From: Myxococcota bacterium
GTDB taxonomy: Bacteria; Myxococcota_A; SURF-8; G963663525
Direction of reading: 5' to 3'
Length of the DNA stretch: 64,000 nucleotides
NCBI GenBank assembly: GCA_963676915.2
Contig: CAXXVK010000060.1
Span: 1-64,000, forward strand
Below the pieces are notes generated by a model. It saw only the letters and a program-made list of their open reading frames with translations, did no database searches and was not told where the DNA came from. Each line of letters opens with the position of its first letter. Position 1 is the first letter of the stretch. Of this stretch, positions 1 through 64,000 are shown one piece after another. The position numbers and the translations under genes were made by a program.

Positions 1-1724
1 GCGCATGATCGGTCCCAATTGCCTGGGTGTGGTGACGCAGGGAAACGGATTTTGCACGCCGTTCGCCCGTTTGCGCCAATTACCGAAACGGGGCGACCTT
101 TCCTGTTCAGCCAATCCGGCGGAGTCGGCTTGTCTCTACTCGTCAACCTGATGCAGCAGAACGTCGGATTGAGCAAGTTCTGCTCGTATGGCAACGCCCT
201 GGGACATCAAGGAAACCGATATCTTCGACTACTATTCCGACGATAAAGAAACCGGGATGATCGGTGGATATCTCGAAGGAATCAGCCGGGGGCGGGAGTT
301 CATCGAACGAGCCAGTTGCAGCAACAAACCTGTCGTGGCGATCAAAAGCAATGTTTGCGAAACCACAACGAAAAATCGCGGGCAGCCATTCGGCCTCGAT
401 GACCGATGACGACCGCATCGTGGAGGCGGCTTTCCGACAGGCCGGAATTCTGCGCGTACGCCAGGAAAAAGAAATGGTGCAGGCGCTGGCGCAACTGACG
501 CTTCCCCCGATGCGCGGACGCAATCTGGCGATCATTTCCCGCAGCGGCGGTCATGCCGTGATGGCGGCGGACCAGGCGGCGCAGTTTCGGTTTCAAACTT
601 CCGCCTTTCGGGGAAGGATTTTTCGAAAGACTGGGTCACTATTTCAAGAATTCGGTCATCAAACTGCAAAATCCGCTGGATTACGGACAGATTTACTATA
701 CGCCGTATATTGCCGGAATCCTTGAAGAAACCCTGCGGCTGGACCACATCGACGGGGTGGTATTGATCCACATCTACCGTTCGGAGGACGAATTCGAATC
801 GGCCCACCAGCTTTTGGGACGCCTGCGCCCTTGATGGAGCAGTACCAAAAACCGATTTCCGTGGTTTTGCACACGATTCCCACCGAAAGTCTGAACGTCA
901 AGAGCCTGTTCGATCTTCCGTTGTACGATTCCAATTTCGAGGGCATCCGTGCCTTGGCCAATGCCCGCGAGGCTCATGAACTGATGACCAACCGCAGTCC
1001 CCTGCCGCCCGCCGAGGCGGAATTGCCCGAAAGCGCAAGGCAAGCGGTGGAGGTTCTGTTCGAGCAAGGCGATGTTCCGACGGTGGACCGCTGCCTCGAT
1101 CTCGTCGAAGCGTTGGGGCTTCAGGTTCCTCCCCATGACTCTGCACGAAACGGGCAGGATTTGACACGAGCCATGGAGCGGGTGGGCGAACCCGTGGCCT
1201 TGAAACTGGTTCATCGCGATTTCTCCCACAAATCGGAAAAAGGCGGTGTGCGTCTGGATGTGACCGCCGAAACGATTCTGGAAAACTGGGAAGATTTGCA
1301 GCAGGTTGCGCAGGATCAGGGATTGACAGACGACACGCCCCTTCCGGTGCTGGTACAGGCTATGGCCAAAAGAGGAATCGAGTTCATCGTGGGTGGCAAA
1401 CGCGATCCGAATTTCGGCCCGGTGGTGTTGTGCGGTCTTGGCGGGATTCATACCGAATTGTTCGAAGATTTCGCCCTCCGGCTTGCTCCGGTAACCGAAG
1501 AACAGGCCCGCGAGATGCTCGACGAGTTCCATCTTGGAAAACGGCTCGACGGTCCGGGCCATTTACCAGCGGCGGATAAAAACGAGTTGAGTCGGGTCAT
1601 CGCCACTGTCAGTCGCCTGCTTTGCGCGGTACCGGAAATCGCCGAAATCGATCTGAACCCGGTGATCGTCTATCCCGAAGGGGAAGGGGCAATGGTCGTC
1701 GATTCAAGGATTTTCAAGGGATGA
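1..1724 (+). pseudogene. ADP-forming acyl-CoA synthetase (acetate--CoA ligase family; CoA-binding + ATP-grasp), 5'-truncated by the window edge and frameshifted
   Basis: Motifs RMIGPNCLG, SQSGG, GNALD, SHSASM, SRSGGH, NPLD, GGKRDPNFGPVV.CGLGG and EIDLNP are spread over successive frames. Five single-base indels fall in homopolymers (~100, 201-203, 371-375, 585-587, 828-830). Probably sequencing errors rather than true decay. Confidence 0.8.
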
Positions 1725-1748
1725 ACGCCACTTCATTACGGATCAAAT

Positions 1749-1821
1749 GTAGGTCGGGTGATTTCACCCGACACAGGAAAATATTTTCGAAAACTGTCGG
1801 GTGAAAAATCACCCGACCTAC
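1749..1821. repeat. REP doublet (REPIN-like), GTAG family A
   Basis: GTAGGTCGGGTGATTTCACCCGACA followed after a spacer by the inverted copy TGTCGGGTGAAAAATCACCCGACCTAC; each unit is GTAG plus a palindrome. Confidence 0.8.
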
Positions 1822-2074
1822 GATTATTCATCAAAAGGTCATTCGGATTTCTGTCCATCTGAAATTCAAAGAGAGATGGAATTTTACGTTTTAAGGGAAT
1901 GGATTGGTCCTACATGGTGTTAACAACGTCGAGGAAACCCCTTTGCCGGGACAATCCAGCTATGATAGACACAGCCTCGACCCGAGGAAATGGACCGAGC
2001 GCAAACGCTTGGATTCGTTGGGAGATCGCCCGCCGATTCCGGCACGTTGCGCATAACGAGCCAAAGGAGAAACG

Positions 2075-3109
2075 ATGATGAGATGGAACAGGATGCCGAT
2101 TTTTCTCGTTGCGCTGATCGCCATGGTCGCAGCAGGTTGCGGCGGCCCTGAAAAAACCGAAGACCAGACCACATCCAAGGCTGCTCCAGCGGCCAAAGCC
2201 ACCGGAAACGTTGTGGCTACCGTCAACGGTTCTCCGATTTCGATGGACGAGTACAAGGACCGGATGGAGCGGCAATCGCCTTACGTGCGCGGACGCTACA
2301 ACACCTTGGAACGCAAGGAAGAATTCCTTTCGAACATGATTCGTTTCGAGTTGCTGGCCCAGGAAGCCAAAAACCGTGGATTGGACAAAGATCCTGAGGT
2401 GTTGCGTGCGGCCAAGCAGGTGATGATTCAAAAACTCACCCGCGAACAATTCGACGAAAAAATGGACCGAAACGATATTCCCGAAGAGGATATCCGTAAG
2501 TATTACGGAGAACATCTGAACGAATACGTTCGTCCCGGAATGGTGCGCGCCAGCCAGATTCTCATCAAAATCGATCCGAAAGCCACCCAAAAGGACATCG
2601 ACGCCGCCAAAAAGCGGGCGTTGAAAATTTACAAAGAGGTTCAGAAAAACGCGGCGGATATCAGCTCGTTCCGCAAACTTGCCAAACAATACAGCGAAGA
2701 TGCCGCCACCAAGAACCGGGGTGGTGATATGGGCTATTTCGCCCGTACCGAAGAAGGCGGACCGCTGCCAAGCGAACTGTCCAACGCCGTGTGGAAACTC
2801 AAGGAAATCAATGACATCGCTCCGCTTGTGAAAACCGATAAAGGATTTCACATCGTACGCCTGACCGGAAAACGCCAGCCGGTGGAACGTACGCTGGAAC
2901 AGGTTCGCAGCCAGATCCGCAGCCGCCTGTTCAAAGAAAAACGCACGGAGAAATTCGATGCTTTCGTAGCCAATCTGAAGAACGGCGCGTCCATCGATGT
3001 GAACCGGGAATTGCTCGAAAGCTACGATCCCGCCGAGCAACCGGGCCGTACCGAAGCACCGAAGAAAATGCCTGAAAATGCTAAGAAATTAGCTCCGGCG
3101 CAAAAATAA
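2075..3109 (+). CDS. Parvulin-type peptidyl-prolyl isomerase lipoprotein (PrsA/SurA-like)
   Basis: Lipobox AAGC, VATVNG N-domain, parvulin motifs VRASQILI, FRKLAKQYSED, GGDMGYF, GFHIV; AAGGAG RBS. Confidence 0.9.
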   Translation: MMRWNRMPIFLVALIAMVAAGCGGPEKTEDQTTSKAAPAAKATGNVVATVNGSPISMDEYKDRMERQSPYVRGRYNTLERKEEFLSNMIRFELLAQEAKNRGLDKDPEVLRAAKQVMIQKLTREQFDEKMDRNDIPEEDIRKYYGEHLNEYVRPGMVRASQILIKIDPKATQKDIDAAKKRALKIYKEVQKNAADISSFRKLAKQYSEDAATKNRGGDMGYFARTEEGGPLPSELSNAVWKLKEINDIAPLVKTDKGFHIVRLTGKRQPVERTLEQVRSQIRSRLFKEKRTEKFDAFVANLKNGASIDVNRELLESYDPAEQPGRTEAPKKMPENAKKLAPAQK

Positions 3110-3129
3110 CAAAGGACGCATCAAGCCTC

Positions 3130-4176
3130 GTGTCTCTCCTTTTTCCATCGGTTGTCCGAACCCGTTTCCCGAAAACGTCTCCCAGGCGAAGTCGGGGATT
3201 TGTGTCGGGAACGATGGTTGCGATGTTGGTGATTCTCGCGCTGGCTTGCGATGATCCCCCGCCCGAAACACCCTCTGCCTGGGCCTGGATCGGATCGCAA
3301 CCGCTGACGTTCGGCCTGCTCGACGAAGAGAAGAAAATGCTATCCGACGATCTGGCCGGAACGGAAATCACCGCCGAGGAAAACAAGAGGCTTCAAAAGG
3401 AGTTGATGCAAAGGATCGTCGAGCGGACCTTGCTGGTCAAGGAAGCACAGAGACGGGGTGTGGCCCTTGCCGATCACGAATTCGATGCCGCGCTGGCCGA
3501 ATTGACCGCCGGGTTGCCCAAAGAAGACCTGCTTCAGCGAATGAACGACCCGGACTGGGCCGAAGGTCGGGCCGGACGAAGACTGAAAGAAAACCTGCTG
3601 GTCGAAAAACTGTTTCGGGACGAAATCTATCCCCGGATTCTGGTGTCGGACAAAGAGATCGAAGACGTTTACGCCAAAGAACCGGAGCGCTTCGTTCGAC
3701 CCGAAAGACTGCGGGTGCGGCAGATCGTCACGACCAAGGAAGAAGAGGCGGAAAAAGCCTATCGTGCGATTCGCAGAGGAGAAACGACCTTCGCCGAAGC
3801 CGCCAAGCAATATTCCGTCGCACCGGAAAAAGAGCGCGGCGGCGACCTGGGTTGGGTCGAACGCGGACAATTTCCCGAAGCGCTGGAGCAATTGCTGTTC
3901 GAGCAGCGAGTGGGACGCTTGAGCCGGGTCACGAAAAGCCCGTTCGGCTATCATCTGTTCATGGTTTCGGCCAAAAAACCCAAAGAAACCCTGTCCTTGG
4001 AGCAGGTTCGCGGGAAAATCAAAACCATGCTTTACGAACGAAAAAAGCAACAGGCCGAGCGAAAACTGCTCGAACAGGCCAAAGCCACGTTTCAGTTTCG
4101 CTGGAACGACGCCTGGAAGCCTTCTTCTTCCCCTTTACCCGATGAGGAAGAACTACCGCCGGAAGGATTGCAATGA
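3130..4176 (+). CDS. Parvulin-type PPIase with SurA-like N-domain (start may be ATG 3214)
   Basis: FAEAAKQYS, RGGDLGWV, KSPFGYHLF; lipobox-like LALAC. Confidence 0.85.
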   Translation: MSLLFPSVVRTRFPKTSPRRSRGFVSGTMVAMLVILALACDDPPPETPSAWAWIGSQPLTFGLLDEEKKMLSDDLAGTEITAEENKRLQKELMQRIVERTLLVKEAQRRGVALADHEFDAALAELTAGLPKEDLLQRMNDPDWAEGRAGRRLKENLLVEKLFRDEIYPRILVSDKEIEDVYAKEPERFVRPERLRVRQIVTTKEEEAEKAYRAIRRGETTFAEAAKQYSVAPEKERGGDLGWVERGQFPEALEQLLFEQRVGRLSRVTKSPFGYHLFMVSAKKPKETLSLEQVRGKIKTMLYERKKQQAERKLLEQAKATFQFRWNDAWKPSSSPLPDEEELPPEGLQ

Positions 4177-5222
4177 AAGCCCTTGTTTGGTTCCCGCTGG
4201 TCGTCGGACTGCTGTTTCCGACCCTCGTTCATGCCGAAAGCGAGTTGATCGAGCGCGTTGCCGCCGTGGTCAACGACGATATCATCCTGCTGTCCGAGGT
4301 TCGTGAGGCTGCCGTAGTTTTCGAGGGTCGTTTGAGCAACGTCACCGATCCGGTGGAACGTGAAAAAAAATATCGGGAAATCCTCGATATCGCGTTGGAG
4401 CGGATGATCGAAGAACGCCTCTTGGAACAGCAGATCGAGGAATTGAAATACACGGTAGGTGAGGCGGAAGTGGATGCCAACATCCGCCAGATCATGGATA
4501 AAAACAACATTCCCGATATCGAAACCTTCAAGGAAGTCCTGCGTCGCCAGGGAATCAACTGGCGGGAGTACCGCAAGCAGGTCAAACAACAGATCAAGCG
4601 CTGGCAGTTCATCAGCGCCAAAGTCGGCGGAAAGGTCAAGGTTTCGGACGAGGACGTTTTGCGGGAATACCAAAAAAGCCAAAGCCAGTTCCACAAGGAA
4701 TACGAATATCATCCCCGGCACATTCTGTTCAAAGTGCCTGCCGATCAGGACGCCGCGTTCGAGCGCAAGATCGTGGATCGCCTCAACCAGTTGCGGCGAC
4801 AAATCCTCGCTGGAGAGGATTTCGGGGACGTGGCAAAAAAATACTCCCAGGGACCGACTGCCACCCACGGCGGAGACCTCGGTTGGGTGCGGGCGGGTGT
4901 CACCGTTCCGGAATTCGATAAAGTGATTCAGCAATTGAAGGTATCGGAAATTTCCGAGGTGATCCGAACCCGCTTCGGCTACCACCTGATTCAGCTTATC
5001 GAACGGCGCGAGTTGCCCGGGCAAGCGTTCGAGGATGTGAAAGAATCGATCCGCAACCGCCTACAGGAAGAAGAAAGCGACCGGCAGATGAAAGCCTGGA
5101 TACGCTCGGTGCGCAACAAGTCCTACGTACGGATCATGCTCGACGACGAACCGGCCTACCCGGAAAAACTGATGAAGCAGCAGACTGAAGAAGCCGAAAA
5201 AGCGAAGGAAGAAGAGAAATGA
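4173..5222 (+). CDS. surA: SurA-like periplasmic chaperone/PPIase
   Basis: Signal peptide, IERVAAVVNDDIILLSE, HILF, GGDLGWV, TRFGYHLI; ATGA-coupled to pdxA as in the classic surA-pdxA arrangement. Confidence 0.85.
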   Translation: MKALVWFPLVVGLLFPTLVHAESELIERVAAVVNDDIILLSEVREAAVVFEGRLSNVTDPVEREKKYREILDIALERMIEERLLEQQIEELKYTVGEAEVDANIRQIMDKNNIPDIETFKEVLRRQGINWREYRKQVKQQIKRWQFISAKVGGKVKVSDEDVLREYQKSQSQFHKEYEYHPRHILFKVPADQDAAFERKIVDRLNQLRRQILAGEDFGDVAKKYSQGPTATHGGDLGWVRAGVTVPEFDKVIQQLKVSEISEVIRTRFGYHLIQLIERRELPGQAFEDVKESIRNRLQEEESDRQMKAWIRSVRNKSYVRIMLDDEPAYPEKLMKQQTEEAEKAKEEEK

Positions 5223-6241
5223 AGCCAACCCGACCGATCGTAGCGATTACCATGGGCGATCCGGCGGGAATCGGCCCGGAGTTGATTGTCAACACCCTGC
5301 ATCTTCATGCCGTCCAGCAAGCCTGTACGCCGCTCGTGCTGGGTGACCTTGGCGTGCTGAAAAAAGCCCGGCGAGAAACGGGCGTTTCGTTGCAATTTCA
5401 CAGTGTCGGGGACTCCTTCGACCTCGATCCCTCAGCCTGCAACGTGATGAATCTCTCGACCATCGACCTCGACCTTCACCGTTGGGGGAAGCCCCGCACG
5501 GATCAGGGATTGCTTAGTGCGTTCTACTCGGTCAAAGCCGCCGAGTTGATGCGAAAAGAAGCTATCGGCGCACTGGTTACCTGCCCTATCGACAAAAAAA
5601 GCCTGCATCACGCCGGGTACGATTATCCCGGAAACACCGAATTGCTGCTCCAGCAGACCGACAGCCGCGAGGCGTTCGTGCTGCTCGCCGGGGAAACCTT
5701 GAAAATCATGCAGACCACGGCCCACCTTCCGCTTTCGGATGTGGGCGCATCCCTGAAGCCGGGGCGGATTTCGCGCTGTATCCGCATGGCGGCTCAAGCG
5801 CTGAAAAAAGATTTCGACACTCCCCACCCCAGGATCGGGGTTTGCGGCGTTAATCCCCACGCCGGGATGAACGGTTTTCTGGGACGCGAGGAACTCGACA
5901 TCATCCGGCCCGCCATCGAGGCTGTAAAAACCGCAGACGGTTTGGATGTGGAAGGACCGCTTCCGGCGGACGAACTGTTTAGTAAAGCGATGGAAGGCCG
6001 CTTCGATCTCGTGGTGACCATGTATCACGACCAGGGCTTTTTGCCGTTCCACCTGATGGAAAAAGACCAGGGAATCAACGTGACTTACGGAATGCCGGTC
6101 GTCAAAGCCAGTACCGGTCACGAACCCCATTACGACATTGCGGGTCAGGGGAAGGCAGACGTCACGATGTTCCGCAAGGCGGTACTGAAAGCGGCGCGCA
6201 TCGCTTCCCATCCGGCGTGGTGGCGTATCATCGAAGCCTAA
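5219..6241 (+). CDS. pdxA: 4-hydroxythreonine-4-phosphate dehydrogenase (PdxA family, divergent active site)
   Basis: TMGDPAGIGPE, HLPL, NPHAG, GPLPAD, MYHDQG, DIAGQGKAD. Confidence 0.85.
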   Translation: MKPTRPIVAITMGDPAGIGPELIVNTLHLHAVQQACTPLVLGDLGVLKKARRETGVSLQFHSVGDSFDLDPSACNVMNLSTIDLDLHRWGKPRTDQGLLSAFYSVKAAELMRKEAIGALVTCPIDKKSLHHAGYDYPGNTELLLQQTDSREAFVLLAGETLKIMQTTAHLPLSDVGASLKPGRISRCIRMAAQALKKDFDTPHPRIGVCGVNPHAGMNGFLGREELDIIRPAIEAVKTADGLDVEGPLPADELFSKAMEGRFDLVVTMYHDQGFLPFHLMEKDQGINVTYGMPVVKASTGHEPHYDIAGQGKADVTMFRKAVLKAARIASHPAWWRIIEA

Positions 6242-6277
6242 CCCGCATCGTCAGATTCCTGCTGCAATCAAATAACT

Positions 6278-7591
6278 TTAGTCCTTCCAGCGGTTCAGAT
6301 AGGTTTCGACTTGGCGAACGGCGAGGTCGAATTCGTCGGGATGTATCGACAACGCCACCGGATACGGCTTCTTGTCGAAATCTTTTACCGAAGCTTTCCA
6401 TCCTCCACCGGTAAGATGCACGACGATGCTATCGTTTTTATTCACCGTGCCGTTTTCCACCGCCTGAAGCAACCCCGCCATGGCGACACCCGCTTCCGGG
6501 AAGGGATCGCATCCGGGGATTTTCTTCAATAATTCACATCCGTTACGTGCTTCTTCATTGGTGGCGGCCAGCAACTCTCCACCGCTTTTCGTCACGACAT
6601 CGAACACACCACCCGCAACACCGTATGGAGGTGCTGCGTTGGCCAGTACGTTCGAAAACGTCCGGCTCAAGCGATCGAGAACATCGCTTCGGTCCATGTG
6701 CCGAACCTCGCGCCGTCCCTCCTTCCAGGCATCCACCATCGGCGTGAACGGCGTATTCTGCACGAGGTGCAGATGCATCGGTCCACCGGACCATCCGCCT
6801 CGACAAAGACGCTCCGCTGCTTCGAAGGCTGCGATACCTCCGGTTCCGCTCCCCACGGCCTGAAAATAATGGTCGGGTATTCCACCCATCGCCTGAGCCG
6901 CCCTCAATACAGGAACACCCATGGCGTCACGCCGGGCGACGTTCCAGGCCCCGCCTTCCCGCACCAGCCGGTCCTTGAAGTGCTCCTGCAGGCGTCCCAC
7001 CAAAGCGATGGCGTCGGGATAGGCCGAGTCTTTGAGCAGAATCAGCATCGGTCCGTGTTCCGTCGTACAGGGACAGGTCATCATCTGGTTTCTAGCGGAT
7101 TCCGGCACCACCACGACGGCGGGTATTTGAGCCCTTGCACCCATTTCCAGGGCTGCGACACCGGCGTTTCCCGCCGAACTGAGAATCAATGTCTTACCGC
7201 TTCGTTCCAAGACGCGCATCATCACACCGGTGGCTTCGAGCATTTTGAACGTACAGCTCGTCAAACAGGCTTCCTGTCGGGGAAAATAGCCGCAAAGCAG
7301 CAGCCACAAGTCGTTCAAGCCCAGTTCTCGACCCAGTTCGTCCGCTCGGATACAACGAAGCGTCATCGGAATATCCAAAGATCCATCGAAGGGCAGCCAG
7401 TCTCGGTACGAAAAGAAATCCTCTGGATTTCCGGCAAGTTCCAGCGTTTGTTGATCGTATCGGGTTTGCAAAAACGCACTTGGTCCGCAATGCGGGCAAT
7501 GTATTTCGTGGCGGTCTTCGCGGGTTTCCCAACCGCATTGCACACAAACCAGACGGTATCGGCCCGCTTGGGCAGGAGATAGTTTGGTCAT
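6278..7591 (-). CDS. Cysteate synthase (PLP-dependent, threonine-synthase-like fold)
   Basis: N-terminal CxxC..CxxC, TSCTFKMLEA (PLP Lys), SSAGNAG, EGGAWNVARRDAMG, PDHYFQAVGSGTGGIA, QNTPFTPM..AW, PPYGVAGG, TGGG; these match the cysteate synthase subfamily rather than ThrC. Confidence 0.85.
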   Translation of the reverse strand: MTKLSPAQAGRYRLVCVQCGWETREDRHEIHCPHCGPSAFLQTRYDQQTLELAGNPEDFFSYRDWLPFDGSLDIPMTLRCIRADELGRELGLNDLWLLLCGYFPRQEACLTSCTFKMLEATGVMMRVLERSGKTLILSSAGNAGVAALEMGARAQIPAVVVVPESARNQMMTCPCTTEHGPMLILLKDSAYPDAIALVGRLQEHFKDRLVREGGAWNVARRDAMGVPVLRAAQAMGGIPDHYFQAVGSGTGGIAAFEAAERLCRGGWSGGPMHLHLVQNTPFTPMVDAWKEGRREVRHMDRSDVLDRLSRTFSNVLANAAPPYGVAGGVFDVVTKSGGELLAATNEEARNGCELLKKIPGCDPFPEAGVAMAGLLQAVENGTVNKNDSIVVHLTGGGWKASVKDFDKKPYPVALSIHPDEFDLAVRQVETYLNRWKD

Positions 7592-7696
7592 CAGTCGTTG
7601 TTTTCCATGCTTGTTGCAGGTTTTCGCTTTATTATCCGACGAACGGAAAACCGGCAGTGTTTCTTTCGATTCTCCACCTCGCTCGGAAGAGACGAT

Positions 7697-7725
7697 ACCA
7701 TACCTTTTCGATTCTCGCCGGGCAA
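7697..7725 (-). promoter_or_regulatory. Putative sigma70 promoter of the cysteate synthase gene
   Basis: Minus strand TTGCCC-17 nt-TATGGT about 105 nt upstream of the ATG. Confidence 0.5.
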
Positions 7726-7788
7726 CCTTTTCGGATCATGGGAGGAAAGGGTATGTGTTTTTCTTAATTTTCCTGAATTCTGTAGGTA

Positions 7789-8247
7789 TCAGTGGTGGTA
7801 CGGTTCCCGTCTGATCACGGTGAAAGCCCGGTAGAGCTGTTCGATGAAAATCAGCCGTACCAACTGGTGAGGAAAGGTCAGGGGGGATAGCGCCCAGATC
7901 CAATCGGCACGGTCGCGTACGGCGTCCGATACTCCCCAGGCTCCACCGATGATAAAAGCCAGATCTTTGCCGCTCACCATGGCGTGTTCCACTTTGGCGG
8001 CAAATTTTCGCGTATCGGGAAGTTCGCCTTTTTCATCGAGCAACACCACGAATTCCCGCTCGTCCAGTCGGGACAACAGGCGTTTGCCTTCTTCTTCGCG
8101 CACCTGTTCCGGGCGTCCTTTCGATTCGTCGCGTACCACGCATTCTTCGATTCGGACGTAATGCCCCAGTCGTTTCCAATAAATATCGATTTCTTTTTTC
8201 AGGGCCGCGCTTTTGGTTTTTCCGACCAGAAACACCCGAATTTTCAT
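7789..8247 (-). CDS. rlmH: 23S rRNA (pseudouridine1915-N3)-methyltransferase
   Basis: LDEKG, FIIGGAWG, LSPLTFPHQLVRLIFIEQLYRA, C-terminal PYHH. Confidence 0.95.
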   Translation of the reverse strand: MKIRVFLVGKTKSAALKKEIDIYWKRLGHYVRIEECVVRDESKGRPEQVREEEGKRLLSRLDEREFVVLLDEKGELPDTRKFAAKVEHAMVSGKDLAFIIGGAWGVSDAVRDRADWIWALSPLTFPHQLVRLIFIEQLYRAFTVIRREPYHH

Positions 8248-8705
8248 GGGGTTTCGGTTTCCGCGTCGTCTTCTGTCTCGGGTTTCAGGAACATGGGTAG
8301 GGGTTTACCCAAGATTTGCGAACCTTCGCGAATCAGGGCTTCGCTGTCGATGGTTTCCGCATCCGACCACAGGCTGTCGAGGTCGTAGTAGTCACGAACG
8401 GGTTCGTAAAAAATGTTGAACACCACCGTAGCGAAGTCGATCAGAACCCAGTGCCGAAGCTGACCGCCCTCGACACCCATCGGTTTCTCATCCAACTCGC
8501 CCGCCACGGCCAGAATCGCTTCTTCGATCGCCCGGACCTGCCTGTCGGATCGCCCCTGGCAGACCACGATGTAATCGGAAAAAGCGCCTTGTCCCGCAAG
8601 GTTATAGATGATCAGCCGCTCGGCCTGTTTTTCGAACGCAGCGCGCACACCTGCTTCGAGCAGTCGAACGCTGTCCGGATGAATGCTGTCCCATATTTTC
8701 GTCAT
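8244..8705 (-). CDS. rsfS: Ribosome silencing factor (Iojap)
   Basis: EKQAE, DYIVVCQGRSDRQVRAI, VEG, WVLIDF, RDYYDLDSLW; overlaps the rlmH start. Confidence 0.93.
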   Translation of the reverse strand: MTKIWDSIHPDSVRLLEAGVRAAFEKQAERLIIYNLAGQGAFSDYIVVCQGRSDRQVRAIEEAILAVAGELDEKPMGVEGGQLRHWVLIDFATVVFNIFYEPVRDYYDLDSLWSDAETIDSEALIREGSQILGKPLPMFLKPETEDDAETETP

Positions 8706-8715
8706 GCTGTCTCTT

Positions 8716-9780
8716 TCAGCGCGTTCCCGTCCGCTGGTCTTGCGGCAGGGGTTCGGCCTTCTTTGGGGTTCCTGGGGGTGGGAGATGCACTTTCGATCCC
8801 TTCGGCAGGTGATCCAAAGCCTTGGGATCGGGTTTGTTACGCTTCATCGGCGGATCGTAAGGCGGTGCCTTGATTTCGACCGTCTTGCCGACATCAGTCA
8901 CCTGCATGGTGCCATGATAGGTGAACTGTACGCTTTTCTCGGATACTTCTTTTTCAGAGTTTTCGACAAATTTCTTGTTGACCGGCACGCGGTATTGTCC
9001 CTGAAAATCGTATTTGAGAATCACGGCGGTTTCCAGGTCGATCAACAATTCGCCCTCGGCGGAAACGAAGTCGGTGATTTTTTTCCGCTGGCGGTTGAGC
9101 AGCCGTTCGCTGGTGAAGGAACTCAAACGATACTGACTGGGATAGTTGAACGTGACTTCAATATCTTTCTCGGGCGTTTTTCCTGCCGGGTTCAACCCGA
9201 GGATCACCCGCCGCACTTTGCGGCCTTCGTAGGTGGACACGCCGCCGTCGGTAAAGGTCAGATGTCCCCGAAAATACTTGTAGAATCTCGACAGCGAGTT
9301 GGTCATTTTCTCGCGCCAGAACAAGTGTTTTCCAGTGGAGGTGGACATGCGGAATTTGGGCGAGGAACTGCGGTTGATCTGCTTGCCGTCCACCCAGTAC
9401 AGCTCGTAGGTTTTCGCTTTGTCGTTGAGCATCGCCACGCGGAAATCACCGTTTTTCGCCTGGTCGTATTCCTGTTCCTCATCCAACTGGACGTCTTCGT
9501 CGTCTCGTGTGATGGTGAACGAAAGCTTGGCTTTCATGCGACCGCTGCCCATGCGTTGGGCCATTTCTTCGGCAGACATGAGGATGATTTTCTGTAACTC
9601 TCCGCTATCGCTCGGAACTTTCGCCATATCGATGGCCTGCAACTCGGTTTTGCGCTCGGCCACCGTTTCGGTAATGTCTTTTTTCTGCGTGACGCGCTCG
9701 CGGGCTTCGTCTCCACCGGAATCGCAAGCTGCGAAAAGCACCAGCGTCATCAAACCCAGAAGGGGGATCAAGCCTTTCAT
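8716..9780 (-). CDS. Hypothetical lipoprotein (beta-rich, possibly LolA/LppX-like fold)
   Basis: AAGGAG RBS before ATG 9780, lipobox LFAAC, Lys/Pro-rich tail. The fold call is an inference. Confidence 0.65.
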   Translation of the reverse strand: MKGLIPLLGLMTLVLFAACDSGGDEARERVTQKKDITETVAERKTELQAIDMAKVPSDSGELQKIILMSAEEMAQRMGSGRMKAKLSFTITRDDEDVQLDEEQEYDQAKNGDFRVAMLNDKAKTYELYWVDGKQINRSSSPKFRMSTSTGKHLFWREKMTNSLSRFYKYFRGHLTFTDGGVSTYEGRKVRRVILGLNPAGKTPEKDIEVTFNYPSQYRLSSFTSERLLNRQRKKITDFVSAEGELLIDLETAVILKYDFQGQYRVPVNKKFVENSEKEVSEKSVQFTYHGTMQVTDVGKTVEIKAPPYDPPMKRNKPDPKALDHLPKGSKVHLPPPGTPKKAEPLPQDQRTGTR

Positions 9781-9922
9781 CAAATCTCCTTTGCATAGGC
9801 AACTCATTGCGTGCAAGGTTTCCACGGTAACCCCTCTTCTGTCAAGCAAATACCTCTTATATTGAGGCACGACGAAGCGCATCCTCGGAAATCATAAAGA
9901 AAGGCCGTTGCCAAGGTAGAAA

Positions 9923-12900
9923 CTACAAGCAGGTTCCCATCAGGCACGTGCCGCTACAGCATTCGTCCACGCCTTCGATGCAGCGGCTGTTGGTCGGCAG
10001 GCAACTGGAACCATTCTCCTGTAAATCGTAATCCCCACCCTGGCGGATGGTGATGCATTGGTAGCCGGTAGCAGCTCCGCAGTATTCGTCGGGATTGCAG
10101 ATCGGGCATTGCACGTCGATGCAGCGGCCTTCGCTACACACTTGGTTGTCGCCACAGACCGGATCGCAGCACGTTCCGCAGTACCAGAACGATCCGTTGT
10201 CGAGGAAGCCCAGGTTGCAGCAACGGTTTCGGCCACAGGTATCGGGACACATTTCGCAGCGTCCGTTGTTCGGATTGCAAACGCTTCCCGCCAGATGATC
10301 GCAGCCGGTTTCGTTGCACCATGCGATGCATTCTCCCGCCTCGCATACGAAATTCTCAGGACATTCCGAGCTGTTGCGGCACATCGTAGCCAGTTCGCTT
10401 TCGTCGTCGTCGTCGCCATCCACCGTAACGTCTTCTTCGGCTTCCACGGTTTCGATCTCTACATCTTCCGACTCGTCGGTTTCCGTTTCTTCGAAAGCTT
10501 CTTCGTCGAGGTCGCCATCCGGCTCGATATCGTCATCGCCATCCGAAAGCGGTTTCAAACCCGGCGGTGCCCAGCTTCCGCCAATGACTTCACCCGTCTG
10601 CGGATCACGCACCGGCAGGCAGATCAATGGAACTTCCAGGGGGTCGCCGTCGAAATTGCCCATTTCTTCAAGCGTTACCATCTGATGATCGGTAGCACAG
10701 GTTTCCACACAGATATCCTCGCTCACCATCGACATGAATTTCTCAACGCATTGATATCCCTCACGGGATTCACAGGCTAGTTGCTCCTCTTCGGTCGTGC
10801 AGGGATCGGGATTTTCCTCCAGGCAATAAGGCGAAGCAAATTCCGCCTCTTCATGATATGCTTCGGCAAAATCGTAATTCACGCACGGACGTTGGTTGCT
10901 TCCCGGATCGCAGACGTCTACCGCACAGGACCAAGCGCAGAACGGCACATCCCGCGTGACCCACTCGGCGTCGTAGCCCACGAAAGACAGCATCATGGCG
11001 TACTCGGTAAAGAGCAGGCGAAGATCATCCCACAGGTCGACTTCCTGTACGCAGCGGTCACCGGTTCCCGCGTCGATGCAATCCTGGTCGCTTCGGCACT
11101 CGCGGGAATCGCATTGCACCGAGAGATTGAACGAGCCGTCCAAGCCTCTTGGAGTGTCTACAACGATGAAATAGGTCTGATCCGATTGAGCAAGGAAATT
11201 CAATTGGTTGGACCCGGAGGCAAGACAGCCGAGCGGGTTGCAGCTATCGAGCAGGAACAGGCCGAAATCGCCCGAATCGGCCTCAAGAGTGATATTTACG
11301 GGGCAGTTTTCACACAGATGAGGCGCTGTGAAGGCAACCACCACTTCGTTCCCCCCGAAAGGTTGATCTACGCAGCGGTAGTAATCGAGCTTCGAGCGTC
11401 CGTCCGTGGCGGTGTTGGCCGATAAAATTTCTCCGCAGGTGATGGCGAAATCCGCCTGGCAATCTTCGAACCAGCAGGAGGTATCTAGAATCACGCCCCG
11501 TCTCGACAAGCGATGCAGGGAATAGCCTTGTTGTTTGCAATCGAAGGGATTCGACGACAGATTGAGCATGTCTCCCATGGCCAGACCATAGTTTTCCGCC
11601 AAGGGATAAAGGTCGTAAATCTGGTTGCCGCGCAGATTCAGCGATTCCAAGGCGGGCAATTGTTCCAAGACCGTGATATCGCCGAGCTTGTTTCCACCCA
11701 GGTTGAGAAATGCCAGCGCGTCGAGGTTTTGCAATGCGGTAACATCGGAAATCCCGTTGGTGGAGAGGTCCAGATGGGTCAGTCCTACGAGACTGCTCAA
11801 CGGCGAGATGTCGGTGACATTGGAGTTCGACAGATACAGCATGGTCAGCGTGGTCAATCCCGACAGCGGCGCTAGATCCTCCACCTGCGTGGACCCCCAG
11901 GTTGAGGAAGTCGAGTTGGGTGGATCCCTGTAAAAACGCGAGGTTGGTTAGCGGATTGTTACCGAGATCCAAACGTACAAGCCCGGTAAGCGTCGAGAGA
12001 TCCGAGGCATCGGCGATCTCATTGCCACGCAGGTACAACGAATGCAACCGGGTCATCTCGCTTAACACGGACACATCGGTCACAGGGTTGTAGCTCAGGT
12101 CGAGATACTCCAGCCCGGAGATGTCGGTCAACGGGGAAATGTTGGCTACTCGGTTTCCATAAAGCGTCAAACCTTTGAGGTCCGGCATGAAACTCAACAC
12201 CTCGATGTCCTCGATATGATTGCTGTTTGCGGACAGCCATTCGAGGGAAACCATGGTCGCGAGGGCGTCGAGGTTCACGATTTCGTTGAACGAAAGATAC
12301 AAATGCGTCAGGTTGACGAGTCCGGTGATGGGTTCGAGGTCGGTCAGGCGGTTCCTCGAAACATCCAGCAGACCGAGGTTCGTCAGCCCGGCAATGGGCG
12401 CCAGGTTTTCGATCTGGTTGAAATAGAGGTTCAGTTCCTGCAACCCGGTCAGGCATTCCATACCGACGAGATAGTGGATGCTTCGGTTTTCGGCGGTCAG
12501 CGTAGAAATCTCCGCGAGGTCGGTGGCCATCAACGGACCTTCGGGCTGCTCCAATCTCTCCCGAACCACGACCTCCAGGTTGGCATCGGCGAATCTTACC
12601 TCGTCCACGCAATCCTGTGCCACGTAGCTTTCCTGACAGACACCCCACCAGCACTGACCTTCGACAAACGTTGCTTCCGCTTCTTCTTCCTCGTCGCCAT
12701 CGACACTCGCAAGCACCGTGCAAAATTCCCCGTTGGGTAACTCGGTGTATTGGCAATCGCCCTTTCCGCCGCAGAAATCTTCGGTACAGGAGTTGCCGTC
12801 GTCGCAATCCACGTCTTCATGCGAGCAGATGCCGTCCAGGCAGATGTCGTCGGTGCAGGGGTCGAGGTCCGTTTGGCATATCGTACCATCAGGAGCCGGA

Positions 12901-15900
12901 TCGTGTTCGCAACCTCCGGAGTAGCAGGCATCCGTCGTACAGAGATTGCCATCGTCGTCGCAGGGCGTGCCTTCCGGAGCGTCGTAGGTATCGCAATATC
13001 CCTGAGTGCACAGACCGACCATGCAAGGATCATTGGGGTAGGCGCAAACGGTATCATCGGCCAGCGAATCATGCGTGCAAATGCCACTGAAACATTGGTC
13101 GAGCGTGCAGGGGTTGTCATCGTCAGTACATGATGTTTCGTCGGCGACTTCATTGTTGGAGCAATTGCCCGTACCGTCGCAGACATCCTCGGTACAGTCG
13201 TTTTCATCATCGCAGCTATAGGCTTCTCCCGCGCAAATCCCTTGCTGGCAGGTATCCACTGATGTACAGGGATCACCGTCATCGCAAGGATCTTCCTCCG
13301 CATAGCAGACGCCATCGACGAGGCATCCTCCACTTGCAGCAAGATCGTGATGACAATGATACGGCGAGGAGGTATCGTAGCGCAGCACCATGCCTTCTTC
13401 GATCATAACCTGTTCATCGCAGGCATATTGGACGAACTGGCTATAATCGTTCGTAGACACCATGCCGATCACCGCAGTATTCAGCCCTTGGTACGAATCG
13501 AGGTCTTTGTACCGGAATTCTATCCGACCGTCAGCATACAGGGCCGCTTGCATTGTGAGTGGGTGATAATATGAGTAGTAATATTTGAAGTTTGTCCACT
13601 GCACGATCAGTCGGCGCTCGTCACCTTCTCCCGTGATTGCATAGTATAACTTGCTTGCGGACTCGTTATACAACTCCGCCCAGTATGGTGCGATGAAATC
13701 CAAGTAACGATGATCTTCCAAGCAATGGTACGAGGAAGAGTAATAGTAATCTTCCGGTTCAAAATCCAAAGAGAAAAGCAGTACGCCGTCGGTGCCGATA
13801 TAGACTTCGTGCTTGATTTCGCCATCGTAGAACGGAAAATCGAAGTCCAGTTGCACCGGGCCACCGACTTTCAATTCGTTGCCGGATTCATCCAGTCCGA
13901 AATGCAGTTCAATTCCCGTTTCGCGAATATCTTCGAATTCACCCTCCACCCGAACGAAGGCGTTGGAATCCAAACAGGTATCGTCCGTGCAGAACAGTCC
14001 GTCGTTGCAGTCCGTCGGCGCTTGTCCCACGCAGATTCCATTCACGCAGGCATCGTTCGTGGTGCAGGCTATGCCGTCGTTGCAGTCCAGGCTTTCGGTG
14101 ACGGCTTCCTCTTCGCAAACACCGGAAAGGCATACCCCCGCCGTGCAAGGATTATCGTCGCTTTCGCAATCGATACCGTCTTCGGCGACACCCGTTGTTT
14201 GTTGTCCTTCGAGACAGACGTAGGTTATACAGGCGTCCATTTCCTGGTACGTCGTGCCATCTTCCACCGGGGTATTGTCGCAGACTCCCGTCTCCGGGTT
14301 GCAGGTATCTTCGGTGCAGGAGTTGTCGTCGTTGCAGTCGCGCAGTGTGCAAACATCTTCCAACGTGATTTCAAGAGCATACGCGCCCTGACTGGCCGAG
14401 AGATCGGCAAAAACGCTGCTGGTATAATCCCAACCGTAGTATGACAACTCAGCCATAGCCCCAAAGAAACCATACCCGGTTTCCGAAGTTTCTGCCCATC
14501 GTACGATAGCCGCCGAATCGGTGAAATCGATTTCTCCGCCCAGACCGTCCACAATGACGACATATGATCCTGCCTCCAGATCGAATTTAACCGGGACTGT
14601 GGTTACCCCTTCGGATAGTGTTAACCAATAAAGAAAATCAAAACCGGCATTGACCGAAGGCATGGCGTAGTACATGCAACCGTAATTTTCATCCAAAACG
14701 GTTGTGGCTTGAGCACAGGCTCTTTCTTCATCGTCACCCAGTTTGAGCAAGGCAACGCTGAAATGCCCTTCGTGTTCCGGTAATAACAGGCTCACAGCCT
14801 GCGGTTTGTCCAGATCGAAACGGTAATACACATCCGGCGCACCGGGAAGGAAAGAGCAGTTCGCATACTTGTCTTCGAAGTTGCGGGTATCGCCCTCGAC
14901 TCGTAACGTTTCGCCTTCGACCGGTTCCAGCAGAATCGGGTTGGCGCAGGTATCGCCGAGCAGACCGGACTGTTCGCATTCCAATGTGACCGTGTACGGA
15001 GCGACGTAAGGTTCTTCCTCTTCCTGCTCTTCAAACTCGGCTTCCGCTTCTTGCTCCTCTTCCTGTTCGTCTTCCGCTTCCAGATCCCCATCGACTGCCG
15101 AAGATGTTACCACCACGGCCTGACCGCCGTATTCGTCGCCGCCGGTTATCAGACCTCCGGCGGGACTTTCGACCACGAGGCAATAGACATCGCCGTATTC
15201 CACAGACATTTCAAACGTAAATCCATTGGCTACGGGATGGCAACGATACGGGTTGCAATCTTCCAGTATCATCGCCGTGTACCCTTCCAACTCCGGCAGA
15301 TGTTCAAACGTGAACGTAGCCGTTCCGTTGTCCTGAACCTTGTAGCGGTAGACCATCTCCGGCCCGTGGTATTCTTCGAGATCGCAGCCGTAGGTCGCCC
15401 ACAGGTTTTGTCCGTCTATCCAGGGATCGTGAAAATCGATCACTTCGCCGCAGGACAGGTCGTAGTAATAACTGTCTTCGCGTTCGTACGTCTCGCAGGT
15501 CAAAGTCAGTTTCGCGCCACGGGCGTACAGTTCGTTGATCTCCAAACGTTGCCCATCACAATCGAAAGAGTTGGAAGAGAGGTCAAGCGCCACGCCGGGA
15601 CCGAATTCCTCATTGTTGAGAAGGGGAGCAAGATCCTCGATACGATTAAAAGAAAGCCCGATGGTCTGCAGGTTCAGCATATTGGACAAGGCAGAGAGAT
15701 CCGCTATCGAATTGTACGGCAGTTGCAGGGTTTCGAGTTTCGTCAATCCCACCAGCGGGCTGATATCGCACACAGTACCAAGCTGTAGATAGAAAGATTC
15801 CCCCATGTTACGAAGCCATTTGCTGACCAACAGCGTTTTCAAACTCTCCAGCCCGGCGAGAGGATAGAGATCGTTCACGCCGGTATTGTCCAGCATCAGA

Positions 15901-18900
15901 GATTCCAGGTTTTCCAACCCGGCCAGCGGCACGAGGTCGTTTACCCATATCTGATACGACAAGTTCAGGTGTTTCAGTTTCGTAAGTGTCTGTAACGGTG
16001 TTAGATCCTTGATGAACAGGCTCGGATCGAGCATATCCATTTCTTCGGATTCCAAATAATAAAGAGTGGAATACAGATTTTCCGAATAGAAATAGGGTAG
16101 ATCGAGCGTCTCCAGATTGGTGAGACATTCGAGACCACCCAGATGGGTGATCGTAACACTGGGAAATCCCGGAGACGTCAGCGCGGTGATGTGTTCCACA
16201 TCGCTGGATAACAGATCGCGGTTGTAGACATTCGCCTGTTCCCGCACGAGGTTTTCCAGTGCGGAATCCATGAACACGATCTGTGATGTGCAGTCCTGTA
16301 ACTCGTACGGCTCGACCGCTTGGGTAGGATTGCAAACGCCATTCTCACACACGCCAAGCCGGTAGCCGGTATCTTCCGTAGCGCAATAGCCCCCCTCGTT
16401 GGAAGGCACAGACTCGCATTCGCCCTCTACACAGTGTGAATACAGGCAATTGATATTCCCTTGGGTTCCAAGTTGGGCGTCGCAGTCGATGTAGTCTCCT
16501 TCGCAATATCCATATTGGCATCGATCGTTGATCGTGCACGGATAACCATCGTCGCAGGCAACGCCGTCGGCCACGTCATCATAATAGCAGCTCCCATCCT
16601 CGCAATAATCAAACGTACATGGGTCATCATCGTCGCAATCCCACCTTTCGTATTCACAGGTTCCCGTTTCGGTGTTGCAGGTATCGGTGGTGCAGTCGTC
16701 GCCGTCATTGCAGTTCGAATCGTCACGGCATCCCGTAACGCAAGCGCATTCCTGGCAGGTACCGTCGATCTCGTTGCCGCAGGGTTCGTCATTGTCAACA
16801 CAGTCGAACGAGCAACCATCCAGCCCACAGGTATCCACGGTACAGGGGTTGCCGTCATTGCAATTGTAATCTGCGGGATTGTGCGTGATTTCACCGAGAT
16901 TGTCGGTAAGATCTTCACCCTCATTGCAATCGTCCCAGGTGCAGTCCACACCATCGGAGACATCCGGCTCCGCACCCTGATAACAAGATCCAGAACCATA
17001 AAACCCGTACACGCTGAAATTCTGTGACGTTTTGCAATATTCCACGCCATTGCAATACAAACCATCCTGGCAGGATTCGTCGTCGCCGACCAGGAACACT
17101 TTGTCCGTTTCTTCGTCGCATTCGAGTTTCGCGCAGCCTGATACGCTGTAAAACGGATGTGTCGGAGGTTGTCCCGGCTGGCAACCTATGGAAATATCAC
17201 AGATTTCCACACCGTTGCAGAACTGACCGTCAGAGCAGGTGGCGTTGTTGGGCCGATGGTAGCAAACTCCTTGTTCGCAGGAATCCACGGTACATTCCCA
17301 ATCGTCGGTACAATCGGAATCGAGGCAACACTCCCCGGTGGTGCAGACGCCGTTTTCCATCCACGCACACTCGTTGCAGGCGCACTCGCCGTACGGCTCG
17401 AGACAGCTACCCGCCCCGCAGTCCATCGACGTTCCCGCCGTGCACTGATGATCCACACACAATTCCCAGCCGTTGCAGGCGATTCCATCCTGACAGTTTT
17501 CGTCCGCGTAGCAGCCTTCGACCGTCTCGATACGCAGCAGGTACGAAGACCCGGCATCGACGGGTATACCCGTGATTCGGATGTAATAGGTTCCCGCATT
17601 GGCAGGATAATACAGGACCGAGAAGCCATCCTCGCCGCCGTCGTCGTTGCGGGCCAATAACAGGGTTTCGGCATCGGACGCATAGATTTCGATCTGCGTG
17701 TCCGTCAATCCGCCTTCCCAGGATATCGTCGTGATTTTCAACAGTTGTTCCAGGCTTCGTGCCCGTGAATTGTAGTCCAGTCTGAACCAGTCTTCATCGG
17801 CGGAGGTGTCGATCGAAGCTTTGATATTCGCCGGAAGGTTTTGCACCGTGGACGCCTGCTCTCTGGTGTCGTTCTGCGCAGCTTCGGGTTCTGCGCAAAG
17901 AAATTCCGCTTCGTTGTACACGTACGGTTCTTCGCAACCGCATTCGTAGGTTCCGAGACTGATCGGCGAACAGGTCATATGCTCGCCGGTGCAAGGCGTG
18001 GGATCGCAAGGACTGGCGCAAGCGGGCGGGTCGCTATCGGGAACCGGGAAATAGTCGTTTTCACACTGACAGCTTCCATCCGTCTCCGTGCAGGAAGCGT
18101 GGTCACCGCAAGCCACCGCCTGACCACCACAGTTGCCTTCTCCGTCGCAGACATCGCTGAAAGTACAGTTCAGTTCGTCGTCACAGGAGGTTTCCTCCCC
18201 TGGATAACTTTCGTCACAAGCGTCCGTGCCGTTGCAAGCCCGCTGAATTCCACAGGTTTCGGCGTCGTTCTCACAGACGATCTCCGTACCGCCGCAGTTG
18301 CCGGAACCGTCACAGACATCGCTATAGGTGCAGGCGTTTGCGTCGTCACAGGAGGTTTCCGTACCCGGATAGCTTTCCTCGCAAGCGTCGGTGCCGTTGC
18401 AAGACCGCTGAATTCCACAGGTTTCGGCGTCATTCTCGCAAATGATTTCCGTGCCGCCACAGCCGCCGGAACCGTCGCAGACATCGCTATAGGTACAGGC
18501 GTTTGCGTCGTCGCAGGAGGTTTCCTCCCCTGGATAACTTTCGTCACAAGCGTCCGTGCCGTTGCAAGCCCGCTGAATTCCACAGGTTTCGGCATCGTTC
18601 TCGCAAATGATTTCCGTGCCGCCACAGCCGCCGGAACCGTCGCAAACATCGCTATAGGTACAGGCGTTTGCGTCGTCGCAGGAGGTCTCCTCCCCCGGAT
18701 AGCTTTCCTCGCAAGCGTCGGTACCGTTGCAAGCCCGCTGAATTCCACAGGTTTCGGCATCGTTCTCGCAAATGATTTCCGTGCCGCCACAGCCGCCGGA
18801 ACCGTCGCAAACATCGCTATAGGTACAGGCGTTTGCGTCGTCGCAGGAGGTCTCCTCCCCCGGATAGCTTTCCTCGCAAGCGTCGGTACCGTTGCAAGAC

Positions 18901-20813
18901 CGCTGAATTCCACAGGTTTCGGCGGCGTTCTCGCAAACGATCTCCGTACCGCCACAGTTGCCGGAACCGTTGCAGACATCACTATAGGTGCAGGCGTTTA
19001 CGTCGTCGCAGGAGGTTTCCTCCCCCGGATAGCTTTCCTCACAAGCGTCGGTGCCGTTGCAAGCCCGCTGAATTCCACAAGTTTCGGCGTCGTTCTCGCA
19101 GACGATCTCCGTACCACCGCAATTGCCGGAACCGTCGCAAACATCGCTATAGGTACAAGCGTTTGCGTCGTCGCAGGAGGTTTCCTCCCCTGGATAGCTT
19201 TCCTCACAAGCGTCGGTGCCGTTGCAAGACCGCTGAATTCCACAAGTTTCGGCGTCGTTCTCGCAGACAATTTCTATGCCGCCGCAGCCACCGGAACCGT
19301 TGCAATCGTCGTTGTAGGTGCAAGGATTTCCATCGTCACAAGACGTTTCCGTTGTCGGATACCTCTCCGTGCAGGTGTCCGTACCGTTGCAACTACGCTG
19401 AATTCCACAGGTTTCCTCGTCGTTTTCACAGACGATCTCCGTACCTTTGCATTCATGCGCATCATTGCAGGCATCGCCGTAAGTGCAAGGGTCGTTGTCC
19501 GAGCAATACCCGCCTGTCGATACCCAGCTTCCGCCGTTGCAACAGACTTCCGATTGACATTCCTTGGTTTCCTCCACGATAGGTATCGTTACCTGCTCGT
19601 GACCGCCAACTCTGCCGTTTTCGGTCGTCAGGGCGAATTCGAACGTGTAGGATTTGTCCGGGATGCCATCCACCTTGGCCAATGAACCTGTCACCGCGAC
19701 GTGGGGCGGTGTCGTTTCGTTGATCCGCGCCGGAATTTCGTAATGATTCTCTGCACCTTCCACGTGCATCAGCACGCTTTTGATCGTTGATTCCCCTGTG
19801 TACTTGTAGAAAAGCAGGATTTTGTAATCCGCTCCCAGATGGAGGGTATCCGGGGCGGAAACGGACAAAATCTGCGGGGCTGTGGCTTCATCCGTCGTTC
19901 CGGCGGGTGGCTCTCCGGTGACTTCCTCCGCCTCGTCGGGACTGACGGACTCATGCAGAACCTTGTTGACAAAACTATCCGAACCCTCGCATACACCGTT
20001 CTGACACTCTCCCGTTCCTATATCCAAACCGCTGCTGCATTCGGTTCCATCGGCCACAGCGGTCCACTCGCTCGTGGACTCGTCGGGGAGGCAGCTCAGG
20101 CAATCGTTGTCGGGCTGTTTCGTATCTTCCTCGTAACAGGTTTCTTCGATCAGGCAATAGCCGTCCGACAACGTAGCCTCGCAAGTGTGCTCTCCATTGC
20201 AGAGGTCTTGCGTACACGCGTAGTCATCTTCTTCCAGGCAGATATCCTCTGCGTCGACCCACAATCCGCCGTTGCAGCACGGTCCCGTCGGACAATCCGG
20301 CTCTTCCTCTTCGTCGGGAACGGTCAACTCCCGCTGTTTGTACAGACCCGTCACACCGTCTTTATTCTGCAAAGCATATTCGAGTTGAAAGGTGCCTCCC
20401 AAGAGTTGAATATCTTCATTCAGCACACCGTTCAACGTCATTTTCCACCCGCCTTCGAGCGGTGTCAGCGGAGCATCGACCACAAGGTGTTTCGTCGAGC
20501 CGATCACGTGCACGATGGCTTTATCCAACTCCTCCGGTTTGTCGTAGTTCGTTTTCAGACGAACGGTGAACGCGACACCGGGGTGGATTTTAGCGGGTGC
20601 GGTTACGCTGTCGATCTGTGGGGCCTGTGCCGAATCGCTCGCCTCCGGCTTGTCGGAATCGACCAGCGAACCGCCTGAAAAATCGAGTGATTCCGTAAGA
20701 CGGTTGGCCAGAGCATTGGCGATTTTCTCGGCATTCGAACCACTTTTGGAGCAGGAAAAAGAAAACTGCGCGAAAACCAGGAACGTTAGTATCAAAAAAA
20801 TTCGAACATACAT
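9923..20813 (-). CDS. Giant Cys-rich surface lipoprotein (~3629 aa if joined) with LRR, NIDO-like, PPC-like and CDDGNxCT-type repeats; split by a +1 G at 11894-11898
   Basis: ORF 11310..20813 (signal peptide ending FSFSC) reads as LRR until ..LDFLNLG. Removing one G from the G5 run gives LGSTQVEDLAPLSGLTTL, which continues the LRR register into ORF 9923..11884. Confidence 0.85.
18130..19505 (-). repeat. Intragenic tandem repeat, 8 x 165 bp (55 aa, 7 Cys per unit)
   Basis: Anchor CGCTGAATTCCACA recurs at 18241, 18406, 18571, 18736, 18901, 19066, 19231 and 19396 (exact 165-bp period). Unit: CDDANACTYSDVCDGSGxCGGTEIxCENDAETCGIQRxCNGTDACEESYPGEETS. Confidence 0.95.
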
Positions 20814-20860
20814 ATCTGCCCCTTCAATTTCTGAAATTAAATAGTGAATTTTATGTATGA

Positions 20861-20888
20861 ACTATATCACCGCTTCTCTTCGGAACAA
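20861..20888 (-). promoter_or_regulatory. Putative sigma70 promoter (extended -10) of the giant lipoprotein gene
   Basis: Minus strand TTGTTC-16 nt-TATAGT with TG one base upstream of the -10. Confidence 0.45.
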
Positions 20889-20977
20889 GCCTTTTCTGCG
20901 GCTTGAAAAGGGATACCAAAAAATATAGCGACCAAAGAAATTCTTGCTTCCGAAGCCGTCTTTAGCTTGCCTGCGCA

Positions 20978-21077
20978 CCAATCCCCTTTTTTCAGCGGAC
21001 GTACGCCTCGCCGCTACTACCTAAAATGAAAGCTTCAGCATTATCGGGTCAATTTGATACATTTTGTGATGTACTCC
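20978..21077. repeat. Degenerate right half of the TIR-flanked REP element seen at 48070-48272
   Basis: CCAATCCCCTTTT..CAGCGGACGTACGCCTCGCCGCTAC..ATGAA..CATTTTGTGATGTACTCC aligns by eye to 48172-48272. Confidence 0.75.
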
Positions 21078-21181
21078 AAGATAAAAACTTCGTTCCTCCA
21101 AAGTTGAGAGATCCTTGAAAATGGTGTATGAGTAATGACTCACATACTGGAATGACAAACCGAAACGAATTGGAGGAACCC

Positions 21182-22195
21182 ATGGCTGTCACCCACTACA
21201 ATGTCGCGGTAGTCGGCGCTACCGGGGCGGTGGGCCGCACGATGCTCGATATTCTGGAAACCCGACGTTTTCCCATCGCCGAAATAAAGGCGTTGGCCTC
21301 GGCGCGTTCCGCCGGAAAAAAGGTGCTTTTTGCCGGGTCGATACTCGACGTGCAGGAAACCACGCCGGAAGCGTTCGAAGGTATCGATATTGCTCTGTTT
21401 TCGGCGGGAGCTTCCGTCTCGAAAAAATTCGCTCCCATCGCCGCCGAAGCCGGTGCGGTGGTGATCGACAACACCAGCCAATTCCGTCGCGATGACGACA
21501 TCCCGCTCGTCGTGCCCGAAGTCAACCGCGCCGATATTTTCAAGCATAACGGTATCATTGCCAATCCCAACTGTTCGACGATTCAGATGCTGGTGGCTTT
21601 GGACCCGATTCGCAAAGCAGCGGGAATCGAACGGCTGGTGATTTCCACCTATCAGGCCGTATCGGGAGCCGGTGCGAGCGCTATGGAAGAAGCTCGCCTG
21701 CAATGTCAAGCGACGATCGAAGGCAAAACCGTCCAGCCCAGCATTTTCCCCCATCCGATCGCTTTCAACGTTCTGCCTCACATCGATGTGTTCCAGGACA
21801 ACGGATACACCAAGGAAGAAATGAAAATGGTCTGGGAGACGCGCAAGATTTTCGGAGAACCGAACCTGCGCGTAAGTGCCACCTGCGTCCGCGTTCCCGT
21901 TTTGACCGGACATTCCGAGGCGGTCAACGTCGAGACGCGGGACAAAATCGAAGCGTCCAAGGTTCGAGAATTATTGGAGAAAACGCCCGGCGTTACGGTG
22001 GTTGACGACCCGGCGAATCTCCAATATCCGATGCCGATGAATGCTGCCGGTACCGATCCGGTGTACGTGGGCAGGATTCGCGAGGATCTGAGCCACGATA
22101 AAGCCCTGAATCTGTGGATCGTTTCCGACAACCTTCGTAAAGGCGCGGCGCTAAACGCCGTGCAAATCGCCGAGGAGTGGATCAAAGGTGAATGA
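21182..22195 (+). CDS. asd: Aspartate-semialdehyde dehydrogenase
   Basis: VVGATGAVG, IANPNCSTIQ, STYQAVSGAG, TCVRVPV..GHSE, DNLRKGAALNAVQIAE; GGAGGA RBS before ATG 21182. Confidence 0.97.
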   Translation: MAVTHYNVAVVGATGAVGRTMLDILETRRFPIAEIKALASARSAGKKVLFAGSILDVQETTPEAFEGIDIALFSAGASVSKKFAPIAAEAGAVVIDNTSQFRRDDDIPLVVPEVNRADIFKHNGIIANPNCSTIQMLVALDPIRKAAGIERLVISTYQAVSGAGASAMEEARLQCQATIEGKTVQPSIFPHPIAFNVLPHIDVFQDNGYTKEEMKMVWETRKIFGEPNLRVSATCVRVPVLTGHSEAVNVETRDKIEASKVRELLEKTPGVTVVDDPANLQYPMPMNAAGTDPVYVGRIREDLSHDKALNLWIVSDNLRKGAALNAVQIAEEWIKGE

Positions 22196-22691
22196 TTTCA
22201 ACGACAACGCTATCCGTAAACGCTGTGAAGACCTGGCCAAACTGTTTCAGGCCGCACCGATCGCCACTCACCTGGGGATGACGATCCGCTTCGACGAAAA
22301 GTTTCGGGCCATTTTCGAATTGCCCTACACCGGAAGAATGAACAACGGAATCGGCACCATTCACGGTGGAGCCATCGCCACGTTGATTGACAACGCGGCC
22401 TGGTTTACCATCGCCGCCCGTCAGGAGGGCTGGATCGCCACCGTAGAGATGCAGATTCGCATGTTGGAACCGGTCCGGGGCGAAGCGATCTGGTCGCGAG
22501 GCAAGATAATCCGGTTGGGAAAACGTCTGAGCACCGCCGAGGCGGAGGTTCGCACTTCGGACAACCGACTGATTGCCAAAGGCAGCGGAACCTTTACCAC
22601 CACCTCGGTCGAGTTCGACCCGGAAACTCTTGTCGGGTCCGTCGAGGAGTTGGGAGACACGCAAAAAATCTCCCTTCCTTCGAGAAAATGA
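22188..22691 (+). CDS. PaaI-family hotdog thioesterase
   Basis: NGIGTIHGGAIATLIDNA, TVEMQIRMLEP, GKIIRLGKR. Confidence 0.9.
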   Translation: MNDFNDNAIRKRCEDLAKLFQAAPIATHLGMTIRFDEKFRAIFELPYTGRMNNGIGTIHGGAIATLIDNAAWFTIAARQEGWIATVEMQIRMLEPVRGEAIWSRGKIIRLGKRLSTAEAEVRTSDNRLIAKGSGTFTTTSVEFDPETLVGSVEELGDTQKISLPSRK

Positions 22692-22731
22692 GCCTATTTC
22701 GTCCATTCACGAACCGACGAACGGAAAGTCC

Positions 22732-23442
22732 ATGGCGTCGGTAGCATTTCCGCAACCGTTGATCGAAGCGACGTTTCTTGCCCGCCGCAAACGGTTTTTG
22801 GCGGATATGCGTTTGCCCGATGGCCGGGAGGTTGTCGCCCATTGTCCCAACACGGGCACAATGAAAACCTGCCTCGAACCCGGAGCACCCTCCCTTATCC
22901 GTGAGACCGACGACCCGAAGCGTAAAACCCGCTATTCCTGGTTGGCAACACGTATCGGCGGGGTGTGGATCGGCATCGACACCTCTCTACCCAATCGGCT
23001 GGTCGAACGCGCAATTTTAGAAGAAGAACTTCCCGGCCTGGAAGATTACCCGATCGTTCGACGAGAGCGAAAGATCGGAAAACACAGTCGTATCGACCTG
23101 TTGCTGGAATCCGATGAACGCCGCTGCTGGGTGGAGGTGAAAAACGTCACCATGGTTCACGATGGCGTGGCGGCTTTCCCGGATGCCGTAACCACCCGTG
23201 GTCAAAAGCATTTGCTGGAACTTATGGAAAAAGTCCACGAAGGAGACGCCGCCGCTATGGTCTATGTGGTGCAGCGTGCGGATGCAGGCATATTCCGACC
23301 GGCGGATGATATCGACCCGGACTACGGTCATCTGATGCGCAAAGCACACAAGGTCGGAGTGAAGTTGTTGGCAGTATCCTGTACGGTGTCGCCCGAAGGT
23401 GTTCGGACCGAGGGGCTGCTCCCGGTGGATGTATCGCTCTGA
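22732..23442 (+). CDS. sfsA: SfsA DNA/RNA nuclease (sugar fermentation stimulation protein)
   Basis: RRKRFLAD, AHCPNTGTM, SRIDLLL, WVEVKNVT, FPDAVTTRGQKHLLEL. Confidence 0.93.
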   Translation: MASVAFPQPLIEATFLARRKRFLADMRLPDGREVVAHCPNTGTMKTCLEPGAPSLIRETDDPKRKTRYSWLATRIGGVWIGIDTSLPNRLVERAILEEELPGLEDYPIVRRERKIGKHSRIDLLLESDERRCWVEVKNVTMVHDGVAAFPDAVTTRGQKHLLELMEKVHEGDAAAMVYVVQRADAGIFRPADDIDPDYGHLMRKAHKVGVKLLAVSCTVSPEGVRTEGLLPVDVSL

Positions 23443-23445
23443 CGC

Positions 23446-24606
23446 CTACTTCTTCAATTTTCCTTGGAGATTATCCAAGCCTCGAATCGCATTGTGCAGC
23501 GGTTCCGGTTTGCGCTCGCGGCGGTCGCTGGGGTTGTTGTTGTTCCTGTCGTGACGATCCGAAGTCTGTCCCGGATTCACCGGTCTTACTTCTTTGGGCG
23601 GAGAAGCCTTTGGAGGCTCGGGTTCGTCCAGCGATTCCTCTCCATTCCAGCGGTACAGGTAGCGGTCGTACAAACGCTGGTAGGTGGACCACCGACCCTT
23701 CCGGGTTTCGGAATCGAGAATGGACTGGAACGAGAAAATCCGTGCGTCCATGTCGTCGAGGGCGGCCAGCACCATGGCTTCGATCACCTTGGGACGTTTG
23801 GGAGAACCGAATTCCAACTGCCCGTGATGGGCGAGAATAATGTGTGTCAGCACCGTCTTTTTATGCTTCGGGAACGGCGCATCTTCAGGGAAACGGGCGA
23901 GGATATCGTTCATGCGTTCGAGACCCAGCACCATGTGACCGACCAAGCGGCCTTCGTCGGAATAACTGAGCGAGCGCGTATACTCCAACTCGTCGATTTT
24001 TCCAAGATCGTGAAACAAAATGCCCGCCTGCAGCATCGAGCGGTCCACCTGCGGGTAGTGATCGCAGACTTTTTGCGCCAATTCCGCCAGTGACAGCGTA
24101 TGTTCGAGCAATCCGCCCAGGTAGGAATGGTGAATCGCCTTGGCGGCGGGTGCAAGCTTGAATTTCCGAGAGATTTCCTCGTCTTCCAGGGTCATTTGCA
24201 GCAAACGCACGAGGTCCGGGTCGTCGAGCGAGGCGTGAATCGCCTTCAGTCGTTCGAGCATTTCTCCGGTATCCTTGCCGCCATCGGCCAGAAAAAGCAG
24301 GGGATCGACTTCGTTTTCATCGACTTTGCTTATCGAACCGATACGTAGCTGCAACTGGTTGTTGTAGGTAATCGCTTGGGCCTGAACCCATAGAAAATCT
24401 CCCTCGGCGAACCGGTGGGTAAGCGAATCCACATTATCCCAGACCTTGCCATCGGCATCTCCACTGCGATCGGCCAGCGTCAACGAAAGGTAGGATTGCC
24501 CTGTTTTTCCTACGAACTCGTTCTTTTTCTTGCACAAAAACAAACCCTCGACACGGTTGCCGGGGACGATATCTTTAATGAATACGGACTTTTCCGGAAC
24601 GGGCAT
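23446..24606 (-). CDS. yhaM: YhaM-family 3'-5' exoribonuclease (OB-fold + HD domain)
   Basis: LADRSG..GKVW, APAAKAIHHSYLGGLLEHT, FHDLGKIDE, GHMVLG, HHGQLEFGSP, LDDMDA. Confidence 0.9.
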   Translation of the reverse strand: MPVPEKSVFIKDIVPGNRVEGLFLCKKKNEFVGKTGQSYLSLTLADRSGDADGKVWDNVDSLTHRFAEGDFLWVQAQAITYNNQLQLRIGSISKVDENEVDPLLFLADGGKDTGEMLERLKAIHASLDDPDLVRLLQMTLEDEEISRKFKLAPAAKAIHHSYLGGLLEHTLSLAELAQKVCDHYPQVDRSMLQAGILFHDLGKIDELEYTRSLSYSDEGRLVGHMVLGLERMNDILARFPEDAPFPKHKKTVLTHIILAHHGQLEFGSPKRPKVIEAMVLAALDDMDARIFSFQSILDSETRKGRWSTYQRLYDRYLYRWNGEESLDEPEPPKASPPKEVRPVNPGQTSDRHDRNNNNPSDRRERKPEPLHNAIRGLDNLQGKLKK

Positions 24607-24693
24607 GATGTCTCCTAGATAAAATCATCGCGTTAAAAGACGTTCATCCTAGCCGAAACGCCCCATGGAGTCTACGAGAAAACCCCGTTCGAT

Positions 24694-25485
24694 TCAGGGA
24701 AGTTCGAATTCCTTATTGTATTCCGGCACGAAGACCGACGTTCCCGGTAGATCCCTTTTGATGCGAGCAACAAACGGTTCGGTGGGAACGGCCATCGAGA
24801 TCGGCGGAAAGCTGTTGTCGAAGTGGAATGGAATCACGGTTTTGGGTTTCAGCCGGCGCGTTATGGCAAAAGCTTGCGCGTCGATGTCCGAGCGTCCTTG
24901 CAACGCCACGAAAAGAGCATCGGCGCCGATAGGATAACGGCCATGCTCACGCAATCCGCAAGAGCCTAGAATCAGGATCGTTTTCCCTGCCGCTTCCACC
25001 TGCCAGGACCAGGTTTCTCCGTTGGGATATCCCGCATGAACGCGCAGCATCGCAAGCGCGTCGAAAAAGTGATCCGGCGACAAACAACGGGACAGCGTAT
25101 CGAGAACGATTCGAGCGTCGAACACGGTATGTTTCGAAAGCAGGGGCGTGACGCGAAACGGACCTATTTCGAACGTATGTCCCAACTCCGGAGCCTTGAA
25201 AGGCAATACCGCCGCAGCGTTTTTGGCAAGGTTTCGACCCACTTGCTCGGGTCCGTAGATCGGCGCTCCGGTGTTTTCATGCACTTCGGGAAGATCTCGG
25301 ACATGGTCGAAATGGGCGTGACTGGCCAGAATGGCGTCCACATCTCCGAAGTCCGATAGCTTCCACGGCTCGATATCTTGGGACATCGGAAAAAACGGAT
25401 CGTTCAGCAAGGTCCGTCCCTGAGTCGTCAACGCCAATCCCGCCGTACCCAACCAGCGAACGCTTAAATTTTCTTCTGACATCAT
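24694..25485 (-). CDS. MBL-fold metallo-hydrolase
   Basis: WLGTAG, DPFF, SHAHFDHVRD (HxHxDH), IPFHFD. Confidence 0.88.
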   Translation of the reverse strand: MMSEENLSVRWLGTAGLALTTQGRTLLNDPFFPMSQDIEPWKLSDFGDVDAILASHAHFDHVRDLPEVHENTGAPIYGPEQVGRNLAKNAAAVLPFKAPELGHTFEIGPFRVTPLLSKHTVFDARIVLDTLSRCLSPDHFFDALAMLRVHAGYPNGETWSWQVEAAGKTILILGSCGLREHGRYPIGADALFVALQGRSDIDAQAFAITRRLKPKTVIPFHFDNSFPPISMAVPTEPFVARIKRDLPGTSVFVPEYNKEFELP

Positions 25486-25498
25486 TCAGCCCTTTTCC

Positions 25499-25537
25499 AA
25501 AAAAATCCGCCCGGAAATCTGAGTTCCGGGCGGATTT
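25499..25537 (-). terminator. Rho-independent terminator after the thiolase gene
   Basis: Hairpin AAATCCGCCCGGAA-loop-TTCCGGGCGGATTT followed by a T-run on the minus strand. Confidence 0.75.
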
Positions 25538-25611
25538 CGCTTTTCATCGTTCCGGATTCTTTCTTTACAGAAAGTAACCCGGTTTTTCAGAAAATCAAGA
25601 GCATCGAGGCA

Positions 25612-26796
25612 TTAGACCAATTCGATCATCATGGCTTTGCCCATACCGCCGCCGACGCACATCGACGCCACGCCTTCTTTGAGGCCCAGGCGCTTCATCT
25701 GGTGCAGCAGGGTGACGATCAAACGGCAGCCGGTGGCTCCGACCGGGTGACCCAGCGCGATGCCGCTACCGACGAGGTTGGTCTTTTCGCGGTCCAGTTC
25801 GAGCAGCTTTTCGCAGGCGATGTACTGGGCGGCGAAGGCTTCGTTGACTTCGACGATTGGAATATCGTGGATGTTGCGGCCAAGGCGCTTCATCAGCTTG
25901 TTGATGGCGGGAACGGGACCGTAACCCATCAGGTCCGGCTCGACGGCGGCGACGGCATGACCGACGATGCGCGCCAAAGGTTTCAGACCCAATTCTTTCA
26001 CTTTGCTTCCGCTCATCAGGATGGTCACGGCCGCACCGTCGTTGATTCCACTGGCGTTTCCGGCGGTGACGCGTCCGCCTTCCTTACGGAAGACTGCGCG
26101 GAGTTTGCCAAGAGTTTCCATCGTGGTGCCACGGCGGGGATGCTCGTCGGTGTCGAACATTTTCGGATCGCCGCGTCGTTGCGGTACAGGAACGGGCACG
26201 ATTTCTTCTTTGAACCAGCCGTTGTCGATGGCGGCCAGAGCGCGATCCTGGCTCATCAGGGCCACTTCGTCCATATCTTCGCGGGTGATGTCGTATTTGT
26301 CCGCCAGACGTTCAGCGGTTTCACCCATCAGGATGTGATCGATGGGATCGGACAATCCTTCGGCCAGACCGTCGGTGGCCTGAACGTGGCGATAGCCCGC
26401 GCCCCAGCGCATGTCTTTGAGTATGAACGGGACGTTGGACATGCTTTCCACGCCACCCGCCATGACGACATCCGCTTCGCCGGTCTGGATTTTCTGCACG
26501 GCAAAAGCCATGGCCTGCATGCCGGAAGCGCACTGACGCTGAATCGTGCTGGCCGGAGTGGTGAAGGGAATATCGGCTTTCAGGGAAATCACGCGGGCCA
26601 CGTTGATTTCATCCGAGCGCATGAAGCAGTTGCCGATCAGCACGTCTTCAATGATGCCGGGATCTTCGATTCCTGCGCGCTTGATGGCTTCTTTAGCCAC
26701 GATGACACCGAGTTCGTTGGATAGCAGCGGTTTGAGCGATCCACCGAACGATCCGATGGCGGTACGTACAGCGCTGACAATATAGACATCTTCCAT
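25612..26796 (-). CDS. Acetyl-CoA C-acetyltransferase (thiolase)
   Basis: RTAIGSFGG, RQCASGMQA, GGVESMS, TAGNASGINDGAA, NEAFA, GHPVGATG, CVGGGMG; AAGGAGG RBS before ATG 26796. Confidence 0.95.
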   Translation of the reverse strand: MEDVYIVSAVRTAIGSFGGSLKPLLSNELGVIVAKEAIKRAGIEDPGIIEDVLIGNCFMRSDEINVARVISLKADIPFTTPASTIQRQCASGMQAMAFAVQKIQTGEADVVMAGGVESMSNVPFILKDMRWGAGYRHVQATDGLAEGLSDPIDHILMGETAERLADKYDITREDMDEVALMSQDRALAAIDNGWFKEEIVPVPVPQRRGDPKMFDTDEHPRRGTTMETLGKLRAVFRKEGGRVTAGNASGINDGAAVTILMSGSKVKELGLKPLARIVGHAVAAVEPDLMGYGPVPAINKLMKRLGRNIHDIPIVEVNEAFAAQYIACEKLLELDREKTNLVGSGIALGHPVGATGCRLIVTLLHQMKRLGLKEGVASMCVGGGMGKAMMIELV

Positions 26797-26923
26797 AAAA
26801 GCCTCCTTGAAAGGGTTACAGATGGACGAAATAGCGATAATATAAGTTGTGCCGGATCGGCACCGCACAACATGACCGATCCCGGCCTACTTGTCAATAA
26901 TTTGGGGCTATGGAGATAGAATT

Positions 26924-27000
26924 GGGGTGCATCACAAAATGGTGCAACGTTCGCCAAAAGGCCGATTTTCGAAAAATGTCGGGTGAAAACCACCCGACCT
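26924..27000. repeat. Left TIR of the 48070-type element joined to a family A REP
   Basis: GGGGTGCATCACAAAATGGTGCAA then ATTTTCGAAAAATGTCGGGTGAAAACCACCCGACCT, near-identical to ~1783-1819. Confidence 0.75.
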
Positions 27001-27110
27001 TTTCCCTTAAAAAATCACGCCCGATAGAATTTGGGTGGAAAAATTTTCCTTCGTTTGCTCCTTGATTTCAGCCGGGGGTGAAAAGTTCCGAACCACCCAA
27101 CACGAACGAG

Positions 27111-28010
27111 TTATTTGGAGGTGTTGATGATCGGCATGGTCGCACCTTCGCCCGTGATGATGACTTTGTCTCCTTGAGCGACACGAGTGTACAGCTCTTT
27201 GACATTTTCCAGCTCGCGCAACTGGAGATAGGATTTGTTCAGGGCTTTACCGACAATCTGATAATAGATAGCCTCGGCTTCGGCCTCCGTTCGTCGAACC
27301 TGCTTCATCCGTTCGGCCAGTTTCATTCGGTTTTCGGCTCGAAGCAGTTCCATGGCCTGTTTCGCTTTTTCTTCGCCGATTTCGATCTCCCGCTTGCGGC
27401 GTTTCTCCACGGCATCGGTGATGACTTTGGGGTAGTCGAAATTCGAGGCGGCCACTACCGGCACCTCCATTGGTGTTTCCGCCATGGCTACTTGCAGTTT
27501 CTCGAAAATATTGGTTTGAATCTGTTCACGGTTTTCACGGATTTCCGTGGTGGCGTACTTGGACACCACCCCCCGCGCAATCGAACGGGCCTGCGGCTGC
27601 ACGTAGGTAACGTACAACGTTTCAAAGGCCAGTACGCGTGCCTGACCGCCGCCAACGGACATCGGTTTCATGTTTGCGCCTTTTCGATTGAACAGGTCCA
27701 TGATGCCTTTCGTGTCGGTCGTTTTCAGTTTGGCGCGAATTTTCAGGTCGAACTTGAAATTGAGATCGTCCGAGCAGAGAATCGACAGCGGTTCGCTGAC
27801 GACTTCTTCTTTCATTTCAATCAGATACATACGATCGCGGAAATAGCACATATGGCGACCCGGCTTCAGTGCTTCACCGGTCAGACCTTCCGGTGTCATG
27901 ACCATACCGACATACCCAGCCGGGACTTCCGTTGTCAGAAAATAACAGCCGGGACTGGTGACGAGCAAAAGAAACAGGGCAATCGGCAACCAGAAGGTCA
28001 ACGGTTTCAT
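27111..28010 (-). CDS. SPFH (band 7/prohibitin) domain protein, probable lipoprotein
   Basis: Signal peptide ending SPGC, EVPAGYVG, LKPGRH, REQIQ, FDYPKVITDAVEK, coiled-coil AEAEA. Confidence 0.8.
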   Translation of the reverse strand: MKPLTFWLPIALFLLLVTSPGCYFLTTEVPAGYVGMVMTPEGLTGEALKPGRHMCYFRDRMYLIEMKEEVVSEPLSILCSDDLNFKFDLKIRAKLKTTDTKGIMDLFNRKGANMKPMSVGGGQARVLAFETLYVTYVQPQARSIARGVVSKYATTEIRENREQIQTNIFEKLQVAMAETPMEVPVVAASNFDYPKVITDAVEKRRKREIEIGEEKAKQAMELLRAENRMKLAERMKQVRRTEAEAEAIYYQIVGKALNKSYLQLRELENVKELYTRVAQGDKVIITGEGATMPIINTSK

Positions 28011-28335
28011 CGGGTGCACCTTTCCGAAAATATGGGTTGAGAGGTTGGTTTGGCATTACGAGGGACGAGTATACACGAAAACAACCTGGAACGAAAATCG
28101 AAGTCTCGTTCGGAAACAGCTTATTGAGAGATGAAAAAATTCCTATCCGTTGGTCTGGAATTTCTGACTTGAACCATCTGGGTTTCCACTTCAAAACTAT
28201 TTTACTTTCCTTCCCATCACACCCGAATTCCCCTCGCCAAGGTTTGAAAAACACGCTATCGTGAAGGCGAAGAAAAGCGAACCTATGAACGAGGCCATGG
28301 TCATGAAACGAGAATTGCGCTACGATGAAGATCGT

Positions 28336-28623
28336 ATGGTAGTCGGTGTACTGCGGGTCCGAATGCACCTGTGGGCCGTGGACTCTCTGCGGCGGAAAAA
28401 GTCGCTGGTGAAACGGATCGTCAACCGGATCGACCAGCGGTTCAATGCCGCGTTGGGTGAAGTAGGCGATCCCGAAGATGCTCGAACGTTGATTCTGGGA
28501 GTCACCGTGGTGACGACCTCCGAACCTGACGCCCACCGGCGCATGGAAAAAATTCTGTACGAGTTGGAAGGTTGTTCCGAGGCGGAGATTGCGCACGAAG
28601 AACGGGAAGTGATTCATATTTAA
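28336..28623 (+). CDS. DUF503 (YlxP-like) protein
   Basis: MVVGVLRV...SLRRKKSLVK....RFNAALGEVG pattern, ~95 aa. Confidence 0.8.
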   Translation: MVVGVLRVRMHLWAVDSLRRKKSLVKRIVNRIDQRFNAALGEVGDPEDARTLILGVTVVTTSEPDAHRRMEKILYELEGCSEAEIAHEEREVIHI

Positions 28624-28646
28624 CGAGGGTTGAGGTTCTTGAAAAA

Positions 28647-28714
28647 TCAGAGCTTTTTTGATGGTCTTTTACAAACACTGTGTGCGATAGTCTTGCGTGA
28701 GACGATGATGGCAC
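28647..28714. repeat. Short degenerate copy of the GTGCCA-type element
   Basis: TCAGAGCTT ... GTGTGCGATAGTCTTGCGTGAGACGATGATGGCAC resembles the ends of the elements at 36931-37027 and 58452-58539. Confidence 0.45.
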
Positions 28715-28924
28715 CCCTTGAATTTATAAAATACCAATAAAAACCAAGTCTTACCATTTAGCATATGGCATGTGACGACACTATCTAGATAAAATTCTCC
28801 CCCAATTTTCAATCACTCCGAAGCACCTCATCAAGCTCCCCACGGTTGCGTGAGCATCGGGAAACTGGTATGCCTAAATCCTATCTCTAGTCCGGCTCGT
28901 TTTCCGGTAGATTGGAATGGATGC

Positions 28925-29707
28925 ATGAACCTCCTGTTTTTCGGAGACATTTTCTCCAAGTCCGGTCGTAAAGCTCTGCTTCAACGACTACCCACATTGA
29001 AAAAAACCTACGACGCCCAATTCGTGATCGCCAATGGTGAAAACATGGCCGGTGGCCTGGGGATCGACCTGAAACACGCCGGCGATGTGCTGCAAGGCGG
29101 TGTGGACGTCATGACCTCGGGAAACCATATCTGGTCGGTCAAAGGAACCCCGGAATTTCTGCAACGAGAACCTCGTATCCTGCGCCCGGCCAACTACCCG
29201 GAACCCTGTCCCGGTCGAGGTTGGGTGATTCGTACGGCAGCGAACGGCGTTCCGGTAGCGGTGATCAACCTGCTGGGGCGACTGTTCATGGACCCGGTAC
29301 AATGCCCCTTCGAAACCGCCGAACGACTGATCGCCGAGATCTCCCCGATGACGCCCGTCATCCTGATCGATTTTCACGCCGAAGCCACCAGCGAGAAACT
29401 CGCCTTGGCCTATGCACTCCAAGGAAAAGTGACGGCATTGGTCGGCACGCATACGCACATACAAACTGCCGACGAACGGATATTCTCTGAACACACCGGA
29501 TATATTACGGATTTGGGAATGTGTGGACCGATGGATTCCATCATCGGCATGGACCCCGTTCCGGTGCTCGAACGTTTCCGTACCTGGCGCCGAACGCCGT
29601 TTCGTCCCGGCAAAGGACCGGTGGAACTTCGCGGCGTGGTACTCGACATCGACACGAAAACCGGTAAAACACGCTCTATCAAGCGCATCAAGGAAACGGT
29701 GGAATAG
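28925..29707 (+). CDS. ymdB: YmdB/TIGR00282 metallophosphoesterase
   Basis: LFFGDI, IANGEN, TSGNHIW, LRPANYP, DFHAEATSEK, VGTHTHIQTAD, YITDLGMCGP. Confidence 0.93.
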   Translation: MNLLFFGDIFSKSGRKALLQRLPTLKKTYDAQFVIANGENMAGGLGIDLKHAGDVLQGGVDVMTSGNHIWSVKGTPEFLQREPRILRPANYPEPCPGRGWVIRTAANGVPVAVINLLGRLFMDPVQCPFETAERLIAEISPMTPVILIDFHAEATSEKLALAYALQGKVTALVGTHTHIQTADERIFSEHTGYITDLGMCGPMDSIIGMDPVPVLERFRTWRRTPFRPGKGPVELRGVVLDIDTKTGKTRSIKRIKETVE

Positions 29708-29773
29708 TAGGAACGAAATCCACCGGGATTTCATGAAGTATTACACTTTTTCATTTTTTGGCAGGTTTAGCGT

Positions 29774-32700
29774 ATGACGATTGCCATTGTGGCCGAAAAA
29801 CCTTCCGTAGCACGGGACATCGCAAAAGTCCTCGGGGCGACCATCCCTGGAAACGGTTTCGTGCATGGAAACGGGTATATCGTCACCTGGGCCATAGGGC
29901 ACCTCGTCGCGCTGGCGGAACCGGCAGAAATTCAGGCATCCTGGAAACGATGGCGACGCGATCAGCTCCCGATGCTGCCCACGAACTGGCCGCTGAAAAC
30001 CCTCAAAGGAACCACCAAGCAGTTTCGTGCGGTGAAAAAGATTCTTGTGTCCTCCGCCGTGGATGAAGTGATTTGCGCCACCGACGCCGGACGCGAAGGA
30101 GAACTGATTTTTCGCTACATTTACGAACACTCCGGCTGCCGTGCTCCGATTCGCCGCCTGTGGATTTCGTCGCTGACCGCCGAAGCCATTCGAAACGGCT
30201 TCAAACATCTGCAAGACGGGACAAACTACGAACCTCTGTACGATGCTGCACGCGCCCGCAGTAGAGCCGACTGGCTGGTCGGCATGAACCTTTCAAGAGC
30301 CTACGGACTCACGCACGGCAAAGGGTTATCGGTAGGTAGGGTGCAGACTCCGACGCTGGCAATGATTGTGGAGCGAGAGCGGGAAATTCGGAACTTCGTA
30401 CCTGAAACCTACCTGGAAATCGAAGCCGAATTCGCACCCTCGGAAACGGTGGCTCCGAATGAAGAACCTGGAACGTACAAAGGAACCTGGTTCGACGGCC
30501 CAACGGCCGAAAGCCTGAAAAAGCTGCTGAACTTTTCACAGGAGCTTCAAAAAGCCAAGCGCCTTCCCTCCGACGGGGAACGGGCGAAACGAATCGTTCG
30601 CAGGGTTCAAAAACAAGCTGCAAACATCGAGGTTGCACAGTCCAAACCCCGGACCTACCCTGCTCCCCTGCTCTACGATCTGAGCGAACTCCAGCGCCAT
30701 GCCAACCGCCTGTACGGTTTCACGGCGAAAAAAACGCTTCAAGTCGCGCAAGAATTGTACGAGCGCAAGAAGCTTATCAGCTATCCCCGAACCGACAGCC
30801 GACACCTGAGCCGGGACATCGCCGACACGCTGCCTCGCGTCGTCGAGAAAATCTCCGCGCCTTACCGGGATTTTCTGCCGGAAAATGTAGGCCGCAAACC
30901 GTTGGGAAAACGCTTTGTAAACGATGCGAAAGTCAGCGACCACCACGCGATCATCCCCACAGCGGTCGATCCGTCGCGTAAAAAACTGACGACCGACCAG
31001 GAGAAAATCTACGATCTGATCTGCCGCCGCCTGCTGATGGCCTGGATGGACGACCACCGCACCCGGTTAACCACGGTGATTACGCGGGTAGATTCCGAAA
31101 ACGGTACGAAAACCGACCGTTTCCACTCCAACGGCACAGCCATCGAGCAGGTAGGCTGGAAAGCGCTCGACATCCAGACGAAAAAAAGCGCCAATGCCCA
31201 GGATGCGGAACTCCCCGCCGGATTGAAACAGGGATTGAAGCGCCTGTGCCAGAACGCCAAGAGTTTGAAAAAACAGACGAAACCACCCAAGCGACTTACC
31301 GACGCCACCCTGCTATCCGCCATGGAAAGCGCCGGAAAAGTGCTGGACGATAAAGAAATTTCCGCTGCGATGAGCGAACGGGGCTTGGGTACTCCGGCCA
31401 CACGAGCGGCGATCATCGAAACGCTGCTCAAACGGCAGTTCGTCCGGCGTAAAGGCAAGGCCTTCGAAGCTACATCCAAAGGAGAACGGCTGATCGACGT
31501 GGTGCATCCCCAGGTCAAAAGCCCTCAGATGACCGGCGAATGGGAGTGGAAACTCAAACGGATCGAGCGCAAAGAGGGCCAATTCGATGCCTTCATGCAG
31601 GATATCGAAAGCTACGTGCGTGAGGTGGTGGAAAACGTGTTTGGAGATTCTTCGACCCCTCCCGACGATTCCGAACCTTCCTTGCCGAACCTGCCGCCTC
31701 CGTCGCCGACACAAACGAAATCAACACCGAAAACCATGTCCCGAGCAAAACCGAAAGCAGCACAACCACCCGAAACAAGCGATCTTTTCGGGACATCGAG
31801 CCACCCGGAAGAACCGGCATGGTTGCACGACGCTCCGCCACCGGAGTGGGAAGAGATTCCACCGCCGGAATGGGAGAACGTTCCTTCAGCGGCTTCGGAA
31901 AAAGTCCCACGAGCAACGGAGAAAAACCAACCGCAGCGTTCCAATGAAACGGTCGTAGCGCCATCCTTGCCGGGATTCGAGCCACAAGTTTTAGAGGCGA
32001 AAAACATTTCCCATGATCGTGCGCTCCACAAGGAAGCATCAGGGCGGGAACCTTCGGAGATTCTACAACAGCTCTTCGGCCATAAAACTTTCCGACCACA
32101 CCAGGAAACCGTCTGCCGGGAGGTCATCGCCGGCCGGGACGTGCTCTTGGTGATGCCTACCGGAGCGGGAAAATCCCTTTGCTATCAGCTTCCCGGTGTG
32201 GCGCGTGGCGGCGTGACCCTGGTTGTTAGTCCCTTGATTTCATTGATGGAAGACCAGGCCGCCAAACTCAACGAACAGGGATTTGTCGCCGAACGCATTC
32301 ACTCGGGACGCAGCCGCCCGCAATCGCGCCAAGCTTGCAAGGATTACCTTTCCGGCACTCTGGATTTTCTGTTTATCGCCCCGGAACGTCTGCGCGTCCC
32401 CGGCTTTCCCGAAATGCTGGCCCGACGCAAACCGGCGCTTGTTGCCATTGACGAAGCCCACTGCATTTCTCACTGGGGACACGATTTTCGTCCCGATTAC
32501 CGCCTGTTGGGCGAACGCCTGCCCGTTCTGCGACCGACACCCATCATTGCACTGACCGCCACGGCCACACGAATCGTGCAAGAGGATATCGTCCGACTGC
32601 TGGGCTTGGAACACCCTCTGGAAGCGATTCACGGTTTCCGGCGGACGAACATCGCCATCGAAGTGGTGGAACTTCCACCGGCAGAGCGCCCAGACGCCGT

Positions 32701-34084
32701 GCTGCGTCTTCTGGAGGACAAAGACAGGCTTCCGGCAATCGTCTACGCGCCAACGCGCAAAAAAACCGAAGAGTTGTGCGATATACTGCAAAGTCGTTTC
32801 AAAATCGCCGCGTACCACGCCGGTCTTCCCGCCCGAACGCGCAACGACGTTCAGACAAAGTTTCTGGACGGAACGCTCGATGTCGTGGTGGCTACCGTCG
32901 CTTTCGGCATGGGCATCGATAAAGCGAACGTCCGCACCGTGGTGCATGTGGCGCTTCCGGCTTCCGTCGAGGGATATTACCAGGAGATCGGCCGAGCCGG
33001 ACGTGACGGCAAACCTTCCCGCGCCGTGCTGTATTATTCTTACGCCGACCTTCGTATCCACCAGTTTTTGCACGAAAAAAGCTATCCCCCGACCGAAGCG
33101 CTGAGCTCAGTTTTCTCGCGATTACCCAACCAACACGCGCTTCCCAAAGACGAGTTGAAAGAGCGTCTTTTCATGGACGACGACACGTTTCAGACGGCGC
33201 TCGAAAAACTGTGGATTCACGGTGGCGCATGGATCGACCCGGACGAGAACGTCCGCCGGGGCGAGAGTCGTTGGAAAACAACCTACACCGAACAGGCCGA
33301 GTATCGCAGACGACAGTTGGAAATGATGGCTCAGTTTGCCGAGTTACCCCGCTGCCGGATGCTTCAGTTGATCCGCCACTTCGGGGATCGCGGCGACGAT
33401 CAGCGCCCCTGCGGTCTTTGCGATTTCTGCGCTCCCGAGAGCGCTTTGGCCGACACTCGGCGTCCTCCCACAGGCGAGGAAAGACGAATTGTCTCCTGCA
33501 TCATCGAGACGCTGGAAGAGCGCGATAACCTCAGCACCGGCAATCTCTTCAAACGCGCCTGCGAAGGATTGCGCACCGAACGTCGCGAATTCGAACGACT
33601 TTTGACGGCGATGGCGAGAGCAGACCTTGTGGATATCCGAGAAGATTCGTTTTCGAAAAACGGTCGAGAGATCCGCTTCAGACGGGCTTGTCTGACCATG
33701 GAAGGACGATCCTGGAACGCCTCGAAAGTCTCGACGCTGCTGGTAACGGCTCCTTCCTCAAGCGGTTCGAAAACCCGAAAAAAAGCCAAAACAAGCCGTT
33801 CGCGAACGAAAACCCACCGCAAAATTTCGACGGTTCCGGTAGCCGATGCACCACAGGGCTTGGTGGATCTTCTCAAGCAATGGCGCCTGTCTCAAGCTCG
33901 AAAACGGCGCGTTCCCGCTTTCCATATTCTCAACGACCGCACGCTGGAAGCCATCGCGGCCAGCCGTGCCATTCACGAGGACGACCTGTTGGCCGTCAAA
34001 GGCGTGGGACCGACGATCATGAAGAAGTACGGCGACCAGATATTGGAAATCATTCGAGAATTTTCGGATTCGTCAAAGCGATAA
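29774..34084 (+). CDS. topB: DNA topoisomerase III (type IA) - RecQ helicase fusion with Zn-binding, WH and HRDC domains
   Basis: N-half: AEKPS, ATDAGREGE, GRVQTPTL, ISYPRTDS (catalytic Tyr337), HHAIIPT, GLGTPATRA. Pro-rich linker. C-half: MPTGAGKSLCYQ, DEAHCISHWGHDFRPDY, LTATA, YHAG, AFGMGIDK, YQEIGRAGRDG, CR..CGLCDFC, HRDC (WR...ARKRRVPAF..L.DRTL..VKGVG..KYG). Confidence 0.93.
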   Translation: MTIAIVAEKPSVARDIAKVLGATIPGNGFVHGNGYIVTWAIGHLVALAEPAEIQASWKRWRRDQLPMLPTNWPLKTLKGTTKQFRAVKKILVSSAVDEVICATDAGREGELIFRYIYEHSGCRAPIRRLWISSLTAEAIRNGFKHLQDGTNYEPLYDAARARSRADWLVGMNLSRAYGLTHGKGLSVGRVQTPTLAMIVEREREIRNFVPETYLEIEAEFAPSETVAPNEEPGTYKGTWFDGPTAESLKKLLNFSQELQKAKRLPSDGERAKRIVRRVQKQAANIEVAQSKPRTYPAPLLYDLSELQRHANRLYGFTAKKTLQVAQELYERKKLISYPRTDSRHLSRDIADTLPRVVEKISAPYRDFLPENVGRKPLGKRFVNDAKVSDHHAIIPTAVDPSRKKLTTDQEKIYDLICRRLLMAWMDDHRTRLTTVITRVDSENGTKTDRFHSNGTAIEQVGWKALDIQTKKSANAQDAELPAGLKQGLKRLCQNAKSLKKQTKPPKRLTDATLLSAMESAGKVLDDKEISAAMSERGLGTPATRAAIIETLLKRQFVRRKGKAFEATSKGERLIDVVHPQVKSPQMTGEWEWKLKRIERKEGQFDAFMQDIESYVREVVENVFGDSSTPPDDSEPSLPNLPPPSPTQTKSTPKTMSRAKPKAAQPPETSDLFGTSSHPEEPAWLHDAPPPEWEEIPPPEWENVPSAASEKVPRATEKNQPQRSNETVVAPSLPGFEPQVLEAKNISHDRALHKEASGREPSEILQQLFGHKTFRPHQETVCREVIAGRDVLLVMPTGAGKSLCYQLPGVARGGVTLVVSPLISLMEDQAAKLNEQGFVAERIHSGRSRPQSRQACKDYLSGTLDFLFIAPERLRVPGFPEMLARRKPALVAIDEAHCISHWGHDFRPDYRLLGERLPVLRPTPIIALTATATRIVQEDIVRLLGLEHPLEAIHGFRRTNIAIEVVELPPAERPDAVLRLLEDKDRLPAIVYAPTRKKTEELCDILQSRFKIAAYHAGLPARTRNDVQTKFLDGTLDVVVATVAFGMGIDKANVRTVVHVALPASVEGYYQEIGRAGRDGKPSRAVLYYSYADLRIHQFLHEKSYPPTEALSSVFSRLPNQHALPKDELKERLFMDDDTFQTALEKLWIHGGAWIDPDENVRRGESRWKTTYTEQAEYRRRQLEMMAQFAELPRCRMLQLIRHFGDRGDDQRPCGLCDFCAPESALADTRRPPTGEERRIVSCIIETLEERDNLSTGNLFKRACEGLRTERREFERLLTAMARADLVDIREDSFSKNGREIRFRRACLTMEGRSWNASKVSTLLVTAPSSSGSKTRKKAKTSRSRTKTHRKISTVPVADAPQGLVDLLKQWRLSQARKRRVPAFHILNDRTLEAIAASRAIHEDDLLAVKGVGPTIMKKYGDQILEIIREFSDSSKR

Positions 34085-34334
34085 TCCCATGGGAAAGCTT
34101 CGCTTCGCCCATGCGTCCCACCTGCAAGGCAACAGAGGATTTTGACTCGTTTTTCTTGGAAATCCAAGAGGAGCTTTTCTCCACGGATTTGTAATGTTGC
34201 CCTTCCCGATTTTTACCAAATGTAAAAATTAGTATTGCAATATCTTTTAGTATAGTGTTTATAGTCGTTGGTCACGTTCATGACAAAATTTCTGTAAGGA
34301 TTCATTACAACTCAAAAGGGGAGAGGAAGCGAAA

Positions 34335-35834
34335 ATGAAACAGGTTTTGCACGTGTGGTTCGTTTTGTTGCTGTTCGGCTGTCTTGTGATGGGATGTGGA
34401 AGCGATGATAGCGATGACAACGGAAACCAGGACGGAGATTTGTCCGAAACCGAGGGCACCGATGACGATACGGGAGAGTCGGTAGACGGCGATATCGATG
34501 CTGTCGAAGAAGACCTTTTGGAAGACGACACAACCGAAACCACGGAAAATGAAGAGGAAACGGTTCCTGGATTGGGATTTGGAGAACTCTGCACATTAAC
34601 CATGGACGGTGCGGGTTTGTTCAACGCTGAAGCCGGGGATTGTGCTGAAGGCCTGACCTGCCTGGGGTCCGCATACGATCTAAGTTGCACGAGCGATGAA
34701 GACTGCGCGGTGGCACGTAGCTACGCGACTTGTTCCGACGAAGGGGTTTGCGGCGGTGTCTATTGCTCCATGAATTGCGATCAGTATGCAGATTGTGAGG
34801 GACTTACGGAGGAATCCTGCTGCAAAGACTGGGGCGAAGGACGCTGGTGCGTGAAAACCGAAGCCTGCACACCGGTCGGCGAATCAGGCGTCGGCGAGGC
34901 TTGTCCCTACGTGTTAAGTGACACTCAGATCCTCAACGAGGACAAAAGCACCTGCAAAAAAGACCTGTTTTGTGTCGGTAGCTGGTCCGATCTGGCATGC
35001 ACCACCGATCAGGAATGCATCGACCATTTCGGTGCGGATCATGCCCTTTGTCTCTCGGGTACCTGCGCTTTTTCGCGTTGCCTGAGCTGGTGCGACGACA
35101 ACAATCCCGCGAATTGTACGGCGGATGGGTACGAGAACGGTGCCTGCTGTGTCGAGGTCGATAACGTTCCGTTTTGTTTCCTCTCCGAGGACAACAATTG
35201 CGCGATCGAATACGACATGATTATCCGGGTTCAGGATCTGTATACCGGGCAGAATATCGAGGGTGTAACGGTGACGATTCTCGATATGGATACGGGACAG
35301 GCGATTCAGGGAATCGAACCGGTGGTTACGGACGAAGACGGTGTAGCCGGGTTCCTTTTCGGAGACGTGGAATTGTCTTCGATGGTTGCCGTCAAACAGG
35401 AAAAAGCGGATTCGTACAAAACCACGTATACACAAGATCTGGTTCCCGGGTTGGATTTCACCGTGTATAGCGTCAGCAATACATTCTATTCGCAACTGGC
35501 CACGGGACTTCAGCACCAAAACGGCAAAGGCATTTTGCTGGCCGACATCCAGGATATGGATACCCAATCCGTCGGTTGTCTCCAGGCGAGCACGGAATCA
35601 AACAACGGTCAGATTTATTACTTCGATGCCTCGATGAACGTCGCCGTAGGTCGGCAACAGACGGATCCCGATGCGGGAAGTTTCGGCATCGTCAATCTGG
35701 ACCCTGGAGAAGAAACCATCATCATTTCCGACGGTACCGACGACCTCACCGGTGGTCCGGTCTGGCTATACGCCGACAGTGTGAGCATCGTTCGATACTA
35801 TGTCTACGATTCTACGGCTGCCGGCTGTCAGTAA
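34335..35834 (+). CDS. Cys-rich lipoprotein with acidic DGD linker and C-terminal beta-sandwich (carboxypeptidase-regulatory-like) domain
   Basis: Lipobox LVMGC, Asp/Glu-rich linker, two similar Cys-rich units (LxCxGS..DL.CTxDxxC), then VQDLYTGQNIEGVTV..TDEDG. Confidence 0.75.
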   Translation: MKQVLHVWFVLLLFGCLVMGCGSDDSDDNGNQDGDLSETEGTDDDTGESVDGDIDAVEEDLLEDDTTETTENEEETVPGLGFGELCTLTMDGAGLFNAEAGDCAEGLTCLGSAYDLSCTSDEDCAVARSYATCSDEGVCGGVYCSMNCDQYADCEGLTEESCCKDWGEGRWCVKTEACTPVGESGVGEACPYVLSDTQILNEDKSTCKKDLFCVGSWSDLACTTDQECIDHFGADHALCLSGTCAFSRCLSWCDDNNPANCTADGYENGACCVEVDNVPFCFLSEDNNCAIEYDMIIRVQDLYTGQNIEGVTVTILDMDTGQAIQGIEPVVTDEDGVAGFLFGDVELSSMVAVKQEKADSYKTTYTQDLVPGLDFTVYSVSNTFYSQLATGLQHQNGKGILLADIQDMDTQSVGCLQASTESNNGQIYYFDASMNVAVGRQQTDPDAGSFGIVNLDPGEETIIISDGTDDLTGGPVWLYADSVSIVRYYVYDSTAAGCQ

Positions 35835-35860
35835 ATTCGTCGGACCTTTATTGTGGACCC

Positions 35861-35907
35861 AACGGGGAAGGGCGGTTTAATCGTTCTTCCCCGTTTTTTG
35901 TTTTTTT
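35861..35907 (+). terminator. Rho-independent terminator
   Basis: AACGGGGAAGGGCG-GTTTAAT-CGTTCTTCCCCGTT followed by a long T-tract. Confidence 0.85.
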
Positions 35908-35971
35908 CGACTCGGATTCTTTTTTGGGTTATTATTTATGACAAGAAAAAACCCAGTAAATACAATCCACT

Positions 35972-36049
35972 GGGTGGCATGAGCAAACCGCAGGTTGCCC
36001 ATGAACATCATCCGTGCAAACGTTTCACGTCGCTTGGCCCGTGACACCC
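35972..36049. repeat. REP doublet, GGGTGGCA-type
   Basis: GGGTGGCATGAGCAA-loop-TTGCCCATG ... inverted partner ending GCCCGTGACACCC; lies between convergent genes, with TAGAGCTT at the pgeF stop. Confidence 0.6.
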
Positions 36050-36089
36050 TTCGTTTCGATCCTCTATCGCTACACAAAGGTTAAAAGCT

Positions 36090-36875
36090 CTAACGAATCC
36101 CGATGAAATGCAGCAGCCTACCGGTTTTTTCGCGGTCGCGCCGCCAGGAATAGTATCGAGGCGATTGCCGACAGATCGTGCAATGCCCGATCCGTTGGAC
36201 GTTCTCCGCCTTCATACCCTGCCCTTCCACCTGGATTTCCACTGCCCGCACCAGATCGAGATGCATGCGTGAACCGACCTTGCGCACCGCTTCACTACCG
36301 AAACGCTTTTCGAAATCCCCGGCCAATTCGTCGGAGACTTCGTAACAACAGGCATCGGCACCCGGACCGATCACCAACTGCAACGTCCCGGAATCACAAC
36401 CGAACGTGTCCTGCAACTCTCGGATAGCCTGGAGCGCGATTCCCTCGTATACGCCACGCCACCCGGCATGAACAGCCGCCACGGCGGGACGCTCGGGAGC
36501 ATAGAACAAAAGCGGGAGACAATCGGCGGTTTTCACACCCACAAGCAAGTCCGAACGGTCGGTGACAATACCGTCGCAGGTTACTTCGTCGGGCTTAGGT
36601 AAAACGTCCATATCTTTTCGGAGAACCAATAGATCGGTGGAATGCGTCTGCTTGACCGTCATCAGGCGATGGAATCCATCACCGGCCCGTTTCAAGGCTT
36701 CTCGGGCTGCACAATGTACGGTTTCCCGCTTGGCCTGCTCGCGGTTATCCTCGTTTTCGGTATCCAAACCCTCGTATCCACAGAAATCCGTTCCGAAACC
36801 ATGCACAATACAGGCTTCGTTTCTCCAACCGGGGAACGTGACAAAAGCATTCATCCGTCTGTCATCGTGGGTCAA
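36090..36875 (-). CDS. pgeF: PgeF/YfiH-family purine nucleoside phosphorylase (peptidoglycan editing factor)
   Basis: HGF, QTHS, DGIVT, KTADCLPLL, AVHAGWRG, IGPG..CCYEV, CTIC, YYSWRR. Confidence 0.92.
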   Translation of the reverse strand: MTHDDRRMNAFVTFPGWRNEACIVHGFGTDFCGYEGLDTENEDNREQAKRETVHCAAREALKRAGDGFHRLMTVKQTHSTDLLVLRKDMDVLPKPDEVTCDGIVTDRSDLLVGVKTADCLPLLFYAPERPAVAAVHAGWRGVYEGIALQAIRELQDTFGCDSGTLQLVIGPGADACCYEVSDELAGDFEKRFGSEAVRKVGSRMHLDLVRAVEIQVEGQGMKAENVQRIGHCTICRQSPRYYSWRRDREKTGRLLHFIGIR

Positions 36876-36906
36876 AACGTTTCATCTCCTGAAAACATGC
36901 ACGAAT

Positions 36907-37055
36907 TAGAGCCTGATCTGCAAAAATCAAGTGTGCCATAACCTTACGCGTGAAGCGCGGAAGACTTTGTGCTTTCAATAGCTTGCACAGCCTCCCGAAC
37001 CTGAAGGTTCGTGAGACTATGGCACACGGTGTTTCTTTTCCGTGAGTTTTGCAAG
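36907..37055. repeat. GTGCCA-type REP doublet with outer imperfect inverted ends
   Basis: Core GTGTGCCATA..(36931) to ..TATGGCACAC (37027) with two inner hairpins and spacer TTTCAATAGCTTGCAC; flanked by TAGAGCCTGATCTGCAAAA and TTTTGCAAG. Confidence 0.65.
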
Positions 37056-37076
37056 TTCTTCTCTTATCAAATACGA

Positions 37077-37103
37077 AAAAAGCGCACCCTTAAGGATGCG
37101 CTT
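37077..37103 (-). terminator. Terminator of the nuo operon
   Basis: AAGCGCACCC-TTAA-GGATGCGCTT hairpin with a T-run on the minus strand just past the nuoN stop. Confidence 0.7.
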
Positions 37104-37126
37104 GAGTTGTTGCCTTTAAATTTTCG

Positions 37127-38659
37127 TTAGGGCAAGAGGCTTAACGCGGCAGCCTGCGCCGATTGCAAGTAGGACATGGGCAGCACGCCGATAGCCAGAG
37201 TCAATCCGGCGGAAACCAGCACCGCCACCACGACCGGTACCGAAGCCAGTACCTTCGGTTCGTTCTCTTCGGCGGGCACCATGAACATGTAGACCGTCAC
37301 CCGCAGGTAGTAGTAAACCGACAACAGCGAGTTGAACACCGCGATAATCACGATAGCAACAAAACCCTGGTCCAGCACGGCTCGGAACAGGTAGAATTTC
37401 CCAACGAAACCGGCTGTCGGCGGCACACCGGCCAATGAAAGCATGAACAGAGTCATGGCCGCGCCAAGCAGCGGATAACGAAGACCAAAGCCTTGCCATC
37501 CCTTGGATACGAGCAGGTTTTCGTTGTCTTTTCGTCCCACCAGCACGATCACGGCGAAAGCGCCGAGGTTCATCACCATATAGGCTAACAGGTAAAGCAG
37601 GATCGCAGAGGTTCCGGTAGCGCTGGCATCGTTACCCATCGCCAACAGACCAAGCAGCAGATATCCGGCATGAGCGATGGAGGAATACGCCAGCATCCGC
37701 TTGATGTTATCCTGGACGAGCGCCAGGATGTTGCCGGTCGTCATGGTCAACACGGCGAGAATCCAGATCAGATTCGCCCAACCGACCGAACCGTCTTTGA
37801 GCGGGAAAAAGGCCATGAAGAAAACCCGAACGAAGACCGCGAAAGCCGCCGCCTTAACCGCCGTCGCCATAAATCCGGTCACGACGGTAGGAGCGCCTTC
37901 GTAAGCGTCCGGCGTCCATTGATGGAAAGGAACCAACGAAACTTTGAAAGCGAAACCGGCCAGCAGCATCACCATACCCAGCATCAGGTACAGGTTGGAA
38001 GAACCGTTTCTTGTGGCGAACTCACCGATTTCGGCAAGATCCAGAGTTCCTGTCGCACCGTAAATGTAGGCCATGCCGAACAGCAAAAAGCCGGTCGAAA
38101 ACGCACCCATCAGGAAGTATTTCAGCGCGGCTTCGACACTGGCGATTTTGTGGCGCTGGTAAGCGGCGAGCACGTAAATGGCCACCGACATCACTTCCAG
38201 ACCCACGAAGAACACCAGCAGATCCACAGCCCCGGCCATCAGCATCATACCAAAAAGGGCCATCAGCATCATCGAGTAGAATTCCCCACGATGCAGGCCG
38301 TGTTCTTCGAAATAACCGATCGCGCTCAGCGTGGTGATCGCCGCACCGAGCAGCAGGATCATGTCGAAGAAAACGGTAAATTTATCAACACGATAGGTGC
38401 CGAAGAAGATCGCGGCGACTTTCCCGCCACTCTCCGTGATGGATTCGAGCGCACCCCACTGAATGAAGCAGGCGAAGAAGGTCACGGCGAGACCGACGAG
38501 GGTCATGTATCCCACCCATGCTTTTTTGGCATCGGGACGGGCGAATACATCGGCCAGCAACACCGCCAGCGAAAACAGCGCAACCAGCGCCAACGGAACC
38601 AGTTGACCCACTTCCTGGAAATCGATCGTTGCGGGGAACATCCGCATCAATTCAGACAT
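37127..38659 (-). CDS. nuoN: NADH-quinone oxidoreductase subunit N
   Basis: GLEVMS, EAALKYF, AFKVSLVPFHQWTPDAYEGAP, KRMLAYSSIAHAGY, SLAGVPPTAGFVGK. Confidence 0.96.
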   Translation of the reverse strand: MSELMRMFPATIDFQEVGQLVPLALVALFSLAVLLADVFARPDAKKAWVGYMTLVGLAVTFFACFIQWGALESITESGGKVAAIFFGTYRVDKFTVFFDMILLLGAAITTLSAIGYFEEHGLHRGEFYSMMLMALFGMMLMAGAVDLLVFFVGLEVMSVAIYVLAAYQRHKIASVEAALKYFLMGAFSTGFLLFGMAYIYGATGTLDLAEIGEFATRNGSSNLYLMLGMVMLLAGFAFKVSLVPFHQWTPDAYEGAPTVVTGFMATAVKAAAFAVFVRVFFMAFFPLKDGSVGWANLIWILAVLTMTTGNILALVQDNIKRMLAYSSIAHAGYLLLGLLAMGNDASATGTSAILLYLLAYMVMNLGAFAVIVLVGRKDNENLLVSKGWQGFGLRYPLLGAAMTLFMLSLAGVPPTAGFVGKFYLFRAVLDQGFVAIVIIAVFNSLLSVYYYLRVTVYMFMVPAEENEPKVLASVPVVVAVLVSAGLTLAIGVLPMSYLQSAQAAALSLLP

Positions 38660-38662
38660 CGT

Positions 38663-40348
38663 TTATTCTCCTCGCGGTGCGAAGTCGGCAGCCTTTGGCG
38701 CAGCCTTTCGGGAATCGAGTTGAATTCTTTTATCTCTTCGGGCACTTGGCGCGAAACGGCCCACCATCGGTTTTCTCAACACTTTTCTGGTCGAGGATTT
38801 CACGGCAGCGGTCGCCGTGTCCGGTATCTCGCCATCCACCTGGGCCTGTATCGCGTAATTGGCCGTCAGCTTATCGACGCTGGCTTCCATTTTGTCGAGA
38901 AACAGGTTGGGGAAAATTCCCATCACGAACATCAGAATGACCAACGGCATCAGCACGACCACTTCACGCAGCGTCAAGTCCTTGAGATTCTTGTTCTTTT
39001 CGTTGGACACCGGCCCGAACATCACCCGCTGGAACATCCAGAGCAGGTAACAGGCGGCGAATAACACACCCAGCGCCGAAATCGAGGTCAGCACCCAACC
39101 GATGCTCGAACCACCCACCACGATCCGTTCGGAAGTGAAGGCACCCAGCATGATCATGAACTCGCCGACGAAGCCGTTGAGGCCGGGAAGTCCCACCGAC
39201 GAAAGCATGGAAATCATGAAAATCGCAGCGTAAAACGGCATGATCTTGGTCAAGCCGCCGAACTCGGAAATCAAGCGGGTGTGGCGACGTTCGTAAATCA
39301 CACCGACCAAGAGGAAGAGTGCACCGGTCGAAACACCGTGGTTGAGCATCTGGTAAATCGCGCCTTTGACACCGGTGATATTCATCGCAGCGATACCGAG
39401 CATCACGAAGCCCAAGTGGCTCACCGAAGAGTAGGCCACGAGCCGTTTGACATCCTTCTGCACCATCGCCACCAACGCACCGTAGAGAATGCCCACCATC
39501 GCCAGGACGGCAATCACAGGCATCAGCGTAAAGGCGGCCTGTGGGAACAGCGGAATGGCGAAGCGCAAGAAACCGTACGTACCCATTTTCAAAAGCACAC
39601 CCGCCAGAATTACCGAACCGCCGGTGGGGGCTTCGGTATGGGCATCGGGCAACCAGGTATGGAAGGGGAACATCGGAACTTTGATGGCGAAAGCCAGCGC
39701 GAAAGCGGCGAACATCCAAAGCTGCGTCGAGGACGCAATGCCGAGGTTGAAGAGGTCCGGCAGGTAGGACGTGCCACCTTGCAGGTAAACCCAGATCAAA
39801 GCCACCAACATCAGCAGGGAGCCGAACATGGTGAACAGGAAGAATTTGATCGTGGCGTAGATCCGTTTCTCACCGCCCCAGACACCGATCAGGAAGTACA
39901 TCGGGATCAGCATCATTTCCCAGAACACGTAGAACAGGAAAAGGTCCATCGCGACCAGTGCGCCCAGCATGGCCGTTTCGAGAAACAGCATCGAGAACAT
40001 GTAGCCCTTGACGTATTTCTCGACAGCACCGAAAGCACTCAGGATGACGAGCGGGGTCAGGAAAGTGGTCAGAATCACGAGCCAGAGGGAAATTCCGTCG
40101 ATTCCCACGGCATACGAGATATTAAGCGCCGCAATCCATTGAAATTTCTCGGCAAATTGGAAGTCGGGGTTCGCATCGTTGAAACCGACGAGCAGAATCA
40201 GCGACAGGAAGAACACCAGCAGCGACCAGCCGAAGGCAAACCATTTGAGAATGCCTTTTTCCTCGCCAGGTATCAGCGAAACGAGAATCGCACCGACCAA
40301 CGGCAGCCATGTAAGGACCGAGATCAGGTAAACATCTTGAAAAGCCAT
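38663..40348 (-). CDS. nuoM: NADH-quinone oxidoreductase subunit M
   Basis: GIDGISL, FYVFWE, KVPMFPFHTWLPDAHTEAPTGGS, LAGVLLKMG, AYSSVSHLG, GLPGLNGFVGE. Confidence 0.96.
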   Translation of the reverse strand: MAFQDVYLISVLTWLPLVGAILVSLIPGEEKGILKWFAFGWSLLVFFLSLILLVGFNDANPDFQFAEKFQWIAALNISYAVGIDGISLWLVILTTFLTPLVILSAFGAVEKYVKGYMFSMLFLETAMLGALVAMDLFLFYVFWEMMLIPMYFLIGVWGGEKRIYATIKFFLFTMFGSLLMLVALIWVYLQGGTSYLPDLFNLGIASSTQLWMFAAFALAFAIKVPMFPFHTWLPDAHTEAPTGGSVILAGVLLKMGTYGFLRFAIPLFPQAAFTLMPVIAVLAMVGILYGALVAMVQKDVKRLVAYSSVSHLGFVMLGIAAMNITGVKGAIYQMLNHGVSTGALFLLVGVIYERRHTRLISEFGGLTKIMPFYAAIFMISMLSSVGLPGLNGFVGEFMIMLGAFTSERIVVGGSSIGWVLTSISALGVLFAACYLLWMFQRVMFGPVSNEKNKNLKDLTLREVVVLMPLVILMFVMGIFPNLFLDKMEASVDKLTANYAIQAQVDGEIPDTATAAVKSSTRKVLRKPMVGRFAPSARRDKRIQLDSRKAAPKAADFAPRGE

Positions 40349-40402
40349 GCTTTTACCCTTTGCAAATTCAACCGGTCACAACCGGCAAGATCACGCAAAC
40401 GA

Positions 40403-42490
40403 TCAGCCGACGAAACGCCATAGGTAGAACACCAACAGTGAAACGCCGATCACGAACGACAACAAGTACGTTTGCACGTTGCCGGTCTGGAGCACCCGAA
40501 TTCCCTGCCCGACGTTGTACGCCACGGCGGAGGTTACCCAGGTAAGAGCGCCATCGATGATCCAGGCGTCCACCATTCTCCACAGGAACACCGAGAAATT
40601 GACGATTGGACGAATGAACGCATAGAAATAGGCTTCATCGACCCAGTACTTGTTGTGAATCAACTGGTAGACGAAGTTGTCGTTGGGTTGCCACTTCCAG
40701 TCCGGTTTCTTCCCGTAAATCACCCAGGCCAGCGCGATACCGGCGCAAGCGATGCCAACCGACACGAACATCATGATCCATTCCCAGGTATGTTCGCTCT
40801 CCTCGGCGATACGGCTGACCATCTGAGCCTCACCCGTAAGCACGTGGTGCAGGTTGAGATGGAAGAGGTTGGGAACGTGGAAGATCGCAGGCATCCCCAC
40901 CCAGCCGCCGACCACCGCCAGCCCGGCCAGAATGATCAAAGGCCAGGTCATCGAAGCCGGAGACTCGTGAATTTTCTTTTGGAAATCAGCCGGTTGGCGA
41001 CATTCGCCCCGGAAGGTCAGGAAGTACAGCCGGAACATGTAAAACGCCGTAAATCCTGCGGCTATCGCACCGACCACCCACAACAGGACGGGCAACCAAG
41101 GTAGCACCGTGTTCTGGTTGGCGAAGGCGTGCCAGAGAATTTCGTCTTTACTGAAAAACGCGGCAAACGGCGGTAAACCTGCGATGGCAATGCAGGAAAT
41201 GAAGAATGTCCAGTGCGTTTTCGGCATGAACTTGGCCAATCCGCCCATTTTGCGAATATCCTGCTCCTCATGCATACCGTGAATGACCGAACCGGAACCC
41301 AAAAAGAGGCAAGCCTTGAAAAAGGCGTGGGTCATCAGATGGAAAATACCGGCGGTGAAGGCTCCGACGCCGACCGCCAGGAACATGTAACCAAGCTGGC
41401 TAACCGTAGAATACGCCAGCACTTTTTTGATATCGTACTGGAACAGCCCGATGGTCGCGGCAAACAACGCCGTCAACGCACCGACGATCGCTACAACCGT
41501 CATGGCCTCGGGAGTCGCCACATACAGGAAGTTCATCCGGGCAATGAGGTAGACACCGGCGGTGACCATCGTAGCGGCGTGGATCAGGGCCGAAACCGGA
41601 GTGGGACCGGCCATGGCGTCCGGCAACCAGACAAACAACGGAATCTGTGCTGATTTACCGGTGCAGCCCAGGAACAGAAACAGCCCGATAGCGGTTGCAG
41701 TACCTGCACCGAAAATCGTGGCAGTCGCCGGGTTCAGGATTTTGTCCATATTGGCGGCGATCTCTTCATACACGAGAGTGCCGGTCGCCTGGAAAATCAG
41801 GAACATACCAAGCAGTACGCCGATATCACCAATACGGTTGACGATAAACGCTTTTTTTCCGGCGCTGGCGTTGGCGTGATCCTCGAACCAGAAGCCGATC
41901 AGCAGGTACGAACACAGCCCGACACCTTCCCAACCGATGAAGGTCAGCGGCATGGAATTCCCGAGAACCAGCACCAGCATGGCAAAGGTGAACAAATTCA
42001 AGTAGGTAAAGAAGCGATTGTGACCTGGATCGTGAGCGATATACCCGATGGAATAGATGTGGATCAACGAACCGACACCTGTAACGACCAGGATCATCAC
42101 ACCCGAAAGCGCGTCCAACCGGAAAGTCACGTCGAGACTGAAAGCACCCGCCGAAAGCCACTTGTACAGGGTTACGTCAATGTGCTCTATTCCCTGGCTT
42201 TTCAATGAAATGAAAAGAACCACGCTGAAAATGAACGACACGATCGGCGCGCCGACAGCGATGACGACCGTCAGTAGCTTGGGCATATGCCGCACGAAGA
42301 TGCCGTTGATCAGCGCTCCGAAAGCGGGCATCAACGGAATCAACGCCAGCCAGAGCAACTTGACCTGACTCGCTTCGGCGCTCAATCCCGTAATCAAAAC
42401 TACGGCGGCGACGAATAATGCGATCCAGAACGCCGACCAGTAACTCAACTCGTCGTGTCCGTGTTCGTGTTCGTTGTGCGTATCCGACAT
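40403..42490 (-). CDS. nuoL: NADH-quinone oxidoreductase subunit L
   Basis: GWEGVGLCSYLLIGFW, NRIGD, GKSAQIPL..WLPDAMAGPTPVSALIHAATMV, HAFFKA, QTGNVQTY. Confidence 0.96.
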   Translation of the reverse strand: MSDTHNEHEHGHDELSYWSAFWIALFVAAVVLITGLSAEASQVKLLWLALIPLMPAFGALINGIFVRHMPKLLTVVIAVGAPIVSFIFSVVLFISLKSQGIEHIDVTLYKWLSAGAFSLDVTFRLDALSGVMILVVTGVGSLIHIYSIGYIAHDPGHNRFFTYLNLFTFAMLVLVLGNSMPLTFIGWEGVGLCSYLLIGFWFEDHANASAGKKAFIVNRIGDIGVLLGMFLIFQATGTLVYEEIAANMDKILNPATATIFGAGTATAIGLFLFLGCTGKSAQIPLFVWLPDAMAGPTPVSALIHAATMVTAGVYLIARMNFLYVATPEAMTVVAIVGALTALFAATIGLFQYDIKKVLAYSTVSQLGYMFLAVGVGAFTAGIFHLMTHAFFKACLFLGSGSVIHGMHEEQDIRKMGGLAKFMPKTHWTFFISCIAIAGLPPFAAFFSKDEILWHAFANQNTVLPWLPVLLWVVGAIAAGFTAFYMFRLYFLTFRGECRQPADFQKKIHESPASMTWPLIILAGLAVVGGWVGMPAIFHVPNLFHLNLHHVLTGEAQMVSRIAEESEHTWEWIMMFVSVGIACAGIALAWVIYGKKPDWKWQPNDNFVYQLIHNKYWVDEAYFYAFIRPIVNFSVFLWRMVDAWIIDGALTWVTSAVAYNVGQGIRVLQTGNVQTYLLSFVIGVSLLVFYLWRFVG

Positions 42491-42556
42491 AAGTCGCTCC
42501 CTGGCAAATTGCTGGCTTTACCGATCTCTAAGAATTCCGGTAAAGCGGGTTTCTGA

Positions 42557-42874
42557 CTAATGTTTCAGCGTCGTGGCTTCATCCACATAGACCGTCTTCT
42601 TCTGCCTGAACAAGGCGACGAAAATCGCCAGCCCCACCGCCGCTTCGGCAGCGGCTACCGCCATTACGAAAAAGACCATCACATGGGCGTTTTCCTGTCC
42701 CAATTGCCGTGCGAAGGCGATGAAGGTCAGGTTGGCGGCGTTGAGCATCAGTTCGATACACATGAAAACGATCAGCCCATTCTTGCGTAACAGCACGCCC
42801 ACCGTTCCCAACATGAACAGCACGGCAGCCAGAACGAGATAATGATTGGTGGTGATATGAGTCAACCAGGACAT
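42557..42874 (-). CDS. nuoK: NADH-quinone oxidoreductase subunit K
   Basis: MCIELMLNAANL, VAAAEAAVGLAI; AAGGAG RBS before ATG 42874. Confidence 0.95.
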   Translation of the reverse strand: MSWLTHITTNHYLVLAAVLFMLGTVGVLLRKNGLIVFMCIELMLNAANLTFIAFARQLGQENAHVMVFFVMAVAAAEAAVGLAIFVALFRQKKTVYVDEATTLKH

Positions 42875-42887
42875 GACGCTCTCCTTG

Positions 42888-43379
42888 TTAAATCCTGCGC
42901 TTCGCGATGACGACCGCTCCAACAACAGCGGCAAGCAGCAGAATGGCCACCGCCTGGAAAGCGAGCATGTATTTGGTGAACAGCAACCAGGCGACGTGCT
43001 CCATGTTGCCGAAATCAGCCGCGATTTCCGCAGCGGCGGGCAACGCCGTGGACACGATGGCAATCAGTTGCGACAACAAGCCAACGCAGAACAGAACACC
43101 GATGACTTTGACCACTTTATGGCGTCTCAGCCCCAGTTCTTCCCGGCGCAGATTGAGCAGCATGATGACGAAAACGAACAGCACCATGATAGCTCCGGCG
43201 TAGACCATCACCTGAGTCACGGCGATGAACGTCGCCTCCAGGATCACGTACAATCCCGCCGTGCAAAACAGAACGACGATCAGCGAAAGCGCCGAAGAGA
43301 TCGGATTCTTGTGGAAAATCATCATGGTAGCCATTACCACAGCTACCAGCGCCAATATCCAGAACATCAGGGCTTCCAT
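42888..43379 (-). CDS. nuoJ: NADH-quinone oxidoreductase subunit J
   Basis: NPISSAL, QVMVYAGAIMVLFVFVIMLL, LLLAAVVGAVVIA. Confidence 0.95.
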   Translation of the reverse strand: MEALMFWILALVAVVMATMMIFHKNPISSALSLIVVLFCTAGLYVILEATFIAVTQVMVYAGAIMVLFVFVIMLLNLRREELGLRRHKVVKVIGVLFCVGLLSQLIAIVSTALPAAAEIAADFGNMEHVAWLLFTKYMLAFQAVAILLLAAVVGAVVIAKRRI

Positions 43380-43528
43380 AATCGGTTTTCGCTCCTCTTG
43401 CCCCTGCTACCGGGGTTCGGCTTCCCGAAAAGGGAAGAAAATCGGGAACTTCGAGTCGTTCTGCCTTTACCGGGGCACGAACGATCCGGCCCGTTGTCTC
43501 GACAACCTCGCGAGGTCGTCGAAACGCA

Positions 43529-45232
43529 TCAATCGTGTCCAGGCTGGTTTTCGGTGTCCCGAGACAGCTTGGTGCTTAGTGTATCGATCAGTTTCTTTTC
43601 TTTTTCGAACGCTTCTTCGTCTTTTGGCAACGGACCTTCGTCCCCGATGCCGACACCGAGCAAACCCAGCATGTCCCAGGTCAACCCCTTGAAAAGCGCC
43701 GTATCTTCCACCATTTTCCCGAAAACGTCCCGCGCCTTGAGCGGAAGTTTCCAGTCATTCAGCACTGCCTTGGCCAGCAGATTCAGCCATTGCCGCTCGC
43801 CCAACGCATCGCCGGGACAAGGCACGGCCTTGCGCAGCCGTTGGATGATCCGCCGGTCGCAGACAAACGTTCCGGCCTTTTCAACCCATACCGCACCGGG
43901 CAGCACGAGATCGGCGGCTTCGGCCAGCGGAGTTTCGTTGGTCGCTTCGAGGGCGAAAAAGTCGAGCGCTTTCAGTGCGTTCTTTACCTTCTCGTCCTCG
44001 AATTCCGCGCGATCAAAGGTTTCCTGGAAACTGACCAGCACCTTGACCTCGCCGCCCTGAATCGCCTGGAACAGCGCCTCGGCATCGTCGGTAAGTCCGA
44101 GCATCCGGCCACCGGTGGAGTTGGGATAGGGGTCCGTAGACACCATCGTTTCCTTCAACGGCCCGGAATGGACATCCACGATGGGTTTCGTATTCGTTCC
44201 CGGCGTGAAAAAGACCTTGGCGCCCAGCGCGTCGGCCAATTGCTTGGTCAGCCACAATTCTTCGGTGGTCAGTTTGGGCGACAGCACAAATGCGGTTTTG
44301 TTCCCGCCAGCCTTGCCGATAGCTTCGGACAGCTTTTGCACGGCGTCCTCGGTCGAAACCGTCTGCCCCTTGACCTGACAGGTTTCGACACGATTTTGCG
44401 TGAAATGATCGATGTTCAGCCGTTCGGCGTCGGGCATCCAGATGTAATTGACCTGATCGTTCTCACGCGGTCGCAGGCGCATGACTTTTTTGGTGCGGTA
44501 GTTCACATCGACGAAAACGTTGACGCCGATCGAACTGGAACCCGAAATCGAAGGCACCGGCACCAGATCCCAGACACGAGCCTTGGCGCGAAGTTGCTTG
44601 TCACCCAACGCACCCACCGGGCAGATATCCACGGCGTTGAGGACGAAATCGCTCTCGAACGCATCTTTGTAAGTGTGGATTTTCAGGTTGTGACCCCTGA
44701 ACGTTCGCCCTAGTTCCATTTCTCCCGCACGTTCCGCCAGAAAACGGACGCAGCGCGTGCAATTGACGCAACGGTTCATTTCGACAAAGACTTTGGACCC
44801 GAGATCCAAACGCTTGTGAACCCGTTTTTCGTCGTGAAAACGCTCGGTTCGGCTTTTTCCCGAACCATAGCTATACGTGTAGCTTTGCAGCTTGCACTCG
44901 TAGGCTTTGTCGCATACGGGACAGTCCAGCGGGTGGTTGGCCAGCAAAAATTCCAGCACGCCGCGCCGGATGGTGTCCAGCTTTTCGTTTTTCGTGTCCA
45001 CTTTCATGCCATCGGAGACGATCGTGGCGCAGGTGGCCATCGGCTTCGGAGGGCCGGGTTCGATCATCGCCAGGCACATACGGCAGTTTCCGGAAACGGA
45101 AAGATGCTTGTGCCAGCAGAAATACGGAATGGGCACGCCCACCCGTTTCGCCGCCTCCAGAACGCTGATTCCTGCGGGAACCTCGTGTTCGACGCCATCG
45201 AAAGTGATCGTTACGGTTTCTTTTTCCGTCAT
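43529..45232 (-). CDS. nuoG: NADH-quinone oxidoreductase subunit G (short form)
   Basis: FCWH..LSVSGNCRMC, NHPLDCPVCDKAYEC, RCVNCTRCVRF, DICPVGAL. Confidence 0.93.
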   Translation of the reverse strand: MTEKETVTITFDGVEHEVPAGISVLEAAKRVGVPIPYFCWHKHLSVSGNCRMCLAMIEPGPPKPMATCATIVSDGMKVDTKNEKLDTIRRGVLEFLLANHPLDCPVCDKAYECKLQSYTYSYGSGKSRTERFHDEKRVHKRLDLGSKVFVEMNRCVNCTRCVRFLAERAGEMELGRTFRGHNLKIHTYKDAFESDFVLNAVDICPVGALGDKQLRAKARVWDLVPVPSISGSSSIGVNVFVDVNYRTKKVMRLRPRENDQVNYIWMPDAERLNIDHFTQNRVETCQVKGQTVSTEDAVQKLSEAIGKAGGNKTAFVLSPKLTTEELWLTKQLADALGAKVFFTPGTNTKPIVDVHSGPLKETMVSTDPYPNSTGGRMLGLTDDAEALFQAIQGGEVKVLVSFQETFDRAEFEDEKVKNALKALDFFALEATNETPLAEAADLVLPGAVWVEKAGTFVCDRRIIQRLRKAVPCPGDALGERQWLNLLAKAVLNDWKLPLKARDVFGKMVEDTALFKGLTWDMLGLLGVGIGDEGPLPKDEEAFEKEKKLIDTLSTKLSRDTENQPGHD

Positions 45233-45262
45233 CGGAACTCCGCCTTGACTCCCAAACGGGGA

Positions 45263-46558
45263 TTAGAGAGCGCCGCCCTTGGGGCAACGGCCTTCCCGGA
45301 TGTGTGCTTCCCAATCGTCCCGGAACTTGTCGATGTATTGCCGGATCGGCCAACCGACCGAATCGGCCAGCACGCAGATCGTCGTTCCCATCATGTTCCC
45401 GCCGATCTCGTACAAAGTTTCCAGGTCGCCTTCCCGGCCTTCCCCGGCTTCGATCCGCTGAACGAACCTGTGAACCACCTCCGTACCTTCCCGGCACGGG
45501 GTGCATTGTCCGCAAGATTCGTGCGAATAAAAATGTGTAAGGTTTTCAAATACTTTGACCATACAAGAGCGATCCCCGATCACGATCGTGCCACCCGATC
45601 CCAACATGGAATTGGCCTTGGCCAGCGAGTCGTAATCCAGGGAAATGTCGCATTCGTCCGGCAACAGCGGAGGGCAGGACGAACCGCCCGGAATCACGGC
45701 CTGAAGTTCCATGCCATCGATCAGTCCGCCGCAGTAATCGAAAACCAGTTCGTTCAAGTTGGTGCCCATCGGCAGTTCGAACAATCCACGATTTTTCACG
45801 TGTCCCGACACGCTGAACAGTCGGGTGCCGCCGTTTTTCTCACAACCCAGACCGGCATAGGTTTCACCGCCCTCGTTGATGATGAACGGCACCGAAGAGA
45901 TGGACTCAACGTTGTTGACCGTCGTAGGCATCCCAAACGCACCTGAAGCGGCGGGGAACGGCGGTTTCATGCGAGGCTCGCCCCGGCGACCTTCGATGCT
46001 GTTGAGCATCGCGGTCTCTTCACCGCAGATATACGCGCCCGCTCCGGTGGCTACACACATATGCAGGCTGTGCTTGCTACCCAGAATGTTGTCCCCGAGA
46101 TAGCCTTTGGCCTTGGCTTCGGCAATGGCCTGCTTGAGAATTTCCTTTTCTTCCCACATCTCGGCACGGACGTAAACGATGCACCAGGTAGCGCGCAGGG
46201 CATACGTCGCGATGATCGCGCCTTCCACCAGTTGGTGGGGGTCCCAACGGACGAGGTAGCGGTCTTTGAAGGTACCCGGCTCGCCTTCGTCGCAGTTGAT
46301 GCACAAAAACGAGGGACGATCGGGACTGGGTTCCTTGGGCATGAAGGTCCACTTGATTCCGGTGGGGAATCCCGCGCCGCCACGGCCTCGAAGACCCGAT
46401 TTCTTGACTTCCTCGATCACGTCGTCACGTGACATTTTCAGCGCCTTTTTCAAGGCGCGGTAGCCACCGTTTTTCTCGTACACCCCTAAGGTGTGGGAAT
46501 CTTCGATTCCGAAACGGGAACTGACGACCGGACCGGTTTTGTATACCTTGACTTCCAT
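45263..46558 (-). CDS. nuoF: NADH-quinone oxidoreductase subunit F
   Basis: SGLRGRGGAGFPTG, NCDEGEPGTFKD, GAGAYICGEETA, ESCGQCTPCREG, TIC. Confidence 0.97.
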   Translation of the reverse strand: MEVKVYKTGPVVSSRFGIEDSHTLGVYEKNGGYRALKKALKMSRDDVIEEVKKSGLRGRGGAGFPTGIKWTFMPKEPSPDRPSFLCINCDEGEPGTFKDRYLVRWDPHQLVEGAIIATYALRATWCIVYVRAEMWEEKEILKQAIAEAKAKGYLGDNILGSKHSLHMCVATGAGAYICGEETAMLNSIEGRRGEPRMKPPFPAASGAFGMPTTVNNVESISSVPFIINEGGETYAGLGCEKNGGTRLFSVSGHVKNRGLFELPMGTNLNELVFDYCGGLIDGMELQAVIPGGSSCPPLLPDECDISLDYDSLAKANSMLGSGGTIVIGDRSCMVKVFENLTHFYSHESCGQCTPCREGTEVVHRFVQRIEAGEGREGDLETLYEIGGNMMGTTICVLADSVGWPIRQYIDKFRDDWEAHIREGRCPKGGAL

Positions 46559-46566
46559 CGTGGCCT

Positions 46567-47040
46567 CTACTCCAGACTGTCGAGGATCTTGTCCAGCTTT
46601 TCGACGGTGACGTTTTCGTATGTATCTTTATTGATCAACATGGCTGGACCGGTCCCGCAAAGCGCCAGACATTCGGCGGTTTCCAGGCTGAACTTTCCGT
46701 CGGGAGTCACTTTGCCCGGTTTCAGGCCGTATTTCTCCTCCAGGTGTTCGAGCAGGGTCATCGATCCGTACATGGCGCAAGAAAGCGTCCGGCAGATCTG
46801 AATGTGGTGCCGTCCGACTTTCTCCCGTTTGTATAGATGGTAGAAGCTGGCGACGGATTCCACGTGCATACGTGGCAACTCCAGCCGTTCGGCCACCAAG
46901 TCGAGCGCCTCGGGGGGCAGATAGCCGAACTGGTCCTGTGCCACCCAAAGCGTTGGCAACAGGCAAGCCATCTTATTGTAATAAGTCTCTTCGAACTCTT
47001 TGACTTTCGCTTCAGACTCGGGGGTGAATTCAAGGGCCAT
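46567..47040 (-). CDS. nuoE: NADH-quinone oxidoreductase subunit E
   Basis: VASFY, CRTLSC, ECLALC..GP [2Fe-2S] motif. Confidence 0.95.
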   Translation of the reverse strand: MALEFTPESEAKVKEFEETYYNKMACLLPTLWVAQDQFGYLPPEALDLVAERLELPRMHVESVASFYHLYKREKVGRHHIQICRTLSCAMYGSMTLLEHLEEKYGLKPGKVTPDGKFSLETAECLALCGTGPAMLINKDTYENVTVEKLDKILDSLE

Positions 47041-47416
47041 GTCGTGCCTCTGATCAAACGTAACAATAACCCGCCGCGACGAAAGTTATCGCCAATAAAA
47101 ACAGAATGTTATACACCGAACGACGGGCATGAAAACGGGGTCGTCTGCCATAATAATGGCATAGCATTGGTAACTTACATCACGCCAAGTGTCAAGATTT
47201 TTCCCTGTCCGGGCACCCCCCCGAACCCACCTGGTCAAACTTAATCTGCTGTTTTTACACAGGTTTTTGCATTTCCCCACGGTGAACAGACTTTATAGAC
47301 CTCACGCAGGGATCAACGGAAGATCCATAACCTGACGGTTGATGACAATACCTTGCATTTCAACGTGCTTTGACGCGAAAAAAAGCAAATACTGACATTT
47401 GTGAAGGGAAGAGGAA

Positions 47417-47713
47417 TCAATCCGTTTCGGATTCTTCCGGGAAACAGATATCGGGGATACGGGCGCAGCTTTCGTCGAGAATGCAGGCCGAAAGGTCGAG
47501 ATTCAACGACAAACCCGGTCGCGAGCACTGGTAATCGCAGGTGGCCGAATCATCCACCCAATCGTTGTCGCAGGATTCGAGCTTTTTGCAGACCTTGACG
47601 CACCTAGCTTTCAGACTGGCGTCATCGCCGCATGCCATTGCGAAAATGGCCAGCAGAATCCCGGCAAGTGGCCGGGTCAGCCTACAGCGCAGGGGTTTGT
47701 GCTCGAAAAACAT
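47417..47713 (-). CDS. Small Cys-rich lipoprotein
   Basis: Lipobox AMAC, then CxxxCxxxxxC..CxxxC..C..C..C; paralogous pattern to its neighbour. Confidence 0.6.
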   Translation of the reverse strand: MFFEHKPLRCRLTRPLAGILLAIFAMACGDDASLKARCVKVCKKLESCDNDWVDDSATCDYQCSRPGLSLNLDLSACILDESCARIPDICFPEESETD

Positions 47714-47987
47714 CGTCGCTCCCGCAAGGTCGTTGAATTTCCGTCAAATTGTTGACGCAGTTGCTACTGGCGGATTCGATCAGGCATTCCAACGTATGGG
47801 CGTCGAACGTCAACGCCTGCTCGCAGTCGCTTCGGCAAAGATCCGCCTGAAAACGATCCTCGTCCACGCAACGGGCAACGGTGTCGCACATCTCCAGGCA
47901 GAGATCCAGACCATTCGAGAGTTCGTCATCCGAACAACCCGCCAGCATCAAACAAAGCATGAATGGAATGATATACCGCTTCATCAC
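47682..47987 (-). CDS. Small Cys-rich lipoprotein
   Basis: Lipobox LAGC, then CLEMCDTVARC..CRSDC..CLI..C..C. Confidence 0.65.
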   Translation of the reverse strand: MMKRYIIPFMLCLMLAGCSDDELSNGLDLCLEMCDTVARCVDEDRFQADLCRSDCEQALTFDAHTLECLIESASSNCVNNLTEIQRPCGSDDVFRAQTPAL

Positions 47988-48069
47988 CGGCCCGAGATAA
48001 TATATTTAATATCTTTTAACACAACAAGCGGAAGCTGTCAAGACGGAACGTAGAAATCGACACGCAAAC

Positions 48070-48272
48070 GGGTGCATCAAAAAATAGTGCAACTTTCGTA
48101 AAATCCTCTTTTTTCGTAGCGGCGAGGCGTAAGCCCGCCGTTTTTGCCTTTTGAAAGTTGCTTTTATGCCCCCAATCTCCCTTTTCGGCGGGCTTACGCC
48201 TCGCCGCTACAACCAAATGAATGAATGATTCAATATTATTGGGCCAATTCGCACCATTTTGTGATGCACCCC
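48070..48272. mobile_element. MITE-like element: outer TIRs enclosing a GTAG REP doublet (family B)
   Basis: Ends GGGTGCATCAAAAAATAGTGCAA / TTCGCACCATTTTGTGATGCACCC; inner perfect 25-bp inverted pair GTAGCGGCGAGGCGTAAGCCCGCCG (48116-48140) / CGGCGGGCTTACGCCTCGCCGCTAC (48186-48210); partial copies at 20978 and 26924. Confidence 0.75.
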
Positions 48273-48318
48273 ACACAAAACGAAAATCCCACCCGTCCGA
48301 ACCAAGTTTCAGATTCGA

Positions 48319-48357
48319 CAAACCGAAAGGGCCAGGCTTTCACCTGACCCTTTTCGG
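48319..48357 (-). terminator. Probable terminator after the porin gene
   Basis: CCGAAAGGGCCAGG-loop-CCTGACCCTTTTCGG hairpin followed by TTT on the minus strand. Confidence 0.55.
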
Positions 48358-48398
48358 CTGCTTTCTTTGCAGGCTTTTCAGCCCGACCCTACCGGTAT

Positions 48399-49736
48399 TT
48401 ACAGCGTCGCTTGCAGACTCATACGAACCTGGTCCGTCGCGTCGCCCATATCGTTATCTCTGTAATAATGGTTGTAATCGGCCTTCAGTGCCAGACCGGT
48501 TCCGTGAATGTACCAGTTGACCCCGAAACCGATTTCGTCGAGATCGCCCAAGGTGCTGTCACCCATGCCGCGAACCTGTCCGTAACGTCCCGTAAATTCC
48601 ACAGGTGCCCAGGGAATGACGTACCCTAGCTGGGTGTACCAGCCATAGCCGTCACGGGGGTCTTCGCGGTCAACCAGCGGAGTTACACCATCGGTTTCGA
48701 ACAGCAGATTTCCGTTGTCATCCTCGGCCTGAACGCTGCCGTAATCGCGGGTTCCGTTGCGATAATAGAATTCGCCGTTGAGTGAAAATCCTTTGTATTT
48801 GAAATTCACGTCGGCGGTCAGAGCATGAAAATCGGTCGTGCCGCCATCATCCGGTGCACTTCCTTTGACGCCTTTGTCGTTTTTGGCATCGTCGATAAAC
48901 GCATAGGCCAGGCCGAAAGAAAGCCCCGGCGTTTCCATACGCTTGATATCTCCTTCGACGTAATCTTTGTAAAATCCCAGCGGCAGGTATTCGACACGAG
49001 CGAGGTAGAGCAGACCGAAATCGGACTCTTCGTAGCTCTCAAGACCTTCACCCAGAAATACTCCGGCCCGGTAGCGAAGTTTTTCCCAGCCTCCGAGATC
49101 GTCCGAGCGAAACTCCAAGCCCATATCACGATCCAGCGTAAACTCAAAGTTGCCGATCGAGCGATCCACGAACTGCAAGTTGCCGTATCCCATGATTCGT
49201 TGTTTGTTGAACGGAATCCGGTATTGACCGACCTGCACCGTGAAATCTCGCAGATAGTCGAAGGTGAAGTAATAGTCCATCACCGGTCCTTTGGTGGGCG
49301 CACCGTCTTTGTAGCCCATATCTTTGGGAGAAAAGCCCAATTGGAGCTTGTACTTGTTGTGTTTACCGAATACGTTGCCGGACATATACAGCCAGATCCG
49401 ACGCATGGTCATCGATTGCATCCAATCGTCGGTGCCGCGTGTCTTTCCTTTGGCCGTGGGACCGTCGCCCCCGGTGGCGGTATAGAGTAAATGACCGAAC
49501 AGCTTCAGTTTCAAACGAAAATCCCCATCCGTGCTGCGAATATCCAGACCTTTTCCGGGTTTGAATTCAGCCGTAGCTGCCGTTTTCGGTGCCGCTTTGA
49601 CGGCTTCGGGTGCTTTGGGAGTTTCCATCTGCAAGGCTGCGGCATCGCCCGCCTGGGTTTCTTCCGCATGAGTGACGTTGGAGAACGTCGTCACCAATGC
49701 CAGGATTACAACAACACTGTACATCATCGAACGCAT
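48399..49736 (-). CDS. Outer-membrane porin (OprO/OprP phosphate-selective porin-like)
   Basis: Signal peptide ..THA-EE, FKPGKGL..DGDF, MRRIWL..SG, VGQYRIPF, LQFVDRS, DRDMG, GVNWY, terminal beta-strand QVRMSLQATL. Confidence 0.8.
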   Translation of the reverse strand: MRSMMYSVVVILALVTTFSNVTHAEETQAGDAAALQMETPKAPEAVKAAPKTAATAEFKPGKGLDIRSTDGDFRLKLKLFGHLLYTATGGDGPTAKGKTRGTDDWMQSMTMRRIWLYMSGNVFGKHNKYKLQLGFSPKDMGYKDGAPTKGPVMDYYFTFDYLRDFTVQVGQYRIPFNKQRIMGYGNLQFVDRSIGNFEFTLDRDMGLEFRSDDLGGWEKLRYRAGVFLGEGLESYEESDFGLLYLARVEYLPLGFYKDYVEGDIKRMETPGLSFGLAYAFIDDAKNDKGVKGSAPDDGGTTDFHALTADVNFKYKGFSLNGEFYYRNGTRDYGSVQAEDDNGNLLFETDGVTPLVDREDPRDGYGWYTQLGYVIPWAPVEFTGRYGQVRGMGDSTLGDLDEIGFGVNWYIHGTGLALKADYNHYYRDNDMGDATDQVRMSLQATL

Positions 49737-49849
49737 GATAAAATCCCCTCTGGTTATGGTTGAACCGTTTGGCGCTACGGATTCGAATCGGGAACACAAA
49801 ACGCTATGAAATCTTTGCTGTTTCGCACCCGATCCGCTTCCGAGAGGAG

Positions 49850-52015
49850 TTAAAACGGTTTGAAATCTTCGTCGAGTTCGTCGGCATCCATATCAAGAAC
49901 CACTTTGGGTTCGATCAGACTTTTTGACGATCCGTTCTTTCGTGGTGTTTTCGCTTTCGGAGTTTGCGCAGATCTTGAAAACTTTGCCGCTTTCGCCGGT
50001 TTTCGTTCCCGAGTCTTCAGAGTCTCTTCTTTGAGCAGGAAGAAAGATGCCTGATCCTTGAGGCTTTCGGCCTGTCCGGAAAGCTCTTCGCTGGTCGCCG
50101 ACATTTCCTCGGTGGACGACGCATTGCGCTGCACCACGACATCCAGTTGGTTCAACGATGCCGAAATCTGGTTCGCTCCCACCGACATCTCACCGGAGGC
50201 CGCTGAAATCTCTTTGACCAACTCTGCCGTTTTCTGAATGCCGGGTACGATGTCGTCGAGCAGGCTTCCGGCCAACTCGGCAACCTCGACGCTGGAAACG
50301 GACATCTCGCTGATCTGTTTGGCGGCGATCTGGCTGCGTTCAGCCAGCTTGCGCACTTCGGCGGCAACAACGGCAAAGCCTTTGCCATGCTCTCCGGCGC
50401 GGGCGGCTTCGATGGCGGCGTTCAACGCCAGCATGTTCGTCTGGCGTGCAATCTCTTCGATAATATTGATCTTTTCGGCGATCATTCTCATGGCTTCGAC
50501 CGTCTCCCCGACGGATTTTCCACCCGAGATAGCGTCGCTCGCGGCTTTTTCGGCAATCGCCGCCGTTTGGTGGGCATTGTCGGCGTTTTGCTTGACGGAA
50601 CTGCTCATTTCCTCCATCGAGCTGGAAATCTCCTCGATGCTCGATGCCTGTTCCGAAGCGCCCTCCGCAATGCTTTGCGCTCCGTCGTTCATCTGCTCGG
50701 AAACGATGGCGACCTGGTCCGAAGCGGTCTGAACCTGCTCTACCACTCCTCGAAGATTTTCGATCATCTCTTTCAAAGCAAGAGACAGACTGTCTTTCTC
50801 GGAACGCGGAACGATATCTTTTCGTAAATCGCCTTTCGCCACTTCGGAGGCCAGCGCCGCCATTTCTCGCTGCGATTCGACCATTTTCAACAAAGAGTGC
50901 GACAAACTGTCTTTGTCGGAACGGGCTTCCACATCGTTCGTGAGATCGCCCAATGCGATATTCTCCACGAGATCCGCCATATCCCGCTGCGCTTCCACCA
51001 TCAGAGAAAGCGATTGAGCCAGCTCGTCCTTTTCGGAACGCGGCTCGACATCGCGGGTCAGGTCGCCTTTGGCAATATCCTTGACGATCTGCGCCATGTC
51101 CCGTTCGGCTTCGATCATGTTTTTCAGAGAATGGCTCAAAACATCCTCTTTCGAACGTGGCACAGCGTCTCGCGAAAGATCGCCCAGGGAGACACCTTCG
51201 ACCAGCTCAGCCATTTCTTTTTGCGTACCGATCATGGTCTGGAATGCCGTACCGAGCTGCCCGATTTCGTCTTTCGAGGTGACCTCCAGGCTTTGGTCGA
51301 TGTTACCGACGGCAAGTTCCTTCGCGACGGCAGCCATCTTGGAAATGGGGCGGGAAATGCCGCGAACCAGCAGGAAACCGAACAAAATGCTCAAGAAAAT
51401 ACTGGCCATGATCACGTAGTAGGAAGCGCTACGAATTCGCTCGGAGGATTCGACGCTTTTCGTATACTTGGCCTCGGCTCCCTGCAAGAAAACACCCGTC
51501 AGGTTGTCCATGGCTTTCCGAACGGTCGAGAACCGCTTGTTGTAGTCCCCCAGATAGAGAGCATAAGCGGCCTGATGCTCCCCTTTTTGCAGGAACTTTA
51601 TGATTTTCTGTGTATTTTCGGCCCATAAATCATAATCTTCGTGAAAATTGGAAAAATCCTCGGTTTTATCGGTACCGGTTTTTTCCCAAAGTTTTTCAGC
51701 TTTGTTGAATCGTTCCTTGACCTGGTTCAGGTTGTCCAGAACATCTTCGAGATGGGACACCTGCTCTCCCTGTTCACCGTGCATTTCCTGGTTGATCCAA
51801 TGACTTACGGCGATGCTGGACTGGTAGGCGTCGCGGTCGGCTTCGATCAGGTAATCCACGCTGAGCAGATTGATTTTGTACATCTGCCCCACATCCAGAC
51901 CGATTTCGGTATTTCGTTCGAGAATATACAGAAGGCCACCGACGTAAGTAGCGATGATCGTTGAAAGAATCAAAATAATTTTCGTTCTGACTTTCAGATT
52001 TTTCAGTACATTCAT
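49850..52015 (-). CDS. Methyl-accepting chemotaxis protein (4HB sensor, poly-HAMP, signalling domain)
   Basis: Two TM helices, [13 protein letters not shown], four 39-aa HAMP-like repeats, [41 protein letters not shown]-terminal pentapeptide-like DFKPF. Confidence 0.95.
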
Positions 52016-52416
52016 CCTTGAAGCCTTTCCCTTGTTGCAACTCCGTCCATGTCGCATTCACTCCATAAATGTGCCCACGGAAAAACCGACGATCCCGACG
52101 ATCCTCGGCTCAATAAGCGACCCAAAAATAAAAAACGGCAGCTCTGTCACGCGCAAAAGGTTCGAACTTGAATATTCGAACATTTGATTCGTCACGCTAT
52201 GAATTGAAATCGACCTATTTGGAGAAACTTGACCCTTATGTGACAGAAAACATAACTTTTGGTGAAATCATTCAACATCGTTTGGAAGACCAATCACTCT
52301 GGAAATCTTTGCTCCCCGTTTTCAAGCAATGTTCCGTTTGCAATTCCCAACTTGCTTCGTTAGACTGCTTCCGTTTCCGAAACGCTTCCACCCAACTTCA
52401 TAAGGATTTCGACGCC

Positions 52417-53661
52417 ATGGAACGCATCGAACGCATTGAGCTGTTTCACCTGGATGTCCCGCTGGATACTCCGTTTTATCCGTCCTGGATTCCCGGATAC
52501 CCGCAAACCCACGTGAAAACCACGCTGATTCGCCTGACGACGTCCGGCGGACTCGTCGGCATCGCCTCCGGGGCGGCGTTCGGCCACGAACGACAGGGAT
52601 TGGGAGATCTGCTCGGCAACTTTCTGCTCGGCGTTCGGGCGGATGATCTGGAAACGGTGCGCAAACGGTTGCGGGAGGCGTCATATCTAGGCTGGCGCAA
52701 CTGGTGGATCGAAAACGCTTTTTGGGATCTGATCGGCCAGATAAAAGGCAAACCTGTCTATAAACTTCTACAACAAACGGAAGAAACCGTCGAAACCGTG
52801 CCGGTGTATGCCTCTAGCGGAGAACTCCAACCGATCGACCAAAGGAAACGCTGGCTCGACGATATCCGCGCCAAAGGATTCAAAGCGGCGAAAATTCGCG
52901 TCAAAGACCCCGAGCGCAAAGACGACACCACCATTCTCGAACAGGTGCGAAAAGAAGTCGGCGACGATTTCGTGCTCGGTGTGGACGCCAACCAGGGCTG
53001 GCCGGTATCGATTTTCGACCCAACACCACCCTGGGATCTGGAATACGCCACAAACTTCGGCAAAGCCTGCGACGAGCTGGGTATGGCGTGGATCGAAGAA
53101 CCGTTGTTCATGCACGACTGGGACGGTATGGCCGAGTTGCGGCGACGAATCAAGACGCCTCTATCCGGTGGCGAACTGCACGGCGACTGGCACGAGGTTC
53201 GTCCACTGTTCGAGCATGAATGCCTCGACAAATACCAACCGGACGCCACGTTTTGCGGTGGACTGACGGTTTCGAAACGCATCATGGAAGAATGCCGCAA
53301 ACGAAACCTGCATTTTTCCCCACATACCTGGACCAACGGCATCGGGCTGGTGATCAACCTGCACGCCTTCGCCGCTTGGGAACATCGTGATTACCTGGAA
53401 TTTCCCTACGAACCGCCCGGATGGATTCCGAAATACCGGGACGGGGGAATCGTTCCAATCGAGGTTCGAAACGGAGAGATCAGAGTTCCGCAAGAACCGG
53501 GACTCGGATTGCAACTGGACCCGCTGGCACTCAAAAAGGTCGCCAAACGCTTTTACATCGCCACACCGTTTCGTGTCGCTTTGCGAACGATACGTGAAAA
53601 GGGATTGAAGACCGCGTTGGAATTGAAAAAACAGAAGGAGACCATGGCACGGAAACAGTAA
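52417..53661 (+). CDS. Mandelate racemase/muconate lactonizing enzyme family (enolase superfamily)
   Basis: AFWDLIGQ..GKPVYKLL, PVYAS, KIR, VDANQG, WIEEP, GGE, QPD, PHTW, LEFP, PGLG. Confidence 0.88.
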   Translation: MERIERIELFHLDVPLDTPFYPSWIPGYPQTHVKTTLIRLTTSGGLVGIASGAAFGHERQGLGDLLGNFLLGVRADDLETVRKRLREASYLGWRNWWIENAFWDLIGQIKGKPVYKLLQQTEETVETVPVYASSGELQPIDQRKRWLDDIRAKGFKAAKIRVKDPERKDDTTILEQVRKEVGDDFVLGVDANQGWPVSIFDPTPPWDLEYATNFGKACDELGMAWIEEPLFMHDWDGMAELRRRIKTPLSGGELHGDWHEVRPLFEHECLDKYQPDATFCGGLTVSKRIMEECRKRNLHFSPHTWTNGIGLVINLHAFAAWEHRDYLEFPYEPPGWIPKYRDGGIVPIEVRNGEIRVPQEPGLGLQLDPLALKKVAKRFYIATPFRVALRTIREKGLKTALELKKQKETMARKQ

Positions 53662-53698
53662 ACGTTTCGCTGTGTTTTGAAGGGTTTACGAAAAAATC

Positions 53699-53723
53699 GT
53701 AGGCCCGGTGATTTTCCCCGACA
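53699..53723. repeat. Degenerate single family A REP
   Basis: GTAGGCCCGGTGATTTTCCCCGACA between convergent genes; flanks resemble 1795-1826 in reverse orientation. Confidence 0.6.
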
Positions 53724-53736
53724 TTTTACAGAAATA

Positions 53737-55209
53737 TCATCGTCTCCAGAATTCGGGAACGAGCAGAATCAGCAGTGTGTAAATTTCCAATCGTCCCAGC
53801 AACATACAGACGATCAACAGCCACTTGCCCAGTATGGGCATATGAGCGAAATGGTTGGTCGGTCCTACCTCTCCCAGTCCCGGACCCACGTTCCCCAAGG
53901 CGGTCGCCGCCGCCGTCAACGACGTGATGAAATCGTAGTTCATCATCGAAAGCGCCGCCGCCGTTACGAGGAAAAACAGCAGGTAGAGCATCAGAAATCC
54001 GACGACCGAGGAGAGCACGTCTTCCTGAACCGTTCGTTGAGACACTTTTATCGGCATCACGGCGCGGGGGTGAATCAGCAAAAACAGGTTGCGATAGGCC
54101 AACTTGGCGACCAGCCAGAGACGAATGATCTTCACACCACCGCTCGTGGAACCGGCCATACCGCCGGTGAACATCAACAAGAAGCAGAAATACGTCAGCG
54201 CCGGAACCGTTTGTCCCCAGGCTTCGAAATCCGCCGAATTGTAGCCGGTGGTGGTAGCGAGTGACAACACCTGGAAAGCCGCATACCGCAGGCTGTCCCA
54301 TACGGAATCATACACTCCACCCCACGAAAGCAACCCCGTGAAGAGGAGGATCATTCCGAAAATCAGACCAAGATAGACCCTGAATTCGTGATCGTCCCAT
54401 ACCGCGCTCCATCTCCTGCGACGCAACCAGGCGTAATGCAAGGTGAAATTCATCCCGGCAAACCCCATGAACACGATAAAGATAATGTCCGTCCAGACGT
54501 TTCCGAGCGTCATCAAGGAATCATCCTGTGTTCCGAATCCACCGGTGGCCATGGTGGTGAAGGAATGGCAGATGGCATCGAACCCCGAAAAGCCTGCAAT
54601 GAAAAGCAACAGGGCTTCGGCCAACGTCAGTCCAAGGTAAATCGCCCACAACGCAATCGCCGTATCTTTGATGCGCGGCAGCAGTTTGTCGGCTGTGGGA
54701 CCGGGAACCTCGGCCTTGAAAAGCTGCATTCCTCCAACGCCCAATAACGGCAGAATCGCCAGCGCCAGCACGATGATTCCCATGCCTCCATACCATTGTA
54801 TGATGCTACGCCACCACAACGTGGCGCGAGGCAGGATGTCGATGTCGGTGAGAATCGTGGAACCTGTTGTCGTGAATCCCGAAACGGACTCGAACATTGC
54901 GCTCGTCACACCGCCGAATTCCGGCTGCAAGGCGAAGGGAATGGAACCGAACAGACAGGCCGTTGCCCAACTGAGACTGACCACCAGAAATCCATCACGA
55001 TGCGAGAGGTCGCCATGGGCACGGCGTAAGAAAAAAAACAGTACGGTGTTGAGAACCAACGTCACGAACAATCCGATAGCGAAAGCGGAAACGTCGCGGC
55101 TGCCATCGTATACGGCAATCCCCAACGGAATCACCATCGTGGCTCCGATAAAGGCGTTTTGAAGCGAAAGAATGCGAAGTATTTGGAAAATGCGTAAAGA
55201 CGACGACAC
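53737..55209 (-). CDS. trkH: TrkH potassium uptake membrane protein
   Basis: FESVSGFTTTGST, QWYGGMGIIV, ATGGF, TTTGY, GSTSGGVK, LGNVGPG, GRLEI; GTG start at 55209 with GGGAG RBS. Confidence 0.95.
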   Translation of the reverse strand: MSSSLRIFQILRILSLQNAFIGATMVIPLGIAVYDGSRDVSAFAIGLFVTLVLNTVLFFFLRRAHGDLSHRDGFLVVSLSWATACLFGSIPFALQPEFGGVTSAMFESVSGFTTTGSTILTDIDILPRATLWWRSIIQWYGGMGIIVLALAILPLLGVGGMQLFKAEVPGPTADKLLPRIKDTAIALWAIYLGLTLAEALLLFIAGFSGFDAICHSFTTMATGGFGTQDDSLMTLGNVWTDIIFIVFMGFAGMNFTLHYAWLRRRRWSAVWDDHEFRVYLGLIFGMILLFTGLLSWGGVYDSVWDSLRYAAFQVLSLATTTGYNSADFEAWGQTVPALTYFCFLLMFTGGMAGSTSGGVKIIRLWLVAKLAYRNLFLLIHPRAVMPIKVSQRTVQEDVLSSVVGFLMLYLLFFLVTAAALSMMNYDFITSLTAAATALGNVGPGLGEVGPTNHFAHMPILGKWLLIVCMLLGRLEIYTLLILLVPEFWRR

Positions 55210-55592
55210 CGTGCTCCCCGTTCGAGTTTCATAAACGTAAAAACTCTTGTACTCGATTTTCCTCAAATCCACAATGTCACGATTGAAACGAACGGAAATG
55301 AACCCGATTTGAAAGTTTACAGGTAACCCGGAAAATTCATGAAAAACCTGCTGCGACTTGAAAATCCTCGATCTTTCACTTGTTTCACAATTTTTTATAC
55401 TCAACATACTATCAAGTATGCCTCCGTTAAAAAATCGTTCCAACTTCGCGAAATATCGTCGGTTTTCGGCGTCTCGTGACGATTTCTCATGAATTATCCG
55501 GGCTAAGGAAAACCGATATTCCCCTAAACACGAATCATTCATGAGGATAGTTGCGAGACGAATAAAACCATTAAGATTTCAATAGGTTAAAA

Positions 55593-58268
55593 CTAGTGAG
55601 CCTCGTCCCAGTTGTCGCCCACACCGATGTCCACGGTCAGCGGGATGTCCAGTTCGGCGGCTCCTTCCATCGTCTCGCGGACCATCTCTTTTGTAGCGTC
55701 GAGACGGTCTTCGGGTACTTCGAACACCAACTCGTCGTGTACCTGCATGATCATCCGAACGTCCGAAAAGTCGTCGGTCAGACGACTATCTATAGTGGCC
55801 ATGGCCCGCTTGATGATATCGGCGCTGGTGCCCTGGATCGGGGCGTTGATCGCCACCCGTTCGGCATATCCGCGACGTTGGGCATTTTTAGCCTGAAGAT
55901 CCGGTAAGGGTACTCGCCGCCCGAACAGCGTGAACACCGCGCCTTTTTCCTTACCCTCTTCCCGTTGCCGGTCCATCCAAGCCTTTACACCGTGATACCG
56001 TAGGAAGTAGTCGTCGATAAAGCGTTTCGCCTCGGCGCGGGTAATTCCCAACTCTTCGGAAAGACCATGCGGCGTTTTGCCGTACATCAGGCCGAAATTG
56101 ATGGCTTTGGCCCGTCGTCGCAGTTCGGATGTGATGCCACCCAAGCCACCGAAAATCTCCGCCGCCGTGCGGGAATGCACATCCTCGCCGTTACGGAACG
56201 ACTCCAGTAACAGCGGATCTTGTGCCAGATGCGCCATGATGCGTAACTCCACCTGGGAATAGTCGGCGCAAAGCAGTTTATGACCGGGATCGGGGATGAA
56301 AGCCGCTCGGATCATTCGTCCCTGCTCGGTACGAACGGGAATGTTTTGCAGGTTCGGTTCCGAGGAACTCAGTCGTCCGGTCATCGCCACAGTCTGGTTG
56401 TAGCTGGTGTGAATCCGGCCGGTGTCGGGACGAATCAGTCGTACGAGCGCTTCTGTATAGGTGGATTTCAGCTTGGCCACGGCGCGATAATCGAGAATCA
56501 GTTGAGGTAAGTCATGGTAAAGAGCCAGTTTTTCCAAAACAGACTGGTCGGTGGAATAGCCGGTCGAAGTCTTGCGCAACGGCTTCATGCCGAGCTTGTC
56601 GAAAAGAATATGCTGCAATTGCTGAGGCGAGTTGATGAGAAATTCCTCTCCGGCCTCGGCCCAGATTTTTTCTTGAAAGCGTTCCAGGTGTCCTTCGAAA
56701 TCCCTCGATAATTCTTCGAGTTGTTCCCGGTCCACCCGGACTCCCCAACCTTCCATTCGCGCCAGCACGGAAACCAGGGGACGCTCGATCGTCTCGTACA
56801 AATCGTAAAGCTTTTCTTTTTCGGCTTTTTCCTTCAGTTTGTGAAACAGCCTCCAGGTGGCGTCGGAATCCTCGGCGGCATAACGCAGCGCCGTGTTTGT
56901 ATCGACATGATCGAAGGTGATCTGTTTTTTGCCTTTTCCGCAGACTTCTTCGAACGTGATCATCGAGTGTCCCAGCACGCTCAACGCCAAGGCATCCAGC
57001 CCATGAGCGCGGCGGGAGGGATCGAGCGCGTAACTGAGCAGCATCGAGTCATCGATACGGCCTCGAATCTCGACGCCTTCCGTGCGCAAAACCTCCAGGT
57101 CGAACTTGGCGTTCTGGGCGATCCAGGTTCGTTCCGGGTCATCGAACAGCGGACGCAATGCGTCGAGAACCGCTTGTTTTTCCAACTGTTTCGCCTGTTG
57201 ATGATCCACCGGTATGTAATAGGATTCGCCGTCCGCCGGAGAAAACGACAGCCCCACCAACAACCCGCTGTCGAACGGAATCTTCGAGCGGGTTTCGGTA
57301 TCGAAGGCGCAGACGGTCACGTCGTTCAGGCGTTTCAAAAGGGCTTCGAAGCGGGCTTCGTCGTCCACCAGGATATAGGCATCACGGTCCAAAACTGCCG
57401 TCTCTTCGGTCGTTTCCAATTGGGAAGCCAGTCGGGTGAACTCCATTTCCCGATAGAAGTCCACAAGGGTCTCCACAGCCGGACCGTTCCAGGCGATGTC
57501 TTCGGGTTTGAGCGGAAACTCCACGTCGGTGTCGATGGTTACCAGCGTTTTGGACAACCGGGCCTGATCGGCGAAGTTTTCGAGGTTTTCCTTGCGTTTT
57601 TTGCCTTTCACCTCGTCGAGACACGACAACACACCCTCGATGGAACCGAACTGCTGAATCAATTGCATGGCGGTTTTTTCGCCGACACCGGGTACGCCGG
57701 GCACGTTGTCCGAGCTGTCCCCGGCCAGTCCCAGAACCTCGATGACTTTTTCCGGCTCGACGCCGAAACGCTCTTTCACCTCTTCGATGCCGATGGTCTT
57801 GTTTTTCCAGGTATCAAGCAGAGTTACACGCTCGTTGACGAGTTGCATCAGATCCTTGTCGCTGGTGACGATGCGCACGGGATGCCCCGCCTCGCTGAAA
57901 CGCCGGGCGAGCGTACCCAAAAGGTCGTCGGCCTCGTAGTTTTCTTTTTCGAGAATTTTCAGCCCCATAGCTTTGGCCAACTGCTGAACGAGCGCGAACT
58001 GCGGCACGAGATCCTCGGGAGGATCGGGGCGGTGGCCTTTGTAATCGGGATAAAGCTCGGTGCGGAACGAGCGGCGAGACACGTCGAACACGAGGCCGAG
58101 GTAGCGGGGCGAGGTGTCCTGGATCAACTTGGTCAACATTTGCGCCACACCGAAAACCGCGTTGGTGGGTTGTCCTTTGGAATTCGTCAGGTTGGAACGA
58201 ATTGCGTAATAGGCGCGAAAGATGAACCCGCTGACATCGACGAGAAAGATTTCCGGTTTGTCTTGCAT
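55593..58268 (-). CDS. polA: DNA polymerase I
   Basis: 5' nuclease (LVD..FRAYYA, EADD, GDSSDNVPGVPGVGEKTA), 3'-5' exonuclease (FDTET, YAAEDS), polymerase (TGRLSSSEPNLQNIP, DYSQVELR, KAINFGLMYG, QVHDEL); GGAGG RBS. Confidence 0.98.
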   Translation of the reverse strand: MQDKPEIFLVDVSGFIFRAYYAIRSNLTNSKGQPTNAVFGVAQMLTKLIQDTSPRYLGLVFDVSRRSFRTELYPDYKGHRPDPPEDLVPQFALVQQLAKAMGLKILEKENYEADDLLGTLARRFSEAGHPVRIVTSDKDLMQLVNERVTLLDTWKNKTIGIEEVKERFGVEPEKVIEVLGLAGDSSDNVPGVPGVGEKTAMQLIQQFGSIEGVLSCLDEVKGKKRKENLENFADQARLSKTLVTIDTDVEFPLKPEDIAWNGPAVETLVDFYREMEFTRLASQLETTEETAVLDRDAYILVDDEARFEALLKRLNDVTVCAFDTETRSKIPFDSGLLVGLSFSPADGESYYIPVDHQQAKQLEKQAVLDALRPLFDDPERTWIAQNAKFDLEVLRTEGVEIRGRIDDSMLLSYALDPSRRAHGLDALALSVLGHSMITFEEVCGKGKKQITFDHVDTNTALRYAAEDSDATWRLFHKLKEKAEKEKLYDLYETIERPLVSVLARMEGWGVRVDREQLEELSRDFEGHLERFQEKIWAEAGEEFLINSPQQLQHILFDKLGMKPLRKTSTGYSTDQSVLEKLALYHDLPQLILDYRAVAKLKSTYTEALVRLIRPDTGRIHTSYNQTVAMTGRLSSSEPNLQNIPVRTEQGRMIRAAFIPDPGHKLLCADYSQVELRIMAHLAQDPLLLESFRNGEDVHSRTAAEIFGGLGGITSELRRRAKAINFGLMYGKTPHGLSEELGITRAEAKRFIDDYFLRYHGVKAWMDRQREEGKEKGAVFTLFGRRVPLPDLQAKNAQRRGYAERVAINAPIQGTSADIIKRAMATIDSRLTDDFSDVRMIMQVHDELVFEVPEDRLDATKEMVRETMEGAAELDIPLTVDIGVGDNWDEAH

Positions 58269-58296
58269 CGTGGCCTCCGGCTTGAAAGGAGACGCA

Positions 58297-58325
58297 AGTG
58301 TATGCGCTGGCGGAAAGTCGGTCAA
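58297..58325 (-). promoter_or_regulatory. sigma70 promoter of polA
   Basis: Minus strand TTGACC-17 nt-TACACT, ending 29 nt before ATG 58268. Confidence 0.7.
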
Positions 58326-58434
58326 GCCGAGGCGGGATTGGGTCTGAAATTTTCTTTCCGAAGTCGAACTTGCGAAAAGGTTTCGTTTGGGTGCAAACCA
58401 TGAGGAGCAGGTCGGGAGACTCAATGCAGTTTAC

Positions 58435-58562
58435 TCAGAGCTTATTTACGGGTGCCACGGTCTTCGATTCGAAGAATCGATGGCCGTGCAACCTATTGGA
58501 ATCTCACGGCCATTGCCTTCCAGGCAAAGACCGTGGCACTCTTGGTTGTGCACAAGCTTTGA
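58435..58562. repeat. GTGCCA-type REP doublet with outer imperfect TIRs
   Basis: Core GTGCCACGGTCTT..AAGACCGTGGCAC (58452-58539), spacer GTGCAACCTATTGGAA; outer ends TCAGAGCTTATTTAC / GTGCACAAGCTTTGA (11/15 complementary). Confidence 0.7.
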
Positions 58563-58604
58563 AAAAATGGGGGAAGTCCCAACCCCTTTGCAGTTGACCT
58601 TTTA

Positions 58605-58632
58605 GAAAGAGCAGGATTCAGTCCTGCTCTTT
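58605..58632 (-). terminator. Terminator after pilT
   Basis: AAAGAGCAGGA-TTCAG-TCCTGCTCTTT hairpin ~16 nt past the stop codon. Confidence 0.7.
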
Positions 58633-58647
58633 GCGGTACGAGCCTTA

Positions 58648-60462
58648 TTATTGTTCCATGGCATCCAGTTTCCGCACACGGATACGGTTTTTCTCGAAAG
58701 CTTCGGCGATGGAGATTTTATCCGGGGCTTTGGCGAACGCTTCCTCGGGAGTAACGATCTTTTTCTGCACGTAGCGCAGCAATTCTTCGTCCATGGTCCG
58801 CATTCCGTATTTTTTCCCCATCTGCATCTGAGAAAGAATCTGGTGGTTTTTGTTTTCACGGATCAGGTTCGAAATCGAATTGGTGACCATCAACACTTCC
58901 TGCGCGGCGACGCGCCCGCCTTCCTTGCGTTTCAGCAGGTTCTGGGCGATGACGGCTTTGAGCGAATCGGCCAGCGTGGTACGGACCTGGTCCTGCTGAT
59001 CCGAAGGGAAGATGTCGATCAGGCGGTCGATGGTGGCGATGGCCGTGGTCGTATGCAGCGTTCCGAAAACGAGGTGGCCCGTTTCGGCGGTTTCCATGGC
59101 GATCGACACGGTTTCGAGGTCGCGCATTTCACCGACAAGCACGATGTCGGGGTCTTCACGCAAGGCCGCTCGAAGGGCCGATTTGAAACCGTCGGTGTGT
59201 GTACGAACTTCGCGTTGATTTACCAGACATTTGATGTTCTCGTGCACGAATTCGATCGGGTCTTCAATGGTGATGATGTGGTCCGAGCGCGTCCGGTTGG
59301 CCACGTCGATAATCGCCGCAAGCGTGGTGGATTTACCCGAGCCGGTCGGTCCGGTAACCAGAACCAGTCCTTTGGACAACTGGGCGAGATTCTTTAGGTT
59401 TTCGCTCATGCCGAGCTGTTCGGCGGTGAGAATTTTATAAGGAATCTGCCGGAACACGGCACCCTTGCCATGACGGTCGCGGAAGTAGTTCACACGGAAA
59501 CGTCCGTAGCCTTTGATTTCGAAGGCGAAGTCCGTGTCGTTGGTGTCCTCGAATTCCGCACGGTTGAGTTCGGGATCGATGGTTTGCAGGATCGCGTCCA
59601 TGTTTTCGGGCGTGATGACCGGATACTGCTCCTGTGTCTGCATTTCGCCATCGATACGGTAAATCGGTTTGGCATTGCTGGAAATGTGGAGGTCGGAAGC
59701 TTTGAGTTCGATCATCCGCGACAACAGGTATTCGAGCGAAATGTCTTTGTTGGTGTTGGGATCGATCAACGGCTTTCCAGGCCACCGTACCGGACGTGCC
59801 CGTTTCGGCGGTTCGGGGTCCAATCCCTTGTATTTGTCATCTCCGGCAGCGATGACCACGCTTTGCTGCGCTCCACCTGCAGGGGCAGGTTGCATCCCGG
59901 CGGGAGGCGGTGGTTGAGCCGGACCCGGCGCTACCGGTGCCGGAGCCACAGGGGCAGCCACTTGACCGGGAGCGGGAGCCGATGGAGCGGGAACATCCCC
60001 GAAGGTCGAATCGTCCTCGACCATTTCCAGGCTCATGGAAACCGGTTCCGGGGACGGGGGTGGAGGAACGGGAGAGGATGACCCCATATCCGTTTGATGA
60101 TTGCGGTTGCCGACAGCTTTCAGGGCTTCCTGATCGTAGCGGTTGATTTCCTCGTCGGGAGTGGACCCCAACTCGTAGATCTGCCCTTTGATCATTTTCC
60201 CCTGCCAGAAAACCTTGATCTTGAACGTTTGGCTTTCATAGCTGTATTCGAAAAACGTACGGCCTTCTTTGCCGAGTTCGGTTTTGCTTTTCGCATCCAT
60301 CAACTCGGCCATGATCCGCTGGGCCTGTTTTTCTTTAAGAATTTCACCGATTTCCCGAGGGCCGGAGGTCGAAATGAATTTCGGTTTCGCTTCACCGCTG
60401 ATTTCCAGACAATACGCCCCGATTTGAGACATTACCCGCAAATAAGAATCGATATAAGCCAT
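58648..60462 (-). CDS. pilT: PilT-family pilus retraction ATPase with long N-terminal extension
   Basis: ASDLHIS, RFRVNYF, VTGPTGSGKSTTLAA, TIEDPIE, ALREDPDIVLVGEMRD, GHLVFGTLHT, SISNLIRE (AIRNLIRE-like); GAGGA RBS before ATG 60462. Confidence 0.92.
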   Translation of the reverse strand: MAYIDSYLRVMSQIGAYCLEISGEAKPKFISTSGPREIGEILKEKQAQRIMAELMDAKSKTELGKEGRTFFEYSYESQTFKIKVFWQGKMIKGQIYELGSTPDEEINRYDQEALKAVGNRNHQTDMGSSSPVPPPPSPEPVSMSLEMVEDDSTFGDVPAPSAPAPGQVAAPVAPAPVAPGPAQPPPPAGMQPAPAGGAQQSVVIAAGDDKYKGLDPEPPKRARPVRWPGKPLIDPNTNKDISLEYLLSRMIELKASDLHISSNAKPIYRIDGEMQTQEQYPVITPENMDAILQTIDPELNRAEFEDTNDTDFAFEIKGYGRFRVNYFRDRHGKGAVFRQIPYKILTAEQLGMSENLKNLAQLSKGLVLVTGPTGSGKSTTLAAIIDVANRTRSDHIITIEDPIEFVHENIKCLVNQREVRTHTDGFKSALRAALREDPDIVLVGEMRDLETVSIAMETAETGHLVFGTLHTTTAIATIDRLIDIFPSDQQDQVRTTLADSLKAVIAQNLLKRKEGGRVAAQEVLMVTNSISNLIRENKNHQILSQMQMGKKYGMRTMDEELLRYVQKKIVTPEEAFAKAPDKISIAEAFEKNRIRVRKLDAMEQ

Positions 60463-60603
60463 ACTCGTCCTCATTTCCTTGTTTTGAAAAGAAGGCCGTA
60501 CCAAACGAAACCGGCGTCATCCAAAATCTAACGTCCAGATTGTTACCCGCCCGTTCAGATCTATTGTGAAAACCATGGAAAACGTCGAGGGTATTTTCCC
60601 CAA

Positions 60604-62106
60604 TCAACGGGTTGCGGTCAAGGGTTTGTTCGTATCGGATTCGCCTTTGCCGTCCTCCGACACAGCCTCTTCCTCGGTTTCGGGTGTCAAAGGCACGGTT
60701 TGCTGGTAGGTCCGATACAACGTGAGAATCCCGTTTACATAGTTGACCGTCTGCCGTCCATCGCAATAACCGCTTCGATATTGTCGGTAATAGTGCCAGC
60801 TCATCAAGTGCAATAAAGCTTGTTCGACGTTATTTTCCCAGATCATCGGGTTGAGTTTGTAATCCAGGCAGAGCACACGAGCGTCCCGAACGTGCCCCGC
60901 TCCGGCGTTGAAAGCCGCCAGGGCAAACTTGATGCGTTCTTCCTCCCCGAGATGGAGAAATTGCGAACGCAGCCGCGATAAAAACCGCACCCCACAGTGA
61001 ATGTTCGCTTCATTGGATGCAAAACAGTTCATTTTCAGGTCTTTGGCGGCAATCGGCATGATTTGCATAATGCCTTTGGCTCCCGCCCAGCTTTTCGAGG
61101 ACGGATCGAAGCGCGATTCGTGCCAGGCCAGCGCGGCAATCAGTCGCCAATCGAAATCGTAGCGTTCGGCGTATTTTCGAAACAGATCATCCCAGCGACT
61201 AAGCCGTCCCGAGGAAAGCGTGAACTGGTTGTGGGAACGTTGCCGGGTCAGACGTCCCCGGTCGGCATAGTAGCGTCGCTCGATAATCGCATACCATTTT
61301 CGTCTCAAGATGCGAGTCAGAAACGCATCCAGCGCTTTTTTCAATTCGGGGGCGTTTTGCCGAAGCGCAAACGCGGTTCCCTTCGTTTCGCCAATGGCCG
61401 GACCGACGCGCAGCCCTTGGGTTGAGGCGGTTTCCAACTCGGCTACGGAGCGATCCGCCACCGTAACGTTGATCTCCCCCGAAGCGACCTGCTGCAAAAC
61501 TTCCGCTTCTTCCAGTGTTTCCGGCAACAACGTAAGATCCGCCTTTTTCCCGAAACGAATTTCGAGCTGGCGAATAGCATCGAGCGCCGGGCTATGGTCT
61601 CGAACGTGGATTTCGTGTGTAAAAAGCTCTTCCGGTCGTTCGATTTTCTCGACTTCCTCTGAAAAAACGGCAACTTGAGTGGTCTCCCGATAGGGAATGG
61701 AAAAGTCCGCCACGGCTTCACGAGCCAACGAGGGTGTGATCCCCGCCCCGATGACATCGACTTGTCCCGAATCGAGCAACTCGACCATAGCCTCCCACGA
61801 ATTCGAGGGAACGACTTCGATCAGAAGGCCGTTTTTCTTGGCGAACTTCTGCAGGATATCGAACTCGAACCCCATCTGCGAACCCTTGAACAAAAAGTAG
61901 TTGGTTTCGTTGTTGCGGGTCGCCAGACGCAGCACGCCATCCTGTCGAATCTGTTCCAGGTCACGCAATACCACCTTGCGGACGTGCAGGGGCAACCCCT
62001 TCGCCTTGTCGGGTGTGGAACGGTCCGCTTCGCAGGACCAGAGCAGAATCGCGAGACTTCCGAAGAGAATCACGTTCCGGCAAATGTGCAACAACATCAC
62101 TGTCAT
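60604..62106 (-). CDS. mltF: MltF-like lytic transglycosylase (substrate-binding domain + SLT), lipoprotein
   Basis: LWSC lipobox, GFEFD..FA, DWRLIAALAWHESRFDP, GAKGIMQIMP, AAFNAGAGHV.DAR. Confidence 0.88.
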   Translation of the reverse strand: MTVMLLHICRNVILFGSLAILLWSCEADRSTPDKAKGLPLHVRKVVLRDLEQIRQDGVLRLATRNNETNYFLFKGSQMGFEFDILQKFAKKNGLLIEVVPSNSWEAMVELLDSGQVDVIGAGITPSLAREAVADFSIPYRETTQVAVFSEEVEKIERPEELFTHEIHVRDHSPALDAIRQLEIRFGKKADLTLLPETLEEAEVLQQVASGEINVTVADRSVAELETASTQGLRVGPAIGETKGTAFALRQNAPELKKALDAFLTRILRRKWYAIIERRYYADRGRLTRQRSHNQFTLSSGRLSRWDDLFRKYAERYDFDWRLIAALAWHESRFDPSSKSWAGAKGIMQIMPIAAKDLKMNCFASNEANIHCGVRFLSRLRSQFLHLGEEERIKFALAAFNAGAGHVRDARVLCLDYKLNPMIWENNVEQALLHLMSWHYYRQYRSGYCDGRQTVNYVNGILTLYRTYQQTVPLTPETEEEAVSEDGKGESDTNKPLTATR

Positions 62107-62136
62107 GGTATCCGGTGGGTTCGTTCGATTCCCTGG

Positions 62137-62165
62137 ATTATCAGGGTAAAACCGGATTTCGTCAA
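62137..62165 (-). promoter_or_regulatory. sigma70 promoter of mltF
   Basis: Minus strand TTGACG-17 nt-GATAAT; supports the start at 62106 rather than 62196. Confidence 0.6.
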
Positions 62166-62410
62166 GTCGGGCCGGGAAACGAGAAGCGTCATGCACGTAA
62201 ATGCATAAGTGAAAATGGAAATTGTCGGTACCGGGCGTCAGTCCGAATTGTTCATGGGTATTCGTTGCGAGACGCAGAAAACCGAAGAACTTTCATGAAG
62301 TTGTCTGAACGTGGACAGGAGGAATTTTCAGGATGACTTCTACTGGAGGAAAATTCCAGTCAGACTGTCCAACCGGCATTCCCCTAGGTTTTTTCCAACA
62401 AGTCCGTGGC

Positions 62411-62887
62411 CTATTTTTTCAATGGGTCAGGGGGGCGGAATTCGGACAACCGGTCGATGGTCCAGAATTTCCGGCTTCGAAGGTGACTTTTGGTTTTGCC
62501 CGTAATTTCGACGGATAGCGCGGCAATGGATGGAAAAACGTTGCCGTTATAGACGATTTTTCCGCTGTCATTGACTCGCGCCCGGTACTGTTTGCCTTTG
62601 TATTTCGTGCAAATCGTACATCCCGGTTCGAGATCCCGCTTGCGTCGTTCGGGTAAAAAACCTTTTTCGGCGAAAACATCGCTCAAATCGTAGCCTTTTT
62701 TATTCAAAACATCGAAAGTTTCGTTGAGCACGTCGAACAGACGATCTTCGAGCTCGATGAGGTGTTTCAATTCCTCCCGAAGATGCTCATCCCGATCGAG
62801 TTTTTTCATGTTCCGCTTGCGCTCTTGGGCGATGATTTCCTGACGTTGCCGCAATTCGTAGAACAAATCTTTGATCGATGGTGCCAT
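62411..62887 (-). CDS. Hypothetical protein: N-terminal coiled coil + C-terminal RAMA/DUF2924-like putative DNA-binding domain
   Basis: Heptad-rich residues 1-62; C-terminal PG..I..KYKGKQYRARV.DSGKIVYNGNVFPSIAALS.EITG......FW. Confidence 0.65.
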   Translation of the reverse strand: MAPSIKDLFYELRQRQEIIAQERKRNMKKLDRDEHLREELKHLIELEDRLFDVLNETFDVLNKKGYDLSDVFAEKGFLPERRKRDLEPGCTICTKYKGKQYRARVNDSGKIVYNGNVFPSIAALSVEITGKTKSHLRSRKFWTIDRLSEFRPPDPLKK

Positions 62888-63014
62888 GGGTCGTATTTTT
62901 CGGGTAAACGGTTTCGTAACTCCTTGATCGATAAAGATGATCCCCGCTTTCCAGCACGCATATCCGCATGAAAAGCAAAGGAATCGACGTAATCATCACT
63001 TTAACCTGTTAATC

Positions 63015-63043
63015 AATATACGCTTAATAGGTTCAAAAGTCAA
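63015..63043 (-). promoter_or_regulatory. Near-consensus sigma70 promoter of the RAMA-like gene
   Basis: Minus strand TTGACT-17 nt-TATATT in AT-rich DNA. Confidence 0.7.
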
Positions 63044-63231
63044 CAGGATACAACAAAAAGAGTCGATTCAATGGAAATTCAGGTGGCCTTGTGCCCGGAA
63101 TTTCTTGTTTTTTTCAAGAAAATCAATCGGGAGACTGAAGAAAAACTTAAGAAATTACGACGATAACGAAGATTATCGTAAAGCCTGTGCGGATATCATG
63201 TTTCTTGCAGGGCTTGCCGCTTAAGAAACCG

Positions 63232-64000
63232 TTATTCCAAAAACAGCACACGACTGAGGCTGATAGCGTCTTTGCGTTCGAGAGAGAGTATCCCGGCTGC
63301 CAGACCGCCATAGGTTTCGGCGCATAACTGCGCCCATTGGTCGGCCCGTTCTCGGGTGACTTCTCCTGCTTCGTCGAGGTGGCTTTGCATCCATTCACGA
63401 AGCGTTTCGGTGAAATCCGAGCTGGGACGAAATCCGCCGGAGGGGTGCTTTACCAGAGTAAGATCGAGAAAATCCCTGAAATTCTCATGAGATAGCAACA
63501 CCGCTTCTTTGTCCGCTCCAAGCTTGTGCCGAGCAAAAGCCGTCAACGTGACCTTGATCAGCAACAGCGGCGAGTCGTCTTCGGAAACGAAACCGTAGGT
63601 TCGTCGGGCGAGGGCGGCTTTGTCCAGTTTCATTCGCTCGAACAACAGCCGGAACACGAAATCCAGTCGCTCGATAGACGCCATGGCTTTACGATATTCG
63701 TCGAGACTGCTCAACTCGTGCGGTTCGGGACGATCCTCGATGAAATCCGCCGGAAGCATCGGAGGCTGGCCGTTCAGCCCCAATAAAAGCTCGCGGGCCG
63801 GACGTGGCAGCAGCGCCAGTGAGTTGGGATCGCGGTTCGGGGCATGGCGTTCGATAAAATTTTTGGCGACCCGGTTGAGTCGGGCACTCAAAGCATAGCC
63901 GCAACGGAACACCGAAACCAGCGGAAGGCTTTGCAAATAATCCATCGCCAGAGAGGAATCCGAGTCCGAAAGAAACTGCAATCCCGTCGCCAGGTGATTC
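63232..64000 (-). CDS. DUF6178-like protein, C-terminal part (open to the window edge)
   Basis: Frame is open to the edge (NHLATGLQFLS..); L..VFRCGYAL and L.GL..PP motifs resemble the deltaproteobacterial DUF6178 family. Confidence 0.55.
   Translation of the reverse strand, partial: NHLATGLQFLSDSDSSLAMDYLQSLPLVSVFRCGYALSARLNRVAKNFIERHAPNRDPNSLALLPRPARELLLGLNGQPPMLPADFIEDRPEPHELSSLDEYRKAMASIERLDFVFRLLFERMKLDKAALARRTYGFVSEDDSPLLLIKVTLTAFARHKLGADKEAVLLSHENFRDFLDLTLVKHPSGGFRPSSDFTETLREWMQSHLDEAGEVTRERADQWAQLCAETYGGLAAGILSLERKDAISLSRVLFLE

Follow-up and report, generated by a model that had tools for sequence, protein, structure and literature searches.

The gene at positions 29774..34084 of the window (the whole 64,000-nucleotide stretch of DNA analysed here) encodes a natural fusion in which a topoisomerase III (Topo III) half, a linker, a RecQ helicase half and an HRDC domain follow one another in a single chain, with both sets of catalytic residues intact (Table 1). 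The reading frame starts at ATG, extends for 1436 aa, and contains zero internal stops; as the initial annotation had claimed, nothing interrupts it between the halves, which share one open frame. The Toprim, Topoisom_bac, DEAD, Helicase_C, RecQ_Zn_bind and HRDC models were all matched in a profile scan, RQC being the exception. Terminator-like sites of the kind seen past the stop codon were no commoner than in shuffled sequence (7 observed, as compared to a mean of 9.5).

Table 1. Features of the fusion gene and its downstream flank, in window positions.
Feature	Position	Strand	Basis
Whole ORF, Topo III-linker-RecQ fusion	29774..34084, stop codon included	+	ORF check, both halves in one open frame
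TOPRIM domain, aa 4-133, Glu8 and D104/E108/E110 of DAGREGE	29783..30172	+	Pfam PF01751 (Toprim), E 2.9e-12
Type IA topoisomerase core, assigned to Topo III class, aa 152-609	30227..31600	+	PF01131 (Topoisom_bac), E 4.2e-115; topB models over cut-off
Catalytic Tyr337 codon, within SYPRTDS	30782..30784	+	Y337 and R339 invariant in 36/36 fusions
16-residue segment, aa 519-534, at presumed E. coli Topo III decatenation-loop position	31328..31375	+	Alignment
Pro-rich low-complexity linker, aa 626-760	31649..32053	+	Composition; no Pfam match
RecQ helicase lobe 1, aa 774-936: motif 0 Gln777, Walker A Lys800, DEAH 893-896, W901/F905/R906	32093..32581	+	PF00270 (DEAD), E 6.9e-27
RecQ helicase lobe 2, aa 973-1079, motif VI R1074/R1077	32690..33010	+	PF00271 (Helicase_C), E 7.8e-23
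Clade-specific winged-helix-like insert, aa ~1104-1169	33083..33280	+	Gap relative to recQ_fam model; predicted fold
RecQ zinc-binding subdomain, aa 1172-1219, Cys1194/1213/1216/1219	33287..33430	+	PF16124 (RecQ_Zn_bind), E 4.6e-08
Predicted canonical RecQ-C winged helix, aa ~1234-1307	33473..33694	+	Predicted-model elements H485-500 to E549-558; fold match
Second disordered spacer, Lys/Ser-rich, aa 1330-1356, preceding HRDC	33761..33841	+	pLDDT <50 at model residues 581-607
HRDC domain, aa 1362-1427	33857..34054	+	PF00570, E 3e-16; helical bundle in predicted model
Weak terminator-like hairpin, 65 nt past stop codon	34149..34174	+	Hairpin scan

The N-terminal half scored above the cut-offs of the NCBIfam models 'DNA topoisomerase 3' (NF005829; 687 bits, cut-off 597) and topB (TIGR01056; 591.5 bits, cut-off 515.75). 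Residues 4-603 of E. coli Topo III aligned to it with an E-value of 3.6e-98 and 333 bits, as compared with about 117 bits for its match to Topo I. The AEKPS (aa 7-11) and DAGREGE (aa 104-110) motifs and the catalytic Tyr337 in SYPRTDS, all previously noted, were verified in the translation; in the alignment, Topo III rows had YPRTDS whether fused or standalone, and all five topA-like rows had YMRTDS. Residues 519-534 aligned to a stretch of E. coli Topo III with a one-residue gap, at what we take to be the E. coli decatenation loop. The 16-residue segment was found in five of six fused rows (the exception being member L025) and in all five standalone Topo III rows; each of the five topA-like rows had a 16-column gap there. 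On the strength of the bit scores, the loop segment and YPRTDS, we assign this half to the Topo III class, of the decatenase type, and not to Topo I.

The second half is a RecQ-family helicase (NCBIfam recQ_fam TIGR00614, 397.1 bits, cut-off 219.8) but, judging from a recQ equivalog score (TIGR01389, 502.3) below its cut-off of 640.2, not an E. coli-type orthologue. The E. coli RecQ core 1oyw (RecQ residues 14-355) aligned over aa 761-1102 with an E-value of 9.1e-101. The initial annotation had described a full RecQ, and Lys800 in GAGKS, DEAH, the four zinc cysteines and HRDC were indeed all found; W901, F905 and R906 lie in what we take to be the aromatic loop. The winged helix, in contrast, gained no support from sequence, since the Pfam RQC model had no match at E ≤ 0.01 in the 1436-aa protein. 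It is supported by fold: in Foldseek, an AlphaFold2 model of aa 750-1436 (pLDDT 89.3) matched 1oyw, the catalytic core of E. coli RecQ (E 2.8e-36; TM 0.72, normalised by target length), with weaker matches to BLM and RECQ1. The RecQ catalytic cores matched by the model as a whole contain this domain, so a RecQ-C winged helix is probably present. Ahead of the zinc site, at a gap between recQ_fam model positions 342 and 348, lies an insert that the model predicts with high confidence to be three helices and a beta-hairpin, winged-helix-like, with an invariant EKLW..G (1144-1151). Its nearest folds were those of MarR/SarZ, IclR, HlyU and TubR, all weak matches (best E just 4.3e-3). This extra insert is typical of the RecQ clade to which the fusion belongs.

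All of the best 120 database homologues had the Topo III-RecQ architecture and, as had been anticipated, carried the plain label 'DNA topoisomerase 3'. Genome sampling by phylum showed both halves sharing a frame in 38 of 401 genomes for the phylum to which the window belongs, in at least 20 of 131 for the one that includes an Oligoflexus genome, and in 4 of 61 for the one that includes a Bryobacterales genome. The initial annotation had this lineage hard-wiring RecQ and Top3 into one chain; the single chain is real, but it is not this lineage's invention, as the fusion family is large, old, and spread over at least two phylum-level groups. Nor are close relatives always split, a possibility raised earlier, for the same-genus relative (G001) is also fused, at 78% identity. 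Fusions of different lineages have diverged deeply (42-59% identity), and in all 36 that were aligned E8, D104, E108, E110, Y337 and R339 of the Topo half, Q777, K800, DEAH 893-896, W901, F905, R906, R1074 and R1077 of the RecQ half, and the four zinc cysteines were invariant, a pattern showing purifying conservation, as read from the alignment, of both halves. The linker, which had been put at about 130 aa and proline-rich, comprises 135 aa with 27 Pro and contains PPPEWE twice (31835-31852 and 31859-31876). Between the same aligned positions it spans 28-355 aa across the 36 fusions, and in family member P0091 it holds a zeta-toxin-like domain (PF06414). Such hypervariability speaks for a loose tether and against a rigid machine, and indicates that the halves may have no fixed contact.

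The 34 fused Topo halves formed one clade in the Topo tree (SH-aLRT 100), which points to one old fusion event as the probable origin of the family. Oligoflexus and L025 were the first branches among fused rows in both the RecQ and Topo trees, which shows that the halves evolved jointly. The long-insert RecQ clade was set apart from typical RecQ (SH-aLRT 100) and includes standalone members in Acidobacteriaceae, Polyangiaceae, Ktedonobacteraceae and same-order relatives of the window's genome, with 49-56% identity over aa ~760-1430; these, too, carry the extra insert. Wherever a flank was available, no Topo III was found within 6 kb upstream of these standalone genes. An Acidobacteriaceae and Ktedonobacteraceae group was nested among fused members of the RecQ tree with starred support; the others belonged to the same clade, at positions that the tree did not resolve. 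In some lineages, same-order relatives included, the Topo half has probably been lost, leaving these standalone long-insert RecQ genes as descendants of the fusion. Three of these relatives (G006, G008, G009) had no Topo III at all, and the existence of such RecQ-only lineages implies that RecQ of this clade functions with no Topo III fused to it.

No standalone topB or recQ was found in the window's own assembly (G000), which is 90.8% complete and thus leaves sole-copy status soft; the same status was seen in the 96%-complete same-genus genome. The fusion was the only RecQ-family gene in eight of nine fusion-bearing genomes (the ninth had a second RecQ) and the only topB-class gene in seven (two also had a standalone Topo III). 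Because it is usually the sole RecQ and sole Topo III, the fusion most likely performs the jobs of both E. coli enzymes. We consider it probable, from sequence, that this is a real bifunctional enzyme for unlinking DNA, with RecQ and Topo III tethered; the two activities, the substrates on which they act and any benefit of working in cis are inferred. The RecQ part, with ATP, would unwind duplex at late replication intermediates and converging forks, and would open recombination intermediates (hemicatenanes or double Holliday junctions, for example). Topo III, held by its tether, would then cleave the exposed single strand and move the other strand through the cut, so that the molecules come apart with no crossover. 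Held beside the helicase at high local concentration, Topo III would not require recruitment by SSB, as in E. coli, or by Rmi1 and the Sgs1/BLM N-terminus, as in eukaryotes; no Rmi1-like OB-fold partner was found among the gene neighbours at the window locus and seven other fused loci. Given how widely linker length and sequence differ between fusions, it is probably proximity that couples the halves, rather than a fixed interface of the reverse-gyrase kind. A literature search found no description of the fusion, in agreement with the earlier remark that no biochemical characterisation was known.

Fusion might instead serve only co-expression, giving equal amounts or shared regulation of two enzymes, or the linker might be cut after translation; each enzyme would in that case work on its own, with precatenanes as the target of Topo III and gap repair as the task of RecQ, and there would be no coupling in cis. 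The disordered, low-complexity linker of such variable length would suit this reading, as would the RecQ-only descendants, and in E. coli the support that Topo III gives to chromosome segregation does not depend on RecQ, as reported in part of PMC4191389. We nevertheless regard it as unlikely. One frame has been kept through the divergence noted above and across phylum-level groups, the fused Topo halves group in one clade, and none of 20 sampled standalone Topo III genes fell inside it, whereas RecQ-only members sit among fused rows. This persistence is easier to explain if linkage itself has been selected.

That the tethered unlinking enzyme might rather be a machine for ATP-driven positive supercoiling, or some other one-way change in linking number, is suggested by its being a helicase/type IA topoisomerase fusion, as reverse gyrase is described in part of PMC7245102, but seems very improbable: the domain order is opposite, the rgy model (TIGR01054) scored 110.1 against a cut-off of 471.7 and matched the Topo core only, a full RecQ with winged helix and HRDC stands in place of a minimal SF2 module, and the linker is floppy and variable where a fixed interface would be expected. 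The named hosts, soil and water Acidobacteriota and Oligoflexus, are presumably not hyperthermophiles. There is similarly little likelihood of a mobile-element or defence role in place of chromosome maintenance, after the manner of plasmid-borne Topo III or DpdF-type RecQ-like helicases. The RecQ half does match DpdF below threshold (210.7 bits, cut-off 550), and P0091 has its toxin-like domain; however, neighbours in the window are metabolic or housekeeping genes (YmdB, thiolase, Nuo subunits), those at the seven other fused loci are unrelated to one another and include no integrase, conjugation or defence genes, and the fusion is usually its genome's only RecQ and only Topo III.

The window's genome is a 74-contig assembly, and a stop or misassembly in the linker had been raised as a possibility; none was found. 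A separate assembly of a public run (X1), possibly the sample from which the window itself came, gave a 15,423-base contig that spanned 29500-34300 without a difference or gap, at a low depth of 4.8 at the locus. Among the public runs listed as containing this stretch, none was of RNA. Contig pieces of a relative from a second study (X2) crossed both linker borders (31512-31734 and 31961-32285), with no indels reported. An artefact joining adjacent genes by sequencing error or a chimeric contig, which the fragmented genome and low depth might favour, has a negligible chance of being correct and was rejected for practical purposes, given the identical 4.8 kb, the other study's contigs, the single frame seen also in the same-genus genome, and the occurrence of the fusion in the best 120 database proteins as well as in over 60 other genomes.

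Among known systems, the standalone long-insert RecQ shares the fusion's RecQ clade and extra insert but has no Topo III half. Reverse gyrase, which is the characterised case of an SF2 helicase-like module naturally fused to a type IA topoisomerase, differs in its opposite domain order, its minimal non-RecQ helicase module, its fixed inter-domain interface, and its occurrence in hyperthermophiles. E. coli RecQ and Topo III form a strand-passage partnership (described in part of PMC4191389). With SSB, RecQ and TopB represent the same two enzyme families, as separate proteins there and as one polypeptide here; the zinc site, winged helix and HRDC follow the motor in both, whereas the fusion has about 65 aa more ahead of the zinc site, in the form of a winged-helix-like insert, and has the 135-aa linker and RecQ in place of the short C-terminal tail of E. 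coli Topo III. In Sgs1 and BLM, a disordered N-terminus binds Top3. The eukaryotic 'dissolvasome' systems Sgs1-Top3-Rmi1 and BLM-TOP3A-RMI1-RMI2 (for which the abstract of PMC3905885 is a part-source) likewise join a RecQ-family helicase to a Topo III-class enzyme placed, as in the fusion, on the helicase's N-terminal side via a long disordered region, by protein-protein binding there and by covalent linkage here. Human TOP3A lacks a decatenation loop, which RMI1 has been suggested to supply (in part of PMC4191389); the Topo half of the fusion has a decatenation-loop segment of its own.

The stretch 29774..34084 on the forward strand was read, by ORF listing and translation, as a single ORF with an ATG start, 1436 aa long and free of internal stops. 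Pfam and NCBIfam domains of both halves were found on this chain (see table), bearing out the one-chain order of Topo III, linker, and RecQ proposed in the initial annotation, and every residue named there was located where it had been placed.

Pfam domains of the Topo III-RecQ fusion protein, in amino acid positions
Domain	Residues	Source	Accession	E value
Toprim	4-133	Pfam	PF01751	2.9e-12
Topoisom_bac	152-609	Pfam		
DEAD	774-936	Pfam		
Helicase_C	973-1079	Pfam		
RecQ_Zn_bind	1172-1219	Pfam	PF16124	4.6e-08
HRDC	1362-1427	Pfam	PF00570	3e-16

A stop or misassembly in the linker had been named as a possible source of error. Every word sampled from the linker region was present in the public sequencing run X1, and in a separate assembly of the same run a contig of 15,423 bases covered positions 29500-34300 with no differences and no gaps; X1 is possibly the window's own source, and this comparison would then test the assembler, not the sample. 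A second study, X2, contained a relative at 90-99% likeness, with short contigs that span the two borders of the linker (31512-31734 and 31961-32285) and in which no indels were reported. The single frame also recurs across many independent assemblies, which we counted as stronger evidence than either run. The X1 contig, the X2 border contigs, and this recurrence rule out an assembly artefact. Nor were the halves split in the close relative examined: the same-genus genome G001 also carries them fused, in a 1418-aa frame with 78% identity.

The Topo half scored over the curated Topo III cut-offs of NCBIfam (NF005829, 687 against a cut-off of 597; TIGR01056, 591.5 against 515.75) and under the cut-off of the Topo I model topA_bact (233.2 against 456.4). 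Residues 4-603 of E. coli Topo III align to it (E 3.6e-98); the alignment to Topo I was far poorer (~117 bits). In an alignment of 36 fusions sharing 53-78% identity with the window protein, the catalytic residues are invariant, including the TOPRIM acidic residues for Mg2+ (a Glu and a DxD/E cluster: E8, D104, E108, E110) and the catalytic Y337 in SYPRTDS; R339, W901, F905, and R906 are also invariant. Six fused proteins, five standalone Topo IIIs, and five topA-like proteins, all from related genomes, were aligned over the active site and loop. The active site was YPRTDS in fused and standalone Topo III alike and YMRTDS in the topA-like rows. A 16-residue segment (aa 519-534) aligned to an E. 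coli Topo III stretch at the place of the decatenation loop. The segment was present in 5/6 fused proteins and in all standalone Topo IIIs, with a clean gap in all topA-like proteins; the fused member without it was L025, a locus labelled 'uncultured proteobacterium'. A role in decatenation is ascribed to the loop in PMC4191389. Read from its sequence, the Topo half is a decatenase-type Topo III (TopB class), its active site intact under strong constraint.

The SF2 motor of the RecQ half is complete, with motif 0 (Q777), Walker A (K800), DEAH (D893-H896), and motif VI (R1074/R1077) all invariant; the zinc-site residues C1194, C1213, C1216, and C1219 are invariant in 36/36 fusions. Residues 14-355 of E. 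coli RecQ align to the motor (E 9.1e-101), and the C-terminal half scored 397.1 with the NCBIfam model recQ_fam (TIGR00614), above its cut-off of 219.8. The equivalog models for E. coli RecQ remained under cut-off (TIGR01389, 502.3 against 640.2; NF008279, 415.1 against 1015), and fusion-type RecQs formed a separate clade in our tree, on a long branch away from typical RecQ. The initial annotation had described a full RecQ with a winged helix (WH). Pfam recovered the motor, zinc site, and HRDC; because Pfam RQC gave no match to the window protein at E <= 0.01, the WH was checked by fold, and only the modelled fold contained it. With a 30-row alignment as input, AlphaFold2 modelled aa 750-1436 at a mean pLDDT of 89.3 and a pTM of 0.78, with disorder confined to aa 1330-1356. 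Foldseek placed the model on the catalytic cores of RecQ (1oyw, E 2.8e-36, TM 0.72 by target; also 4tmu); BLM and RECQ1 matched less well. The model has a winged helix at aa ~1234-1307, and the matched RecQ cores include one. Because the model matches these cores, both the zinc and WH parts are present in the predicted fold. An extra unit of ~65 aa (aa ~1104-1169), absent from typical RecQ, follows lobe 2 and precedes the zinc site; it is built of three helices plus a beta-hairpin and contains EKLW..G, which is invariant. Folded alone, it reached a pLDDT of 89.9, and its nearest solved folds were all winged-helix regulators (SarZ/MarR, IclR, HlyU, TubR); because the best Foldseek E was 4.3e-3 and no match reached 0.001, we call it only winged-helix-like. 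The RecQ half as a whole is predicted to be a complete RecQ, and its intact active site is strongly constrained.

The two halves are separated by a linker of 135 residues (aa 626-760), 27 of them Pro. Linker length across the fusions varies from 28 to 355 residues between identical aligned positions; the sequence is Pro-rich and unalignable, and in the database protein P0091 it contains a whole zeta-toxin-like domain (PF06414). This variability argues for coupling of the halves by proximity over a rigid, reverse-gyrase-like interface. A complex prediction pairing the Topo core (aa 1-625) with aa 1100-1436 of the RecQ half gave no answer (score 0.00) and weighs neither way on binding. A Pro-acidic-aromatic pattern was found in 10/36 linkers, compared with a mean of 1.5 after shuffling; the pattern was composed post hoc on related sequences, and the window's own linker is without the exact pattern. 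Such runs may represent a putative short docking motif.

Several features of individual linkers and frames were also recorded. The window linker, at 31808-31876 (aa 679-701), reads EEPAWL and then PPPEWE twice, a motif kept in the same-genus protein; Pro-acidic-aromatic runs in other linkers include PPPPTDDDYF, PPPPEDSDYY, and IDWGD (twice). P0091 is 1627 aa long (cluster members, 1616-1627 aa) and is named 'DNA topoisomerase III/RecQ family ATP-dependent DNA helicase' by one source. Longer open frames holding the fusion were seen in four further genomes (G128:C75:13503-17663, G388:C64:15517-19851, G277:C55, and G080:C398; 1990, 1972, 1601, and 1548 aa, respectively), which suggests that extra domains were gained in some lineages.

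The whole protein was searched against 5.8 billion clustered proteins; of 8000 candidates scored, 4788 matched at E <= 0.001. The best 120 of these, query included, all had the six-domain set, at lengths of 1293-1627 aa. Those with a name were labelled 'DNA topoisomerase 3/III', and the sources, where named, were Acidobacteriota MAGs (Thermoanaerobaculia, Bryobacteraceae, Solibacter) and a few Pseudomonadota-labelled MAGs. Within the window's phylum, 157 of the 401 genomes sampled had a match at E <= 1e-120, and at least 38 of the 401, the window's own assembly included, carried the two halves in a single open frame 1150 aa or longer, by hand count among the matches listed, with 68 weaker matches outside the count. 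In the phylum of the Oligoflexus genome, at least 20 of 131 genomes had both halves in one frame, and two more probably did; in that of the Bryobacterales genome, a one-frame fusion was found in 4/61 at E <= 1e-190. The samples for the window's phylum and the Bryobacterales phylum share no genome, which hints that these are different phyla. Named fused loci came from Bryobacterales (L007), Solibacteraceae (L009, L013), an Acidobacteria MAG (L016), Oligoflexus (L020), and L025. These are the 6/80 fused loci of a search for related loci, a proportion that is no measure of fusion frequency; the other 74 were RecQ without a Topo half within the stretch compared, because the search patterns fell in the DEAH region. 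In one further genome (G312:C2:223723-228340) a Topo half in a 2146-aa frame adjoins a RecQ half in a different, 904-aa frame, either a natural two-gene split or a frameshift. The proposal that this lineage had itself joined the two enzymes must be given up: the fusion occurs in several phylum-level samples, and that of the window is an ordinary member of a large family.

The history of the fusion was reconstructed from two quick IQ-TREE phylogenies with SH-aLRT support only. In the RecQ tree (65 rows, rooted on 9 typical RecQs), fused halves and insert-bearing standalone RecQs formed one clade (support 100) on a long branch, and the earliest branches within it were fused (Oligoflexus and L025). 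Standalone members were scattered through the clade: a group from Acidobacteriaceae and Ktedonobacteraceae (support 99) was nested, with starred support, among fused rows, and Myxococcota standalone rows, along with the same-order genomes G006, G008, and G009, took unresolved positions. The label fused or standalone changed five times on this tree, at least three changes being forced by well-supported branches. In the Topo tree (59 rows, rooted on 5 topA-like sequences), 34/34 fused Topo halves formed one clade (support 100) that included none of the 20 standalone Topo IIIs; Oligoflexus and L025 were again basal. The simplest reading is that the two enzymes fused once, long ago, that the halves co-evolved, and that some lineages subsequently lost the Topo half; the fused rows were chosen from best matches, the branch of L025 is long, and the choice of root determines which way the changes run. 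The fusion-clade RecQs standing alone in G009:C40, G008:C202, and G006:C112 (L003-L005) were 53-55% identical to aa ~753-1430. Those three genomes lack Topo III altogether and have just a topA-like gene, and the same-order genomes G002-G005 and G007 gave neither RecQ nor Topo III matches.

The initial annotation had also called for a search for standalone topB or recQ elsewhere in the genome, and none was found in the window's own assembly, G000 (90.8% complete). The fusion was its sole Topoisom_bac family match, its sole topB match, and the only protein over the recQ_fam cut-off (next match, 60.6 bits). Nine fusion-bearing genomes were compared (G000, G001, G023, G028, and G041-G045). The fused RecQ was the sole RecQ-family gene in eight, with a second one in G044, and the fused Topo III the sole topB-class gene in seven, with one standalone gene each in G042 and G044. 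A topA-like gene was present in 8/9; the exception was G000, where PF01131, TIGR01051, and the same-genus TopA protein (cf. G001:C1:2200536-2202212) matched the fusion only. Since G000 is 5.2 Mb and 90.8% complete, compared with 7.1 Mb for its congener G001, the missing gene is most likely a gap of the incomplete assembly; if it is truly absent, G000 would have no type IA topoisomerase besides the fusion.

The neighbours of the fusion in the window are housekeeping genes (YmdB-like phosphoesterase, thiolase, MBL hydrolase, Nuo subunits). No conserved partner gene was common to the window and seven other fused loci, and no SSB, Rmi1-like (OB-fold), or RecJ-like gene was adjacent in any of these. 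The fusion is a solo chromosomal gene, outside any island or partner operon. No promoter-like site was found upstream of its start, promoter and terminator sites were no commoner than in shuffles, and a terminator-like hairpin at 34149-34174 is only suggestive. The public sequencing runs listed as containing the stretch included no RNA run. The ORF directly downstream (34335-35834, forward strand, 499 aa) has no Pfam family, nor do those flanking the same-genus fusion (L002:297-1433 and L002:5783-6715). In family f9 of the window's phylum, a type IA topoisomerase gene recurs near a typical recQ, 3-10 kb away and unfused (G014:C3:46786-52881, G025:C24:215551-221488, G035:C97:282082-288028, and G020:C1:504815-516911); this topoisomerase is classed as topA-like, being only 30-32% identical to the Topo half.

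A full-text search, in which subscription journals were thinly covered, found no paper describing a natural Topo III-RecQ fusion. By term search, a review of type IA diversity (PMC10969213) has no mention of RecQ, a survey of type IA C-terminal domains (PMC9369019) none of RecQ, helicase, HRDC, or DEAD, PMC8185306 names Topo III-RecQ solely as an E. coli pair, and PMC5512222 has RecQ in its reference list only. The partnership is known; its natural single-chain form is undescribed in the literature searched, and the architecture is open to anyone browsing domain databases. Hyperthermophiles, according to the abstract of PMC7245102, have 'uniquely' fused helicase and topoisomerase units, as reverse gyrase; a second fusion, widespread, mesophilic, and of opposite domain order, qualifies that statement. 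Thousands of fusions carry the bare label 'DNA topoisomerase 3', which masks what is usually the genome's sole RecQ. The finding overturns nothing established. How RecQ hands DNA over to a type IA topoisomerase is a live mechanistic question for human BLM-TOP3A-RMI and E. coli RecQ-Topo III-SSB. Because these complexes are multi-subunit and weakly held, their stoichiometry and geometry are hard to control. A natural single chain sets a 1:1 ratio and offers a definable tether that can be altered or cut, plus active-site mutants of each half; cis-coupling of helicase and type IA topoisomerase therefore becomes directly testable, which makes the fusion worth purifying to a specialist.

According to PMC4191389 (citing Harmon 1999; Suski & Marians 2008), RecQ unwinds duplex to give single strand for Topo III, and the E. 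coli enzymes jointly achieve strand passage, decatenation, and junction resolution. The fusion would perform this unlinking in cis, the tether taking the place of recruitment by SSB or Rmi1, with the halves coupled by proximity rather than by a rigid interface. We consider the architecture correctly read and the predicted function plausible. Rival readings were weighed and held less likely: co-expression of the two enzymes with no further coupling, and, all improbable, supercoiling in the manner of reverse gyrase, a role in mobile elements or defence, and an artefact. A bolder proposal is rather doubtful: that the fusion is an obligately coupled, self-sufficient single-chain prokaryotic dissolvasome, acting on double Holliday junctions, hemicatenanes, and converging forks with no SSB or Rmi1-like factor and having cis-only properties such as processive, ATP-paced strand passage, and that, after a single early origin, it has served many Acidobacteriota-type and Bdellovibrionota-type bacteria as their only RecQ/Topo III system. 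If this were true, each of the repeated losses of the Topo half would point to a lineage that had changed how it resolves such intermediates.

Identity with reverse gyrase was rejected, the model TIGR01054 scoring 110.1 against a cut-off of 471.7 and the domain order being opposite: in reverse gyrase the helicase-like module precedes the type IA core, whereas in the fusion the topoisomerase comes first. Top3 binds the disordered N-terminus of Sgs1/BLM, and in the fusion, likewise, Topo III lies on the N-terminal side of RecQ, with a disordered stretch between them. RecQ and Topo III are physically associated in the fusion, as in the RecQ-Top3-Rmi1 dissolvasome, but covalently, within one conserved ORF.
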